Shown: positions 1 through 55,225 of the stretch, one piece after another
How the letters are laid out: each line of letters opens with the position of its first letter
Position numbering within the stretch: position 1 is the first letter of the stretch
IMG/VR virus record: IMGVR_UViG_3300044675_002532
Location: 1-55,225 of that record
Source: a virus
Lineage: Duplodnaviria > Caudoviricetes
Strand: one strand, 5' to 3'
DNA: 55,225 bases
Translations under genes and position numbers: made by a program
The notes under the pieces: generated by a model
What the model saw: the letters and a program-made list of their open reading frames with translations, nothing else
Told to the model about the DNA's origin: nothing
The model's database searches: none

Positions 1-208
1 TGTAGAGCGTGGTGCTTCCAACGAGAACGGGAATGCGACCCGCCTGAGTGGCGACCGTGCCAGACACAGAACCGTTGGTGAGCTGAGTCGAACCAATCGT
101 CAGCGTGCTGCAAACAAGGTTATCAATCGTAGCCGAAGCAACGGTTAAAACCGTACCAGAGAACCCGTTAAGCGAAATAACCGGTCCCGTAAATGTTGTA
201 TTAGCCAT
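1..208 (-). CDS. Small virion protein (partial; variant allele of 54659-54892)
   Basis: ATG at 208 with GAGGA SD; MANTTFTGPVISLNGFSGTVLTVASATIDNLVCSTL... runs off the window start. Confidence 0.8.
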   Translation of the reverse strand, partial: MANTTFTGPVISLNGFSGTVLTVASATIDNLVCSTLTIGSTQLTNGSVSGTVATQAGRIPVLVGSTTLY

Positions 209-219
209 GTCAATTCCTC

Positions 220-288
220 ATGCACAAGTCGCTCATCTGTCTGTGCATCGTCCGCTAGGCCGGTCAGATGAGCTGGTTACACCTAGTC
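220..288 (-). ncRNA. Structured RNA with a central stem and two pseudoknots, probably the Mu-gpT-DE motif
   Basis: Stem 231-239/265-273, pseudoknots 282-286/255-259 and 242-248/220-226; compensatory changes in the second copy; lies downstream of a Mu gpT-like capsid gene. Confidence 0.75.
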
Positions 289-297
289 CTATTTTCT

Positions 298-325
298 AGT
301 TTAGGCTTTTCTATAACGCCGTCAA
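298..325 (-). promoter_or_regulatory. Putative sigma70 promoter upstream of the structured RNA
   Basis: TTGACG-16 bp-TAAACT on the minus strand, identical in both terminal copies. Confidence 0.5.
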
Positions 326-326
326 G

Positions 327-359
327 CAAAAAGAAAGGGGGCCGAAGCCCCCTCTCTCC
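327..359 (-). terminator. Rho-independent terminator after the major capsid gene
   Basis: AGGGGGC-TTCG-GCCCCCT hairpin followed by TTCTTTTT. Confidence 0.85.
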
Positions 360-380
360 AGTCACTCGGACTGATCCCCG

Positions 381-1295
381 TCACACGCCAGGTGTGCCGA
401 AAACAGTGCGCGGGTCGGTCCAGCCGAAAGCGTAACGCTCCGTGCTCTTGAAGCGCGTGGAGTCGGTTTCGAAGTCACCTTCCATGCTCTTCTCAAGGCC
501 ACGACGCATCATCAGCTTCAAGCCTTCCGGAGCGTCCGTCTTCACCCACCAAGCAGTGGTCGAAGTCAAACGCGACAGGTTGGCCTGACCGCCAGCGAGG
601 AGACCCATCGACTTCACCGGGTTGATGTCGTTGTCAGCCGTGCCAGTACGGAGGACGCTCTTCAAGAGCACTTCCGCTTGGAACACGTTCGACGGCGACA
701 CAACGAGCTTCTCCGGGTTCAAACGGATGCGCTTGCCGTTGTTGTCAACAGCGTTGCGGATCTGAATGAGGATCTGCTCAAGCGAGGTCTGCGACAGGTT
801 CGCCGGAGTCGTCAACTGGTTGCTGAACGTACCCTGAGCAATCGGGTGGTTCGTCGCAACAAGCGTCACGCCGTCGCCGCCGTTGTAGCCAGCGGTGAAA
901 GCGCGGTTGAGGATGTTGGCACCGAGGGTTTCCTTCGTTTCGATCAGCGACTGCGCCAAGTGCTTGGCATAGGTCTGACCGATACGGATGTGGTCACCAT
1001 CTTCCACGAGCACCTTCGTGAGCGCGAACGCAAGGCCGTAGACCTTGTAGACGTAACGCTGCAAGAAGAGCACGCCGCCAGCATCATACGTAACAGCGGT
1101 GCCGTCCGGGAGTTCCGGAGCAGCGCCGAATCCGTACAGAACCGGCTCTTCGTGGTAGTTGCGGGGAATGCCCTGCTGCTGGACGAATACTTGCTTCCAC
1201 TCGTCAGCACGCTGGTCATAAATGCCATCGAAAGCCTCGTTAAGAATAGGCTCAACAATGGAACGAAAGTCAGTACTACGCATTGGGACTGCCAT
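381..1295 (-). CDS. Major capsid protein (Mu gpT-like, HK97 fold)
   Basis: 304 aa, AGGAGG RBS, motifs GGDGVTL..TNHP and ERYAFGWTDPR, followed by a strong terminator, within the head module. Confidence 0.9.
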   Translation of the reverse strand: MAVPMRSTDFRSIVEPILNEAFDGIYDQRADEWKQVFVQQQGIPRNYHEEPVLYGFGAAPELPDGTAVTYDAGGVLFLQRYVYKVYGLAFALTKVLVEDGDHIRIGQTYAKHLAQSLIETKETLGANILNRAFTAGYNGGDGVTLVATNHPIAQGTFSNQLTTPANLSQTSLEQILIQIRNAVDNNGKRIRLNPEKLVVSPSNVFQAEVLLKSVLRTGTADNDINPVKSMGLLAGGQANLSRLTSTTAWWVKTDAPEGLKLMMRRGLEKSMEGDFETDSTRFKSTERYAFGWTDPRTVFGTPGV

Positions 1296-1308
1296 GTTCT
1301 AGTCCTCC

Positions 1309-1869
1309 TTAAATGGCTGCACGGTCAGCGACAAACTGGTGCTCGCTGATCTGGACTTGAACAACAACGAAAGCGTCGCCCCAAGCGTTGTTGACATCCG
1401 GCTGGAGGTTAACAACACGGCAAAGAGCATTGCCCGAAGTGGTCTTGGTGGCAACGTCCAACATAGCCGCAGAGAGGCCAGTCGTCGTGCTACCAGCGGT
1501 GACACTGTCAAAGTCCATCTGGGAACCAATATCCGCAATCGACAAGGTCGCGTCCGATTGAATCTCGTACACGATAGCCGGATCGGTCGTCACATAAGCA
1601 ATGATGTCCGTGGCAGAAGTGCCAGCGGTCCACTTGTTGCTCACGCGGCGGCGACCATCGGTATCGGTGAACTCGACACCCATGAACGAACCCACGAAAG
1701 GAGTACTGGCACCAGCAGCCTGAATGTTGCCCGTTGAGCTAATCAGGACTGGCTGGAACTGGAGAATGTTGGCGTTGTAGCCCGACTCAATAGTCATCGC
1801 GACAGGGCGAACAACCCCGCTCGGATGAAAAGCCGGACGCAGGCCAAAAGCTGCACTGGTCGAAGGCAT
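1309..1869 (-). CDS. Capsid decoration/minor head protein
   Basis: 186 aa beta-rich protein (AFGLRP N-terminus) directly upstream of the capsid gene. Confidence 0.6.
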   Translation of the reverse strand: MPSTSAAFGLRPAFHPSGVVRPVAMTIESGYNANILQFQPVLISSTGNIQAAGASTPFVGSFMGVEFTDTDGRRRVSNKWTAGTSATDIIAYVTTDPAIVYEIQSDATLSIADIGSQMDFDSVTAGSTTTGLSAAMLDVATKTTSGNALCRVVNLQPDVNNAWGDAFVVVQVQISEHQFVADRAAI

Positions 1870-1900
1870 AATTTAAATCCTCACAAAACGTAATTGCTAA

Positions 1901-2437
1901 TTACGCCCACTCTGTTGGTGCGCGTACCTTAGCGGATTCCCGTATTGCCGACATGCCATCACCTTCGTCCATCCTTGAACCGGCGCGTTCAGCCTGCTCT
2001 CGCATACGCTCATTCGCACCGACCAGCCGTTCTTCTTCCTCATTGGGGGCATCGAAGTGCACCGCCTGCATGTACTTTTTGTACAGCGACATGGGAAGCT
2101 TGAACGCAAGCATCTCGTTGACTCCAACAAAACCCGTCCATTCGCCAGTCTTAATCGAGACATATTCCCAGCCGGGAACTTCCTCGGGTTTAATCGGCTC
2201 ATAACCTAGCCGAATGCGAGACTGGATCGAATCTCTCGGATTCGTGGTGGTCAACCAGCAAGTGTGGTAACCCGGAATCTTTGGCAAATCAGGCAACGCG
2301 GCCTGAATAAACTGCTGCCGAAACATCTCAACTCGGGCATCGTCTGACAGCTCACGGCTCTCAGTTGCTGCGCGATCATACGCAAGCCGGTTCTCACGCC
2401 CTTCGCCAAGAACTTTCTTCAGTCTTTCGTCGCTCAT
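1901..2437 (-). CDS. Conserved head-module protein
   Basis: 178 aa, GGGAG RBS, lies between scaffold and capsid genes. Confidence 0.7.
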   Translation of the reverse strand: MSDERLKKVLGEGRENRLAYDRAATESRELSDDARVEMFRQQFIQAALPDLPKIPGYHTCWLTTTNPRDSIQSRIRLGYEPIKPEEVPGWEYVSIKTGEWTGFVGVNEMLAFKLPMSLYKKYMQAVHFDAPNEEEERLVGANERMREQAERAGSRMDEGDGMSAIRESAKVRAPTEWA

Positions 2438-2454
2438 ATAACTCGCTCCCTTAT

Positions 2455-3468
2455 TTAGCGAGAAGAATTGTTACGATCATAGTCAGCATAACGCTTAATG
2501 TACTTCTGACGCAAGCTGGGGTTATCCCAGACTCCAGCGTCAATCAGTGCCTGTTTGCGTTCTGGGCTGATATAAACCTCTTTTCGGCTAGATGGCGCGG
2601 CATATTCGCGCTTGCCACCTACTGGGGGACCGCCCCGTTTCGCAGCCGGTTTGGCTTTTTCCATCGGGGTATCCTCTGCATATCGGTGCGGTAGACGCTT
2701 TGCTACGCGGTTATCCAGCTCAATCCAGTAATCTTCCGAAGCCGGATTGAAGCCCTCAGCGGCAAGACGCTGGTCAATGACCTTCACAATGGCCGAATCC
2801 TCATCCTTGCCGGACGGGTCGTACCAATCGTTTATCTTGACCCACTCTTGGGCATACGCAGCCACGCGAGGATCTTTCTGGGGTTTAGCCGGTTGACGGG
2901 GCTTCTCAGCCTCTTCCTTCACCGCTTTCAATTGACGCGCACGCTCCAAAGCCTGATCACGGATCTGAAGTGCCTTAGTGACATCTTCGCCCTGACCCTG
3001 CTCAATGGCCTTCGCCATGATGCGCTCAGCCAACTGGGCTTCGTTAAGAGCCTCGTTGAGCTTCTGATCAACCGCACTCAAATTAAATTGAGAAGTCTGC
3101 TTTTCGACGCTTGATAAGCGGCGCTTGAACTCCTCATTCTCCGCACGCAGGAACGCCAACTCGCGCTCTTTGTGCTCAATTGCAGCTCGCCTTCGGAACT
3201 TGCGGTTCTGACGCTGAGCACGTTTCTCTTCAGGCGTTAGCTGCTTTTTCGAGCCTTTGCCTTCGTCTTCTTCAGACTCTTCTTCGGAGAGTCGGGCGTC
3301 TTCTTGATAGTCGTCGTCGGAGTCGGCGTCACTATCATCTGATCCTTGCGCAACTTGCCCAGAAGGCTCTTCACCTTCCACTTCAGGTTGATCCACAGGA
3401 GTTTCAACTGCCACATACTCTTCTACTCCTTCGTTATCGTCTTCCGATAACACGTTATCTTTAGCCAT
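2455..3468 (-). CDS. Putative scaffolding protein
   Basis: Acidic N-terminus, long coiled coil, position between portal and capsid. Confidence 0.65.
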   Translation of the reverse strand: MAKDNVLSEDDNEGVEEYVAVETPVDQPEVEGEEPSGQVAQGSDDSDADSDDDYQEDARLSEEESEEDEGKGSKKQLTPEEKRAQRQNRKFRRRAAIEHKERELAFLRAENEEFKRRLSSVEKQTSQFNLSAVDQKLNEALNEAQLAERIMAKAIEQGQGEDVTKALQIRDQALERARQLKAVKEEAEKPRQPAKPQKDPRVAAYAQEWVKINDWYDPSGKDEDSAIVKVIDQRLAAEGFNPASEDYWIELDNRVAKRLPHRYAEDTPMEKAKPAAKRGGPPVGGKREYAAPSSRKEVYISPERKQALIDAGVWDNPSLRQKYIKRYADYDRNNSSR

Positions 3469-3478
3469 GATTTAGCCC

Positions 3479-3877
3479 TCAAATAAACGCTTTGATGGCA
3501 AGTGGATCACCCACTACACCACCCACGATGTCGAGATCGTTAAAGATTACAAACAGGGCTTCTTCTTCCCCGTCTTTGCCAAACGGCACCTTCCAACGAT
3601 CACCGCCGTACTTCGGTACACGGACGAACTCGCCGTCTTTGCACCAATTACCTTCCGGCCAAGATTCCATCGTGTTGCGATTCTTGAAGGCCAACGGCCC
3701 AAGCTTTACAACTTTTGCGATCTGGGTATTCCAGATCTCAGTCTCACGAGTTTCGGTGTGCAAAATAATGCCACCAGCAGAAGTCTTTTTTGCTGAGCGA
3801 ATCTGCACGAGGACTCGCGAACCAAACGGAATCAAACCCGGCTCTACACTAGGGAAAGCCTCTTCCAATGCTGACAT
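3479..3877 (-). CDS. groES: Co-chaperonin GroES-like protein
   Basis: IPFGSRVLVQ...KTSAGGIIL...VVKLGP..WCKDGEFV..PKYGG..IFNDLDI. Confidence 0.85.
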   Translation of the reverse strand: MSALEEAFPSVEPGLIPFGSRVLVQIRSAKKTSAGGIILHTETRETEIWNTQIAKVVKLGPLAFKNRNTMESWPEGNWCKDGEFVRVPKYGGDRWKVPFGKDGEEEALFVIFNDLDIVGGVVGDPLAIKAFI

Positions 3878-4075
3878 TTAGAACTCCTCTCCGTCTTCTT
3901 CGTCGGCTTTGAGAAGACGATCAATATAAGTTAATGCGGCCTGCAACCCGGCGTAAGTGCCCACTGCCTTGCCATATTCAAACGAAGCATCCTTACCTTC
4001 CAGTTGCCGCTTCATCGCGTCGTGTGCAACGCGAGCCTTGGCCAACTCCAATTCGTCAATGATGCGTTCAATCAT
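3878..4075 (-). CDS. Hypothetical head-module protein
   Basis: 65 aa helical ORF in the operon. Confidence 0.65.
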   Translation of the reverse strand: MIERIIDELELAKARVAHDAMKRQLEGKDASFEYGKAVGTYAGLQAALTYIDRLLKADEEDGEEF

Positions 4076-4242
4076 GCGTTTTGTTTACCCTTTGAGATCA
4101 TTGCAGGCGTTGCCTTAGGGTCGCCCTTAACACCCTTTGAGCCAGTATCGGCTCCCATCTTCCCGCCAGAAGGCATCTTCTGACCGTCCAATTTCACGCC
4201 CATCGCGAGCAACTTGTGTTGCTTAATGAATTGCTTTTCCAT
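4072..4242 (-). CDS. Small basic protein (56 aa, not in the ORF track)
   Basis: MEKQFIKQHKLLAMGVKLDGQKMPSGGKM...; fills the gap between portal and the next gene with an ATGA overlap. Confidence 0.65.
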   Translation of the reverse strand: MEKQFIKQHKLLAMGVKLDGQKMPSGGKMGADTGSKGVKGDPKATPAMISKGKQNA

Positions 4243-4254
4243 AACTCACCCCGT

Positions 4255-6777
4255 TTAAGGATTAATACCCGTACCCGTTGAAACACCAACCTTCTCGCCC
4301 GTGATCGCTTCCATCGCGGCAATTTGCTTCGCCGTATCGTTGTCTTCACGGTTCGTCATCATCTTAACTTCAAGCTCCGCAGCCTGACGGTTATCAAGGC
4401 GATCTTGCTTGATCATCTCGCGCTGCATGTTGTCCTGCTGACGCTGCGCCGTCTCTGCCGCTGCCTGCTGGGCCTTCGCCTGCTCAAGCTGCAACTCGGC
4501 CTGCTTAACTTGCAACAAGGCTTGATCTGCGGCGGCTTTGCGCTGCGTCTCGGCCATCTGAGCTGCCATACGCGGATCTTGCGGCGCGTTCATACCAGAC
4601 ATTTGCTGCAACATACCCATGGCTTGCTGCACAATCTGCGGAATCGCACCAAACGCCTGAGTCGCATCCGGAACCACGCGCTGACTTGCCGCTGCCAGAA
4701 GCTGATCAAAGCTCTTTTTGACCTCAACGTCCTTGATCTTCTGGAACTCGCTGATGTCTTGACCCGCTGCCTTGGAGGCCACTTCAAACACATGGGTGGC
4801 ATACCACAGAACGATATGCTCCTTGATGTGATTCAAAATTGACGGGACGTACATCGGCGCAATCAGCATCGAAGATCCCAAAATGGGACTGGTCAGATAA
4901 TCCAAGTGCGCCTGCAAATGCGCCAAGTGATCTTGCTCTGGGAACGCCGATACCGGACGACCCAAAGATGCAGCCACGTTCTCGTTGACCGCATTCATCT
5001 CCTTCGGCTCCGGGGCCGCGATCAGCAGTTCCTTCACATTCGGAATGCGTAGCTGCTGGAGAATGCGCTCTTCGACTTTGCGGACGTTGTAAATCTGCGG
5101 GAGCGCCATCGCACGTTGGGAGAGCGCCTGAACCTGAGCAAAACGCTGGGCCTCGGAGAAGATGTTCGGGTCCGAAACCGGCACCACATCCATCGGGCCT
5201 TCAAAGTCAGAACGCTTAACAAGCAATTCGCCCGTCTCGTCCTTAACCTCGTCGTCTTCCAGATACATCGCGTTGATGCGATGCAACACTTTGAGCGTGC
5301 GACCCATCGCATCATGCAAGCGAGCGTGAATGGCGTTAAACACCACCATGCCCTGCTCAATACGCGCCAACTGCGTGCCAACCGGCATATTGCCCTGATT
5401 GTCGGCAATGTCCTCTAAGGTAGTGCGAACAACGCCCTTACCCGCATCAACCAAGAATCCTAGGAGCTGATACAGAACCGGCGAGGGCTGATTGAACGGC
5501 AACGGCATCGCAATCTTGCGGATGTCATCGCTAAACGCACCACCCTCAATCTCTTTGACCTCGGTCGGATCAATACGCTCGGACTGACCGCCTTCACGAC
5601 CGCCCTTGAGCTTCAACATGCCGGGGAAGTTCGCGATATGAGCAGAATCCAAAAGCGCCCGTAAAGCACCCGTCGCCGCTGCTGAGATACCGCCAATCAT
5701 CTGCGGGATACCGATGGGATACGCACCGCGCCACGGCACAAACGGGAACTCCACAATCCACTGCATCTCTTGCAGCGTCTCGTCGCCCTCTTCCCAGTTG
5801 CGATAAACGGCGAGGACCTTACCCGTTACTTTGTCGATGGAGAAGATATACGGAGCGAGTCCATATTCCTCTTCGATGTCGGCAATAGCGTAAATCTCAA
5901 AGATCGTGCGCAGACCATCAACGTCATACGCGCTGCCATCACGGCCTTCGATCTTGTTGTTGGCTTTCTCAGCCTTCGAGACATCCGGCTCCATCGTCGT
6001 CGGAGCGAGGTCCACATCCCGGTACATCTCCGACTTCACGCGCTGGAGATACTCAATCTCCGTCACGTACTGAACGTGCGTCTTGCGCTCGGCGCTGTAG
6101 AAATTCGTTGCCGCATAGGGCAGGTACACATCGTCGATGCCGATAAAGAGGGGCACCGGTCGCTTCTTGTTCGGATCGTAAGAAAGCTTAAGATACTGAG
6201 CGCCACCGAGCGGAACCTGAGTGAGCAACTGCTCTAGTTCGGCCCGGAACTCCGGCATCTGCTGGGTCATCTGCCAGTTCAGATACCGCGTCTTGCGCTG
6301 GGCTTTGGCTACCTTGTCGGCCGTCTCGTCGCCTACGATTTGATCTTTGGCGGGTCCCTCGGGCGGGAAAAGCTCCTTAATAGCTCGGGCAGAGAAGTCC
6401 ACGCAGACTTCAGTGAGCATGGGATGGACGACCCGACTTGCGCCCTGAAACTGAGCGCCGCCCGGTGCATCGTCACCAAGTCCTGTGCGTCGGATTCCCT
6501 CTTCGTACTGCTCATCGCGCTTCTTACGCGCCTCTTTGTCCTTCGAGATTAAGCCCAAGAAGTCTTGAGCCACATCATCCATGACGCCTTCAGGGAGCTT
6601 CTCGGCTAAGTTCGCATAGAACTCGCTCTCACCTTCTGGCTCTTCCTCTTCCTCGCCAAAGCGAACAATCGCCCCACCATCCTCGGTGTCCTCAACGTCC
6701 GAAACCTCCTCAGGGAGTTCAAACATCTCACCAAGGTCTTCTTGGGCTTCGTCCAGATCGTTCGGCTCAGACGCCAT
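4255..6777 (-). CDS. Portal protein
   Basis: 840 aa directly after TerL, GASRVVHPMLTE motif, Gln-rich coiled-coil C-terminus. Confidence 0.85.
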   Translation of the reverse strand: MASEPNDLDEAQEDLGEMFELPEEVSDVEDTEDGGAIVRFGEEEEEPEGESEFYANLAEKLPEGVMDDVAQDFLGLISKDKEARKKRDEQYEEGIRRTGLGDDAPGGAQFQGASRVVHPMLTEVCVDFSARAIKELFPPEGPAKDQIVGDETADKVAKAQRKTRYLNWQMTQQMPEFRAELEQLLTQVPLGGAQYLKLSYDPNKKRPVPLFIGIDDVYLPYAATNFYSAERKTHVQYVTEIEYLQRVKSEMYRDVDLAPTTMEPDVSKAEKANNKIEGRDGSAYDVDGLRTIFEIYAIADIEEEYGLAPYIFSIDKVTGKVLAVYRNWEEGDETLQEMQWIVEFPFVPWRGAYPIGIPQMIGGISAAATGALRALLDSAHIANFPGMLKLKGGREGGQSERIDPTEVKEIEGGAFSDDIRKIAMPLPFNQPSPVLYQLLGFLVDAGKGVVRTTLEDIADNQGNMPVGTQLARIEQGMVVFNAIHARLHDAMGRTLKVLHRINAMYLEDDEVKDETGELLVKRSDFEGPMDVVPVSDPNIFSEAQRFAQVQALSQRAMALPQIYNVRKVEERILQQLRIPNVKELLIAAPEPKEMNAVNENVAASLGRPVSAFPEQDHLAHLQAHLDYLTSPILGSSMLIAPMYVPSILNHIKEHIVLWYATHVFEVASKAAGQDISEFQKIKDVEVKKSFDQLLAAASQRVVPDATQAFGAIPQIVQQAMGMLQQMSGMNAPQDPRMAAQMAETQRKAAADQALLQVKQAELQLEQAKAQQAAAETAQRQQDNMQREMIKQDRLDNRQAAELEVKMMTNREDNDTAKQIAAMEAITGEKVGVSTGTGINP

Positions 6778-8281
6778 ACGGATTACCTCTTGGGCGCTCG
6801 TTCACAATCATCCTAGGCTGCAACGGCTTAGGCTTACTCACGCTTATCATATCTTTATCGGCAAGGAAACGTAAACCTTGGGTGCAGGCGTCCATCAAAT
6901 CGTCATGCTTGATGGTTCCCTCACCCGAAAACGAGCAGAGTTGATACAACAATGGCTCCGCCCACGAGCGAATCTGGCCTTTTCGCTTATCCGACTCCAC
7001 AAACCACACCATTCCAGCCGAAAATAGGTGCGAAACCATGTGCAATCGCGTCAATTTACTTGCTTTTCCCGGATTGTAGGCGTGAGCGACGATTCCCTCG
7101 CGTGCCAGCATCTGTCTGAGGCTAATTCCGCTGCCTTTGTCTTCGATCACGATGGTATCGGGCTTTCTTCCGGTGTTTAACATGCGACCGGGACCGAATT
7201 TCGGCTTGATCATCGGCTTTTGCTCATCGTCGCCGTAGAAAACCTCCATCTCCCGCTTCACTCGTTGGATTAAATCCGGCATTCCCAGCCGATCTTCCCA
7301 ACAATCGAGCAAAATGATGTTCGGTTTCTCGTTTTCGTAGAAAAGTCCGAGCACCACACACGCTGACGGGTCGGAATCTGACGTTTTCTTATCGCGAGTT
7401 TGCTCCGTGAAGGCCGTATCTAGGCTCATCACGATGTGTTCCAGTATCGGAAGTGGCTTCTTTGCTGGCCAGAGCTGCACCCAAGGGCGCTTGATGATGC
7501 CCTGCTCTTCGGGATTGAGTACTTCGGCGTGAATTTCCTGTCTTCCGAGCGTCGTGCCCTCAAATTTCAGGAGCTGTTGCTGGAAAGTCGGAGCCAGATT
7601 CGCAATGTTCTCGTAAGTCGATGCCCTCGTAACGTGTACATCGGCTCCGTCACGCTCCACCAAGTCTCTAATGAGGGCTTTGGGCTTCGGAGTGGTGGTG
7701 GCAACGATTCGCGGATGGGACCCTAGACGTAGCGCGAACATGATCATGTCCCACGCTTCTTGGTCATACTGCCATGCGGCTAGCTCATCACACCACGCGC
7801 CGTGCCATTGTCCACCGCGTAGCCGGTCGGGAGTCTCTGCGCTGATGCCCTTGATCAGAGAACCGTTAACGAGAATGATTTCTGATAGCGATCGGTTGTA
7901 TTCCTTCACGATCGCAGGGGGCATGACCGAGATCAGACCCGAGTCACCCTCAAAACACGTATCTCGAATGTCCGCTGAAGTCGGTGCGCTCACCAACCAG
8001 CGCGTTTCCTTCGCCTGATACGCATTCCACCAAGTCCACTCCGCTGCTGTGCGGGTCTTGCCCGCACCACGACCGGCTAGCAAGAGCCAGACAGTCCAGT
8101 CGCCCTTCGGCGGGATCTGGTGCTTGTGTCTCTTACTGCTCCACCGCGCATGAAAAGTCAGCGCCTCCAGATCCTCGGTCGGAAGCTGAGCGAGCTTCTG
8201 CTCCAGCGGAGAAAGCTTCTTCGTTGCCGGAGGGGGACCCGGCGGGGTCCCAGCAGGGGACCCTTGAGCGGGCTGGTTCAT
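6767..8281 (-). CDS. terL: Terminase large subunit
   Basis: AGRGAGKT Walker A, WCDE Walker B, ATTTP coupling motif, SLDTA and HDDLMD nuclease residues. Confidence 0.95.
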   Translation of the reverse strand: MNQPAQGSPAGTPPGPPPATKKLSPLEQKLAQLPTEDLEALTFHARWSSKRHKHQIPPKGDWTVWLLLAGRGAGKTRTAAEWTWWNAYQAKETRWLVSAPTSADIRDTCFEGDSGLISVMPPAIVKEYNRSLSEIILVNGSLIKGISAETPDRLRGGQWHGAWCDELAAWQYDQEAWDMIMFALRLGSHPRIVATTTPKPKALIRDLVERDGADVHVTRASTYENIANLAPTFQQQLLKFEGTTLGRQEIHAEVLNPEEQGIIKRPWVQLWPAKKPLPILEHIVMSLDTAFTEQTRDKKTSDSDPSACVVLGLFYENEKPNIILLDCWEDRLGMPDLIQRVKREMEVFYGDDEQKPMIKPKFGPGRMLNTGRKPDTIVIEDKGSGISLRQMLAREGIVAHAYNPGKASKLTRLHMVSHLFSAGMVWFVESDKRKGQIRSWAEPLLYQLCSFSGEGTIKHDDLMDACTQGLRFLADKDMISVSKPKPLQPRMIVNERPRGNPYGV

Positions 8282-8511
8282 CGATAGCGCGAGGTCTTCT
8301 TCGCAATCTTCTTCGGCTGCGCTACAAACTGCTTACCCTGTGCTTTGCCCTCGCGCTTCGCACGAGTCGTGGCTGCGTACTCTTGCGGGGTCAGAGACTC
8401 AATCGCTGCCTTAGGAAGATACCGCTCGCCCGTCTTTGATGACGGCTTGCCTGACTTGGTGCGCCATTCTTGCGCGGTCCAGTCCTTGAGAGACTTCTGT
8501 GGGGCTTTCAT
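8278..8511 (-). CDS. Small basic protein (DUF5872-like, C-terminal half)
   Basis: MKAPQKSLKDWTAQEWRTKSGKPS..GERYLP; ATGA overlap with the upstream gene. Confidence 0.7.
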   Translation of the reverse strand: MKAPQKSLKDWTAQEWRTKSGKPSSKTGERYLPKAAIESLTPQEYAATTRAKREGKAQGKQFVAQPKKIAKKTSRYR

Positions 8512-8690
8512 GACTTGTACCCGCCGCCCTTTTCTTTGTAGCGTTTGGCTAAGAGCTGGGCTTTGCGCGCACTCCATTGACCGGCTGCGGTGCCTTGGGT
8601 TGCGGATGCCTTGATCTCGTTGAATAACTTCTTGCGCATCTCGGGCTTCGTGTAGTTACCCGCTGCGTTCACTTTAGACTTCGTTGGCAT
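8508..8690 (-). CDS. Small basic protein (DUF5872-like, N-terminal half)
   Basis: NYTKPEMRKKLF...GQWSARKAQLLAKRYKEKGGGY. Confidence 0.7.
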   Translation of the reverse strand: MPTKSKVNAAGNYTKPEMRKKLFNEIKASATQGTAAGQWSARKAQLLAKRYKEKGGGYKS

Positions 8691-9228
8691 TGTCAACACT
8701 CCAAATCTCAGTTTGACGCTTCAACTTCGGCCAGTTGGCTTCGGTGATGAACGATTTATCCAGCACCAAAACGTGGTTCGTAGGTTGCGCTGTATAGCGC
8801 CCGTTGTCCAGTTTGATGAAGTAGAACTCCTTGCTCTGCTCCGGCTCCAGACTGAAACCATCCATCATCGGGATCGCGGTAAACAAGTAGTTACCGGTGT
8901 GCTCTTGCTTGGACCGTAGCCGGGTACGCATTCGGGTCCCTTCGAGAAACGGATACTCCAGCACGCTGAACTGGTTGCCATAGCAATCCCAAGTCTGTGC
9001 GTCGGCGGGGTCCCAAGGGGTCCCTGTGATTTTGTGCGCGAGCTTGTGCAGCGGGACGTTTCGGTACACCGCCCCACACTCCAACATCACATGACACCCC
9101 CACGTTCTGCCCGGATGCGATACCAACCCAAACCACGCTACCCGTACCCAGTCTTCGTTGCCAAATGTGTTGGGCTGCACGTAGCAATAGGTGTGGCGGG
9201 GTAGGGGGGCGGCTCCGGTATACAGCAT
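8674..9228 (-). CDS. Conserved phage hypothetical protein
   Basis: 184 aa, GAVYRNVPLH and IKLDNGRYTAQPTN motifs. Confidence 0.75.
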   Translation of the reverse strand: MLYTGAAPLPRHTYCYVQPNTFGNEDWVRVAWFGLVSHPGRTWGCHVMLECGAVYRNVPLHKLAHKITGTPWDPADAQTWDCYGNQFSVLEYPFLEGTRMRTRLRSKQEHTGNYLFTAIPMMDGFSLEPEQSKEFYFIKLDNGRYTAQPTNHVLVLDKSFITEANWPKLKRQTEIWSVDNANEV

Positions 9229-9545
9229 GGGACCCTAGAGTAAACGTGCGCAAGGGGGTAGGGCAAGTAAAAGTTGGAGTGTAATTAGGAAGTGAAATAC
9301 CGCAGATGGGACCCACCACCCACCGGGTCGTTTCGCGTGCCCGCCCGCCCGCCGGGGTGCGACTGATTCTCATTCCGATTGACTGAAAGGGACCCTAGGC
9401 CTGCGGCGCATTCCGGGCCGCGCATCGCGCCCGCCCGCCGATAGTCGCGCCCGGTTATGTGCGGGCATGTGCCCGCCACATGCGGGCGGACCGGGTCGCG
9501 CATGGTGCTAGCAATTGCGCGGAATGCCCGCGCATATATATGACG

Positions 9546-9582
9546 CTAGCCGCTTGCGCATGGGTGCGGAATGCCCGATAAT
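9546..9582 (+). promoter_or_regulatory. Early promoter with operator-like site overlapping the -35
   Basis: TTGCGC(9554)-17 bp-GATAAT(9577); CTAGCCGCTTG at 9546-9556. Confidence 0.5.
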
Positions 9583-9623
9583 TTCCGGGCGCAATAGTGC
9601 GCACAAACTACGGAACCAAAACG

Positions 9624-10430
9624 ATGAAAACTAAACTCTTGAACATCGATGCGAATGCGAAAACCGTTAAAGGGCAGGAGCACGGATATATGACGGGCGT
9701 TTTATATCTTGCGCCTGCCGACTCATCGGGCACTGAGCTTTGTGCACTATCAAAAGTCGCCGATTGTGTCGCCGATTGTCTTAACACGGCGGGCCGGGGT
9801 GGCATGTCACCCGGTAGCGTGCAATTCACAGCGCCGAACGGCGAGAGCTTGCCGGATAACGCGATTCAACGGGCGCGATTGGCGCGCACCTTTTTATTTT
9901 TGAATGATCGCGACACCTTTATGACGAAACTGGTTCGCGAAATTGAGAATGCAAAGAAAAAAGCGCACAAGGCTGGCAAGGTGCTAGTCATTCGCCTGAA
10001 TGGCACTAGTGATATTCGATGGGAAAACTACCCGGCGGAGCGTGCCGGGAAAGTGTACCCGCACGTTTTCGCCGCCTTTCCTGAGCTGCAATTCTATGAC
10101 TACACGAAATTGCCGAACCGGCGAGTGTCCGGAATTGCAAACTATCATTTGACGTTTAGCTACTCGCACGCGCCCGCATTCGCGCCAATTGTCGCAAAGG
10201 CGCTGAGCTTCTACGGCAAGTCGGTAGGATTCGCCGCTGTATTTAAGGGCAAGCTCCCGGCGCATTTTCTCGGGCGCGATGTGATCAACGGCGACGAATC
10301 AGACTTGCGCTTTTTAGATGCGCCCGGAAAAGTGGCGGGCCTGAAAGCAAAGGGCCGCGCCCGGAAAAGCGCAAGCGCCTTTGCGGTACCGGCGGACTAT
10401 TCTCCAGCCCGCGTGCTAGTCGCTGCCTGA
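9624..10430 (+). CDS. GP88-like protein (Cys cluster, possible Fe-S/radical-SAM-like)
   Basis: C-x7-C-x3-C cluster, IRLNGTSD, FYDYTK, NYHLTFS, GDESDLRFLD motifs. Confidence 0.75.
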   Translation: MKTKLLNIDANAKTVKGQEHGYMTGVLYLAPADSSGTELCALSKVADCVADCLNTAGRGGMSPGSVQFTAPNGESLPDNAIQRARLARTFLFLNDRDTFMTKLVREIENAKKKAHKAGKVLVIRLNGTSDIRWENYPAERAGKVYPHVFAAFPELQFYDYTKLPNRRVSGIANYHLTFSYSHAPAFAPIVAKALSFYGKSVGFAAVFKGKLPAHFLGRDVINGDESDLRFLDAPGKVAGLKAKGRARKSASAFAVPADYSPARVLVAA

Positions 10431-10488
10431 GCTTGCAGCTTATAGGGCGCCCGCCCGTGGGGCGCCTTATGGGGTGCAATTTCGCGCC
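10429..10488 (+). other. Long imperfect intergenic hairpin (possible RNase III site)
   Basis: GAGCTTGCAGCTTATAGGGCGCCC pairs with GGGCGCCTTATGGGGTGCAATTTC. Confidence 0.55.
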
Positions 10489-10504
10489 AGCAAAAGGTGA
10501 TCAC

Positions 10505-10681
10505 ATGAAAGCTTTCCCCTATCGCGCCCGCGTGCTAGTCAAACGCGCTAATGGTGAAATTCTCGCCGACTATATCCGGACCTATCGCGGTAACCGGATA
10601 GTTGCTGCTAACCGTATGACGCGGGCCGCGTTTAAAAACTACCCGCTGGCGCGTTATGTGCGCGTCGAAGCTCTGAGCTAG
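10505..10681 (+). CDS. Small basic early protein
   Basis: AAGGTGA RBS, MKAFPYRARV..., 58 aa. Confidence 0.7.
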   Translation: MKAFPYRARVLVKRANGEILADYIRTYRGNRIVAANRMTRAAFKNYPLARYVRVEALS

Positions 10682-10817
10682 TCGCGCCCGGAGCTTGACC
10701 GGCTGATTTTCGCGCGGGCCACGTGCTCGCCACGGATGCGCTCGCCTATTTTCCGGCGAGCCTGAAAACCCTCGTTTTCGAGGGCCGGTGCCGTTTTGCG
10801 CCCAGAAGCGCCCGAGC

Positions 10818-11366
10818 CTATCCCCGTGATTGGGGGTCAGAATCCGTTTTGCCCGGATTTTCCGGAATCGGCTCGGCGTCTATCGTGATCCCTTTTTGGA
10901 TTAGCCCGGTTAATTCGGACATGAGTTCGCCCCGATGGTGCACGACTTCGATGTTGGCATTCACATCGACCTGCTGTCGGTCCGACCAGCCGAGGCGCGT
11001 CTTCGTGAGCCAGATCGCTGCCGTGTCGCTGCCCGCGATCGCACGCTGGGCGAGACTTCCCACGACCTCGGCCATCACACGCTGCCGACCGTGGGTCGCC
11101 TCATCGTGATAGTACTGCGCGATCGTTTCCGCGCTGATTTTGCAGACTTTGCAGATATCAGCCTGCGAGAACCCAGCGAGGGCCATCGTGGTGATGGCCT
11201 GCGAAATAGCTGGATCTGGATGATTGTGCAGGCGCTTTTCAGGCGATACGGCAATTTGTTTCTTCAGCGATTCAATGTCCTTCTTAGGACGACCCGGCTT
11301 TCGCTTTACCGGCTTTTCAACAGCAGTTTCGATCGACACGGCTCCCTCTTCATTGGTCCGTTGCAT
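10818..11366 (-). CDS. terS: Terminase small subunit (putative; start may be GTG at 11339)
   Basis: KPGRPKK, HTH-like segment and SDTAAIWLTKTRLGW motif typical of TerS; upstream of TerL on the same strand. Confidence 0.7.
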   Translation of the reverse strand: MQRTNEEGAVSIETAVEKPVKRKPGRPKKDIESLKKQIAVSPEKRLHNHPDPAISQAITTMALAGFSQADICKVCKISAETIAQYYHDEATHGRQRVMAEVVGSLAQRAIAGSDTAAIWLTKTRLGWSDRQQVDVNANIEVVHHRGELMSELTGLIQKGITIDAEPIPENPGKTDSDPQSRG

Positions 11367-11429
11367 GTTGGGAATCTACAACCAAACTGCCCTGCCGCCA
11401 AGCGGGCAAAGGCATGAAAAAGAACAAAT

Positions 11430-11815
11430 AGAACTAATTATGTTGCGCACGAACAACACCCACTCGTAAGTTGTTGATCCATAAAGGGTAGAGATATTAT
11501 ATATATTATTATTTATTATTATATTTCTTTCTCTATCTCTTTCTGTCTAGTCGTCCCTCTGATCTGTCCACAAGTTATCCACAACCTACCTTGATATGAA
11601 GTAATTAAAGTAAATTATTCTAAGTCCATGTTCCATAAGGCTTTTTCGACGAAAAAAGGCCTAGAAATAATTATGAAGAAATAGGATTAATTGGATCAGC
11701 ACACCCCCTCCGGCCACGATGCGGTCAATCGATCTGCACAAAAGTTCTACTCTCGATTTACTGTTTCACTAATGATTCAAATCTTGACAAATCTTAACAA
11801 AACTTTGCAAAACTT
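11430..11815. other. Putative replication origin
   Basis: Non-coding; very AT-rich tract ~11493-11545; perfect DnaA box TTATCCACA at 11575-11583 next to degenerate CTGTCCACA at 11564-11572; IHF-like TAAGTTGTTGAT at 11467. Confidence 0.55.
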
Positions 11816-11818
11816 GAC

Positions 11819-11847
11819 TTGACTACGCAACCGGCTTGTGCAATAAT
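11819..11847 (+). promoter_or_regulatory. Early promoter with operator in the spacer
   Basis: TTGACT-17 bp-AATAAT; CAACCGGCTTG at 11828-11838. Confidence 0.65.
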
Positions 11848-11907
11848 GATCATACGGTGATCCAACGCGGTCATCGCGCTCTATAACAACTTACTAGGAG
11901 AATGCAC

Positions 11908-12258
11908 ATGGCAAAGCACGATCATGTCTTGTCGAACGGTTACACCTACCTCGCTGTGACGGCGGGTAATTACGGGTCATGGGCGAAGGCAACCGACCCT
12001 ATGACCGCGATCCGAAACGCCGCCGACGAGAACGGCTACGGTGAAGCGAACAAAGTCACCGTGATGTGTATGTACGGCAAGAGCGACTCGCTCCGATGCG
12101 GTAGCTTCGGTGGGTTCTACTGGGATGAGGGTGCAAACCCAACCCCGATTGGAATGTTCACCGTCACCCCGAAGGCGATCACGAAGCACGCCGACTGCGT
12201 CAAGTTCATCGAACAGGCGCTGACGGACATTGCAGAGTCGCAAAGCGAAGCAGCCTGA
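11908..12258 (+). CDS. Early hypothetical protein
   Basis: AGGAG RBS, own promoter, downstream hairpin. Confidence 0.75.
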   Translation: MAKHDHVLSNGYTYLAVTAGNYGSWAKATDPMTAIRNAADENGYGEANKVTVMCMYGKSDSLRCGSFGGFYWDEGANPTPIGMFTVTPKAITKHADCVKFIEQALTDIAESQSEAA

Positions 12259-12317
12259 CCAACCGGCGGGGGACCTCCAACCCCGCCTCCCCTCTCCCAG
12301 TAAGTGAGCACCCCCTA

Positions 12318-12345
12318 TTGCAACCCAACCCGCTTGTGCTAATAT
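12318..12345 (+). promoter_or_regulatory. Early promoter with operator in the spacer
   Basis: TTGCAA...TAATAT; CAACCCGCTTG at 12326-12336. Confidence 0.55.
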
Positions 12346-12383
12346 CAGGCCGTCTGAACCCAAACTCAAACGAGGCTAAAACG

Positions 12384-12740
12384 ATGAACACCGAGTTTTT
12401 TCCGAAAGTGAACGGCTACTCGCCATGGGGTCAACTCATTAGCGTGAACCGCCTTGCCGAGGGCATCATTCTGGTATCAAGCCAGACCCACGGTGGAATC
12501 TGGTTATCTCCTGAGCGCCGCGCTCAGCTTGCCGAGCAGTCACCGTGGGCGATCACCGCCGTCGAGGGCCGCAGCTATTGCGCGAAGCCGATGTGGTGGG
12601 AAGAGGATTGCGAGGCCGTACTCCCGCTGATCGCCTTCTGGGATGAACTGCCGGTCCTGATGCGCCGCAATTCCTACTACACGCGCCTGATTCGCACCGC
12701 GAACTCCACTTACGGGCTAACCCTCTCGGAGGCAGCATGA
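12384..12740 (+). CDS. DUF7007-like protein
   Basis: SPWG...GIILVSSQTHGGIWLS...WWEEDCE motif. Confidence 0.65.
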   Translation: MNTEFFPKVNGYSPWGQLISVNRLAEGIILVSSQTHGGIWLSPERRAQLAEQSPWAITAVEGRSYCAKPMWWEEDCEAVLPLIAFWDELPVLMRRNSYYTRLIRTANSTYGLTLSEAA

Positions 12741-13057
12741 ACAAGCACACCACCGGCCCATGGAAAGCCACCCACGCCTTGGGCGACCAAGGTATCGCCC
12801 GCCACATCTGGTCCGCCACCGATGGCGTCACGAGCCATCGCGAACTGGTCGCGATGATTCCCGATGTTGATGGCGATCGCGAGCACATCAACGCCGACGC
12901 CCGCCTTATCGCAGCAGCACCAGAACTGTTAGAAGCACTCATTGAGTGCGAACGCTGTGTAAACGAACTGTTTCAGGAAACCGGGCTGCACGAGTATATG
13001 AACGTGAGCGATCTCGCCAGAGCCGCCATCGCGAAAGCGACCGGAGGTGCACCATGA
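12737..13057 (+). CDS. Phage hypothetical protein
   Basis: HTTGPW...ADARLIAAAPELLEAL...ARAAIAKATG, a common phage early-gene pattern. Confidence 0.8.
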   Translation: MNKHTTGPWKATHALGDQGIARHIWSATDGVTSHRELVAMIPDVDGDREHINADARLIAAAPELLEALIECERCVNELFQETGLHEYMNVSDLARAAIAKATGGAP

Positions 13058-13242
13058 GACAGCCCCAGACCCCTCGCGAGGCACTCACCCTCGCCCTCTT
13101 CCTCGCCATCACAGCAGATACTGAGGAACGCACCCAGATGGCAATTGATCTGGCGAACGAACTTGCCAGCATGATGCACCCGGATGACATCCGCGCAGCA
13201 AAGCTCGCCGCCAAACGCCGAGCCGCGAAGGTGCTCCAATGA
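13054..13242 (+). CDS. Hypothetical protein
   Basis: GGAGG RBS, ATGA coupling. Confidence 0.7.
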   Translation: MRQPQTPREALTLALFLAITADTEERTQMAIDLANELASMMHPDDIRAAKLAAKRRAAKVLQ

Positions 13243-13463
13243 AGCGCCTCCAACTGGCCATGTCACCCGCCAACGGGCGCTGGTATCGCGTCTCGATCAC
13301 CCAGATGCGCTACTTTCCGATAAACCGGCTGGACGCGCTGGAGCTACTGCGCACCGGTAAAGCCACGGAGGTGCTCTACAGGCCGTTTTCACGCCCGGAT
13401 CTGCACCAAGCCGCCCGGTACGTGGAAGACGCCATCCAGAGGGCGCTGGAGGTCACCAGATGA
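13239..13463 (+). CDS. Hypothetical protein
   Basis: ATGA coupling at both ends. Confidence 0.7.
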   Translation: MKRLQLAMSPANGRWYRVSITQMRYFPINRLDALELLRTGKATEVLYRPFSRPDLHQAARYVEDAIQRALEVTR

Positions 13464-13660
13464 AGCGCGGAACCATCTTCGAGCATAAGTACTGGTTCGA
13501 CACCAAGCACATGCCGCAGCTATGCGTAGTAACAGACATTCGCAGACAGCACATCTATTTCAAGGCATTGGATTCTGGCAAGCCGATTGGGAGTTCTCAC
13601 GACTTCCACATCGGATACCAGAGTCGGAACGTGGGGCAAATACTGGAGGAACCAAAATGA
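13460..13660 (+). CDS. Hypothetical protein
   Basis: GGAGG RBS, ATGA coupling. Confidence 0.7.
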   Translation: MKRGTIFEHKYWFDTKHMPQLCVVTDIRRQHIYFKALDSGKPIGSSHDFHIGYQSRNVGQILEEPK

Positions 13661-14301
13661 ACCCGTTAAGAATTAACCGAATGATGTTCTCGGAAATGTT
13701 CTGGCAGATAGTGCGCAACCAGCGGCCACGCCCGCCCGAGCTAGCCACCGATATGGACACCTTGAGCGATTTGGTGGAGAGCGCGGATTACAAGACCGGC
13801 ACCATTAATTTGGAAGATGCGTTTTGTCTTTTTGATTTGGTGAGTTACTTCAACCCGAAAGGCATCGCCGAGGTGGGCACCTTCATCGGGAGATCCACGA
13901 TCGCGATGTCATACGCAGCCGAGGTGAACACGGTCATCCACACCTGCGACGCCAGCAACGCGATCGAACTGCCTGTTCTTGGGCGGGCGAAGATCTACCA
14001 GTACCCGCGTAAGACATCCACCCAGATGTTTGAAGAACTAATCACGCAGAAGGTCAAGCCGGACTTTTTCTACATAGACGGGCGCTTGAGGGGCGACGAT
14101 GTCGCGCTCATGGCGAAGCTCAACAAGAATGCCGTGATCCTGCTGGATGACTTCGAGGGGGTCGAGAAGGGCGTCTCGAACGCTCAGCTATTGCTCTTCA
14201 GCACCGAGTTCAGCGGGCACATGCTGATCTACCCGAGAACCCCGCACGGAAAGACCGCAGTCATGCTACCCATTTCGATGCTGCAATTTGTCGTTCAATG
14301 A
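13657..14301 (+). CDS. Class I SAM-dependent methyltransferase (Methyltransf_24-like)
   Basis: IAEVGTFIGRST motif I, HTCD, DFFYIDG, ILLDD. Confidence 0.8.
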   Translation: MNPLRINRMMFSEMFWQIVRNQRPRPPELATDMDTLSDLVESADYKTGTINLEDAFCLFDLVSYFNPKGIAEVGTFIGRSTIAMSYAAEVNTVIHTCDASNAIELPVLGRAKIYQYPRKTSTQMFEELITQKVKPDFFYIDGRLRGDDVALMAKLNKNAVILLDDFEGVEKGVSNAQLLLFSTEFSGHMLIYPRTPHGKTAVMLPISMLQFVVQ

Positions 14302-14305
14302 CCCC

Positions 14306-14334
14306 TTGCACAGCGCAAGCGGCTTGAGTATTAT
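14306..14334 (+). promoter_or_regulatory. Early promoter with palindromic operator
   Basis: TTGCAC-17 bp-TATTAT; CAAGCGGCTTG at 14316-14326. Confidence 0.7.
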
Positions 14335-14379
14335 CCACCTGTCGATATCACGAACTGCAAACTAATTAGGAGATTTGCA

Positions 14380-14757
14380 ATGCGATACGAAGTGACGATG
14401 AGCGGTGCCAACGGCACCTTCTTTCAGGGCCTCGTGCTGGCCACCTACTCGGAGCTGGTGAACGCATTCGGTCGCCCCCTCCCCGGCGACGGCGAGAAGA
14501 CCCAAGCCGAGTGGGTCATTGAATTCCTCGACGAGAACGACGATCTGCACGTAGCCACGATCTACGACTGGCGCAAAGACACGCCCCCTGAGCAGGTCAC
14601 GATCTGGAACGTGGGCGGGTTCAAGCCCAACGTCGTGGAGATGGTGGAGGACGCCATCTCTTACGCTCGGGACATGCGCTTTGAAGAAGAGAACCGCATG
14701 TACCAGTGGGATCTGGATTGGGCGCAGGAAGAGCTGGACCGCCGCTCAGCCCACTAA
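14380..14757 (+). CDS. Phage hypothetical protein
   Basis: AGGAG RBS; YSELVNAFG..KTQAEW..ATIYDWR..WNVGG. Confidence 0.8.
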   Translation: MRYEVTMSGANGTFFQGLVLATYSELVNAFGRPLPGDGEKTQAEWVIEFLDENDDLHVATIYDWRKDTPPEQVTIWNVGGFKPNVVEMVEDAISYARDMRFEEENRMYQWDLDWAQEELDRRSAH

Positions 14758-14767
14758 AACAACCCCC

Positions 14768-14796
14768 TTGCGCTAATCACGCGAGGGGACTAATCT
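14768..14796 (+). promoter_or_regulatory. Putative promoter
   Basis: CCCC-TTGCGC-17 bp-TAATCT. Confidence 0.5.
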
Positions 14797-14844
14797 CTAC
14801 GCAACCAGCTTGAACCCAAACCCAAACGATACAGGAACACAAAC

Positions 14845-15003
14845 ATGGACATGTACTACTACTGTCAGAAGTGCAAGATCGAATTCGAGTGCACCGAGGT
14901 TTATAGCAACGCCTACGGCGATTGGGATGTCTGCCCGTACTGTCTCGGTGAGGACTACTACGAGTTGGAGTTTAAAGAGGAAGAGCTGCTTGAAGACGAG
15001 TGA
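14845..15003 (+). CDS. Small Zn-ribbon protein (not in the ORF track)
   Basis: MDMYYYCQKC...CPYCLG, AGGA RBS. Confidence 0.7.
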   Translation: MDMYYYCQKCKIEFECTEVYSNAYGDWDVCPYCLGEDYYELEFKEEELLEDE

Positions 15004-15358
15004 CTTCTGGTCGCTGTACGGGCTGACTCCAAAGCCCGTCAGATTCTGTCCGCTCTGTCACACGGAGCACTATGGCAAGTGTCACTTCTTGCGTGGACGC
15101 AAGCACGCGAAAGCGAAAGCCGAAGAGGTCGCAAAGTGGAATGCCGCGCAGCAAGAACGCAAGAAACTCTTTCACGCTCAGAAATTAATCAGGGAGCTAT
15201 CCGATGCCGTTGAAACCGGAAGACGTACTGCAAGACCCACGGGTTGGCTCGGTCGAAAGCCGGGTCCGAAAAGTAGATTGGATCTGGCAACAGATCAAAG
15301 ACAAACAAAGAGAAATACGATTACTAGAAAACGAACTAGCGAGGACAACGAACGATGA
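14990..15358 (+). CDS. Hypothetical protein with CxxC/H cluster
   Basis: TTG start after GAGGA; FCPLCHTEHYGKC; the true start is probably internal to the 14810 ORF. Confidence 0.5.
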   Translation: MKTSDFWSLYGLTPKPVRFCPLCHTEHYGKCHFLRGRKHAKAKAEEVAKWNAAQQERKKLFHAQKLIRELSDAVETGRRTARPTGWLGRKPGPKSRLDLATDQRQTKRNTITRKRTSEDNER

Positions 15359-15389
15359 ATATCTGGATCACGATCCTAGATTGGATTAA
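15204..15389 (+). CDS. Hypothetical coiled-coil protein
   Basis: AGGGAG RBS; overlaps the previous ORF in another frame. Confidence 0.5.
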   Translation: MPLKPEDVLQDPRVGSVESRVRKVDWIWQQIKDKQREIRLLENELARTTNDEYLDHDPRLD

Positions 15390-15479
15390 GCGCCGCCAAG
15401 CAGAAGCACACCGAGAATGGGCGAGCGTACCGGAGCCGAACTGGGCTTGCTCACGCCGACGCAGCGGAGGGAACTACTG

Positions 15480-15668
15480 GTGAAGATTGAAACTAGAAAG
15501 CCGCGCACTTCAAAAGACGCGCAAATGGAAGAGATTGCCAAACTACTGGCACAGCTTGACGCCATGGAAATTGAGAAGGCCAGAGAGCGAGGCGAGATGA
15601 TCTTTATTGAGATCATGGTGTTCGTTCTGGGCTTGATGTTGGGCTTTGCAGCAGGGCGAGTGTTGTGA
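15480..15668 (+). CDS. Small protein with C-terminal TM segment
   Basis: GGAGG RBS, GTG start, hydrophobic C-terminus. Confidence 0.55.
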   Translation: MKIETRKPRTSKDAQMEEIAKLLAQLDAMEIEKARERGEMIFIEIMVFVLGLMLGFAAGRVL

Positions 15669-15889
15669 GCGAATACACCAAGATCTCGCGCTACAACCCG
15701 CGCCTGTCATTTGAGCAGTACAAGATCGTACTGAAGCGCAAGAAGTTAGCTAGAGAAGAGAATGAGCGAGTGCGCTACAAAGATCTCGTACAAGAGTGGG
15801 GCATCCGTCAGTCCGTTATCGGCACCGCAATACGCCGAGGGATTAAGCAGTACGACTATGTGCTGTGGAAGCAGGGTGAGCAGATATGA
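15665..15889 (+). CDS. Small HTH-like protein
   Basis: YKDLVQEWGIRQSVIGTAIRRG. Confidence 0.6.
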   Translation: MSEYTKISRYNPRLSFEQYKIVLKRKKLAREENERVRYKDLVQEWGIRQSVIGTAIRRGIKQYDYVLWKQGEQI

Positions 15890-16098
15890 AGATTGAAGTC
15901 AGCTCCGACCTGCTCGAAGAGATTACGGCAGCGGAATTAAAGATCACCCTGAAGTCGCTTCAGAGAGATTACAGGGATCGCAAAGCGGGCAAGCAGATGT
16001 ACATATTCAGCTCTGATAAGGCAGCGGATCTGGCCGAGCTGAAGCAGCACATCGACGCATTCAAGTTGGTGGGGCGGTACTACGGAGCGAAGGTATGA
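15886..16098 (+). CDS. Hypothetical protein
   Basis: ATGA-coupled ORF. Confidence 0.7.
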   Translation: MKIEVSSDLLEEITAAELKITLKSLQRDYRDRKAGKQMYIFSSDKAADLAELKQHIDAFKLVGRYYGAKV

Positions 16099-16400
16099 CC
16101 CGCGACGACATCATCCGACTGGCGCGAGAGGCAGGAGCGGCGACAGGTCGCCACAGCCCGTACCAGAAAAATGAATCGATTATGCCGTTGTGTATGGACG
16201 TTGAACGATTCGCCGCCCTCGTTGCCGCAGCCGAGCGGGAGGCGTGTATAAAGGCGTGTGAGGAAGATTTGCGAGATAAGTATTTGCGCCAACATCGACC
16301 TATACAAGAGGAAGTTATGTTGCTGGCTGCTATTGCAGACTGCGCCGCCGCCATCCGTGCGAGGGGTAACACCGGCATCAAGTGGGAGGTAGAACCATGA
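16095..16400 (+). CDS. Phage hypothetical protein
   Basis: MTRDDIIRLAREAG...ERFAALVAAAEREAC...CAAAIRARG pattern. Confidence 0.8.
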   Translation: MTRDDIIRLAREAGAATGRHSPYQKNESIMPLCMDVERFAALVAAAEREACIKACEEDLRDKYLRQHRPIQEEVMLLAAIADCAAAIRARGNTGIKWEVEP

Positions 16401-17110
16401 ACGACCCGATGGCACGAGGCGGAGTGCGCCGCTACTTGGACACCGTAACCCCCGAGGAATACATCCCTGACACGGGCGAGGTGAACCTGAAAGAGATGAC
16501 GCTCACGGGACTGGCTGACTTATTCGGCAGCGACAAGGGCAATGTAAAGCATTGCTATACAGACGTATACGAGCGCATCGTAGCCGAGATGATCCGCACC
16601 GAGGGACAGCCCCGGCACAAGTGCGTGTTCGAGATAGCCGAAGCCGGTGTAGCGTGTGGCGCATCACTCCACATGTGGGCGCACTACCTACCGGTATCGA
16701 ATATCACGGGCTTCGACATCCGCGAGGAGTGCGCGAGCCTGTGTAAGAACCTGCCGAACGTGGACATTCACATACTCGACTTGTGCAAGAACGCACCGCC
16801 TGATGATGCGATGTACGACCTGTTCATTGATGACGCGAGCCACATCTCGGAGCAGATGGTCGAGATGTTTGGCAACGTGTGGGATCAAATCCGACCCGGC
16901 GGGTATTACGTGATCGAAGATCTGAAGTGTACGTACAACGACGCCTACACCAACCAGTTCCGTCAATACTTCGACGCGCAAGCAGTCAACAGTCGCGAAA
17001 CGGTGATGTCGTTTATGGATCAGATCATGCGGATCGTTGATGCGCGTGGACAGATTGCAGAGTTTAGTTACTACCCTCAACTTTTAGTGATTCGCAAAGG
17101 TGAAGTATGA
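16397..17110 (+). CDS. SAM-dependent methyltransferase, sugar O-methyltransferase-like
   Basis: GSDK..H.Y..VY, EAGVACGASL, GFDI, DLFIDDASH, RPGGYYVIEDL (MycE/TylE-like signature). Confidence 0.8.
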   Translation: MNDPMARGGVRRYLDTVTPEEYIPDTGEVNLKEMTLTGLADLFGSDKGNVKHCYTDVYERIVAEMIRTEGQPRHKCVFEIAEAGVACGASLHMWAHYLPVSNITGFDIREECASLCKNLPNVDIHILDLCKNAPPDDAMYDLFIDDASHISEQMVEMFGNVWDQIRPGGYYVIEDLKCTYNDAYTNQFRQYFDAQAVNSRETVMSFMDQIMRIVDARGQIAEFSYYPQLLVIRKGEV

Positions 17111-17409
17111 GCGAAGAGTTTGATTATCTTGATCCGCCAAAGACCAAGACTGACGAAGAGACTTGGTGCAAGATCGGACCAAAAGGAACGCTGGATGTTT
17201 TCAACTGGGAGTTCGTTGAAAAGACTGCTAAAGAGTTTGATCAGACTCCAGAAGGTGGTCCGAAGAACAACGCGCAGATCATCTGCAAGCTCGCGGTATT
17301 GATCCGCCAGCAGACGCTAGAGCAGGCAGCGCAGGCACTCTTGAAGTACAAGGATGTCTCCGCTGTCTCATCCGTCATCGTATTAAAAGATCCTTTGGAG
17401 GAAGTATGA
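17107..17409 (+). CDS. Hypothetical protein
   Basis: ATGA-coupled, 100 aa. Confidence 0.7.
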   Translation: MSEEFDYLDPPKTKTDEETWCKIGPKGTLDVFNWEFVEKTAKEFDQTPEGGPKNNAQIICKLAVLIRQQTLEQAAQALLKYKDVSAVSSVIVLKDPLEEV

Positions 17410-17585
17410 GCAAGAAGGACGATAGCGCAGCCTACGGTATGGAGTTGCGGGATTACTTTGCAGCAGCCGCTGTTCAGGGAATTCTTGCGGGACATCAAGA
17501 CGGGGCGCACCCGAACATCTATAGCCTTGCGCGAGATGCTTACCGAGTAGCCGACGCCATGCTGAAGGAGCGGGAAGAACAATGA
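17406..17585 (+). CDS. Phage hypothetical protein (not in the ORF track)
   Basis: GMELRDYFAAAAVQG...AYRVADAMLKER, a widespread phage motif. Confidence 0.8.
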   Translation: MSKKDDSAAYGMELRDYFAAAAVQGILAGHQDGAHPNIYSLARDAYRVADAMLKEREEQ

Positions 17586-18253
17586 GCCGCTTTGTTTTCT
17601 TTCACGTTGGTGCGGACGTTACCTTCCCGACCAAGATGGTGGCATCGCTCAAGGCGGTGATGCCCGACGCCGAGGTCATCATGTGTACGGATGACGCCAC
17701 CCCCAAGGTCGAGGGCGTTGATGAGTACAAATACTCCAAAGGCGACCCGGCACAGATCATGTACTGGCGTACCCGCGCATTCGCAGAAGCTCGCATCACG
17801 CAGCCTGCTATGTACATTGACACCGACATGCTGTTCGTTCTACCGGTTAACCCGGCAGCGATACTGGGTGATAAGGAAGTCATCTTCTGTCGTCGCTCAT
17901 TTGATCGCGATGCCGGGTTCAACGGAGAGCAGCGCGGTGGAATCTTCAAGCAGTATCACAACATTCCGCTCGGCACGCTGTATCCGTATCTCGGCTGCGC
18001 GACGATCACCAAGAACTACCATGCGTGGAAAGGCATGGCGATTCTGATGGGATTTATGGATCAGAATCTGCGCTCGTGGTACGGGGATCAGGAGGCGCTC
18101 AAGGTGTACTCTCACATGCTTTACCCTGAACTCGTGGGTGAGATGGAGGAGAGCGAATATGCCTGTCTACCGGAGCGTGCTGTTGGGGGACACGTACCCA
18201 AGATTCTGCACTTCAAAGGACCGGCTCGGAAGGAGGCGTTCCTCAATGCTTAA
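17582..18253 (+). CDS. GT-A fold glycosyltransferase (GT8-like)
   Basis: YIDTDML DxD motif, YGDQEAL, ILHFKG. Confidence 0.75.
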   Translation: MSRFVFFHVGADVTFPTKMVASLKAVMPDAEVIMCTDDATPKVEGVDEYKYSKGDPAQIMYWRTRAFAEARITQPAMYIDTDMLFVLPVNPAAILGDKEVIFCRRSFDRDAGFNGEQRGGIFKQYHNIPLGTLYPYLGCATITKNYHAWKGMAILMGFMDQNLRSWYGDQEALKVYSHMLYPELVGEMEESEYACLPERAVGGHVPKILHFKGPARKEAFLNA

Positions 18254-18917
18254 AGTCTTCATCGGATGGGACAGCCGCGAAGAGGCAGCGTATGAGGTGT
18301 GCAAGAAGTCGCTTGAGCTTCACACTTCAGTCCCGCTCGACATCACCCCCATAAAGCAGAACGATTTGCGCGAGCAGGGTATTTATTGGCGTGGGGTCGA
18401 TACGCTCGCGTCTACGGAGTTCAGCCTCACGCGGTTTCTTACTCCACACCTCGCGGGGCACACCGGCTGGGCGGTCTTTGTAGACTGCGATTTTCTTTTC
18501 CGGGGGGACATCGCGACTCTGCTTGACTACGCCGATGGGGCAAAAGCGTGCTTCGTGGTACCGCACGATTACCGGCCTACCGAAACGGTCAAAATGAACA
18601 ACCAAGCGCAACACGTTTACCCCCGAAAGAACTGGTCTAGTTTCATGTTCCTGAACTGTGAGCATGAACAAGTTAAGAAGTTAACGCCAGAGATTGTGAA
18701 CATCGCGAGTCCGAGTTATCTTCACCGGTTCGAGTGGTTATCTGACGATGTGATCGGACACTTGCCGATTGCGTACAACTACCTCGAAGGTTGGTACACC
18801 AAGAACGACTGCCCCAATCCGATAGCAGTACACATGACCCGAGGGGGTCCGTGGTTTCAGGATTGGACTCATGTGGAGTACGGCAAGGAATGGATGGCCG
18901 TGGCATCGACGCTATGA
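18246..18917 (+). CDS. GT-A fold glycosyltransferase
   Basis: KVFIGWDSRE, STEFSLTRF, FVDCDFL DxD motif, RKNWSS, VHMTRGGPW. Confidence 0.85.
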   Translation: MLKVFIGWDSREEAAYEVCKKSLELHTSVPLDITPIKQNDLREQGIYWRGVDTLASTEFSLTRFLTPHLAGHTGWAVFVDCDFLFRGDIATLLDYADGAKACFVVPHDYRPTETVKMNNQAQHVYPRKNWSSFMFLNCEHEQVKKLTPEIVNIASPSYLHRFEWLSDDVIGHLPIAYNYLEGWYTKNDCPNPIAVHMTRGGPWFQDWTHVEYGKEWMAVASTL

Positions 18918-20293
18918 ACAAGTACCAAAAGACAATTCAGAAAATTGAAACCGCGTTTCAGGCTGCGAAATATGCCGAGGCGATGGATCTCTGCAACTAC
19001 GCGATCAGCCTATTCCCAAAGGACATCGTAGCGTACCGGGCGAAGGCTCGACTGTTACAGATTCAGCGGGACTTTGCGGGAGCGGAGAAATACTACGATG
19101 CCTCCGAAAAGCGCGGCAAGCTGACGGCAGATGATCTTGTTAACCGTGGCATCGTGAAGAGTGAGCAGCAGAAGTATGACGCTGGCATCGAAGACTTCAC
19201 GGCTGCGCTTAAGATCAAGCCGGATTATCTCCATGCTTACATCCAGCGAGGCGCAGCCAGTTGGGAGATGCGACGGTGGGGTGAGGCGCTTGAGAACTTC
19301 CGCAAAGCAAACGAGATTGAACCCAACGACGCCAACGCGCAGTGGATTCTCGGGCTACTACTGCTACAACAGAACGAGTTCAAAGAAGGCTGGCCGTTGT
19401 ATGAAACGCGCTGGCGGAGCGACCGGTTCAAGAGCCGCCGTCTCGTAACCCAGAAGCCGCAATGGAGTTTGGAGTCCAAAGCCAAGTCTGTGTTGGTGTG
19501 GGGCGAGCAGGGCATCGGTGATCAGATCATCTATGGCTCTCTGTTACCCGCTATCCGGCAGCGAACCGATAAGGTCACCGCGATGGTTGACCCGCGCTTG
19601 ATCAAGATCTTCAAGACTTCGATGCCGGACATTGACTTCATCGCCAACAGCGATCAGGTACCGGCTGCGCTGCACGAGGAGCAGATTCCGTTCGCGAGTG
19701 TGGGTTGGTCGTTCATCAACGAGAAGGACGACATCCAGAAGTACGCAGCGCGGAACTTCTTGCAGGCTGACCCGGAGTTGGTGAAGAAGTACCGCGAGGA
19801 AGCAGGACTCGACCCGAACAAGCTGACGGTGGGTCTATCGTGGGTGAGCGCAGCCATCAAGATCGGACCTCACAAGAGCGTCAACCTTGAGCAGCTCCTG
19901 CCGATCATGAAGCAGGATGTGAATTTAGTGAACCTGCAATACGGCAGCGACAGGAAGGCGGTCGATTACTTTAATCAACAGCACGGTACGAACATCGTCA
20001 CAACCTCGGTGGATCTATATAAAGACATAGACGGTCTCGCTGCGCTGTGTCAGATGTGCGATGTGATCGTAGCCATTAGTAGCTCGACCGTGCATCTGGC
20101 CGGGGCGCTGGGACGACCGGTGCTGTTGATGGATGCGAACAAGCTCTGGTACTGGGGTAACAAAGATGGCGACCGAAGCCTGTGGTATCCCAGCATCCGC
20201 ATCTTCCCGAGGGACAACATGATTGCACCTTGGGATAACGTCATCGAACAAGTCACCAAAGCGGTGGAGGGAATGATCCATGACAATAGATAG
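18914..20293 (+). CDS. TPR-repeat protein with C-terminal GT-B (GT9-like) domain
   Basis: N-terminal TPRs; EGWPLYETRW, VWGEQGIGDQI, VNLQYG, SSTVHLAGALG, SLWYPSIRIF. Confidence 0.85.
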   Translation: MNKYQKTIQKIETAFQAAKYAEAMDLCNYAISLFPKDIVAYRAKARLLQIQRDFAGAEKYYDASEKRGKLTADDLVNRGIVKSEQQKYDAGIEDFTAALKIKPDYLHAYIQRGAASWEMRRWGEALENFRKANEIEPNDANAQWILGLLLLQQNEFKEGWPLYETRWRSDRFKSRRLVTQKPQWSLESKAKSVLVWGEQGIGDQIIYGSLLPAIRQRTDKVTAMVDPRLIKIFKTSMPDIDFIANSDQVPAALHEEQIPFASVGWSFINEKDDIQKYAARNFLQADPELVKKYREEAGLDPNKLTVGLSWVSAAIKIGPHKSVNLEQLLPIMKQDVNLVNLQYGSDRKAVDYFNQQHGTNIVTTSVDLYKDIDGLAALCQMCDVIVAISSSTVHLAGALGRPVLLMDANKLWYWGNKDGDRSLWYPSIRIFPRDNMIAPWDNVIEQVTKAVEGMIHDNR

Positions 20294-20489
20294 AGAATCC
20301 CCGCCCGGAGCATGGGCAGAAGAACTACGAGCCGCGCCATGGGGTTACGGTCAAACCCAAGCCAAGAAGGTTGAGGTTGCTTTGAACAACGTCCACAAGG
20401 CAGGGCTTTGGGATGAGTACAAAGTGATCCAGATGGAACTGAATATCTTGAAGACTGAGTTGGAGTTATTACGAAATGCAAGGGGATAA
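20280..20489 (+). CDS. Hypothetical protein
   Basis: GGAGG RBS. Confidence 0.65.
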   Translation: MTIDRESPPGAWAEELRAAPWGYGQTQAKKVEVALNNVHKAGLWDEYKVIQMELNILKTELELLRNARG

Positions 20490-20661
20490 AGATGCAATCC
20501 GAGAATACTTGGCGTCTATCGGAAGCCGAGGTGGAAGCGCTGCTACGGGAGCAAAGAAGCGACGACCTAAGGCGCACTACCAACGCATGGCCAAGCTCAG
20601 TCATGCCAAGCGAAAGGCCAAGCGAAAAGGGAAGCTCAATGAGCGATCCGATCAATCCTAA
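20476..20661 (+). CDS. Small basic protein
   Basis: EYLASIGSRGG motif, highly basic. Confidence 0.6.
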   Translation: MQGDKDAIREYLASIGSRGGSAATGAKKRRPKAHYQRMAKLSHAKRKAKRKGKLNERSDQS

Positions 20662-20857
20662 TCACTACAAGAAGGGTGAGATAGAGGCGATCGACGCCAT
20701 CAAGTCAGCCCTGACTGAGGACGAGTGGCGAGGCTTTCTGAAGGGCACCGCCATTGCCTACCTCTGGAGGCTCGGTCATAAGGATGCCGTGGAACAGGAC
20801 GCCCGGAAGACCCTCTGGTACGTCTCATGGCTTGCGGGGAAAGATCCGAGGGGATAA
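20639..20857 (+). CDS. DUF3310 (SaV/T7 gp1.7-like) protein
   Basis: DPINPNHY..GEIEAID..GFLKG..YLWRLGHK..QDARK..WY. Confidence 0.85.
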   Translation: MSDPINPNHYKKGEIEAIDAIKSALTEDEWRGFLKGTAIAYLWRLGHKDAVEQDARKTLWYVSWLAGKDPRG

Positions 20858-20887
20858 ACTCCCCTCGTGCTATCTCCTAGAGACTTG

Positions 20888-20927
20888 GCCCCGGTGTTGA
20901 AGCTTTGCTCCGCCGGGGCATTTTTTT
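20888..20927 (+). terminator. Terminator at the convergence of the early and primase operons
   Basis: GCCCCGG...CCGGGGC stem followed by a T run. Confidence 0.65.
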
Positions 20928-23184
20928 ATCTGTAGCGCACCCGGTAGACACGACGCTCGCGCCCCGCACCGGGGTTCTTAACGACCTCTTCCAGCACATC
21001 GCCGGACTCAACGAGCGTCTGTAGGATCTCGTTACGATCGCGAGCCTTCATGCCCTGACAGGCTTTCGCAAGCTGAGTGCCGTTCATACCCTCGGCACCG
21101 GACTTGCGAATCAGGTTCAGGATCTTCTTGTGAGCCGCTTCAATATCGTTCTCAGCGACTTCGCGATACAGCAGGTCTGCCGTGTAATTGAATGACCACT
21201 TCACAAGGTCATGCGACATCTCAAAGATCTCGCCAGTCAGGACGGGCACACAGGGATCGATTGCGATTGCTTCAATCATGCCGACCTTCAGCACGATTTC
21301 GGAGAAGCGCACCCACAAGGCATCGTCGCCTCGGGACTGCTGAATCTGCCAATCCTTAATCTGGCTGTATCGCTCGAAGGCGGTCCCTTCCCACTCAACG
21401 ATGACCGGAGCCACGGTCGAGTTGGGGATCGACTGGATGTTAGTCAGGTTCCCAGCACCGTGCGGGATGACCGACACCGAGTCCAGCATATCCTTAACGA
21501 TGTCATCTGGCGGAGGCTGAAGCTCTGGGATCTGCGAGTTGGGATATTCCTCGAACGGCGGAACCAGCAGAATGCGACTTAGCGTACCGTTATCGACCAT
21601 GTCAAAGTTCAGCGCCGGAATCAGCGTTCTCGGGGTCGTAGTACCGAAGAAGTTGAAGTTGGGCTGATTGATGTCGTACCGCTGGCGATCGCGAGAGTCA
21701 GCGTACTCCTGACCGTGGTAGATACCGCTGCTCGACGAATACACTTCTAGCAGGGTCTTGATGATGTCGCGCTGATGTCCCGCTGCATTCTTCGCGGTCA
21801 AGCTCTGAAGGTACAAGCCCATCTCGTCAAGGTGAGATATGCGCGACGGGTAATCAAAAAGCGTGCGCAGGATGGCAACGCCAGAACTGAAGCGATCACC
21901 GCAGATGACCTGATTCAGGCCAGCCTTCATCAAGAGTTCTTTGATACGCTGACGGCTGTGATCTTTACCGGCACCGGGCTTCGCGACAGCGATCGCGAAC
22001 AGATTGCAACGGGTGTTGATCTGCGACATTGCATACCGACGCCCGAAGAGCGCACCGAACATGCAGAGCGTATTCATCAGCGCGAAGGTCGGCTGGGGCT
22101 GCTGTGCTGTAGAGTTAATCCAGCGAGTCACGCGCCCGACCAGAGACTGGCTCTGGAACCATTGGTGCGGGAAGTTCTCGCGGGTACTCTTAACAATGTC
22201 CTTTTTGTTTTGTTTGATGGAGCTTAAATCCACCTCAACGGCACGAGCCTTCTGCGGATTCAGACTAAGCGATACAGGCGGAACCCAGCCGTTTTGCTGC
22301 GCATGAAAGTAGAGCGAACCAGCGCCGATCTTGGTGGGCGGAGACTTGCTGTAATGATCCCAACGCTGCCGGGTTTCAATCTGGTTGTACTTGCCAGAAG
22401 CCTGCGACCACTGATCGAATATGTAGAAACCCTTCGCCTCGGTCGCGCAGTAGATCGCCATACCGATGCGGTTCCAGTCATCCCACGACAGGTCCGGATT
22501 CGGGACGTAGCGCAGGGCATCCTCAACGGCAGCGTAAGTACCAACCAGACCCTCGTAGGACGACTTCGCATCCTTGTCGGGTACGAAGACTTGACCTTTC
22601 GGGCTGAGCGATCGCTTCCGCAGGGGCGGCGGTAATGCTTTATAAGCCTCCTCCGCAGCCTCCAGCACCTGCTCACGGGTCACGAGCGGGAGCCGCTCTA
22701 ATGGGATCTCGTGCGGAGCCTCGAAGGGCCACTCGTAGGGCTTGCTGGTATCCGGGTGTATTGCGTAGGCGACGAACTGCTGGCCCTGCCCGAGCACTTC
22801 GATCGGATGCAGCGAGATCTTGCTGAACGGCTCCAGCGTGCGGTACAGGTAGAGCGCCTTCGGAGACTTGCCGATACGGATCAGGTCCGTCTGGCCGAGC
22901 TTCTTCTGGAAGACGTTACCGACTTCAATGGCTACCTGCTGGTCAAGCACATCGATATCGATCGCGACTACCTCACCCGCTAGGATGCCGATGCCGCAAC
23001 CGGGCCATTTTGACCAGATATCAACGTGGAAGTTCTGAGCGGTGACTTCGGTCCAGCGAGCAAGATCGCCCCACCTTTCACCGTCATAACGACCGGGACG
23101 CTTAGTACCCGGCATGATGGGAATGATGCGATAGCCCGCGTCAACGAGCTTCGCACCATACTGTTCCATGAAATTTTCAGACAT
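20926..23184 (-). CDS. Bifunctional primase-polymerase/PriCT-2/helicase (DUF3987-like)
   Basis: N-terminal Prim-Pol (VAIDID, QFVAYAIHPDT), PriCT-2 (WDDWNRIGMA..FDQWS..KY), Walker A AKPGAGKD, LDEMG. Confidence 0.85.
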   Translation of the reverse strand: MSENFMEQYGAKLVDAGYRIIPIMPGTKRPGRYDGERWGDLARWTEVTAQNFHVDIWSKWPGCGIGILAGEVVAIDIDVLDQQVAIEVGNVFQKKLGQTDLIRIGKSPKALYLYRTLEPFSKISLHPIEVLGQGQQFVAYAIHPDTSKPYEWPFEAPHEIPLERLPLVTREQVLEAAEEAYKALPPPLRKRSLSPKGQVFVPDKDAKSSYEGLVGTYAAVEDALRYVPNPDLSWDDWNRIGMAIYCATEAKGFYIFDQWSQASGKYNQIETRQRWDHYSKSPPTKIGAGSLYFHAQQNGWVPPVSLSLNPQKARAVEVDLSSIKQNKKDIVKSTRENFPHQWFQSQSLVGRVTRWINSTAQQPQPTFALMNTLCMFGALFGRRYAMSQINTRCNLFAIAVAKPGAGKDHSRQRIKELLMKAGLNQVICGDRFSSGVAILRTLFDYPSRISHLDEMGLYLQSLTAKNAAGHQRDIIKTLLEVYSSSSGIYHGQEYADSRDRQRYDINQPNFNFFGTTTPRTLIPALNFDMVDNGTLSRILLVPPFEEYPNSQIPELQPPPDDIVKDMLDSVSVIPHGAGNLTNIQSIPNSTVAPVIVEWEGTAFERYSQIKDWQIQQSRGDDALWVRFSEIVLKVGMIEAIAIDPCVPVLTGEIFEMSHDLVKWSFNYTADLLYREVAENDIEAAHKKILNLIRKSGAEGMNGTQLAKACQGMKARDRNEILQTLVESGDVLEEVVKNPGAGRERRVYRVRYR

Positions 23185-23551
23185 TTTCTATTTGAACCTC
23201 TACTCGCTCCTCGCCGTATTCCTTTGAGGCAACGAGCTGTGCTACCGATGCATCATCCGCAAAGACGACGCCATTCAGGCCGTCCAAAATGGCCTTGACG
23301 ATGTTGTCAATATCGGGACGCGATACATGCCATCCCGTCTTTTTCTTGTGGGAAAAGTAAGCCTTAATCGTAACCTTCACAGGACCTGCGAACATGTCCT
23401 TACCGATCATCGCGACCTGAGCCAAAGACTTGATGTTCTGCTCGTAAATCTGCGTTTCTCTCGGTGTAAACGTCACGACCTTCCCGCCGCGACGGCTAAA
23501 TCTGGGACGAGCCTTGCCTGTCGGCTTCCCATAGATGACTAAATCGATCAT
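23177..23551 (-). CDS. rusA: RusA-like Holliday junction resolvase
   Basis: GKARPRF, RPDIDNIVKAILDGLNGVVFADD. Confidence 0.9.
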   Translation of the reverse strand: MIDLVIYGKPTGKARPRFSRRGGKVVTFTPRETQIYEQNIKSLAQVAMIGKDMFAGPVKVTIKAYFSHKKKTGWHVSRPDIDNIVKAILDGLNGVVFADDASVAQLVASKEYGEERVEVQIENV

Positions 23552-23919
23552 TTCAACCCCGCTACTTTGTATATACGTTCAACAATGTTTGACGGCGTAT
23601 CTGCTTGGCCCCTCACAAAACGAGCCAAAGTATTGCGATGAATGCGTATCTTTTTCGCCGCAGCAGATAGCGTAAGCCCCTGTTTCCGAAGGCTTAAATA
23701 GATTCGTTCTCCTTCGGTCAAACGACTTTCGATCGCTATATTGACTTGACCCTTGGTCTTGCGCTCAATAACCTTCAGCCACTTAGGTGATGGCGCTCTG
23801 GAACCGCTGGCCCACCGGGTCACGGCAGCGCGAGTACAGCCGCACATAAGCGCAAACTCTTCATGTGTCAAGCAGTTCTCTTCCAGCCACTCCGAAAGAG
23901 ATAAAATTCGTGTTTCCAT
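23548..23919 (-). CDS. Cro-like regulator with two tandem HTH domains
   Basis: LTHEEFALMCGCTRAAVTRWASG and LTLSAAAKKIRIHRNTLARF. Confidence 0.75.
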   Translation of the reverse strand: METRILSLSEWLEENCLTHEEFALMCGCTRAAVTRWASGSRAPSPKWLKVIERKTKGQVNIAIESRLTEGERIYLSLRKQGLTLSAAAKKIRIHRNTLARFVRGQADTPSNIVERIYKVAGLK

Positions 23920-23926
23920 GGTGACA

Positions 23927-23967
23927 TCATGCCACCCCTTGCAATCCGTCACAAGGGGGTGTAGCAT
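23927..23967. promoter_or_regulatory. Overlapping divergent promoters
   Basis: Plus strand TTGCAA-17 bp-TAGCAT; minus strand TTGTGA...CATGAT; inverted repeat CCCCTTG...CAAGGGG. Confidence 0.6.
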
Positions 23968-24008
23968 CTCTCTCCGTCGAGAACACAAACACTAAACGAG
24001 GAACGAAA

Positions 24009-24392
24009 ATGCGTAACGAAGTTGAGATTGCAAACGAGCTGTTCGAGGCCAAGCTGGCTGAGAAGGAAGCTAACGAGCGCCGCGTAGCCTTAGAAGAAGA
24101 ACTCATCGCACTAGTTGGTGCGCGTGAAGAAGGCTCGCAGACTCACGAGATCGGTGACTACAAGATCACCATCACCGGCAAGCTGAATCGCAAGATCGAT
24201 TGGGATCTGTTCGATCAGTCGATTGCAGCAAAAATCCCGCAGGACCTTCAGCCCGTGAAGATCAAGCGCGAGCTTGACGACACTGGCGTGAAATACCTCG
24301 CCAACAACGAGCCGCAAATTTACAAGCTGCTCGCCAAGGCGTTAACCATCAAACCCGCCAAAACAGCGGTAACCATCGTAAAAGGAGCTTAA
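24009..24392 (+). CDS. Conserved recombination-module protein
   Basis: GAGGA RBS; first gene of the AAA/SSB/exonuclease/helicase operon. Confidence 0.75.
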   Translation: MRNEVEIANELFEAKLAEKEANERRVALEEELIALVGAREEGSQTHEIGDYKITITGKLNRKIDWDLFDQSIAAKIPQDLQPVKIKRELDDTGVKYLANNEPQIYKLLAKALTIKPAKTAVTIVKGA

Positions 24393-24398
24393 TAGCAC

Positions 24399-25163
24399 AT
24401 GGCTATTTCACTTAGCAGTCTGAGAAAAACAGGGGTGGCTCGCCCGCCCCGGATCGTGCTCTACGGAACCCACGGCATCGGTAAGTCCACCTTTGCCGCG
24501 CAGGCTCCGAACCCGGTCTTCATTCAAACCGAAGAGGGCCTCGACGCCATCAACGTGACGGCATTCCCGCTGTGCCAGTCTTACGAGGACATCATGGAAG
24601 CTATCGGCTCGCTGGCCGAAGAGAACCATGACTTCTCAACGGTCGTGATCGACAGCGCCGACTGGGCCGAGCAGCTCGTTCACAAGCGAGTCGCGAAGGA
24701 CAACAACGTCGCCACGATCGACGCCATTGGCTACGGTCGCGGATACAAAGCCGCAGCCGACTACTGGAAGCAGATTCTGGAAGGGTTGGACCACTTGCGC
24801 TCTGCAAAGAACATGCAGGTGGTTCTGCTCGCGCACACGCAGGTCAAGCGTTTTGATGACCCGCTGGCTGATCCGTATGACCGCTATCAGTTGGATCTGC
24901 ATCACGGCAGCGCCAGCCTGATTAGCGAGTGGTGCGACATCCTGATGTTCGCGAACCAGCAGTACAGCACCGTGAAGAGTGACGTTGGCTTTAACCAAAA
25001 GATCACTCGCGCTGTGGGTAACGGTAACCGCGTGCTGTACACGCAGGAGCGACCGGGCTGGCAGGCGAAGTCTCGCTGGCCTCTGCCGGACCAACTGCCC
25101 CTTGATTACGCCAAGTTTGCAGAAGCACTTGGCACTTCTATGAACGCTGTAATTGGAGAGTAA
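24399..25163 (+). CDS. AAA_24 / Sak4-like ATPase
   Basis: LYGTHGIGKSTFA, TVVIDS, GYGRGY, LLAH. Confidence 0.9.
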   Translation: MAISLSSLRKTGVARPPRIVLYGTHGIGKSTFAAQAPNPVFIQTEEGLDAINVTAFPLCQSYEDIMEAIGSLAEENHDFSTVVIDSADWAEQLVHKRVAKDNNVATIDAIGYGRGYKAAADYWKQILEGLDHLRSAKNMQVVLLAHTQVKRFDDPLADPYDRYQLDLHHGSASLISEWCDILMFANQQYSTVKSDVGFNQKITRAVGNGNRVLYTQERPGWQAKSRWPLPDQLPLDYAKFAEALGTSMNAVIGE

Positions 25164-25168
25164 ATAAA

Positions 25169-25663
25169 ATGGCTAAGCTTGATCTTAATCCCGCTGACTT
25201 TCAGAACATTGAGCAACCTGTTTCGGAACTCCTGCCTGTTGGTGATTACGTCATGCAGATTATTAAATCTGAGCGTCGTGATACCAAGTCGGGTACCGGC
25301 TGGTACTTGCAGTTGGAGTTCGACGTTCTGAGTGGTCCATGCCAACCGGGGCGCAAGTTCTGGGATCGCCTGAATCTCAAGAACGTCAGTGAGCAGGCGC
25401 AGCAGATTGCTCAGCGCCAGTTCCACGCACTTTACACCGCCATGGGCTACGACTTCCCGCCGAGCGAATCGGACGATCTACACTTCAAGCCTGTTCGCGT
25501 TGTGATCAAACATAAAGAAAATAAGCAGGGTGCTTTGGAAGCTCAGGTCAAATACTTCCCTGTTGGTGGAACGGCTCCTCAGCGCGTAGCCGCCGCCGCT
25601 CCGGCCCCGGCAGCAGCACCTACGGGCGCTGCACCGAAGCCTTGGGAACGTCATAAGAAGTAA
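25169..25663 (+). CDS. ssDNA-binding protein (DUF669-like)
   Basis: LPVGDY, GRKFWDRLNL, Ala/Pro-rich tail ending KPW. Confidence 0.8.
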   Translation: MAKLDLNPADFQNIEQPVSELLPVGDYVMQIIKSERRDTKSGTGWYLQLEFDVLSGPCQPGRKFWDRLNLKNVSEQAQQIAQRQFHALYTAMGYDFPPSESDDLHFKPVRVVIKHKENKQGALEAQVKYFPVGGTAPQRVAAAAPAPAAAPTGAAPKPWERHKK

Positions 25664-25668
25664 ATAAA

Positions 25669-25731
25669 GAGGCGCGGCATCCGGGGGCATATACCTCTGC
25701 CTTACCCCACTACTACCGGGTGTCGCGCCTC
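25669..25731 (+). other. 16-bp intergenic stem with large loop
   Basis: GAGGCGCGGCATCCGG pairs with CCGGGTGTCGCGCCTC. Confidence 0.6.
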
Positions 25732-25746
25732 CCTCTTGGAGGGGCC

Positions 25747-26697
25747 ATGGCTAACATTTCAGACTATCAAGACTTGACGCTTCGGGCGGTTAACGCCGCC
25801 ATGGAAGCCGAGCAAGAAAATCGCCCTAGGGGGTACCTTGGGGCTTCCGCAGTGGGTGATGTATGCGATCGCAAACTGTGGTTAAATTTCCGCTGGGTCA
25901 AGCGAGGGTTTATCGAAGCCGCTGGGCTACGTCGAATTAACGATGGGCACCGGGGTGAACAGGTAGTTGCAGACCTACTCCGCAAGGTAGCGGGGCTAGA
26001 TCTTTCCACGGAAAAGGAACCCGGTGTTCAGCACTCCTTTGAGGCGCTGGGCGGACACTTTCGCGGTAACTGCGACGGGTTACTGACGGGCTTGATTCAA
26101 GACCCAGACACGCTCTACGTCTGGGAATGCAAAGTCACTAACGACACCAAGTACAAGAAGCTGGTGTCTCTCAAAGCCAAGAGCGAAGCCGAAGCATTGA
26201 AGAGCTGGGACTACGTGTACTACGCGCAGGCTCAGATCTATATGCATTACTTCGGTGCTACGAAGCATTACTTAACCGCAGCCTCTGCTGGCGTGCGCGA
26301 CATCACTAGTGTTGTCACTGAGTACAACAAAGACGATGCCGAGAAGTTTATTGAGAAAGCCAACCGAGTGATCTTTGCTAGCAGACCCGCTGGCAAGATC
26401 TCCAACAACCCGGCATGGCACGAGTGCAAGTACTGCACCTTCCATAGCATGTGTCACGAGCAGGACATGCCAAGGCAGAAGTCTTGCAGGACCTGCCTGC
26501 ACAGCACGCCGCTCAAGACGGGCGGATGGAAGTGCGAGTTGCACAATAACGGCATCAATCTAGAAGCTCAGATAAAGGGCTGCGAACATCATCTTTTCGT
26601 ACCAGACTTGATACCCGGAGAGCAGATAAACTCAGGACCGAACTGGGTTGAATACAAACTGGGGGACGGGTCTGTATGGATCGACCAATCGAAGTAG
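25747..26697 (+). CDS. Cas4-like PD-(D/E)XK exonuclease
   Basis: GASAVGDVC, GNCDG, WECK, QAQIYM, CKYC..MC, extra CRTC. Confidence 0.85.
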   Translation: MANISDYQDLTLRAVNAAMEAEQENRPRGYLGASAVGDVCDRKLWLNFRWVKRGFIEAAGLRRINDGHRGEQVVADLLRKVAGLDLSTEKEPGVQHSFEALGGHFRGNCDGLLTGLIQDPDTLYVWECKVTNDTKYKKLVSLKAKSEAEALKSWDYVYYAQAQIYMHYFGATKHYLTAASAGVRDITSVVTEYNKDDAEKFIEKANRVIFASRPAGKISNNPAWHECKYCTFHSMCHEQDMPRQKSCRTCLHSTPLKTGGWKCELHNNGINLEAQIKGCEHHLFVPDLIPGEQINSGPNWVEYKLGDGSVWIDQSK

Positions 26698-26885
26698 ACG
26701 ATGAAGAGATAGAAGTAGACGCAACGATGCTGCTGACCGCTGACGATCTGGACATCGTTATGAAGGCTCTGGATTGTTACGCCTACGCTCTCATCATGGC
26801 ACAAGCAGTCGGTGAACTAGAACGAGTGAAACAAGTGGCAATGGCGATTGTTCAGTCATGCCCGAAACCGGAGCTGGATTCGTGA
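26676..26885 (+). CDS. Hypothetical protein
   Basis: Small ORF coupled to the helicase start. Confidence 0.6.
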   Translation: MDRPIEVDDEEIEVDATMLLTADDLDIVMKALDCYAYALIMAQAVGELERVKQVAMAIVQSCPKPELDS

Positions 26886-28486
26886 TTACTCTTAGACCTT
26901 ATCAACAAGAAGCGATCGATAGCACTCTAAGATACTTTGAGTTGAACGACGGCAATCCGCTGATCGTGCTACCTACCGGCACCGGCAAGAGCATTGTCAT
27001 CGCGGAGTTCTGCAAGCGCATTCTCGCTCAATGGCCAGATACAAAGATTCTGGTCGTGACGCACGTTCGCGAGTTGATCCGTCAGAACTACGATGAGCTG
27101 AAGACGCTCTGGCCGGAAGCGCCTGCTGGCGTGAACTCGGCTGGCTTGAAGCGCCGTGAGTACGACCCGTCAATTGTATTCTGTGGGATACAGTCGGTTC
27201 ACAACAAAGCATCCAAGTTCGTGAAGGTGGACTTGGTGCTGGTGGATGAGGCGCACCTGATTCCGCGTAAGACCAATACGATGTATCAGAAGTTCCTCAA
27301 GAACCTGAAAGTGATGAACCCGCACCTGCGGGTGGTGGGCCTGACGGCTACGCCATACCGGCTCGACTCCGGTCTTCTGTATGGCGGTGATGACTCGCTC
27401 TTCGACGGCCTGTCTTACGAGGCTGGCGTTCGCGAGATGGTCGAGCAGAAATATTTGACAAAGCTCGTATCGAAGCAGCCGAAGACGCGATTGGATGTCA
27501 GCGGAGTCAGCACCCGAGGCGGTGAGTTCGTAGCTGGTGAGTTGGAGCGTGCGGTCGATCGCAGCGATGTCAACGAGGCAGCGGTGCGCGAGATCGTGAG
27601 CTTCGGAGCCGAGCGCAAGTCATGGCTGATCTTCTGCTCGGGCGTGAGTCACGCCACGCACATAGCCGAGCTAATCAGGAAGCATGGTATCTCCTGTGAA
27701 ACAATCTTCGGGGACACTCCCGATGCCGAGCGCGATCGGATTGTGCGTGACTTCAAGGCAGGCAAGATCCGCTCAATAGCCTCCATGGGCGTGCTCACGA
27801 CCGGCTTTAACGCGCCTGCGGTAGACCTGCTCGCTCTGCTGCGACCGACCCAGTCAACCGGGTTGTATATACAGATCATGGGTCGCGGAATGCGCAACTA
27901 CCCCGGCAAGGAAGACTGCCTCGTGCTGGACTTCGCCGGTAACGTCGCTCGGCACGGGCCGGTGGATCGGGTCAATCCTAAAAAGCCGCGCAAGACCGAG
28001 GAGGCAGGCGAAGCTCCGACCAAGACCTGCCCAGAATGCGACAGCATCGTTTTTGCGGCGCTCACTGAGTGCCCCGACTGTGGATACGTCTGGCCCCCTA
28101 GAGAGCCTGAGATTGAGCGCACGGCGACGACGCTGCCGGTGATGAGCACCGCCATCCCGAGCCAGTGGGTCCCAGTCAACTCTGTTGCGTACAGACAACA
28201 CGTTAAGCCCGGAAGCCCTAACAGTCTGAGAGTCGAGTACCGCTCAGGCATGGTGGTTTATCGGGAATGGATCTGTCTTGAGCACAAGGGATTCGCACGA
28301 GACAAGGCAATCAAGTGGTGGATGGATCGCATGACCGGGCCGGGAATCATCCCGACCACGACAGTAGATGCGATCGGTAAGGCAAATTCCTTACTCAAAC
28401 CTGCCGAAATTAAGGTTCAGAAGAATGGCAAGTACACGGAAATTGTCGGTTTTCGGTTCGTGCAAGATCTGCAAGAGACAGGCTAG
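26882..28486 (+). CDS. SF2 DEAH helicase with Zn finger
   Basis: LRPYQ, PTGTGKS, DEAH, TAT, QIMGRGMR, CPEC..CPDC. Confidence 0.95.
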   Translation: MITLRPYQQEAIDSTLRYFELNDGNPLIVLPTGTGKSIVIAEFCKRILAQWPDTKILVVTHVRELIRQNYDELKTLWPEAPAGVNSAGLKRREYDPSIVFCGIQSVHNKASKFVKVDLVLVDEAHLIPRKTNTMYQKFLKNLKVMNPHLRVVGLTATPYRLDSGLLYGGDDSLFDGLSYEAGVREMVEQKYLTKLVSKQPKTRLDVSGVSTRGGEFVAGELERAVDRSDVNEAAVREIVSFGAERKSWLIFCSGVSHATHIAELIRKHGISCETIFGDTPDAERDRIVRDFKAGKIRSIASMGVLTTGFNAPAVDLLALLRPTQSTGLYIQIMGRGMRNYPGKEDCLVLDFAGNVARHGPVDRVNPKKPRKTEEAGEAPTKTCPECDSIVFAALTECPDCGYVWPPREPEIERTATTLPVMSTAIPSQWVPVNSVAYRQHVKPGSPNSLRVEYRSGMVVYREWICLEHKGFARDKAIKWWMDRMTGPGIIPTTTVDAIGKANSLLKPAEIKVQKNGKYTEIVGFRFVQDLQETG

Positions 28487-28769
28487 AGGGTTTCTGTATA
28501 TCCCCCAACGCGGGCATTCGAAAAAACCTGCCCAGTTTTGTTCCATTAAATGCATGGATAACTACATGATCGATAAGTCACCCAACGAGAAAGTTGCGCT
28601 CAACGAAGCCTCCGCAGCAGCGGGAGCCTTCATTGAGGCGACTGGTAACTACGACTTCACGAAGTTCACGCCGGATCAGTTCGATGAGTTCATCGAAGCG
28701 ATCGTGACCGCCTACGTGGATTCACTTCAGGCTCAGCGAATCGATGCCGAGGGTGTAAGATTCCCCTAG
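28425..28769 (+). CDS. Zn-binding hypothetical protein (DUF6511-like)
   Basis: CKIC...FCSIKC, downstream of the helicase. Confidence 0.6.
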   Translation: MASTRKLSVFGSCKICKRQARGFLYIPQRGHSKKPAQFCSIKCMDNYMIDKSPNEKVALNEASAAAGAFIEATGNYDFTKFTPDQFDEFIEAIVTAYVDSLQAQRIDAEGVRFP

Positions 28770-29761
28770 ACCTCTTTACCCCGGAACCAAGCCTTACCAT
28801 GTTCGACGACGCACAGTTCCGGCTGAAGCATCTTACCGCCCACAAAAGTAAGAACGGCAAAGCCCGATGCCCAGTTGACCGGGCCAGCCTCGGTGTAGTT
28901 GAACTGCGGCCCATATGGCTCCGCAAGCGTCCCGGTGTCTACGCCGTATCTGCGACCGCGATAATCCGCCCACGGCGTAACCTGAAGCTTGTGGAGATGC
29001 CCGTGGACATAGGACACCCCAGCCTTGAGAGTTGAATTGTACGAGGAGTGAATGCCTCCTCCTACCGGACGGTGACGGATACAGACCCAGCCATCCTGCT
29101 CGCGGTTTAGATGCAACGCCCAGCCAGCCTCCCAACGCGGGAGATAGTCGAGCAACGTCGTACCTACCATCTCTTCAAACTCGCCAGCTCGACCAGACAG
29201 ATAGTTCTCAAAGCGGCTGTCGTGGTTACCGATGGTGCGGATTAATTTAGCGCCTTTCGCAGCCCGTTCGATCTCAGCGCAGCGGTCCTGAACAGTGTGG
29301 ATCTCGTCCTTCAGCTCAGGCTGCTTTTCCCACATGATCCGAGCGTGACGGCTGATGCGAGCGCCATCCAAGATGTCGCCATTGAGCACCACCATCTTCG
29401 GACTAAGCTGCTTAGCTAACTTGCAAAAGGCTTCGTGTCCGGGAGTAACAATACCGGGCCAATAGTGCGCATCCGATGCCACGAGAACCACACCATCGTG
29501 CAGCTCGTAGTCCATCACATGCTTGTAGACCTTGGACCGATGCTCTGCGATTTTATCCAGTATCTGCCCTTTTTGTGCTCGCCAGCTATTTCCTAGGCCT
29601 TTACTCTCAGACGGCAGCGATATGCCGTATCTGATTTCTATGGTTCTTCTTCTGGCTCGGATGGCTCGTACATCCATCTTGAAGAACTCTGAGACTTTAC
29701 TGGCGCTCTTTAGTTTTTTCCAAGCTTCGATGAATTCAGAATCATTTACCTTTGTCGGCAC
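28766..29761 (-). CDS. Calcineurin-like metallophosphoesterase
   Basis: SDAH, NGDILD, GNHD, HGHLH. Confidence 0.9.
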   Translation of the reverse strand: MPTKVNDSEFIEAWKKLKSASKVSEFFKMDVRAIRARRRTIEIRYGISLPSESKGLGNSWRAQKGQILDKIAEHRSKVYKHVMDYELHDGVVLVASDAHYWPGIVTPGHEAFCKLAKQLSPKMVVLNGDILDGARISRHARIMWEKQPELKDEIHTVQDRCAEIERAAKGAKLIRTIGNHDSRFENYLSGRAGEFEEMVGTTLLDYLPRWEAGWALHLNREQDGWVCIRHRPVGGGIHSSYNSTLKAGVSYVHGHLHKLQVTPWADYRGRRYGVDTGTLAEPYGPQFNYTEAGPVNWASGFAVLTFVGGKMLQPELCVVEHGKAWFRGKEV

Positions 29762-29969
29762 GATCCACCTTTATGCCTAGTTCTTTGCGGCGCTTGTTGG
29801 TTGCTTTATCGTCCCGAGATGCACGCCATTCCAGATGGCCATCTACAAGCCGATACTCTTCCTTGTGAACCAACGCACAGTCACAGCACTCCGAGTGTGT
29901 GTACCCACGGACCCGGTACCATATCCCGTCTTCTATTTGGACTGGAATGTACTTGTCCTTCTTTTTCAT
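29742..29969 (-). CDS. Small Cys-containing protein
   Basis: ECCDCALVH. Confidence 0.7.
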   Translation of the reverse strand: MKKKDKYIPVQIEDGIWYRVRGYTHSECCDCALVHKEEYRLVDGHLEWRASRDDKATNKRRKELGIKVDRADKGK

Positions 29970-29979
29970 GGGCTTGACT

Positions 29980-32900
29980 CTACCTGTTTGCGTAACGCCT
30001 TAGCAAGGCCCGCTCATCGGGACTGTATCGCGCAGCACCTTCCTCTTCTCGCATAATCTTGAGTAGCACTCCGGCATCGGTGTCTCGCATTACCTGACGA
30101 GCTTTCTGTTCGTTGCCATAACGCTTAATCAATGCACGAAGGATGCGATCGTTGTATTGCGTGTAATCTGTTGTGTCTTCAACGGCACCGCCCTCAGCCA
30201 TTCCGCTAGCCTGAGCAGTCGGCATCAATCGCGCCAATACCTGATCGGCGTATTGACCTACGGTCGGGGCCTTGGGGTTATTTGGATCGCGACGATCCCG
30301 GCGAATGCCACGCTCGGTAACAGCTCTGGGACCGCCATAGTATGCAGCAGCAATCTTTTCAGGATCGTTATCATAACGGCGAGCCAGATCCTGAATGAGC
30401 ACAACACCAGCCTGAGCTAAGTGCGAGACGTTATCGAAGCTATAGTCCTCCGGTAGCATTCCGGCATCTTTCATATTGTCAAAGGTATCCTTCGTAACCT
30501 GCATCGGACCCTTTGCACCAGCGTAATTCTGTTTGCTGGTATCCACCTTTCCAGAAGAAGACTCTTGCTCGTAAATAGACTTAATGAGTGGAGCTAAATC
30601 CCCAGCATCGCGTTCCGCAATGATGCTATCAATGTCATAAGACTGCTCTTCGGCTGCGGGTTCAGGCTCGCTACCGCTCTCAGCAGATACGACCTCCTCT
30701 TCCTCAGCCTGAGAAGGCTCTTCACCTGCTGGCTCAGCCCCTTCATCAGAAGCAAAAGCCTTGTAGATAGCATTAGCAGTAACGGCTCCAGTGCCCGGCT
30801 TAATTCCAAGGTTACTAAGAGCCTGATTAGCAAGGCGCTGAGCACTCATAATGTCGGCTTCATTATCAATGCGCTTCTGGATCGAAGCCCCTCTGGCTCC
30901 GGTCTGATCAGAAATGATCTTACGAAGCTCGGTTTCTATTCTGTCCGCAACTTCTTTCTTCTTGGTAGCAAAAGCGTTCTTGGCAGCTTTGCGGCGCATT
31001 AATCCGCCAGCAATACCAAGAAGACCACCAAGCGGAGAGTCAAACGCCAGCTCAGATGCGCCATATCCGACCGCAGCCAAGGCGGCGGCTTGCGAAAGTC
31101 CAAGCGATGTATCTAAAGGAATCTTGTTTGCAGCCTCGCTGATATCAATCAGCGTTTGCTCGTCAATCTGATTCCTTGCTTTTATCTTGTCTTGAGCAGC
31201 AACGCGAATGCCTTCAGCTCTCTTAAACGCTGCATTTGCAAGTTTGATTTCCAATCTTTCCTGCGCTCTACCAGTCTTAATCTTTTCAAGACCAGAGGTT
31301 GCAGCTTCAAACTCAGAGCGGGCAGGAGCCGTAGCCTTTTCAAAAGATGTGGCTTCATCCTGAAGGCGCTTCTTTGCAGAAGGGAAGGCATTCAAGAAGT
31401 CGTCATACTTTTCCAGTACTTTCGTGTACCCAGCAGCTTTTCCGCCAGCTTTGTCAACTAGCGCCTCAAGCACGACCTGCTCAATGTCATCCTTGCCTTC
31501 GTTGCCAACGAACTTCAGCAGGTTGTCAGCATTGGTCTTGCTCGGGTTATTTAGTAGAGCGTCGAGCACGGATTCAGGGTTAGACTGAAACTCTTCTTGG
31601 CTAAACTTCTGGAAGCCAGTCGCCTTCTTGCCGACCGTGTTGACCTTTAAAAAGTCCAGAGGCTCAGATGTTTCGGCGTAAGCCTTCTTGTAATCAAGGT
31701 AACCGGGTGAAAAACTTTCCATAACTTTGGAAATTTTTTCAACAAGCTCTTTTCTGTTATCGCCAATAATGGCCTTGAATCCGGTTTCAGTTACACCCGG
31801 GTCTCCCGCTGCAATACGGCGGCGAAGCTTTTCAAGTTTATTAAAAGTAATATCAATAGGCTCAAGCCTACGAACAACAGCCTTGTTACCGGCCTCATCA
31901 ATAACTGTTTCTGAAATTCGCTGCTTAGGAGTTATGTCGCGAAGAACATTTCTAAATGCTTTTATTTCTTCACGATCAAGCTCAGACTTGCCAGTTCGAC
32001 CAACACCGCGTTCTTGCAAAAATTTAACAAGATCTTTAAATTCATCAGTTTTGCTAATGAATTGACCAGCCGCCTCTTTCTCTTTAGCGACAGTAAACAC
32101 CGGAACTTCATCTCCGGATTCAAACTTGCCGATCGCCTGAGCACGCTCATCCATGTACTTCTTACGCGCAGCCATGACGGTGTCGCGCAATCGCTGACCA
32201 AGCTCCTGCTTGCCGCGAGTCGGAGTTAGCTCAACGGTTTCAAGGGCCTTAGCTTCCGCCTCTTGAGCGGCCTTCTTCTGAGCAAGCAAAGCCTGCTGCT
32301 GCTGTTCGCGAGCAGCCTCAGCAGCAGCTTGACGGGTTTTAAGAGCGGCAAGCTCCTCTCTGCGAGCGGCTTCTTCCTGCTGAGATTTAGCAACAGCGGA
32401 TAGCTCTTCTTCGCTCACTCTTGGTCCAAGGCGCTGAGAAATCTCCAAGGCAGCGCGCTCTTGCTCGGTTACCGGAGTAGTAGGCAATCCGGTAATGCGA
32501 TCAGCGAATCGATCTCGCATGGTGCGAGAGAAGTCTATTCCACGGCGAACAAGCGGAGCCGCAGCCTCGCCTGCCAAGCCAAGACCGCCCTCCACTACGG
32601 CAGCGGACTCACGAGGGCCAAGACCAAGGACGCTCATCTGCTCACGATCTTCGGAAGCAGACGGAGTAACCGCATAAGCCTGACCAGCCTGACCCGCAGC
32701 TTGAAGAAGAGCACGAGTAGCAGCACTAGCAGCGGGGATCTTGGAAACGACCTTTGCCGTAGTTGCCGCTGGAACAATCTGCGGAACAATCTTTCCGGCT
32801 TCGTAGCCCTCTTGACTCGGGGCTTGAGCGGCAAGAGAACGCTCCTTCTCCCGAAGCCAACGGGTGACTGCATTCTCACCGCCAATACCAGCGATGCCGG

Positions 32901-33144
32901 TAGCGATGTCAAGCAAGCCACCGGGCAAGCCCAGAAGACCGCTAGCGCCACGACGGACATCTACGTCTTGCGGAGTGCGGATATCTCGTGGCAGCTCGGG
33001 AGTAAACCGCTCCTTAGTAGCAACCGCAGGAGCCGGAGCGGCAGTCTTTGCTCCGGTAAAATCACTGTAAAGCGCCGCAATCTCCTCATCTGAAAGAGGC
33101 TCCGGAGAGGTAACCCGTTTACCCGCAATCGTGTAAGTAGGCAT
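29980..33144 (-). CDS. DNA ejection/internal virion protein with C-terminal lytic transglycosylase domain
   Basis: 1054 aa helical protein; IYEQESS, GAKGPMQV, AAAYYGG SLT motifs. Confidence 0.8.
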   Translation of the reverse strand: MPTYTIAGKRVTSPEPLSDEEIAALYSDFTGAKTAAPAPAVATKERFTPELPRDIRTPQDVDVRRGASGLLGLPGGLLDIATGIAGIGGENAVTRWLREKERSLAAQAPSQEGYEAGKIVPQIVPAATTAKVVSKIPAASAATRALLQAAGQAGQAYAVTPSASEDREQMSVLGLGPRESAAVVEGGLGLAGEAAAPLVRRGIDFSRTMRDRFADRITGLPTTPVTEQERAALEISQRLGPRVSEEELSAVAKSQQEEAARREELAALKTRQAAAEAAREQQQQALLAQKKAAQEAEAKALETVELTPTRGKQELGQRLRDTVMAARKKYMDERAQAIGKFESGDEVPVFTVAKEKEAAGQFISKTDEFKDLVKFLQERGVGRTGKSELDREEIKAFRNVLRDITPKQRISETVIDEAGNKAVVRRLEPIDITFNKLEKLRRRIAAGDPGVTETGFKAIIGDNRKELVEKISKVMESFSPGYLDYKKAYAETSEPLDFLKVNTVGKKATGFQKFSQEEFQSNPESVLDALLNNPSKTNADNLLKFVGNEGKDDIEQVVLEALVDKAGGKAAGYTKVLEKYDDFLNAFPSAKKRLQDEATSFEKATAPARSEFEAATSGLEKIKTGRAQERLEIKLANAAFKRAEGIRVAAQDKIKARNQIDEQTLIDISEAANKIPLDTSLGLSQAAALAAVGYGASELAFDSPLGGLLGIAGGLMRRKAAKNAFATKKKEVADRIETELRKIISDQTGARGASIQKRIDNEADIMSAQRLANQALSNLGIKPGTGAVTANAIYKAFASDEGAEPAGEEPSQAEEEEVVSAESGSEPEPAAEEQSYDIDSIIAERDAGDLAPLIKSIYEQESSSGKVDTSKQNYAGAKGPMQVTKDTFDNMKDAGMLPEDYSFDNVSHLAQAGVVLIQDLARRYDNDPEKIAAAYYGGPRAVTERGIRRDRRDPNNPKAPTVGQYADQVLARLMPTAQASGMAEGGAVEDTTDYTQYNDRILRALIKRYGNEQKARQVMRDTDAGVLLKIMREEEGAARYSPDERALLRRYANR

Positions 33145-33150
33145 TCGGTC

Positions 33151-34500
33151 TTACTCCTCAACATCAACTTCAATGATGCGATCGCCGACTTTAATTTTTT
33201 TCTTGTATTTCTTTTTAGGTTGCCCCGGCTTTTGCTCGCTTGGTTTAGCGTCAGCAGGCTTAGACTCCCCCTGCTTCGGTAACGGCTTACCAGCCAGAAC
33301 GTCTTGAACGCTCATGCCAGCATCAAGCTTTTTAGTGTCCTCATCCGTAAGCAAAAGCTTATTCGGGTCAAGCTTTGCAAAGTCAAAGCCTCGGGTCGTT
33401 TCATTATCTGCGAAGTAGTCAAACAAATTTTGTCGCAAATTAGTGACATTTTTAATTTGCGCCAAAAGAAGTTGAACACGAGCAAGGTTTTGTTTTTCAC
33501 TAAGTCTTGGATTATAAGCTCGCTTAATAAGTTCTTTAGCTTCAAGCTGAGCAAACTGTCCACCCAAGATAGACCGCAGGTCTTCTTGAACCACAGACTC
33601 AATAACGTCCTTGACGTTCTGCGCTTCTGGATAGAAGGCGGATGCCGCAGTTGGCATGTTTTCAACAATGAATCCTTCAACCGGCCCGCTGATGTCTGTT
33701 CTAGTAGAAAGGTCGGCAATAGCATTGTTCAGCTTTGTAATTCGGCTAGAGGCAGCAGATGCTCCGCCCATCATCCACTTGCCGTAGTCTTCAGCAACTA
33801 CTTTATCAATCGCTTTAATGCCAGCAGAAGGCTCTGCTGCCTTTGGAGCTTCAGGCTTTCCACGAGTCAGATAGTTAATTCTTTCGGTTATCTCTCGACG
33901 ACGAGGATCTGTAATATCTAAAGTATCGCGATATTTCTGAAGACGAATAATTTCGTCATCTTTTCCAGCAGCCGTTGGCTTGTACTTGCCCATAAGCTCA
34001 GTAGCAAGCTTCAAGCGATTGTAGTCGCGCTCCTGACCATACTTGGCTGAAAGCTCATCAAGCTGAAGCAGCTTCTGCTGTTGCTCAAGCTTAGCCTTCT
34101 CTTCCGCCGCCTTCTTGGCAGAGCCAAGCTCTCCCACATCGCGGAGGAACGTATATAAATTCTGGCGCTCGTAAAAACGCGGATCAGTAGATTTGCGCGG
34201 AGCTGTTAAAACAGAACCAAGCTGCTGAAGATAATCACGACGGCTCATCTCAGTAGGCTGGGATAACAAAAGATCCCTAGCCTTTTGGATTTGGTTAATC
34301 TGATTATTGTAGGAGCCTTCGTAAGCCTTTAATGACTGCTCATACTCCCTTCTAACACGCGCAGGGATATATGAAAGTCCGCTAGCTTCTTCTTCGGCAT
34401 CGTAGTCCGATCCGTCAAGCTGAGCGCTTTCATCATCAACTGTATCGTCAAGAGCGGGATCGTATGGCAATCCGAGTCTTTCAGCAGTTTCTCTATCCAT
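33151..34500 (-). CDS. Putative ejection protein
   Basis: 449 aa helical protein within the ejection-gene cluster. Confidence 0.6.
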   Translation of the reverse strand: MDRETAERLGLPYDPALDDTVDDESAQLDGSDYDAEEEASGLSYIPARVRREYEQSLKAYEGSYNNQINQIQKARDLLLSQPTEMSRRDYLQQLGSVLTAPRKSTDPRFYERQNLYTFLRDVGELGSAKKAAEEKAKLEQQQKLLQLDELSAKYGQERDYNRLKLATELMGKYKPTAAGKDDEIIRLQKYRDTLDITDPRRREITERINYLTRGKPEAPKAAEPSAGIKAIDKVVAEDYGKWMMGGASAASSRITKLNNAIADLSTRTDISGPVEGFIVENMPTAASAFYPEAQNVKDVIESVVQEDLRSILGGQFAQLEAKELIKRAYNPRLSEKQNLARVQLLLAQIKNVTNLRQNLFDYFADNETTRGFDFAKLDPNKLLLTDEDTKKLDAGMSVQDVLAGKPLPKQGESKPADAKPSEQKPGQPKKKYKKKIKVGDRIIEVDVEE

Positions 34501-34502
34501 GA

Positions 34503-35936
34503 TTAGCCCCCACCAAGCTTGAGCAGGTCTTTGTAAATCTGATCATAGTCATACTGAGTGCCGTCAGATTTTGCTGGGAAGTACTTCTTGAACATGTCAA
34601 TCAAATCGGCAGCGCCTTTACCACCGGTAATCAACTTGGCGATAAGCGACGGATCTCCAGCCTGACCCGGAGTCGTGGTGGTATTGGTAATCGTCGTTTG
34701 CGGCAACTGAACACCACTGAGAACATCCGATAAGAACTTGATCTGCTCCTTCGGATACTTCTCTTGATTGAGGAAGTCCTGATAAGCCAGATCCAAGTTG
34801 GCTTGCTGCATGGCGCGTTCTTTTGCACCAACACCAGTAACTGCCTGAGCGCCAGTAAGCCCCATGGTCTGAGCAGCTTCGCCCAGCATAGAATACTTGG
34901 ATGCAAGGTTCTGAAGGTTTTGAGCATCCTGTTGGGTAAGCTGCCCTTTCGACTCTCCAATCCGAGCCAAGTTTGCCGCGTCCTGCTGAGTAAGCTGGCC
35001 CGTAGCCTTGCCAATCTCTGCAATCCGAGATGCGTCGTCAGAAGTAAGCTGACCCATCTTCGCGCCAATGTCGGCAACGCGAACGCCACTCTCCAGCATC
35101 CGGTTAAGGTCGGAAGTGCTGAGCTGACCAACGGTTCCGGCCAACTGAGCCAACCGGCCAACGTCTTGACCGTAGATGTCCGCAGCCTGACCGTAACCAG
35201 CCTGAAGCGCCTTGGCCTGCTCAGCCAGAATAGCCTCTTGCGTATCTCGCAACGCCCGAGCGCCAAACTCACCCATGCGGGTGCTGCCCGGACCCACGCT
35301 AAACTGACCGGCTCCGATGAACTCCTGACCGATGGCCGGGAGATACTTCTCTTGCAACTGGCGAACACCAATGTCGCCCATCTGCTCAACCACGTTCTTC
35401 AGGTACGGACTCATGTATTCCTGAGCCGCCTGCGGGAACGTCCGAGACGCTGCGCCCAAGAACGGTTGCGCTGCCGTTAAAGCCGAAGCCTGTCCCGCTT
35501 GCTGAATTGGAGTCAGAGCCTGCGTAAACATCGGCTGAGCGGTAGATAGCGCAGACATGCCTGCGGCTTGAGTCAGGTACGGAGCTGCTGCTTTAGCGCC
35601 CTGCATTCCCGCTGCTGTTGCAAAGTCCCCGGCTGCGGCACCCATCCCGCTCATGCCACCGGCTTGACCCAAAGCAGCACCGGCTTGATTTAAGAAGGGC
35701 TGATAAGCACCCGCTGCCGCTTTAGTCTGCTCAAAACCGGAAAGTTCGGTCGGGGTAAATCCCGCAATCCGAGGACCGGTGTACTGAGCATACGGAAGGT
35801 TAGCAATGCCCTGAGCACGACCCAGCATGTCCGTGGTGTAGTCGGTGTACCACTGAGGAAGTTGGGTTTGCGTACTGGTTGCAGTACTGCCGGGAGTGGG
35901 AGCCTTGCCCCCGAAAAGAAAGTCTACGACGCTCAT
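34503..35936 (-). CDS. Putative DNA transfer/ejection protein
   Basis: Gln/Ala/Gly-rich, YMSPY motif, internal repeats. Confidence 0.7.
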   Translation of the reverse strand: MSVVDFLFGGKAPTPGSTATSTQTQLPQWYTDYTTDMLGRAQGIANLPYAQYTGPRIAGFTPTELSGFEQTKAAAGAYQPFLNQAGAALGQAGGMSGMGAAAGDFATAAGMQGAKAAAPYLTQAAGMSALSTAQPMFTQALTPIQQAGQASALTAAQPFLGAASRTFPQAAQEYMSPYLKNVVEQMGDIGVRQLQEKYLPAIGQEFIGAGQFSVGPGSTRMGEFGARALRDTQEAILAEQAKALQAGYGQAADIYGQDVGRLAQLAGTVGQLSTSDLNRMLESGVRVADIGAKMGQLTSDDASRIAEIGKATGQLTQQDAANLARIGESKGQLTQQDAQNLQNLASKYSMLGEAAQTMGLTGAQAVTGVGAKERAMQQANLDLAYQDFLNQEKYPKEQIKFLSDVLSGVQLPQTTITNTTTTPGQAGDPSLIAKLITGGKGAADLIDMFKKYFPAKSDGTQYDYDQIYKDLLKLGGG

Positions 35937-38773
35937 CAGGTCAACCCTCCGCCCATGTACTTATCGGGCGACTTTGCGTTTGGACTAATCCGGCCACGCG
36001 ATAGGGCACGACCCTTGTGCTTTCGGATATTAGCACGGAACTTATCCATGCGCCGAGCACCCTCCTTGGTCGAGCCGTCCCCCAGCAGAGCCAGCGTTTC
36101 AGCATCAATCACATATTCCCCGTCGCTCAGAAGAGCCGGGATCTTGTCTTCTCGACCCGAGCCGGGACCATCCACGTAGCGGGAACTCTTGGAACCACCC
36201 TTGGCGTAGCCAGTCAGACCGCCCGTAGCCATCCCCGGTTCTTTAGGCGGTTCAACCATAGGCTCAGGGACAGACATCGTTAGCCCAGCATTCATGGCAT
36301 TGCGACGAGCCTCTTCCTGTTGAGCAAGCATTGCGGCCCGCCCGGCATCACTTTGACGATATGCGATTTCCGCAGCATTCTCGGCAGAGCGTTCAGACAG
36401 GTAATTGCGATAGTCGCCTTCGCTCATGCCACTCAACGGAGCCATTCGCTGAACGTACTCGTCATATCGCTCCGGACTCATCTTGCTCTTTTGAGTCCAC
36501 AAATTAAACCAATCAACTCGGTCGCCACTTGGACGCATGTCCTCCTTAACTGGAGTCAGTGGTGAAGGCACGTTCTGATCCTGAACATACTTCTTGTAAA
36601 ATTCCGGATCTTCCTCAGCAATTTGCGGCTTGATGGAAAGCGGTCCCGCAGTGTTTATTGGATACGGAACGAAATTCCTTCGGGTTGAATCGGTGTAATA
36701 ACCTTCAACTCCATCTACCGTAGCTGGGATCAGTACTTGAGCGCCCATCACCATATCTTCCGTATTGCCCGGAGGATTGGCTGGCGGAGACTCAGGCTCT
36801 GACAGGGGAGGCTGTACCGGTTTCTCTAACTGGAAACTACCCTCAAAGAACTTCGCTTCAGGACGAGTTCCGTAGGTGTAGTAGTCCATGTCCGGACTCA
36901 GTTGTTTACGGGTATAGGTGTACTTCGGCAACGCACCGCCCATGCCGCCAGAACCAATGGAAGGACCAGTCGGACCTTGCGGGGTCTTTGAAGTTGCAGA
37001 CCCAATAGCGCCAATCAACTTGAGAATGTTTTCCAAGTTTAGATACTTGTCCTTCAAATCTTTAAGCGGATCAGGCTTATTGATTTTGGGTTCTTTAACC
37101 GGATCAACTGGAGTTGTCGGAGGAACGACAATTGGCGGAATGATAATGTCATCTTTAACAGGCTTGTCTGTTTCAATAACAACTTCATCAAGCGGGTCTT
37201 TTGGAGGAGGGGTGACCACTGGCGGGGTCTCAGGCTCACGCTCCGTTTCAACCTTAACCTCATCAAGAGGCGGCTTCGTCGGAGTAGTAACAACTGGCGG
37301 AGTTTCAGGCTCACGCTCAGTCTCAACCTTAACCTCATCAAGAGGCGGCTTCGTTGGAGTAGTGACAACCGGCGGGGTCTCAGGCTCACGCTCCGTTTCA
37401 ACCTTAACTTCTTCCTCAGGCTTTTCCGGAGCAGCCTCATCCAAAGGACTTTTTGGGGTAGGCTCAGTCACAACCGGAGTAGTCGGCTGATCTCGTTCTG
37501 TTTCAACTTTAACTTCTTCTTCCGCAGCAGGTTGCTCATCAACAGGAGGCTCTTGAGACAACGGCGGTTCTACAACTGGCGGGGGAGGTTCAATCTGATC
37601 CCTAGTTGTTTCAACTTTAACTTCAGGCTCTTTAGTCGAAGGTTGCGAAGCGGCAACAGAAGTCAATGTTGTAGCGGCGTTTGTCAAAGCGCCACCAGTA
37701 TTTGTAATTACATTTACTTGATCAAGATTGTCTACAATACCCTGAGTGATATTAGACGCAGTGGCGTCGTCAATTGTTTCAACTCCACCCTGAAGAACGT
37801 CGCCAGCCTTTGAGGCTGAATTAAGAAGACCGCTATCTTGAACTGCTTTTGTAACTGCCTTAATTGCTTTGTCACTAACAAAAGTCAATCCAGCAGCCAT
37901 TGCCGCAGACTTAAGAACGTCCCCAAGATCGCCGCCTTTAGCTCCGGTAACGCCGCCAGAAATGACCGCATTACCAATCATTTTTGCCTGCAATGTGCTT
38001 AGCGTGTTGTAACCCAAAGCCTCGCCAATCTTGATGCCAATTGTTTCAGGAATAGCTAGAACGCTTTTTACCGCGCTACTGACGCTTGAAAGACCGCCGC
38101 CAGTTCCGCCAGCACTCGCAGCGCCAGCTCCACCAGCACCACCAAGACCGGCAAGCGCAGTTCCACCAGCGTACGCAACACCTCCAATAACAGCGGCGCG
38201 AATCAACTTATCAAAAGCCGTCATCTCTTTGACAAGCTCTTGAGGTTCAAATGCTCTCTGAACATCCGGATAGCCGATAAGCTCTCCAAGCGGCCCAAGT
38301 GCAGCGCCTTCCTTTGGAATCTGGGCAACTTGCAGCGATTGCTCAAGCGCCTTATCTGGCGTGAATTTAACTTCGCGTTCCTTCTGCTCGCCCATCAAAT
38401 CCTTAGGCATAGCATTGAAGAACAACTTCATTTCATCGTTACTAAACGGACCACGAAGCGTTTTCAGTTCAGTTGGATCAATTAGAAGATTCTGTACGTT
38501 GTTGTCCTTGGCATACTTAAATGCAGAATCAAACTGATTGTTTTGCAGAAGGCTAGATAATACTTCTCGCTGGGGTCGGGTCTCAGCAGCAGCTTTCTCT
38601 TTTGCAGCCAACTGCTCAGGAGACTTTCCCTGCATACGCAAGAAGGCAGCCTGCAAACCGGGCGGAATCTTGGGAGCCGCTACCTCGCCACCTTCTGCAT
38701 AAGCTTCAGACAAAGGCCCATAGACCGTCTCTTCAGCATTCGGGATCGTGCCGTAAGTGTAGTAGTTAGCCAT
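35936..38773 (-). CDS. Large internal virion protein with Gly/Ala hydrophobic segment and Pro/Thr/Glu repeats
   Basis: 945 aa; C-terminal GPGSGREDKIPALLSDGEYVI domain; xxxGG motifs. Confidence 0.7.
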   Translation of the reverse strand: MANYYTYGTIPNAEETVYGPLSEAYAEGGEVAAPKIPPGLQAAFLRMQGKSPEQLAAKEKAAAETRPQREVLSSLLQNNQFDSAFKYAKDNNVQNLLIDPTELKTLRGPFSNDEMKLFFNAMPKDLMGEQKEREVKFTPDKALEQSLQVAQIPKEGAALGPLGELIGYPDVQRAFEPQELVKEMTAFDKLIRAAVIGGVAYAGGTALAGLGGAGGAGAASAGGTGGGLSSVSSAVKSVLAIPETIGIKIGEALGYNTLSTLQAKMIGNAVISGGVTGAKGGDLGDVLKSAAMAAGLTFVSDKAIKAVTKAVQDSGLLNSASKAGDVLQGGVETIDDATASNITQGIVDNLDQVNVITNTGGALTNAATTLTSVAASQPSTKEPEVKVETTRDQIEPPPPVVEPPLSQEPPVDEQPAAEEEVKVETERDQPTTPVVTEPTPKSPLDEAAPEKPEEEVKVETEREPETPPVVTTPTKPPLDEVKVETEREPETPPVVTTPTKPPLDEVKVETEREPETPPVVTPPPKDPLDEVVIETDKPVKDDIIIPPIVVPPTTPVDPVKEPKINKPDPLKDLKDKYLNLENILKLIGAIGSATSKTPQGPTGPSIGSGGMGGALPKYTYTRKQLSPDMDYYTYGTRPEAKFFEGSFQLEKPVQPPLSEPESPPANPPGNTEDMVMGAQVLIPATVDGVEGYYTDSTRRNFVPYPINTAGPLSIKPQIAEEDPEFYKKYVQDQNVPSPLTPVKEDMRPSGDRVDWFNLWTQKSKMSPERYDEYVQRMAPLSGMSEGDYRNYLSERSAENAAEIAYRQSDAGRAAMLAQQEEARRNAMNAGLTMSVPEPMVEPPKEPGMATGGLTGYAKGGSKSSRYVDGPGSGREDKIPALLSDGEYVIDAETLALLGDGSTKEGARRMDKFRANIRKHKGRALSRGRISPNAKSPDKYMGGGLT
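37213..37420. repeat. 75-bp tandem repeats (about 3 units) in the coding sequence
   Basis: CAGGCTCACG at 37231, 37306 and 37381; encodes EVKVETEREPETPPVVTTPTKPPLD. Confidence 0.9.
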
Positions 38774-38780
38774 AGTTCAC

Positions 38781-39014
38781 CTAGTCCAAAACTTGATAGA
38801 AGCGAAGCGCCCATTCGCGCCAGTCATCAAACTGATAAGGCGACGGAGGGTTTTGCTGCGAGATACCATTAATACCAATAATGCCTGCCGCCCAATTCTG
38901 CCACTCAGACTCTTTCTCAAGTCGAGCAATAGGACCGTAGCCCTCAAGATCAAAGACTGTGTAATCAGCCCAGTCCTGAAGCTTGTGATAGCGCGGGTCT
39001 GTCAGCAGGCTCAT
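38781..39014 (-). CDS. Small Trp-rich virion-module protein
   Basis: 77 aa, PPSPYQFDDWREWA. Confidence 0.75.
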   Translation of the reverse strand: MSLLTDPRYHKLQDWADYTVFDLEGYGPIARLEKESEWQNWAAGIIGINGISQQNPPSPYQFDDWREWALRFYQVLD

Positions 39015-40621
39015 GGATTCTCTCCGAGCACCGTACCCGTAGCCGGTTCGATGTGGGCGATGATCTGGCCCATCTGGTAATTACCGCCCAGCGTGTTGCT
39101 CTCAAACCGGAATCGCATCTCACGACGGATCTCGCGGAAGTAAACCAACTGCTGCTGTCGATCTGTCAGCGTTGCATAGATAATCTGCGGATCGCTTGTG
39201 ACTTCACCGGCTCTGGCGTTTGCACGACCGGTTACTTGCACCGTCATGTTTCCAGAGAGAATGAAGTCTGGTTCCATGTACTCAATGCGAACCGCCATAT
39301 TCTGCGGTTGCTCAGAAGTCAGCAGCGACATATCCGCCGTTTCAAAGAACGACTGAACGGGGCGGATCTGAGTACCGTTAATCTCATCGGTACCGTACTC
39401 ATGCTGCCACACCACGTAGCCCTTGGGATCATTGATGATGCGCGGCTGGTCATCTTCGGTTACGCGAAGCTCGCTGGTTTGCGTTCCGCGATAGCCAACG
39501 GTCTCAGTATCAATAACACCAACCACAAGCGGCGAGCTAAAGACCTGAGCGTACTGACCGGCAGAGCGACCGCTATTCGGAAGCTCCGTGTCGTACCAAG
39601 TCTGCTCACGCACATTGTAGATAACGGCATGAGTGCACTCGGTTGCATTACCACGCGGGTAACACCACCAGATCTCACCCCAGCGCGGAACTTTATACAC
39701 GAAGACTTTCTGGCGCTGAGCGTAGTTCAGATTGTCAAAGAACCAGTTCAGGTTCAAGCTGTTTGGAACTTCGCGAACCACACCGTTAAACATCAAGAAG
39801 CGGTCAACACCGCACCAGTAGTAAATACCGTCGTACTCAATCACGCTCTGCGATGAGAGAATGCTCGACTGCGAAGTAATAACGTCAAACTGGAATACCG
39901 CAGTTCCACCTACGTAAGAAGCTCTAACCAAAGAGTCCAGCGACCAGAACAAACCGGCTGGCGCATTACCTGCACCGGCTCGAAGCGGTAACCCCTTGAC
40001 GATCTTCTGGCTGGTAACCCGAGCAGCACCGGCATCGCCACCGCTCCAGTCATCCGTATAGCCAGCGCGACTCCACTGCACGAAACCGTCTGATCCATAC
40101 GCAAAGACATACGGAGCCAAAGCAACGATACCGCCAGAGATAGTCAGCGACGGAACCGGAGTTAGCGGAGCTGTGCCGTTGTCATAACCAACGTACAACT
40201 GCCCCGGAGCATCCGAGGAGATGTCAGCTACGTTTGGAGCAACATGCGCCAGAATCTCGTTCTGGTTATTTGTGGTGTTGAACGCCACATCGAACTGCCA
40301 CATGTTGTTGGCATTTGAAACGTAACTCGGATCAGTACGATTCGTGACAATACTGGACTGGCCGTTTTGATCTAACCGAAATCGAAACACACCATCTGAC
40401 GTACCGATATGCACGTATGTATATGCATTATGGTTGTGGATATGCATACCACGAGCAATACCATCCAAACGATCTTGAAGCGCACGATAGCCGCCTATCT
40501 TTCTCGGCAGTCCACGCTGAAAGCGGACCCACTGTCCGTCAACGTAATAGTTGCCCTCAAACTTGGTACCGTCTCGCTTGATACCCGGTTCAGAGCGAAC
40601 AATGACCGGCTGAAGAGGCAT
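39011..40621 (-). CDS. Tail nozzle/head-closure (tail tubular B-like) protein
   Basis: 536 aa beta-rich protein, PGIKRDGT..WVRFQRGLPRKIGG, RWGEIWWCYP. Confidence 0.7.
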   Translation of the reverse strand: MPLQPVIVRSEPGIKRDGTKFEGNYYVDGQWVRFQRGLPRKIGGYRALQDRLDGIARGMHIHNHNAYTYVHIGTSDGVFRFRLDQNGQSSIVTNRTDPSYVSNANNMWQFDVAFNTTNNQNEILAHVAPNVADISSDAPGQLYVGYDNGTAPLTPVPSLTISGGIVALAPYVFAYGSDGFVQWSRAGYTDDWSGGDAGAARVTSQKIVKGLPLRAGAGNAPAGLFWSLDSLVRASYVGGTAVFQFDVITSQSSILSSQSVIEYDGIYYWCGVDRFLMFNGVVREVPNSLNLNWFFDNLNYAQRQKVFVYKVPRWGEIWWCYPRGNATECTHAVIYNVREQTWYDTELPNSGRSAGQYAQVFSSPLVVGVIDTETVGYRGTQTSELRVTEDDQPRIINDPKGYVVWQHEYGTDEINGTQIRPVQSFFETADMSLLTSEQPQNMAVRIEYMEPDFILSGNMTVQVTGRANARAGEVTSDPQIIYATLTDRQQQLVYFREIRREMRFRFESNTLGGNYQMGQIIAHIEPATGTVLGENP

Positions 40622-41817
40622 CAGTACGTACCGCCCTCGATTGGGTCAAGACCCAATGCAATCTGGGCTGCGGATGTACTGGCTGCTGTAAACACAGCGT
40701 TGCCTATGGTGGTTGCTCCCAAGTTCGTTCGCGCACCGCTGGCCGTTGTTGCGCCAGTACCGCCCTGAGAAACCGCAACCGGAATACCAATCGTTGACGT
40801 ATCGGCATCCACCACATTCGTGCCGTCGCAATACAAGATGGCTCTGGCTGCGCTAGAAACAGTAACGCCGGGGCTTGATTGACCGGCTGTTCTGATGCCC
40901 AGCGTGTAAGAACCAGACGTTTGATTACTAACCCAGTACTGTTGAACCGTGGTAGGAACAATAACGTCTCGACTTCCGGTCAGCGTACCCGTAAAGATAT
41001 AAGCAGTCTTATTCAGCTCCGCAACCGACAGGGTATAGTTACCGCTTCCAGAGATATCAATCTGAAGCAGGCTGAATGCGTAGACAGCAGACTGACCAAA
41101 CCCAATCGTCCAGAACTGAACGCCGTTAGTAACAACGATGGCGCTATCACCCGGAGACAATACAAGCGTGCTTGCGCCGTTGATCAACTCTGAACTGCTG
41201 GGGTCCAGCGTCAGATCGCCAGTACCGCTATTGCGAACATTAACGAACCAATCGCTGCCTAAGGTCGGAGCACCATCGAACGACAGCGTGCCACCACCGC
41301 CGGTCCAAACTAGAACCTTGGCGCGATCGCTCGTACCGGTGGTGTAGTTGGTGCTGAAGCTCGTAACCGGCATCGACTGGTTGAGAGTCGTCGCAATTGC
41401 CTTGATGCCAAGGCCAGCCAGTGCAGCGGCATTAGTGGACGAAGCTGAAGCTCCGTATTGGAACGAACGCCACGTACCAGAAACCGTGCTGTTATCGGTC
41501 AGATAAATCTGAAACGTCGTGCCTGATTGCGGAGCGCAAATGACGGTGCCAGTTGCGGTCACAACCGTGAACGTATTAGCGCCGACGTTGTTAAAGAGGA
41601 CCGTCTCACCCGTACCGGCTTCAGTCGCATCCGGCATCGTGATGACAAGGCTGGTCGTCGTCGCATTAACGTCCATGATCTTCGCAACGACATCAGTGCT
41701 CGGAGCAGCCTCAAGCGGCCAGTCCAAAACCTGACTAATCGTCAGCGATACATAGCGGTACGAGACATCGCTCGGGTAGATGTTCGTTCCACCGAAGGTA
41801 TTTGTATAAGTAGTCAC
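40621..41817 (-). CDS. Tail fibre/needle-like structural protein
   Basis: Thr/Ser/Gly-rich; VSQGGTGATTASGARTNLG repeat. Confidence 0.65.
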   Translation of the reverse strand: MTTYTNTFGGTNIYPSDVSYRYVSLTISQVLDWPLEAAPSTDVVAKIMDVNATTTSLVITMPDATEAGTGETVLFNNVGANTFTVVTATGTVICAPQSGTTFQIYLTDNSTVSGTWRSFQYGASASSTNAAALAGLGIKAIATTLNQSMPVTSFSTNYTTGTSDRAKVLVWTGGGGTLSFDGAPTLGSDWFVNVRNSGTGDLTLDPSSSELINGASTLVLSPGDSAIVVTNGVQFWTIGFGQSAVYAFSLLQIDISGSGNYTLSVAELNKTAYIFTGTLTGSRDVIVPTTVQQYWVSNQTSGSYTLGIRTAGQSSPGVTVSSAARAILYCDGTNVVDADTSTIGIPVAVSQGGTGATTASGARTNLGATTIGNAVFTAASTSAAQIALGLDPIEGGTY

Positions 41818-42465
41818 TTATGCCTCCCGGCGATTCGTGGACCGATCAACGATCTTCTGGAGGTCTTCGCCATTGAGCGCAGCCAGCGACCGGTCGTAGT
41901 AGGTCTGCCACAACTGAACGCGCTGATCGTCCTTCACAAACGGCGTGGCTTCCACCAGCGACCCGTACAGCAACAGGTTCGGCGCAAACTCGGTCAGCCA
42001 GTTGGTCTGGTTCGTGTCGTCCAACAGCGGCGGCAGTTCGTAGTACAGAATCTCCATCGGGTAATCCGCAGCCGGGGTCGGCACGAAGATCCAGTGCTTG
42101 TAATCGTAATCGGCGTAAAACAGCGGCTGACCGGTCGTTGTCTCATTCGGCCAGTAGCTACGGACGTATTCGTAAGATCGCGGGAAGACCGGCGTGTGGA
42201 CGTTGTTGTTCGTCCCGGTGCCAAAGTTGATGCTGATGGTGTCGCGCCAGCGATCCGGCTTTGGATAGACCGCTACCCCAGACTGCATGGTGGTATTGAC
42301 CACCGTCTGGAAACCCTGAATCTTCAGTTCACGCGCAATCCGGCGCTCGGCCAGGGTGATCAGCCGGGGGATCTGCTCATAAACAATAGGGTCCGTCGCA
42401 CCACCTCTTTCAAGGTAGTTCCGGATGTCCACTTGCAAACTGGTAAATGTCATCGACGCAGGCAT
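41818..42465 (-). CDS. Head-tail adaptor (tail tubular A-like)
   Basis: MTFTSLQVDIRNYL..LAERRI..PTP..NWL..P.LLLYGSLVEA. Confidence 0.75.
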   Translation of the reverse strand: MPASMTFTSLQVDIRNYLERGGATDPIVYEQIPRLITLAERRIARELKIQGFQTVVNTTMQSGVAVYPKPDRWRDTISINFGTGTNNNVHTPVFPRSYEYVRSYWPNETTTGQPLFYADYDYKHWIFVPTPAADYPMEILYYELPPLLDDTNQTNWLTEFAPNLLLYGSLVEATPFVKDDQRVQLWQTYYDRSLAALNGEDLQKIVDRSTNRREA

Positions 42466-42530
42466 ACACCTCTCCTTAGTCCCGCGTCTTACCAGTCGGG
42501 CAAGACTATTTGGGCACGATTATACCCTAA

Positions 42531-43010
42531 TTAAGACAAATATAGCCTCTGCTCGTCCAGACGGCGCTTGATAAGACCGGGAAGTACCCGACCCCCTGCC
42601 TTGGTCCACTTCATGAACTCTTCCGCCGCCTCTTCAAACCCCCCCCGGTTGGTCTTCATCCGAAGGGAAGAACGCTGGAGATTGCCGAGGCCCACGTTGA
42701 AGGCAAAAGATACGAGAGCATCAAAGATTCCCTGACGGCCAACAGCAGCAGGGCAAAGTCGAACCACACCACGCTCAAACCGGCCAAGGTCTTGAGCAAG
42801 TATCTGGTCCACCTCGTCCATTGAGAGAGTCCGATCCCAGCCTGCGGGTATCGGTAGACTCTTGCGTTCCTCATACTTCACCGCAGCGTGAGCCGGGTCT
42901 ATAACGTGGCCGACCCCGACCGTCCATAGCAGGGCCGGACAGCGATAAGGCTTAGTCCGGACACCCTCATGGTGTTTGATCATGTCGATGGCGGCCTTGG
43001 AGACTTTCAC
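42531..43010 (-). CDS. Endolysin, GH24 lysozyme
   Basis: HEGVRTKPYRCPALLWTVGVGH, FDALVSFAFNVG, KWTKAGG..GLIKRR. Confidence 0.92.
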   Translation of the reverse strand: MKVSKAAIDMIKHHEGVRTKPYRCPALLWTVGVGHVIDPAHAAVKYEERKSLPIPAGWDRTLSMDEVDQILAQDLGRFERGVVRLCPAAVGRQGIFDALVSFAFNVGLGNLQRSSLRMKTNRGGFEEAAEEFMKWTKAGGRVLPGLIKRRLDEQRLYLS

Positions 43011-43492
43011 TTCTTGCCGAATGCTTGGGTACCAAACCAGAAGGCGATGATCGAAGACAGGATCAGCATCTCGTCATCCGAGAACACTTCAGCCATCGCA
43101 GCCGCAAACGGCACACCCGTGTTGTAGGCGTACCACACACCAGCGATGTTGATGGCTACCAGCTCCAGCACGAAGATGTAGGTGACGACCGGACGAACCG
43201 AAGCCCGTAGATTGATCATCCACTGCGATGCGCCTTTGCCGATTTCCATGTCGTGCTGATACAGAGCTACGCGCTCTTCGGCTGCGGACTGCACCTGAAC
43301 TTGCTCCAGCTTGATTTCTTCGACCCGAGCTTGAGCAATGAAGCCTCGTTCAGCCAGAGCTAATTCACGCTCCTTCTGAGCAGCAACAAGGGCGAGTTCA
43401 TGCTTCTTATCCTGACGATCTTGGAAGATCTCAAGAATCTTGGGCAGTCCACCTGCGAGGAATGACAGGAACGTGCTAACCATCGTCATCAT
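43007..43492 (-). CDS. Putative holin
   Basis: TM segments, LRASVRPVVTY, IIAFWFG; adjacent to the endolysin. Confidence 0.6.
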   Translation of the reverse strand: MMTMVSTFLSFLAGGLPKILEIFQDRQDKKHELALVAAQKERELALAERGFIAQARVEEIKLEQVQVQSAAEERVALYQHDMEIGKGASQWMINLRASVRPVVTYIFVLELVAINIAGVWYAYNTGVPFAAAMAEVFSDDEMLILSSIIAFWFGTQAFGKK

Positions 43493-43746
43493 TTGTTGCG
43501 TTCCTCAAGCAATTTGACCCGCAGTTGCAGGTCGTAAATCTTATCTAGCAGTTCTTCTTTCTGTTTCTGGCGATTAGCGGCGCTGATTGGGCTGTCCGTT
43601 GGTACGCCCTCTGGCGTAATCAGGGCGGGCATCTTGCCCTCAATAGCGATCAGACGATTGTTGAATGATGTGATTTCCGTAAGCAGCCAGCCGACAGCGG
43701 CCAGCAGAACTGGGAACAGCATATCCACAATCTTCTGCATGTTCAT
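43489..43746 (-). CDS. Small membrane-anchored protein
   Basis: N-terminal TM segment plus coiled coil. Confidence 0.7.
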   Translation of the reverse strand: MNMQKIVDMLFPVLLAAVGWLLTEITSFNNRLIAIEGKMPALITPEGVPTDSPISAANRQKQKEELLDKIYDLQLRVKLLEERNK

Positions 43747-43964
43747 TTGTCTACCTTCTCATCCAGCTTGTCGAAGATCTTGCCGAGCATGTTTTTAATG
43801 TCGTCAATGTCTCTCTGATAGGTTGTCTGAGTAACATAGTTAAGCGGCATATTGCGAACGTCTTTGTCCAAACGCTCAATGCTGCGGGTGATCTGATTAA
43901 GCGACCATCCACCAAAGAACGCGGCTACACCGACAACGATGTTAAACAAGGCCTGCATTTCCAT
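43743..43964 (-). CDS. Small membrane protein in the lysis region
   Basis: N-terminal TM segment, KIFDKLDEKVDK coiled coil. Confidence 0.75.
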   Translation of the reverse strand: MEMQALFNIVVGVAAFFGGWSLNQITRSIERLDKDVRNMPLNYVTQTTYQRDIDDIKNMLGKIFDKLDEKVDK

Positions 43965-43966
43965 CC

Positions 43967-44338
43967 TTACGGTTCCGAATCAGTTGCAACTTCAAGCACC
44001 GGCTCCGGATCAGGAACCGGAACCCAAGGAAGCGGAACGACCTTCGGCTGCGCGACTTTCTGGTTGTCGATCTGCTGCTGCGCCATACCTTCAAAACGCG
44101 CTACGCCATCAGCGCCGAGTGCATCTTTGGTCCATTGAATGACCTGATCTTCGGTAATGCTGGCAAGGTCGGTGAAGTTGGCGGCGTCCGGCGGTAGCAA
44201 CTTGGTGTCGCCCTGCACAAAGCCCTTCAGGCCGTTCTCGTCAGCGTCGATGTCAAAGCAGACCGTGACCACGACGTTATCAAGGCCATCCTGAGATAAG
44301 CATTCGATCTGACGAACAGACCATTTAAACGTAGTCAT
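43967..44338 (-). CDS. Tail-fibre-associated protein
   Basis: MTTFKW...TEDQVIQW...PLPW pattern. Confidence 0.7.
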   Translation of the reverse strand: MTTFKWSVRQIECLSQDGLDNVVVTVCFDIDADENGLKGFVQGDTKLLPPDAANFTDLASITEDQVIQWTKDALGADGVARFEGMAQQQIDNQKVAQPKVVPLPWVPVPDPEPVLEVATDSEP

Positions 44339-44929
44339 TTAATACTCCTTGCCAAGTACGTCTTTGGCGAATTGATAGTCAGCGGCGTAGTAATTGCGAA
44401 CAAAGTTAATTACCTTGTCGGTAATCACACTTTTGCCAAAGTCGCTCGACTGATTCATAACGGGCATCGGCTCATCAAACGTAGCAACCACGCGATTTAA
44501 TTCCGCCTGCATGTTGTGGTAGTCCAATGCAGTTACCAACGGATGCTTCAGCCAGTCTACTTGTGGACGGAACAGCGCCCAGTTTTGGTCGTACACTTTG
44601 GCAAAGTTATCAATAATTTCGTCGTAACTAATTTCTTCTAGCGACTTATCAATACCGTGTTCAACAAGTCGAGATGCCACAACGCTTGAAAAAATTCGGT
44701 TTTGTTTTGAGTACAGGATCGTGCTTTCAAAACGCTCAAGCGGGTTTCGCAAAAACCCGTAGATCTTGTACTCAGACAAGTTAGGGTAAAGTTCGATGAG
44801 CTTATCGACCGTTTCATGCTTTTCCTTCAAACGGAAAAAACCGTACTGCCTGAGATAGCAACGCAGGGCGGTTGATCCGGTCTTTGTCGGAAGCACAAAC
44901 GCAATTTTTAATCGCTTATCGAAAACCAT
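44339..44929 (-). CDS. Sulfotransferase family protein
   Basis: PTKTGSTAL (5'-PSB-like), FLRNPLERFES (3'-PB-like), YYAADY. Confidence 0.75.
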   Translation of the reverse strand: MVFDKRLKIAFVLPTKTGSTALRCYLRQYGFFRLKEKHETVDKLIELYPNLSEYKIYGFLRNPLERFESTILYSKQNRIFSSVVASRLVEHGIDKSLEEISYDEIIDNFAKVYDQNWALFRPQVDWLKHPLVTALDYHNMQAELNRVVATFDEPMPVMNQSSDFGKSVITDKVINFVRNYYAADYQFAKDVLGKEY

Positions 44930-45219
44930 TACGGCGTCACCGCATCAAAGCCATCCGAGTATTTAAACTTCGGCTCATTTGGGTCTACAAACTTTGCTGT
45001 TGCAGGATCGTAAATAAATCCAATTCCTGCATATCTCCCTCGGAAATTGCCGTTGTACGAAGTTTGCTTCCATACGGCGTTATCTCCGTACAGCGAATGT
45101 AAGAATTCGATTCCTACAGGTTCAGACTGAGGAAACGGAAGGTCGCCAATGACTTCGTTGCTAACGACAACAACCTCAATAACTACATTATTTTCGTCTA
45201 ACTTTGCGAAGTGAGCCAT
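44929..45219 (-). CDS. Tail-associated small protein
   Basis: MAHFAKLDENNVV..WKQTSYNGNFRGRYAGIG. Confidence 0.8.
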   Translation of the reverse strand: MAHFAKLDENNVVIEVVVVSNEVIGDLPFPQSEPVGIEFLHSLYGDNAVWKQTSYNGNFRGRYAGIGFIYDPATAKFVDPNEPKFKYSDGFDAVTP

Positions 45220-45222
45220 ACA

Positions 45223-46143
45223 TCACCAAGTAATTGATCCAGAGCCGTTAAAGGTGTACATCCTGTAAACGCCATCGGTTGAGTAAGTCGGGGAGCCGGT
45301 TGTAGACGCTGCGGGTTCATAAGCAATTGGATAGCGAATAATCACCCGACCTGATCCGCCGTTACCGCCTACGTTTCCTGTGCTTGCTGTGTCGCCATAG
45401 GTACATTGCTTCGCGCCACCGCCACCACCACCACTTCCGCTATTAGTACTAGCAGACGATCCAGCAGCCTCGCCGATTGCGCCAGCGCCACCACCGTCTG
45501 AACCATAGCCGGGGCTTACGCCTTCATTAGCGATGGCACCACCGCCACCGCCGCCAGCATAGTATCCACTAGCAAATGAAGCGCCAGAACCGCCGTTGAC
45601 TCCTGATCCAACAGACCCTTTTCCGCCACCACCGCCACCGGCTCCAGTCTGTCCGCCAGCGCCGTTATTGCCTTGTCCGCTGATACCTGTTCCGCCACCA
45701 AGATTCAAATTACCTTGGAAATTGCAGAATATATCTCGGTCAATCAAGTACTGTCCGCCACCGCCCGACGCGCCATCCTTTGTGGGTGGAGATCCAGAAG
45801 TTCCGGGGCCATCGCCAACACCACCACCATCCGAAGTGATGGTGGAAAATGTCGAACTAGACCCCTTTGTTGGCGAATATGCAGCAGCGCCGCCACCACC
45901 GACTGTCACGGTATAGGTGGTGCCTTTTGCAATAGCAAGGCCCGTTGCTGTTCTATAACCACCTGCACCGCCACCACCGGCGGCTCGGGCAAGGTGAAGG
46001 TATGCTGAAATGTGCGAGATGTATTCATATACTTGATACGAATAACCGCCAGCGCCACCACCGGCGACGACAAGGTATTCAACAGACGGTGGCGCTGTTG
46101 GGCCTCCTGTAGTAGCCGCCAACAGTTGCATTATTCCCGACAT
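45223..46143 (-). CDS. Glycine-rich domain tail protein
   Basis: VEYLVVAGGG..GGGGAGG..GGSGRVIIRY..YTFNGSGSI. Confidence 0.8.
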   Translation of the reverse strand: MSGIMQLLAATTGGPTAPPSVEYLVVAGGGAGGYSYQVYEYISHISAYLHLARAAGGGGAGGYRTATGLAIAKGTTYTVTVGGGGAAAYSPTKGSSSTFSTITSDGGGVGDGPGTSGSPPTKDGASGGGGQYLIDRDIFCNFQGNLNLGGGTGISGQGNNGAGGQTGAGGGGGGKGSVGSGVNGGSGASFASGYYAGGGGGGAIANEGVSPGYGSDGGGAGAIGEAAGSSASTNSGSGGGGGGAKQCTYGDTASTGNVGGNGGSGRVIIRYPIAYEPAASTTGSPTYSTDGVYRMYTFNGSGSITW

Positions 46144-46146
46144 AAC

Positions 46147-47643
46147 TTAGCTCACGTTTCCGTTGACCACGCACACTGTGCCGCTGATGAACAAGATCGT
46201 CGCAACGCCGCGAGTGGCGAGCGTGATCGTGTTTTTATCTGCGTCGGTGCCGCCAATGTAGGCCGTCGTAATGCTCATCGTTAGAGTGACGTTGCCACTG
46301 GTGTTGTTGAAGATGGAGACGACATCACCCGTAGCGAACGTGCTGTTTGGCACCGTGACACTGCCGCCGCTGCCGACTTCAACAAACTGACCAACGTCGG
46401 TCGTCGCCAGCGTGTATGAAGTGGTCTTGGCAGATCCCGTGCGCGGAATGGCTCGTAAATTTCCCGCCGCATCTTCCACGCCACCAGCAAAGTAGTTCCG
46501 CGCCGTCCCCGCTGCATAGAAGTTCCAGCGGTTAGAGCCAGAGGCGATGTTGCTGTAGAAGCCGAAGTTGTTGGTGGCTCCGGTGAGGCTGCTGTCTGCG
46601 CTGAAACCATATTGATTGGTTATTGTAGAACTAGCGCCCTTGGTTCCTTGAACGGCAAAAAAATGATAAAGGTCAGTAAGCGTAAATGACGCGTTTTCCG
46701 TTGACGGAAGTGAATAAAAGTTGATGGCGTTTGTGGTCGTTCCGCTCGGAATAGTTGCATCTACAAAGAAACTTCGGCTGCGATTGATGCTTGTTGGCAG
46801 CGTTCCCGTAACATTAACTCTTGCTTGTGCGTTAGCCGTCCCGCCGATCCCGACGTTGCCGGAGGAGTCAATGCGCATCCGTTCGGTGTTGCCAGCCGTA
46901 AAAATCAACGGATGCGATGTGATTGTGCCGACGACGCCTGCCGTGTTGCCGGATACTTGCAAAATGTTGACGATGTTATCGTTAGCAGCAGCGATCGTTG
47001 TGTTTGTCGTACCGGAGCGATAAACGTCAAGTTGATAGTTTGGCGCTCGCCCAATACCGACGTTGCCCGACGTATCTATCCTGACCCTCTCGCTGCCTCC
47101 GGTGTAGAAGGTCATCGGGAGGTAGGTGCCGGTGCCGCGAATACCAGAAGTGATACGGCTGTCTGATCCGTTAATAACCAACAACTGCGTGTTGGAACTG
47201 CTGTTCAAATCGGAACTTGACTCAAGGACTACACCAGAAACGGTGCCGGTTCCGTTTGGCAGCACCATTACATTGGTATTGCCATTGCTTGTGCTGGACT
47301 GAAATGCAAGTCGGCTTGCAGGAGTCGCATTGCTAAAGTCGCCCGTGATGCGCTGGGCGGTGCTGGAGAAGTTAAGGTTGCCGGTGGTAACCGTTGCACT
47401 AGCAGCAGACAGGTTTGTGATGTTGGCGCTTGCCGCTTTAATAAGCGTAGCCGACACATCTGCGCAAGTCAGGCTGGAGGGGTTCGTACCCAGCTCCACG
47501 ACAGCACTGCTGCTGTTCATCGTGAACATGCGCTTGTCAGCGGTATTGACCGCGACTTCTGCGCCACCTGCCAGATTGGTCAGGTTAGCCGTGCTCGGGA
47601 CCGCACTCGCGGTGTCGCTTTTCTTTAATAGAATCGTGGGCAT
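46147..47643 (-). CDS. Tail fibre protein
   Basis: ERxRIDxSGNVGIG repeats, GAEVAVNTADK N-terminus. Confidence 0.8.
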   Translation of the reverse strand: MPTILLKKSDTASAVPSTANLTNLAGGAEVAVNTADKRMFTMNSSSAVVELGTNPSSLTCADVSATLIKAASANITNLSAASATVTTGNLNFSSTAQRITGDFSNATPASRLAFQSSTSNGNTNVMVLPNGTGTVSGVVLESSSDLNSSSNTQLLVINGSDSRITSGIRGTGTYLPMTFYTGGSERVRIDTSGNVGIGRAPNYQLDVYRSGTTNTTIAAANDNIVNILQVSGNTAGVVGTITSHPLIFTAGNTERMRIDSSGNVGIGGTANAQARVNVTGTLPTSINRSRSFFVDATIPSGTTTNAINFYSLPSTENASFTLTDLYHFFAVQGTKGASSTITNQYGFSADSSLTGATNNFGFYSNIASGSNRWNFYAAGTARNYFAGGVEDAAGNLRAIPRTGSAKTTSYTLATTDVGQFVEVGSGGSVTVPNSTFATGDVVSIFNNTSGNVTLTMSITTAYIGGTDADKNTITLATRGVATILFISGTVCVVNGNVS

Positions 47644-50099
47644 TAGTAGGTGCCTCCGCTAATAGTACCGGTAGCGTTCGTCAAATCGACCAATACGCCA
47701 CTTCCAATTGATCCGCCAGTAATTGAAACGCTGCTTGCATCTTGGACGGCCATTGTACCCAAACCGAGAGCAGTTCTAGCACCCGACTGGGTGGAAGCCC
47801 CCGTACCGCCGTTGGTGATGGCGAGCGTTCCTGCCATCGTAATCGTGCCGGAGCTAGTAACCGGACCGCCGCTAAAGGTCAGCCCAGTAATCCCGCCCGA
47901 GACATCAATGCTCGTAACCGTTCCGCCAGTACCCGTCGCAGCAATCGTAATGCTGCCGGTTGCGTTTGTGACCGTAACACCAGACCCCGCCGTCAAAGAC
48001 GCTAGGGTGTAGTTTGAGCCGTTACCGATCAACAACTGACCGTTGGTCGGAGCCGAAGACTGGCCCGTACCGCCATTCAGAACGCCAACCGGAGTATCCA
48101 GCGAGAACGTCGTCGCCGTCAGGCTTAACCCGTTGCCAGCGGTGTACACCTGCGAGTTGCTGAAGAGCGAGAACGTGATAGCCGTCGAGCCGAAGCTGAT
48201 GGTTCCGCTATTGGTGTTAACCCAAGCAGCGCCCTTGTTATTTGTGCCGCCAGTCGTGAAGAAGTAGCTACCCGCATCCAAACCGACTGTTGACTGCTCA
48301 ATGTAGGTGTCCGCATCCGAAGAGCGGGTCATTACGTACTGAGCAACGGTGCTGCCCGGATTTGTAACAACATACACGCCGTTACCAATCGGATTAGAGC
48401 AGTCTTGAATCAGCACTCGGATCGTCGAGGTTGCAACAGTACCGTCAATGACCAGCGTACCGGCAGCGACAGAAGTCAGCGTGGCGCTAACACCAGCCGT
48501 TCCGTTGTTGTACGTGTCGGTACGAGAAGATCCGGGCGAAGTCGATAGCACCACAGCTTCGTGGTAGTGAAGGCCCGTGCTGGCAAGATCATCCACATAC
48601 TGTTTGTTCGCAGCATCAGTGCCGGTATTCGGCGTGTTGACGTTGCTGATAACGCCAGAGGCATTTATCGTAATGACAGAGTTTTTGAGTAACTTGCCAG
48701 TACCACCATCAAACAGCGAGATTGCGCCGCTCGTTGCACCGGCAGGGCCAACCACATCTGCCGTAGAAGTGTTTGCAATGCTGAAGCTTGGATACGTTCC
48801 GGTTACGGAAATGTTAGTTCCGCTTGTCAGGGTAACCGTCTGATCCGGAGCGGTGTTGGTGACCGTGAAGCTTGGATACGTACCCGTGACCGAGATGGCG
48901 GTGCCATTAGTCAACGTAACCGTTTGATCCGGAGCGGTGTTGGCAATGCTGATTGAGCCAGTTGCGTTCGTGACGCTAATAGCCGTTCCAGCGGTAAGCG
49001 AAGCAAGCGTATACCCGCTGCCGTTGCCAATCAGTAACTGGCCATTCGTCGGAGTACCCGCAAGACCAGTACCACCTGCGCTAATGGCAAGCGTACCACC
49101 CAGCGTCAACGTACCAGCAGAGGTAATCGGACCACCGCTGACCGTCAGTCCAGTCGTACCACCAGATCCCTGAACGCTTGTGACCGTACCAGCACCCGCA
49201 ATCGCACCCCATTCAAAGGAGGAGCCGTTCCACTTCAAGAACGTATCGGCTGAAACTGGAGCAATAACAAAGCTCGTGGCATTTGTGCCGGACTGATAAA
49301 CGACTTGATTGGCTGAACCACCAAGCAATCGGCTCGCTGCATCAACCGTTAACGACGCGGCATTACTCCAAACCGGAGCAGAAGTGCCTGCTGCTAAAAG
49401 AATTTGGCCTGTTGAACCGACCGTCGTTAGATCAAAGTTGGTTCCGTTGCTGATAACAATAGCGCCAGCGACCGGCGACATATTTGCGCCTGTGCCGCCA
49501 CGACCCATCGGCAGAACGCCAGTCGTCTCAGTCGCATCCGACAAGTCCACCGCCGGGTGAACGTGATCATCACGCGCTGCATTAACGCCGGTACCAGCCG
49601 TTGCCGAGCCTAAGGGCTGAGGGGTGGCGCTTGAAAAGCTGATGGCCAGTGTGCGATCTGCACTGAGGTTTCCCCCTCCGGACAAACCAGTACCCGCAAC
49701 AACTTGGCGCGAATCCGGAACGTAGCCGCTAATGACCAGCGGGGCCGTGCTTAAAGAAGTGACACGACCTTTCGTGTTGACTGTGACGACAGGAACATTA
49801 GACCCATCGCCATACGTCCCGGCGCTTACACCTGTTGTATCAAGCTGCTGATCACCGATGCCACCATTGGCTACGGCAATCGTAATGTCCGCTGAAAGCG
49901 AACCACCCCCCGTCAGCCCCGTGCCCGCATTGATAATTCGCGAAGCCGGAACTTCGATGTTTCCTTGAATCTGACTGAACTGAACCTTGTAGGTCGTGCC
50001 AGAAATAACAATTGGAAAATAACCAGCCGGGTCCGCAACCGGAGCCTCGGGAAGCTGGCTGATCCGTGTGGGGATCAAATTTGTGGGGACGTTTGACAT
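47643..50099 (-). CDS. Long tail fibre protein
   Basis: 818 aa Gly/Thr/Ser-rich with GGTG, NGQLLIGNG and NTAPDQTV repeats. Confidence 0.8.
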   Translation of the reverse strand: MSNVPTNLIPTRISQLPEAPVADPAGYFPIVISGTTYKVQFSQIQGNIEVPASRIINAGTGLTGGGSLSADITIAVANGGIGDQQLDTTGVSAGTYGDGSNVPVVTVNTKGRVTSLSTAPLVISGYVPDSRQVVAGTGLSGGGNLSADRTLAISFSSATPQPLGSATAGTGVNAARDDHVHPAVDLSDATETTGVLPMGRGGTGANMSPVAGAIVISNGTNFDLTTVGSTGQILLAAGTSAPVWSNAASLTVDAASRLLGGSANQVVYQSGTNATSFVIAPVSADTFLKWNGSSFEWGAIAGAGTVTSVQGSGGTTGLTVSGGPITSAGTLTLGGTLAISAGGTGLAGTPTNGQLLIGNGSGYTLASLTAGTAISVTNATGSISIANTAPDQTVTLTNGTAISVTGTYPSFTVTNTAPDQTVTLTSGTNISVTGTYPSFSIANTSTADVVGPAGATSGAISLFDGGTGKLLKNSVITINASGVISNVNTPNTGTDAANKQYVDDLASTGLHYHEAVVLSTSPGSSRTDTYNNGTAGVSATLTSVAAGTLVIDGTVATSTIRVLIQDCSNPIGNGVYVVTNPGSTVAQYVMTRSSDADTYIEQSTVGLDAGSYFFTTGGTNNKGAAWVNTNSGTISFGSTAITFSLFSNSQVYTAGNGLSLTATTFSLDTPVGVLNGGTGQSSAPTNGQLLIGNGSNYTLASLTAGSGVTVTNATGSITIAATGTGGTVTSIDVSGGITGLTFSGGPVTSSGTITMAGTLAITNGGTGASTQSGARTALGLGTMAVQDASSVSITGGSIGSGVLVDLTNATGTISGGTY

Positions 50100-50104
50100 G
50101 CTTT

Positions 50105-50407
50105 TTACGGCTCCACGTAGTCATCAAAGTTTTCAGTAGTAACAAATGTGTTACCGTCTTCGCTAATCAAACCAGCCGGGTCAGTCGCAATCGGAACATC
50201 GGGTCGGACAAACGGCAGCGTAATGCGCTCAGTCTGTCGCGCTGGCAAACGATACGGATCTAGTTCATCCAGATCCTCTCTGCACACCCGAAGCCCCGGA
50301 TAGTTACGGTCCGGCATCAACTCAACAATCGGAAATTTCCGCGAACATCTGTCGCAGATCCCGATTCCAACAAAGGCCAGTCCACGAGTATCTAGGTACA
50401 GTCCCAT
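50105..50407 (-). CDS. Small Cys-containing structural-module protein
   Basis: ICDRC...GLRVC, VRPD. Confidence 0.75.
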   Translation of the reverse strand: MGLYLDTRGLAFVGIGICDRCSRKFPIVELMPDRNYPGLRVCREDLDELDPYRLPARQTERITLPFVRPDVPIATDPAGLISEDGNTFVTTENFDDYVEP

Positions 50408-50409
50408 GA

Positions 50410-51411
50410 TTATCTCGTATACGGCGAAATAAGCGGTGCCCAGTAAATCGGACTGTTGTCCCGCTCTTCGTTCTCGGCCTGAGCCAGCGCCTTCTCAGCC
50501 TTGGCTTCTAAGATCGGCATCAAGTTGGCATCCACTTCCGGAGTCTCTTCCGCAAGCTTAGAGGCCAGCATCGCAACAATCGCATCGAACCAACGCTGCG
50601 GAACATCCAGCTCCTGCGTCATTGTGCCGACATCCTGAATGTAGCGATGACGCCACAAAACAATCTGCTGAGTTGTCGCAGCCGCATTGGGTGCTGGCCA
50701 GAGACGCATCACCGGCTGGTCTAACTGACGGTCAAACCAGAACTGCAAAGGTCGGCCAAGGAAGTACTTGTTGGGCAGCGCCGTATAGTCATCACGATTC
50801 AATCGCGCTATAGGGATTTCTGTAGGCGTGTTCCCAAAATAGACATCCGTGGCCGATAAGGTACCGCTCGTAGCACGAACGCGGAAATAGTTGTTCGTGG
50901 TTGTGGAAACAAAGTCTACCCACAGCCACTCGCCTGCGACCTGAGTCGGGGCAGACGCTGATTGATATTGCTCAAGAGGTACCGATGTCCAAGTCACGCC
51001 GTCAGCAGACTGCTCGACAACGAACGGAACCGAGGTTGCACTCCACAGAATGCCCACCGTCGTTAACGTCGTTCCACCAGCAACTACCATCGTCACCGTG
51101 GTTGAGCTAGTCGTCTCGGTGCCCGTTACCTGAGTCAGAGTGCGCAGGTTGGTATTGAGAACGTCTACCGTACCCAAGGGCAGCGTCACTGCGCTGTTGC
51201 CCTCGTAGAGCGGCATAATCAGTTTCTCAATACACCAGAGCTGAACGCCCCGGTTAGCAAGGTTAGCCAGAATCAGGTAAAGCTGGTCGTTCGCAATGTC
51301 GATCATCTCAGAGGTGATCTGCTGCGCACCCAAACGACAACGCCTGTAGGCATGGTCAATGACCTGCCTAGTCGTGAATTGAGTTGTCGAAACTGTACCG
51401 GAAGTCGCCAT
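50410..51411 (-). CDS. Putative head-tail connector protein
   Basis: MATSGT..AYRRC..LANRGVQLW..YTALPNK..GRP.QFW..LWP.P. Confidence 0.65.
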   Translation of the reverse strand: MATSGTVSTTQFTTRQVIDHAYRRCRLGAQQITSEMIDIANDQLYLILANLANRGVQLWCIEKLIMPLYEGNSAVTLPLGTVDVLNTNLRTLTQVTGTETTSSTTVTMVVAGGTTLTTVGILWSATSVPFVVEQSADGVTWTSVPLEQYQSASAPTQVAGEWLWVDFVSTTTNNYFRVRATSGTLSATDVYFGNTPTEIPIARLNRDDYTALPNKYFLGRPLQFWFDRQLDQPVMRLWPAPNAAATTQQIVLWRHRYIQDVGTMTQELDVPQRWFDAIVAMLASKLAEETPEVDANLMPILEAKAEKALAQAENEERDNSPIYWAPLISPYTR

Positions 51412-51476
51412 CAGGGTCCCTCTTGCGCCATGGTCTACTGCACCGAGCAGACCCCTCTGACTACACGGAAGTTATT

Positions 51477-52940
51477 TTAGCACTTACCGCCGCCGTACAT
51501 CGCTTTACGTCCGTATGAAGGAACGCCGCCCTTGTTGAGCTTGGTCATCGGCTTGCCGGGGTGCATCGCACGCTCGTGCTTATGGACAGCCTTCTTCACC
51601 ATGGCCTTGTCCATCTTCACATCAGAGTGTTTAACCTTGCCGCCCTTAGCGTACTTGAGCATCTCGACTTTTTTGCGGGGCTTAAGGGATTGGTATGTAG
51701 GCACCGTGCTCTCGTCTTCCATATCCAAGCTTAAGCCCGGAGCATACTTCTCAGCGTGACGCGCCTTATCCAAAGCACGACGCTCCATGGCACGCTCTTT
51801 CGCCATACGACGACCCTTAGCAGCGGTGTAGCGAGTCTTTGGACCCTTGGACTCGTAAGCCATGTACTCGTCGCTGAAAATCTCGCCACCAGCGGCCTTC
51901 TTCGCAGCGCGAGCTTCCGACAGCGCAATCGCCATCGCTTGCTTCGGGTTCTTCACAACAGGACCCTTCTTGGAACCTGAGTGCAGCTTGCCCTCTTTGT
52001 ACTCGCGCATCACTTTGGCGATCTTCTCACCCTTCACTGCGCCGCCTTTTTTGAAGACCGGAACTAACCGCTGCTCAGGAGGCAGCTCAAACGGCAATAC
52101 TTCGGGCTGACGAACCGGAGCCGGAGCACGCATACGCATCGGAGCTTCGCGACGAGCAACGCCACGCATACCCGGACGCATAACCATGTCACGACGGTCG
52201 CCCATCATGGCGCGGCGGTTGCCAACGCGGTCTACTGGTTCACGACGCGGCCTATCATAAATACTGCGATCTTCCGGCATTAACAATTTACCAACAGCAC
52301 CACGCTGTTCCTGCGGGGAATAAAACGGCTCTTCCGGCAGCGGAGTCAAAGCGCCGATGGGCTGACCAATATCTTCGCGAGGAGCAGACTCGTACCTTTG
52401 CGGCAATCCGTCATACACTTGATTTAACAGTTCTGGCGGCAGTTGCGGTCTGTCGTACTCTTCCGGGACCATGCTCATTAATTTTATAGGCGATACACGC
52501 GGAGCAAATTCCCTAAACCCAATATCACCCGGATCTTTCATGCGAGTAGGAGGCACGTAATCCGGCTGGCCAGCATCCAGTTCTGCAACCGGACCACCCT
52601 CAGCGTAGCCCTCGTACTTGCCCTTGAAGCGACGAGCCGGAGCCAGATCCTTGCCGCGACCCGGAGGACGCTTAACCGGGAGAACATCCTTTTCCTTGCC
52701 CGGAACGTAACCGCCCTTCTCGTAACCTTGGCCCTTGCCGACCTTAGGCTTGGACTCCATCTTCGGAGCGCCACGCGCAGGAGCATTCGGCTTGGCACGA
52801 GCAGGCATTCCTTTGGCGGAATCCTTAGCCTTAGCCGGGAGCTTAGTTACATGACCGCCTTTGGCATAACGCTGAACGCTGCCCGAGTGGAAACCACCCG
52901 CAGACGGGAAAGAAAAATCTTTAACGTACTTAACGCCCAT
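51477..52940 (-). CDS. Basic multi-module protein with repeated xxxGG motifs and a DUF6496-like segment
   Basis: Eight GG motifs; KIAKVMREYKEGKLHSG..KQAMAIALSEAR. Confidence 0.75.
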   Translation of the reverse strand: MGVKYVKDFSFPSAGGFHSGSVQRYAKGGHVTKLPAKAKDSAKGMPARAKPNAPARGAPKMESKPKVGKGQGYEKGGYVPGKEKDVLPVKRPPGRGKDLAPARRFKGKYEGYAEGGPVAELDAGQPDYVPPTRMKDPGDIGFREFAPRVSPIKLMSMVPEEYDRPQLPPELLNQVYDGLPQRYESAPREDIGQPIGALTPLPEEPFYSPQEQRGAVGKLLMPEDRSIYDRPRREPVDRVGNRRAMMGDRRDMVMRPGMRGVARREAPMRMRAPAPVRQPEVLPFELPPEQRLVPVFKKGGAVKGEKIAKVMREYKEGKLHSGSKKGPVVKNPKQAMAIALSEARAAKKAAGGEIFSDEYMAYESKGPKTRYTAAKGRRMAKERAMERRALDKARHAEKYAPGLSLDMEDESTVPTYQSLKPRKKVEMLKYAKGGKVKHSDVKMDKAMVKKAVHKHERAMHPGKPMTKLNKGGVPSYGRKAMYGGGKC

Positions 52941-52952
52941 GATGGTTTCCTC

Positions 52953-53279
52953 TTAACAATCCCATTTACGGAGAGACAACGCTTTGCGCGTCGGCCTGCC
53001 CTTGTCATCTTTCATTGGACCCGGCATTCCGGACATCCTCGCACAGAACGATCTGCGTCGTGCCGCTGCTTTCGGAGATTTCTTTGCTTGGCTCGCGCTA
53101 ACCGGCGGCTTCAAGTTCATCCCTTCACGCTTCGCACTGCGACGACCGGCTTCGTTCAAACCGCCTTCTGGATTCTTTCCAGCCTTGCGTTGCCAAGCGC
53201 CAGTTTTAAACGCACCACCGCCCTTAGCAAAGTTCTCAAAGTCTTCCCAGTCTTCCCAGTTACCGCGAATCTTCATCAC
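52953..53279 (-). CDS. DUF6321-like basic protein
   Basis: GKNPEGGLN..RRRSFCARMSG..LRKWDC. Confidence 0.75.
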   Translation of the reverse strand: MMKIRGNWEDWEDFENFAKGGGAFKTGAWQRKAGKNPEGGLNEAGRRSAKREGMNLKPPVSASQAKKSPKAAARRRSFCARMSGMPGPMKDDKGRPTRKALSLRKWDC

Positions 53280-53971
53280 TTAATTCTCTGCATGTTGAAG
53301 ATAACAGAGGGGACTTCCGGAGCAGTTACGGTTGCAGACGAGTAATCCAAACTAACAGCGATATTGTTTGCAGACCAAACCAACTGTATGTAACTGCTAA
53401 CAGTCATTGACTCAAAGATAGTCACTTGAGCCAGTGTTTTACCACCATCCGCTACCTTAGGCACCGAAATAATGGATGCAGAGTTTGGAATGTTTGTTCC
53501 GTTTTTAGTGAACCAGAACGTCGATGTGTGGTTAGTACTGTCAGAGTTTGCAAACTGAATGCTGGCGTTGATTGAGTAAACACCCGCAGCAGCTACCGTA
53601 ACGTTTGTGCTGGAAGCAATCGTAATTCCAGCGTTAAAGTCGGCTGCGTTGTTCATCTGCACAACGTAAGCGACGTTAGCTGATGCGGCTGTTTGATCAA
53701 TGTGAGATTCAAACTGGCCAATAGCGCGATTCGTAATGGTGTTAAACGGAATTGCTCCCGCCGTTACCGAAAGCGAGTTAAAGCTACCTACGCCGTTGCT
53801 GATCGTGACCGACCCAAGCACACCGCCCGTGATGTTAAGAGAACTCCCAACATACGTTTTGATTTGCTGAGCCGATGCCTTAACTGACGAGGAAGACTGA
53901 ACGCATTCGAACAGCTCAGTCCCGCCAAGCGCAGTCGCTGCCGTAAGATCGGTGATCTTGATGTTAGCCAT
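53276..53971 (-). CDS. Virion structural/fibre-like protein
   Basis: MANIKITDL..; C-terminal beta domain (AGVYSINASIQF, PEVPSVI). Confidence 0.65.
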   Translation of the reverse strand: MANIKITDLTAATALGGTELFECVQSSSSVKASAQQIKTYVGSSLNITGGVLGSVTISNGVGSFNSLSVTAGAIPFNTITNRAIGQFESHIDQTAASANVAYVVQMNNAADFNAGITIASSTNVTVAAAGVYSINASIQFANSDSTNHTSTFWFTKNGTNIPNSASIISVPKVADGGKTLAQVTIFESMTVSSYIQLVWSANNIAVSLDYSSATVTAPEVPSVIFNMQRIK

Positions 53972-53974
53972 TTA

Positions 53975-54604
53975 TCAGGCCGTCGATTGCTGAACGATTG
54001 TGAAGCGAACCGAGCCGTTGCCCGAATTAATCTTCAAGCGCACCGCTCGCATCAACGTGGTCGTAAATTGCGTTTCATCGCCGCTCGCTGCTGTCAGGCT
54101 CGCATTTGGGTGCGGAACCGCTAACTGCTGGATGCTCAGATCAAACGGATCTTCGTTCGTGTACTCAACCGAGTAGTTGACCGTACCGCTGGTCTTACCA
54201 GAGATGTTGGTCACTTGGTTCGGCGTGTAGATGTCGAGCGGAATCCACGACGTATACCCAGACACACCGTTGCCGATGCTGATGGTAGATGCCGCTGCTG
54301 CGCTTGACGTAATGCCGGTCACCGTCGCAAACGACAGCGAACCCGTCACCGTACCCGAAGCCGTCAGAGCCAGTGTCTCAACCTGAGACTGCCCCGCAGG
54401 ACCCGTACCGGTCACCACAAAGTTGATGGTAGAAGAGGCTGCGTTAGTTGCTGTCAAGACAGCCGGTACCGTCAACACGGCTACGCCGTTCGATACCAAC
54501 ACTCCATCCAACGTAATCGCTCCAGATACGCTCAGCGACTGGGCTGAAACGATACTGTCCGCATCTGCCGCCGGTTGTGATCTTGTAAAACTAATAGGAC
54601 GCAT
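53975..54604 (-). CDS. Virion structural protein
   Basis: 209 aa Thr/Ser-rich beta protein. Confidence 0.65.
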   Translation of the reverse strand: MRPISFTRSQPAADADSIVSAQSLSVSGAITLDGVLVSNGVAVLTVPAVLTATNAASSTINFVVTGTGPAGQSQVETLALTASGTVTGSLSFATVTGITSSAAAASTISIGNGVSGYTSWIPLDIYTPNQVTNISGKTSGTVNYSVEYTNEDPFDLSIQQLAVPHPNASLTAASGDETQFTTTLMRAVRLKINSGNGSVRFTIVQQSTA

Positions 54605-54630
54605 GGTTGCTTTCCCTCACAATCACATTG

Positions 54631-54655
54631 AGAAAAGGGGGCCGAAGCCCCCTCG
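54631..54655 (-). terminator. Rho-independent terminator
   Basis: AGGGGGC-TTCG-GCCCCCT followed by TTT; same hairpin as the capsid terminator. Confidence 0.75.
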
Positions 54656-54658
54656 TCA

Positions 54659-54892
54659 TTACGGCGTCAGGCTGCTGTACAGAGCGATGTAGAGCGTGGT
54701 GCTTCCAACGAGAACGGGAATGCGACCCGCCTGAGTGGCGACCGTGCCAGACACAGAACCGTTGGTGAGCTGAGTCGAACCAATCGTCAGCGTGCTGCAA
54801 ACAAGATTGGTGATGTTGGCCGAGTTAGAAAGGATGGTGCCAGAGAACCCATTCAGCGAGTTAACCGGCCCGGTAAAAGTTGTTGACGCCAT
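54659..54892 (-). CDS. Small virion protein (capsid fibre/decoration-like)
   Basis: MASTTFTGPVNSLNGF..., 77 aa, GAGG SD adjacent to the structured RNA. Confidence 0.75.
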   Translation of the reverse strand: MASTTFTGPVNSLNGFSGTILSNSANITNLVCSTLTIGSTQLTNGSVSGTVATQAGRIPVLVGSTTLYIALYSSLTP

Positions 54893-54904
54893 TGCAATAC
54901 CCTC

Positions 54905-54973
54905 ATGCACGAGTCGCTCATTAGTCTGTGCATCGTCCGCTAGGCCGGTCTAATGAGCTGGTTACACCTAGTC
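54905..54973 (-). ncRNA. Second allele of the double-pseudoknot RNA
   Basis: Stem GCTCATTAG (54916-54924)/CTAATGAGC (54950-54958). Confidence 0.75.
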
Positions 54974-55073
54974 CTATTTTCTAGTTTAGGCTTTTCTATA
55001 ACGCCGTCAAGCAAAAAGAAAGGGGGCCGAAGCCCCCCTTCTCCAGTCTTTTGGACTTATCCGCGTAAGCGGC

Positions 55074-55225
55074 TCAGACGCCGGGCGTACCAAACACCGT
55101 GCGCGGGTCGGTCCAGCCGAAAGCGTAACGCTCCGTGCTCTTGAAGCGCGTGGAGTCGGTTTCGAAGTCACCTTCCATGCTCTTCTCAAGGCCACGACGC
55201 ATCATCAGCTTCAAGCCTTCCGGAG
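55074..55225 (-). CDS. 3' end of the major capsid gene (variant copy, partial)
   Basis: Encodes ...ERYAFGWTDPRTVFGTPGV* with synonymous differences from 381-532. Confidence 0.85.
   Translation of the reverse strand, partial: PEGLKLMMRRGLEKSMEGDFETDSTRFKSTERYAFGWTDPRTVFGTPGV

Follow-up and report, generated by a model that had tools for sequence, protein, structure and literature searches.

A double-pseudoknot leader RNA between the capsid gene and a small conserved gene of HTVC023P-type phages and their relatives

Gene context of the RNA

The window analysed here is the whole 55,225-nt record of a virus of the Caudoviricetes (IMG/VR record IMGVR_UViG_3300044675_002532), and close to its first end it carries, on the minus strand, a major capsid gene, an intergenic structured RNA and the beginning of a small gene that runs out at the end of the window (Table 1). 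The capsid gene product of 304 aa matches the Pfam families Phage_capsid_4 (E 3.8e-12) and Mu-like_gpT (E 1.5e-6; 28.3 bits against a cut-off of 20.1), and it is 41% identical to the capsid protein of Pelagibacter phage HTVC023P (E 4e-76). The distance from the capsid stop codon to the start of the RNA is 95 nt, which places the RNA directly downstream of a Mu-gpT-like head gene. Between the two lie a terminator-like hairpin and a promoter-like site, the -10 element of the latter being separated from the first strand of the RNA (PK1a) by 11 nt. This order, which had been proposed in an earlier reading of the sequence without database searches (the sequence-only reading), agrees with the positions obtained in our consensus scan; the terminator-like site counted as one site in that scan, with no excess over shuffled sequences. 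The window also encodes a GroES-like protein.

Table 1. Coordinates of the leader RNA, its parts and its neighbours in the 55,225-nt window
Feature	Position	Strand	Basis or remark
Major capsid gene, upstream neighbour of the RNA	381..1295	-	Pfam and HTVC023P match
Capsid-gene terminator-like hairpin and U-run	334..354	-	consensus scan
Promoter-like site TTGACG-16 nt-TAAACT	298..325	-	9 of 12 consensus positions
Leader RNA, whole	286..216	-	about 71 nt
PK1a CUAGG, 5' strand of pseudoknot 1	282..286	-	pairs with 255-259
P1 5' arm GCUCAUCUG	265..273	-	pairs with 231-239
Invariant A between P1 and P2	264	-	92 of 92 sequences with a letter there
P2 hairpin CCG-GCCUAG-CGG	252..263	-	stem 263-261 with 254-252
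PK1b CCUAG, within the P2 loop	255..259	-	partner of PK1a
Invariant junction ACG	249..251	-	A 95/95, C 95/95, G 94/95 distinct sequences
PK2a AUGCAC, 5' strand of pseudoknot 2	243..248	-	pairs with 220-225
Invariant junction AGA	240..242	-	95/95 at all three positions
P1 3' arm CAGAUGAGC	231..239	-	partner of 265-273
PK2b GUGCAU, 3' strand of pseudoknot 2, immediately 5' of the Shine-Dalgarno sequence	220..225	-	partner of PK2a
Shine-Dalgarno sequence GAGGA	215..219	-	read from the sequence
AUG of the downstream gene	206..208	-	start of the MANTTFTGPVISLNGF ORF
Downstream gene, N-terminus MANTTFTGPVISLNGF, exits the window end	2..208	-	ORF
Second allele of the whole RNA	54901..54971	-	model R1, 103.2 bits; two compensatory P1 changes
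Complete 77-aa gene, second allele, N-terminus MASTTFTGPVNSLNGF	54659..54892	-	ORF
Hairpin GGGGGC-UUCG-GCCCCC and UUUU after the 77-aa gene	54633..54652	-	seen in the sequence
Second-allele promoter-like site and capsid terminator-like hairpin	54983..55041	-	consensus scan

Fold of the RNA and its two alleles

The sequence-only reading described a 9-bp stem (P1) whose loop can pair both with an upstream strand (PK1) and with a downstream strand (PK2), and all of the pairings that it listed are present in the window sequence. Absent from that description was P2, a 3-bp helix which displays the PK1 partner in its loop. PK2 had been given seven pairs; six of these are conserved, and the seventh, A242-U226, is lost in the second copy of the RNA by a change of U to C. 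The 3' strand of PK2 directly abuts the Shine-Dalgarno (SD) sequence in the window, as had been stated. In this variant the SD and the AUG are unpaired and only adjoin the fold.

The second copy lies near the other end of the record (54971..54901) and differs by two changes in each P1 arm (..CUG/CAG.. to ..UAG/CUA..), with all nine pairs kept. The compensated changes on which the sequence-only reading relied are therefore real; it is the notion of a separate copy that is doubtful. Since the ends of the record overlap by about 533 nt at 92% identity, and the overlap reaches both ends, the two copies are most likely strain alleles of a single locus in a circularly permuted assembly and not paralogues.

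Covariation and conservation

At least 598 relatives of the capsid protein are present in the viral contig collection, and 80 of their loci were kept. The exact 27-nt loop was found at 41 loci and a degenerate pattern of the core at 120 or more IMG/VR loci. Three covariance models were built, containing P1 only (R1), P1 and P2 (R2) or the pseudoknots only (R3). R2 gave full-length matches at 42 of the 80 capsid loci and at both ends of the window, and in another search it matched every one of 87 loci, 80 of them taken with the core pattern and 7 from genome contigs.

The helices were evaluated in two alignments, each of which left half of the structure unfitted. In the alignment fitted to P1 and P2 only (A5), the unfitted pseudoknots were 90.9% (PK1) and 93.6% (PK2) paired. 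In the alignment fitted to the pseudoknots only (A6, from R3; 101 matches, 95 of them distinct), pairing among the distinct sequences reached 97.2% in PK1 and 96.5% in PK2, and 95.0% in P1 and 100% in P2, neither of which had been fitted. Pairs slid out of register paired at 23-38.5% in A6. Both sides had changed in 22 of the 24 pairs among the 95 distinct relatives (4/5 in PK1, 10/10 model pairs in P1, 2/3 in P2 and 6/6 in PK2), and none of 500 shuffles, a control that ignores phylogeny, matched any of the observed measures. The covariation that had been noticed within the window thus extends to 95 relatives and to all four helices, each 95-100% paired.

The variety of the paired strands is considerable. 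The P2 stem occurs as CCG/CGG, CAG/CUG and CCU/AGG, and the PK2 strands as AUGCAC/GUGCAU, UUGCAC/GUGCAA, ACAUGC/GCAUGU, UCAUGC/GCAUGA and ACAUAC/GUAUGU, the full 6-bp PK2 being formed in 111 of 116 parsed instances. Among 115 unique instances there are 59 distinct P1 5' arms, and the cells of P1 comprise 996 Watson-Crick pairs, 94 G-U pairs and one A-C pair. This imbalance between G-U and A-C fixes the transcribed strand and speaks for RNA rather than DNA. While the helices vary, the seven unpaired junction bases (A, ACG and AGA) are essentially invariant in the 95 distinct sequences.

The energy of nested folding did not stand out from that of shuffled sequences (z = -0.70, 46 of the 200 shuffles being as good, and z = +0.26, 116 of the 200), a test which is uninformative because its energy model leaves out the pseudoknots. 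The case for the RNA rests on the comparative data and not on folding energy, and on those data the structured RNA is real and well supported. The window variant is a compact double pseudoknot with conservation of riboswitch grade. An alternative hairpin (P0), in which PK1a would pair with the stretch immediately 5' of P1, was considered and is not compelling: 75% of 112 instances can form 4 bp or more of it, compared with 40% when the linkers are shuffled, and in the class to which the window belongs it stays at 3 bp in each of the 10 instances.

Association with the downstream gene

The motif travels with the downstream gene and not with the capsid gene. An ORF starting with M-x(1-3)-[TS][TSH][FYWL]-x-G-[PA] follows the motif in 112 of the 115 unique instances, and the three exceptions are loci that are cut at the end or mis-parsed. 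The spacing is likewise constrained, with 9-13 nt from the end of PK2b to the start codon in 103 of the 112. Of the 115 instances with a PK2 of at least 5 bp, 49 continue after PK2b with GAGGA and 43 with AAGGA. The products form a family with the N-terminus MAxTTFxGPVxSxNGF, and this N-terminal segment is the sole part of the protein that is conserved throughout the family.

The capsid loci that lack the motif (38 of 80) fall into three groups. At seven, an ORF fills the position of the leader, its stop abutting the ATG of a gene of MAQTRF(S/T)GPV type; the one such ORF that was scanned, at locus L006, matches a GIY-YIG domain (Pfam E 8.7e-5; 23.2 bits, cut-off 22.6). At 11, a related gene with a MSQTTWSGPL-type N-terminus (TTW type) occurs without the leader, preceded in nine cases by a bare spacer of about 50 nt with terminator and SD. 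By a loose N-terminal pattern, then, a related gene is present at 18 of the 38; at the remaining 20 neither gene was found in the fetched DNA, which for two of them ends no more than 25 nt past the capsid stop. Neither R2 nor a TTF(S/T)G(P/A) pattern had a match in five near-complete relatives that lack the motif; the TTW type is present in two of the five. The seven loci in which a GIY-YIG-type ORF takes the place of the leader show that the gene can exist without it, as would be expected of a regulator more than of an essential element.

The presence of an ORF in the same place in 7 of 80 relatives, with an endonuclease domain in the one scanned, would also suit an element that acts as DNA, a homing-endonuclease target or a recombination site whose conservation mimics that of an RNA. 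Compensatory changes in four helices, two of them pseudoknots, and the strand-specific tolerance of G-U over A-C make such an element extremely unlikely.

The sequence-only reading called the downstream gene a virion gene. That label found no backing, as the 77-aa protein matched no Pfam or PHROG family and both AlphaFold models were of low confidence (pLDDT 67.5 and 57.7). The protein has 142 homologues, all of them unnamed or hypothetical, and tblastn against 50,697 phage records gave nothing at E ≤ 1. An Atlas lead to Phage_head_fibr is weak (score 0.84, in 17% of one cluster). As for the terminator assigned to the 77-aa gene, its hairpin and U-run can be seen in the sequence, but the site does not pass the consensus scan.

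Promoter context and expression

Of 134 instances, 62 have a -10-like hexamer whose end lies 3-14 nt ahead of the motif; a control window gave 2 of 134. In about half of the instances the motif begins some 2-4 nt past the predicted transcription start. At some loci it is a coding region and not a promoter that precedes the motif.

Twenty sequencing runs contain part of the stretch; 14 are recorded as RNA, mostly labelled freshwater or aquatic. Capsid-gene contigs were present in all four RNA-library runs examined, and the motif region was covered in one of them only (X1), the contigs of which include one of 151 nt at 109-253 that shows no differences. As a sign of expression these contigs give a weak hint, for contigs show neither strand, ends nor true transcription.

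Relation to Mu-gpT-DE and to sister leader types

The position of the RNA had been taken to match that of the Mu-gpT-DE motif (RF03012). We know of no role for Mu-gpT-DE, and literature searches gave nothing to the contrary. The motif comes from the survey of Weinberg et al. (2017), the main text of which has no discussion of it (PMC5737381). Direct comparison of the window RNA with Rfam 15 by covariance models did not return Mu-gpT-DE or any other family: none matched the window at its gathering score, nothing fell on the motif at E ≤ 10 in a scan of positions 1-700, and RF03012 searched alone over the whole record had no match at E ≤ 10, let alone at its 49-bit gathering cut-off.

A different relation appeared when loci were sampled by the gene instead of the capsid. 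Eighty loci collected with a degenerate pattern for the N-terminal coding sequence of the gene had 51 leaders matched by R2 (type A), nine matched by RF03012 (type C) and 19 of a further kind (type B), and one leader was cut off. RF03012 matches all nine type C leaders at E ≤ 1e-8, six of them at or above 49 bits; the other 31 loci that were scanned, among them the 19 with a type B leader, gave no match to it at E ≤ 0.01. The type C leaders and the window RNA have in common the core ..CUG-AC-[hairpin]-AC(G/A)-6 nt-A(N)GA-CAG...

Type B is an AT-rich leader that both R2 and RF03012 miss, and its 19 loci were recognised by eye. An alignment of 18 sequences (17 of the 19 sampled loci and that of Pelagibacter phage HTVC027P) is 99.5% paired, with changes on both sides in 4 of 7 PK1 pairs and 7 of 8 P1 pairs; its PK2, CCUAG/CUAGG, is complementary but shows no variation across the aligned columns, and a single outlier, L322, conforms by eye though not as aligned. 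The PK2b strand CUAGG of type B lies within CUAGGAGG, which brings SD bases into the helix. In type C it is the 3' arm of P1 that lies in the SD, as CAAGG, CAGG or CGG, and the 5' arm follows these changes (CCUUG/CAAGG, CCUG/CAGG, CCG/CGG; nine sequences, by eye). Pairing of the internal 6-mer of type C with the start-codon region was rejected, as only three of the nine sequences fit it.

The RF03012 consensus reads P1 (CCUG/CAGG), A, a hairpin CAG..CUG, ACAcUAGCCAcGA, P1', and then AGAU..AUG. Both it and the window RNA stand after a Mu-gpT-like/Phage_capsid_4 capsid gene and before the same gene family, and both follow the order P1, A, P2 hairpin, AC(G/A), 6-7 nt, A(N)GA, P1'; compared by eye, with the R2 consensus also taken into account, they share the words ..CUGAC.., ..GGACG.. 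and ..AGACAG.., and the junction from P2 to P1' measures 12 nt in the window RNA and 13 in Mu-gpT-DE. They differ in that P1 has 9 bp in the window RNA and 4 bp in Mu-gpT-DE, and in that only the window RNA is extended at both ends, its added 5' strand pairing with the P2 loop (PK1) and its added 3' strand with the internal 6-mer (PK2). The SD overlaps the P1 3' arm of Mu-gpT-DE, whereas in the window RNA it lies 11 nt beyond P1, after PK2b.

The identification with Mu-gpT-DE consequently holds for core, place and gene family, and it does not hold in the sense that RF03012 fails to detect the window RNA. Because sister leaders that do match RF03012 share the core and the gene family, we count the window RNA as a variant of Mu-gpT-DE; by sequence comparison it is an expanded, double-pseudoknot variant and a larger relative of that motif. 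Moreover, the last elements of the RF03012 consensus are an SD-like AGGAG and the AUG that opens this gene family, which suggests that what was named a downstream element of the capsid gene is better understood as a 5' leader belonging to the gene that follows. Mu-gpT-DE, an orphan 'sRNA' in Rfam since the 2017 survey, would thereby become the suggested 5' leader of one particular gene family, with three or more architectural variants of which it would be the smallest.

RF03012 is typed 'Gene; sRNA' in Rfam, and this label, together with the promoter-like site that the window RNA has of its own and its location in the head-gene module, might be taken to indicate a small RNA acting in trans, or an RNA for packaging, assembly or antitermination. 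Such a role is very improbable in our view: no terminator separates the SD and AUG from the motif, the consensus of RF03012 itself enters AGGAG...AUG, and the motif strictly adjoins one gene family.

No paper describing the double-pseudoknot RNA was found in the literature, and a search for 'pelagiphage' with 'pseudoknot' returned 0 papers. A 2023 catalogue lists 8,495 anonymous candidate RNA models ('DNAVirus_N') predicted from IMG/VR (PMC10690425). It draws on the viral collection used here and is concerned with RNAs of the same kind. As far as the accessible part of the catalogue text goes, its pipeline works without pseudoknot modelling, it names no such motif, and it mentions the phage T4 gene 32 mRNA leader pseudoknot. 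With at least 120 IMG/VR instances and strong covariation, the window motif may be among the entries of that catalogue.

Possible function of the leader

The sequence-only reading had offered a translational switch or autoregulatory element, a ribozyme or a packaging-related RNA. Among these functions a translational or autoregulatory role appears to fit the anatomy best, and the ribozyme and packaging roles find no support in this sequence analysis. On balance we consider it probable that the RNA is a leader for translational control in cis, probably an operator for a factor acting in trans. The fold starts near the 5' end of the transcript and stops at the ribosome-binding site, and for this reason it would set the ease with which the 30S subunit starts on the gene, and it would probably also shield the 5' end from decay. 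Since SD bases lie in the closing helix of type C and in PK2 of type B, the folded state is expected to compete with ribosome binding. The invariance of the junction bases suggests that they are a recognition surface for the trans factor. In the form of this mechanism that we favour, which is speculation, a phage protein would bind the folded leader as a feedback operator and keep translation low, and the most economical putative binder, again speculatively, would be the unassembled gene product itself, through its conserved N-terminal segment.

It is well established that the product of T4 gene 32 represses its own translation through a leader pseudoknot. The window RNA resembles that case in that it, too, belongs to the 5' leader of a phage gene, is pseudoknotted and lies shortly before the ribosome-binding site; like an operator of the gene 32 type, it places structure at that site within the leader of the gene itself. 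There is no likeness in sequence or architecture, and the product of the window gene is not a known nucleic-acid-binding protein. The leaders of the E. coli alpha operon and of rpsO are pseudoknots bound by the proteins S4 and S15, respectively, which trap or block the 30S subunit. These too are compact and partly double pseudoknots at or including the SD; they are cellular and not phage elements, and have no homology to the window RNA.

The main rival to translational control by a trans factor is a constitutive stabiliser or enhancer, that is, a passive structural leader that works without a ligand or a partner protein, in which the knot would cap the 5' end, stabilise the mRNA and insulate the SD so that translation proceeds at a fixed rate; stacking of PK2 on the SD-anti-SD helix is also conceivable. 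In the window variant, the SD and AUG lie unpaired immediately 3' of PK2, and being free, they would allow the fold equally to aid ribosome binding. The start of the motif close behind the predicted transcription start, and the occurrence of the cassette in varied upstream contexts, can be read in the same way. A passive leader nevertheless seems rather unlikely to us, for plain hairpins would do, seven invariant unpaired bases in 95 distinct sequences exceed the needs of a stabiliser hairpin, and in types B and C the SD bases lie within helices.

Conservation of this kind, with variable, co-varying helices around invariant junctions, is like that of an aptamer, and the leader could in principle be a riboswitch in which a small molecule or ion held by the knot stabilises P1 or PK2 beside or over the SD. 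The extent to which closing helix and SD overlap differs among the three leader variants, and variable overlap of this kind is also known in translational riboswitch classes. The SAM-II, preQ1-II and fluoride riboswitches keep SD bases in a helix, and they have in common with the window RNA a small size, pseudoknots, invariant junctions and closing helices by the SD. The window RNA differs from them in that it has no Rfam match, with no riboswitch family of Rfam 15 found, and in that the gene concerned encodes a small phage protein and is not a metabolic or transport gene. A riboswitch for a small molecule or ion is accordingly improbable.

More broadly, it is possible, if somewhat doubtful, that the three leader types form one aptamer class built on the invariant A/ACG/AGA core, sensing either a small molecule or an unassembled head-accessory protein. 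Were this so, an accessory gene would be tuned by a new RNA of riboswitch-like or assembly-feedback type, in phages that belong to what one preprint, in its accessible part, names the most abundant group of the ocean.

Small double-pseudoknot architecture and invariant unpaired bases are also compatible with a ribozyme, and the RNA may represent a new self-cleaving class; alternatively it could be an RNase processing signal that splits the capsid message from the downstream one. Its intergenic place, behind a terminator that must leak in loci without a promoter-like site, would suit such a function. No ribozyme family of Rfam 15 was found at E ≤ 10, the order PK1a-P1-P2/PK1b-PK2a-P1'-PK2b differs from that of the HDV-like, twister, pistol and hammerhead ribozymes, and processing is not needed, since in many instances the motif seems to be served by a promoter of its own. 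Cleavage or processing is in our judgement very unlikely, and translational control by a trans factor remains the reading that we prefer.

Carriers of the leader

The carriers are podophages of the HTVC023P type and freshwater relatives. Two cultured Pelagibacter phages have the leader, HTVC023P in its type A form before gp41 (R2 30 bits, E 2.5e-6) and HTVC027P in its type B form before gp62, which makes the orphan motif directly testable in a phage-host system; an infection transcriptome has been published for one of the two, HTVC027P (MN698241) with HTCC1062 (PMC12753301). vSAG 37-F6 is placed in the HTVC023P-type group in the accessible part of a published account (PMC9599517), and GroES is among the gene-map labels given in a figure legend of a preprint on the phage group.

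Neither of two other candidate carriers was kept. A match in Sphingomonas citri is a local one of 27 nt only. In Caulobacter phage RW the end of the capsid gene is 82% identical to that of the window over 68 nt, yet there is no motif, the best R2 score in that phage being 8.4 bits (E 0.61). Assignment of a host from genome contigs was likewise given up: eight of nine pattern matches were true motifs, but they lie on contigs of metagenome-assembled genomes that are labelled with widely differing taxa, and these contigs are probably mis-binned phage DNA.

Variants of the leader and of its genomic position

An AT-rich leader (type B), sister to the double-pseudoknot leader of the window (type A), is carried by further loci, including one of the cultured Pelagibacter phage HTVC027P (see table). 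Its pseudoknot PK1 comprises 7 bp (ACUAUAC/GUAUAGU) and shows covariation, its P1 stem has 8 bp, and the 3' strand of its PK2 overlaps the Shine-Dalgarno (SD) sequence. Type B was missed both by the Rfam model Mu-gpT-DE (RF03012) and by the covariance models that we built from type A leaders. Mu-gpT-DE is typed in Rfam as 'Gene; sRNA', and its 53-position consensus, as aligned to the relative locus L326:150-203, holds an SD-like AGGAG internally and the AUG of the downstream gene at its end.

The entire leader together with the -10 element of its promoter is replaced in 7 of the 80 capsid-relative loci by an ORF of about 198 aa, the stop of which lies right against the start codon (ATG) of the small gene that otherwise follows the leader. 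Of these seven ORFs, the one scanned (L006) gave a Pfam hit to the catalytic domain of GIY-YIG endonucleases at E = 8.7e-5. The conserved leader DNA may be the homing site of this endonuclease. The small-gene product begins with MAQTRF in all seven loci vs MA(N/S)TTF otherwise. Eleven more of the 80 relatives lack the leader RNA and hold in the same slot a gene of a related family (MSQTTWSGPLASGD...GGPN at the N-terminus); where this gene directly follows the capsid stop (nine loci), the spacer in front of it holds just the terminator hairpin of the capsid gene plus an SD.

Location of the features discussed
Feature	Location	Strand	Remarks
Type B leader	L254-L333 (e.g. L266, L254, L303); L374:3538-3629		L374, Pelagibacter phage HTVC027P
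Leader-replacing ORF	L006:2502-3098; also L007, L017, L030, L032, L033, L046		
MSQTTWSGPLASGD...GGPN-type gene	L039, L042, L064, L069, L071, L072, L077, L081, L040		~52 nt after capsid stop
MSQTTWSGPLASGD...GGPN-type gene	L020, L056		further downstream of capsid stop
GroES-like co-chaperonin gene	window 3479-3877	-	PHROG 3188, E = 7.7e-10
487-aa low-complexity protein	window 51477-52940	-	lysine-, glycine- and proline-rich
108-aa protein	window 52953-53279	-	adjoins 487-aa protein; PHROG matches

Variation within type A and between the record ends

Within type A, the 5' strand of PK1 has another potential partner in the bases just 5' of P1 (e.g., CCGGG with UCCGG; window 274-286). This pairing reaches at least 4 bp in 75% of the 112 type A instances vs 40% of shuffles, but stops at 3 bp in the class to which the window belongs; it may represent an alternative conformer or a coincidence. 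The P1 arms are mismatched in one relative (..CUG vs CUA.., L112:580-650) beside a run of N, which is probably a chimeric assembly and not a naturally broken stem.

Because the ends of the record (1-545 and 54680-55225) overlap at 92% identity, the sequence suggests that two strains were collapsed into one contig. Differences between the two ends are concentrated around the capsid stop and in small-gene codons ~20-32 (GTVLTVASATIDN vs GTILSNSANITN); these codons form a hypervariable stretch flanked by a conserved N-terminus and C-terminus.

Elsewhere in the window, the head module has the GroES-like gene as its close upstream neighbour, and the 108-aa protein aligns with the C-terminal ends of several PHROG families of much greater length (e.g., phrog_3477, profile positions 848-928 of 928).
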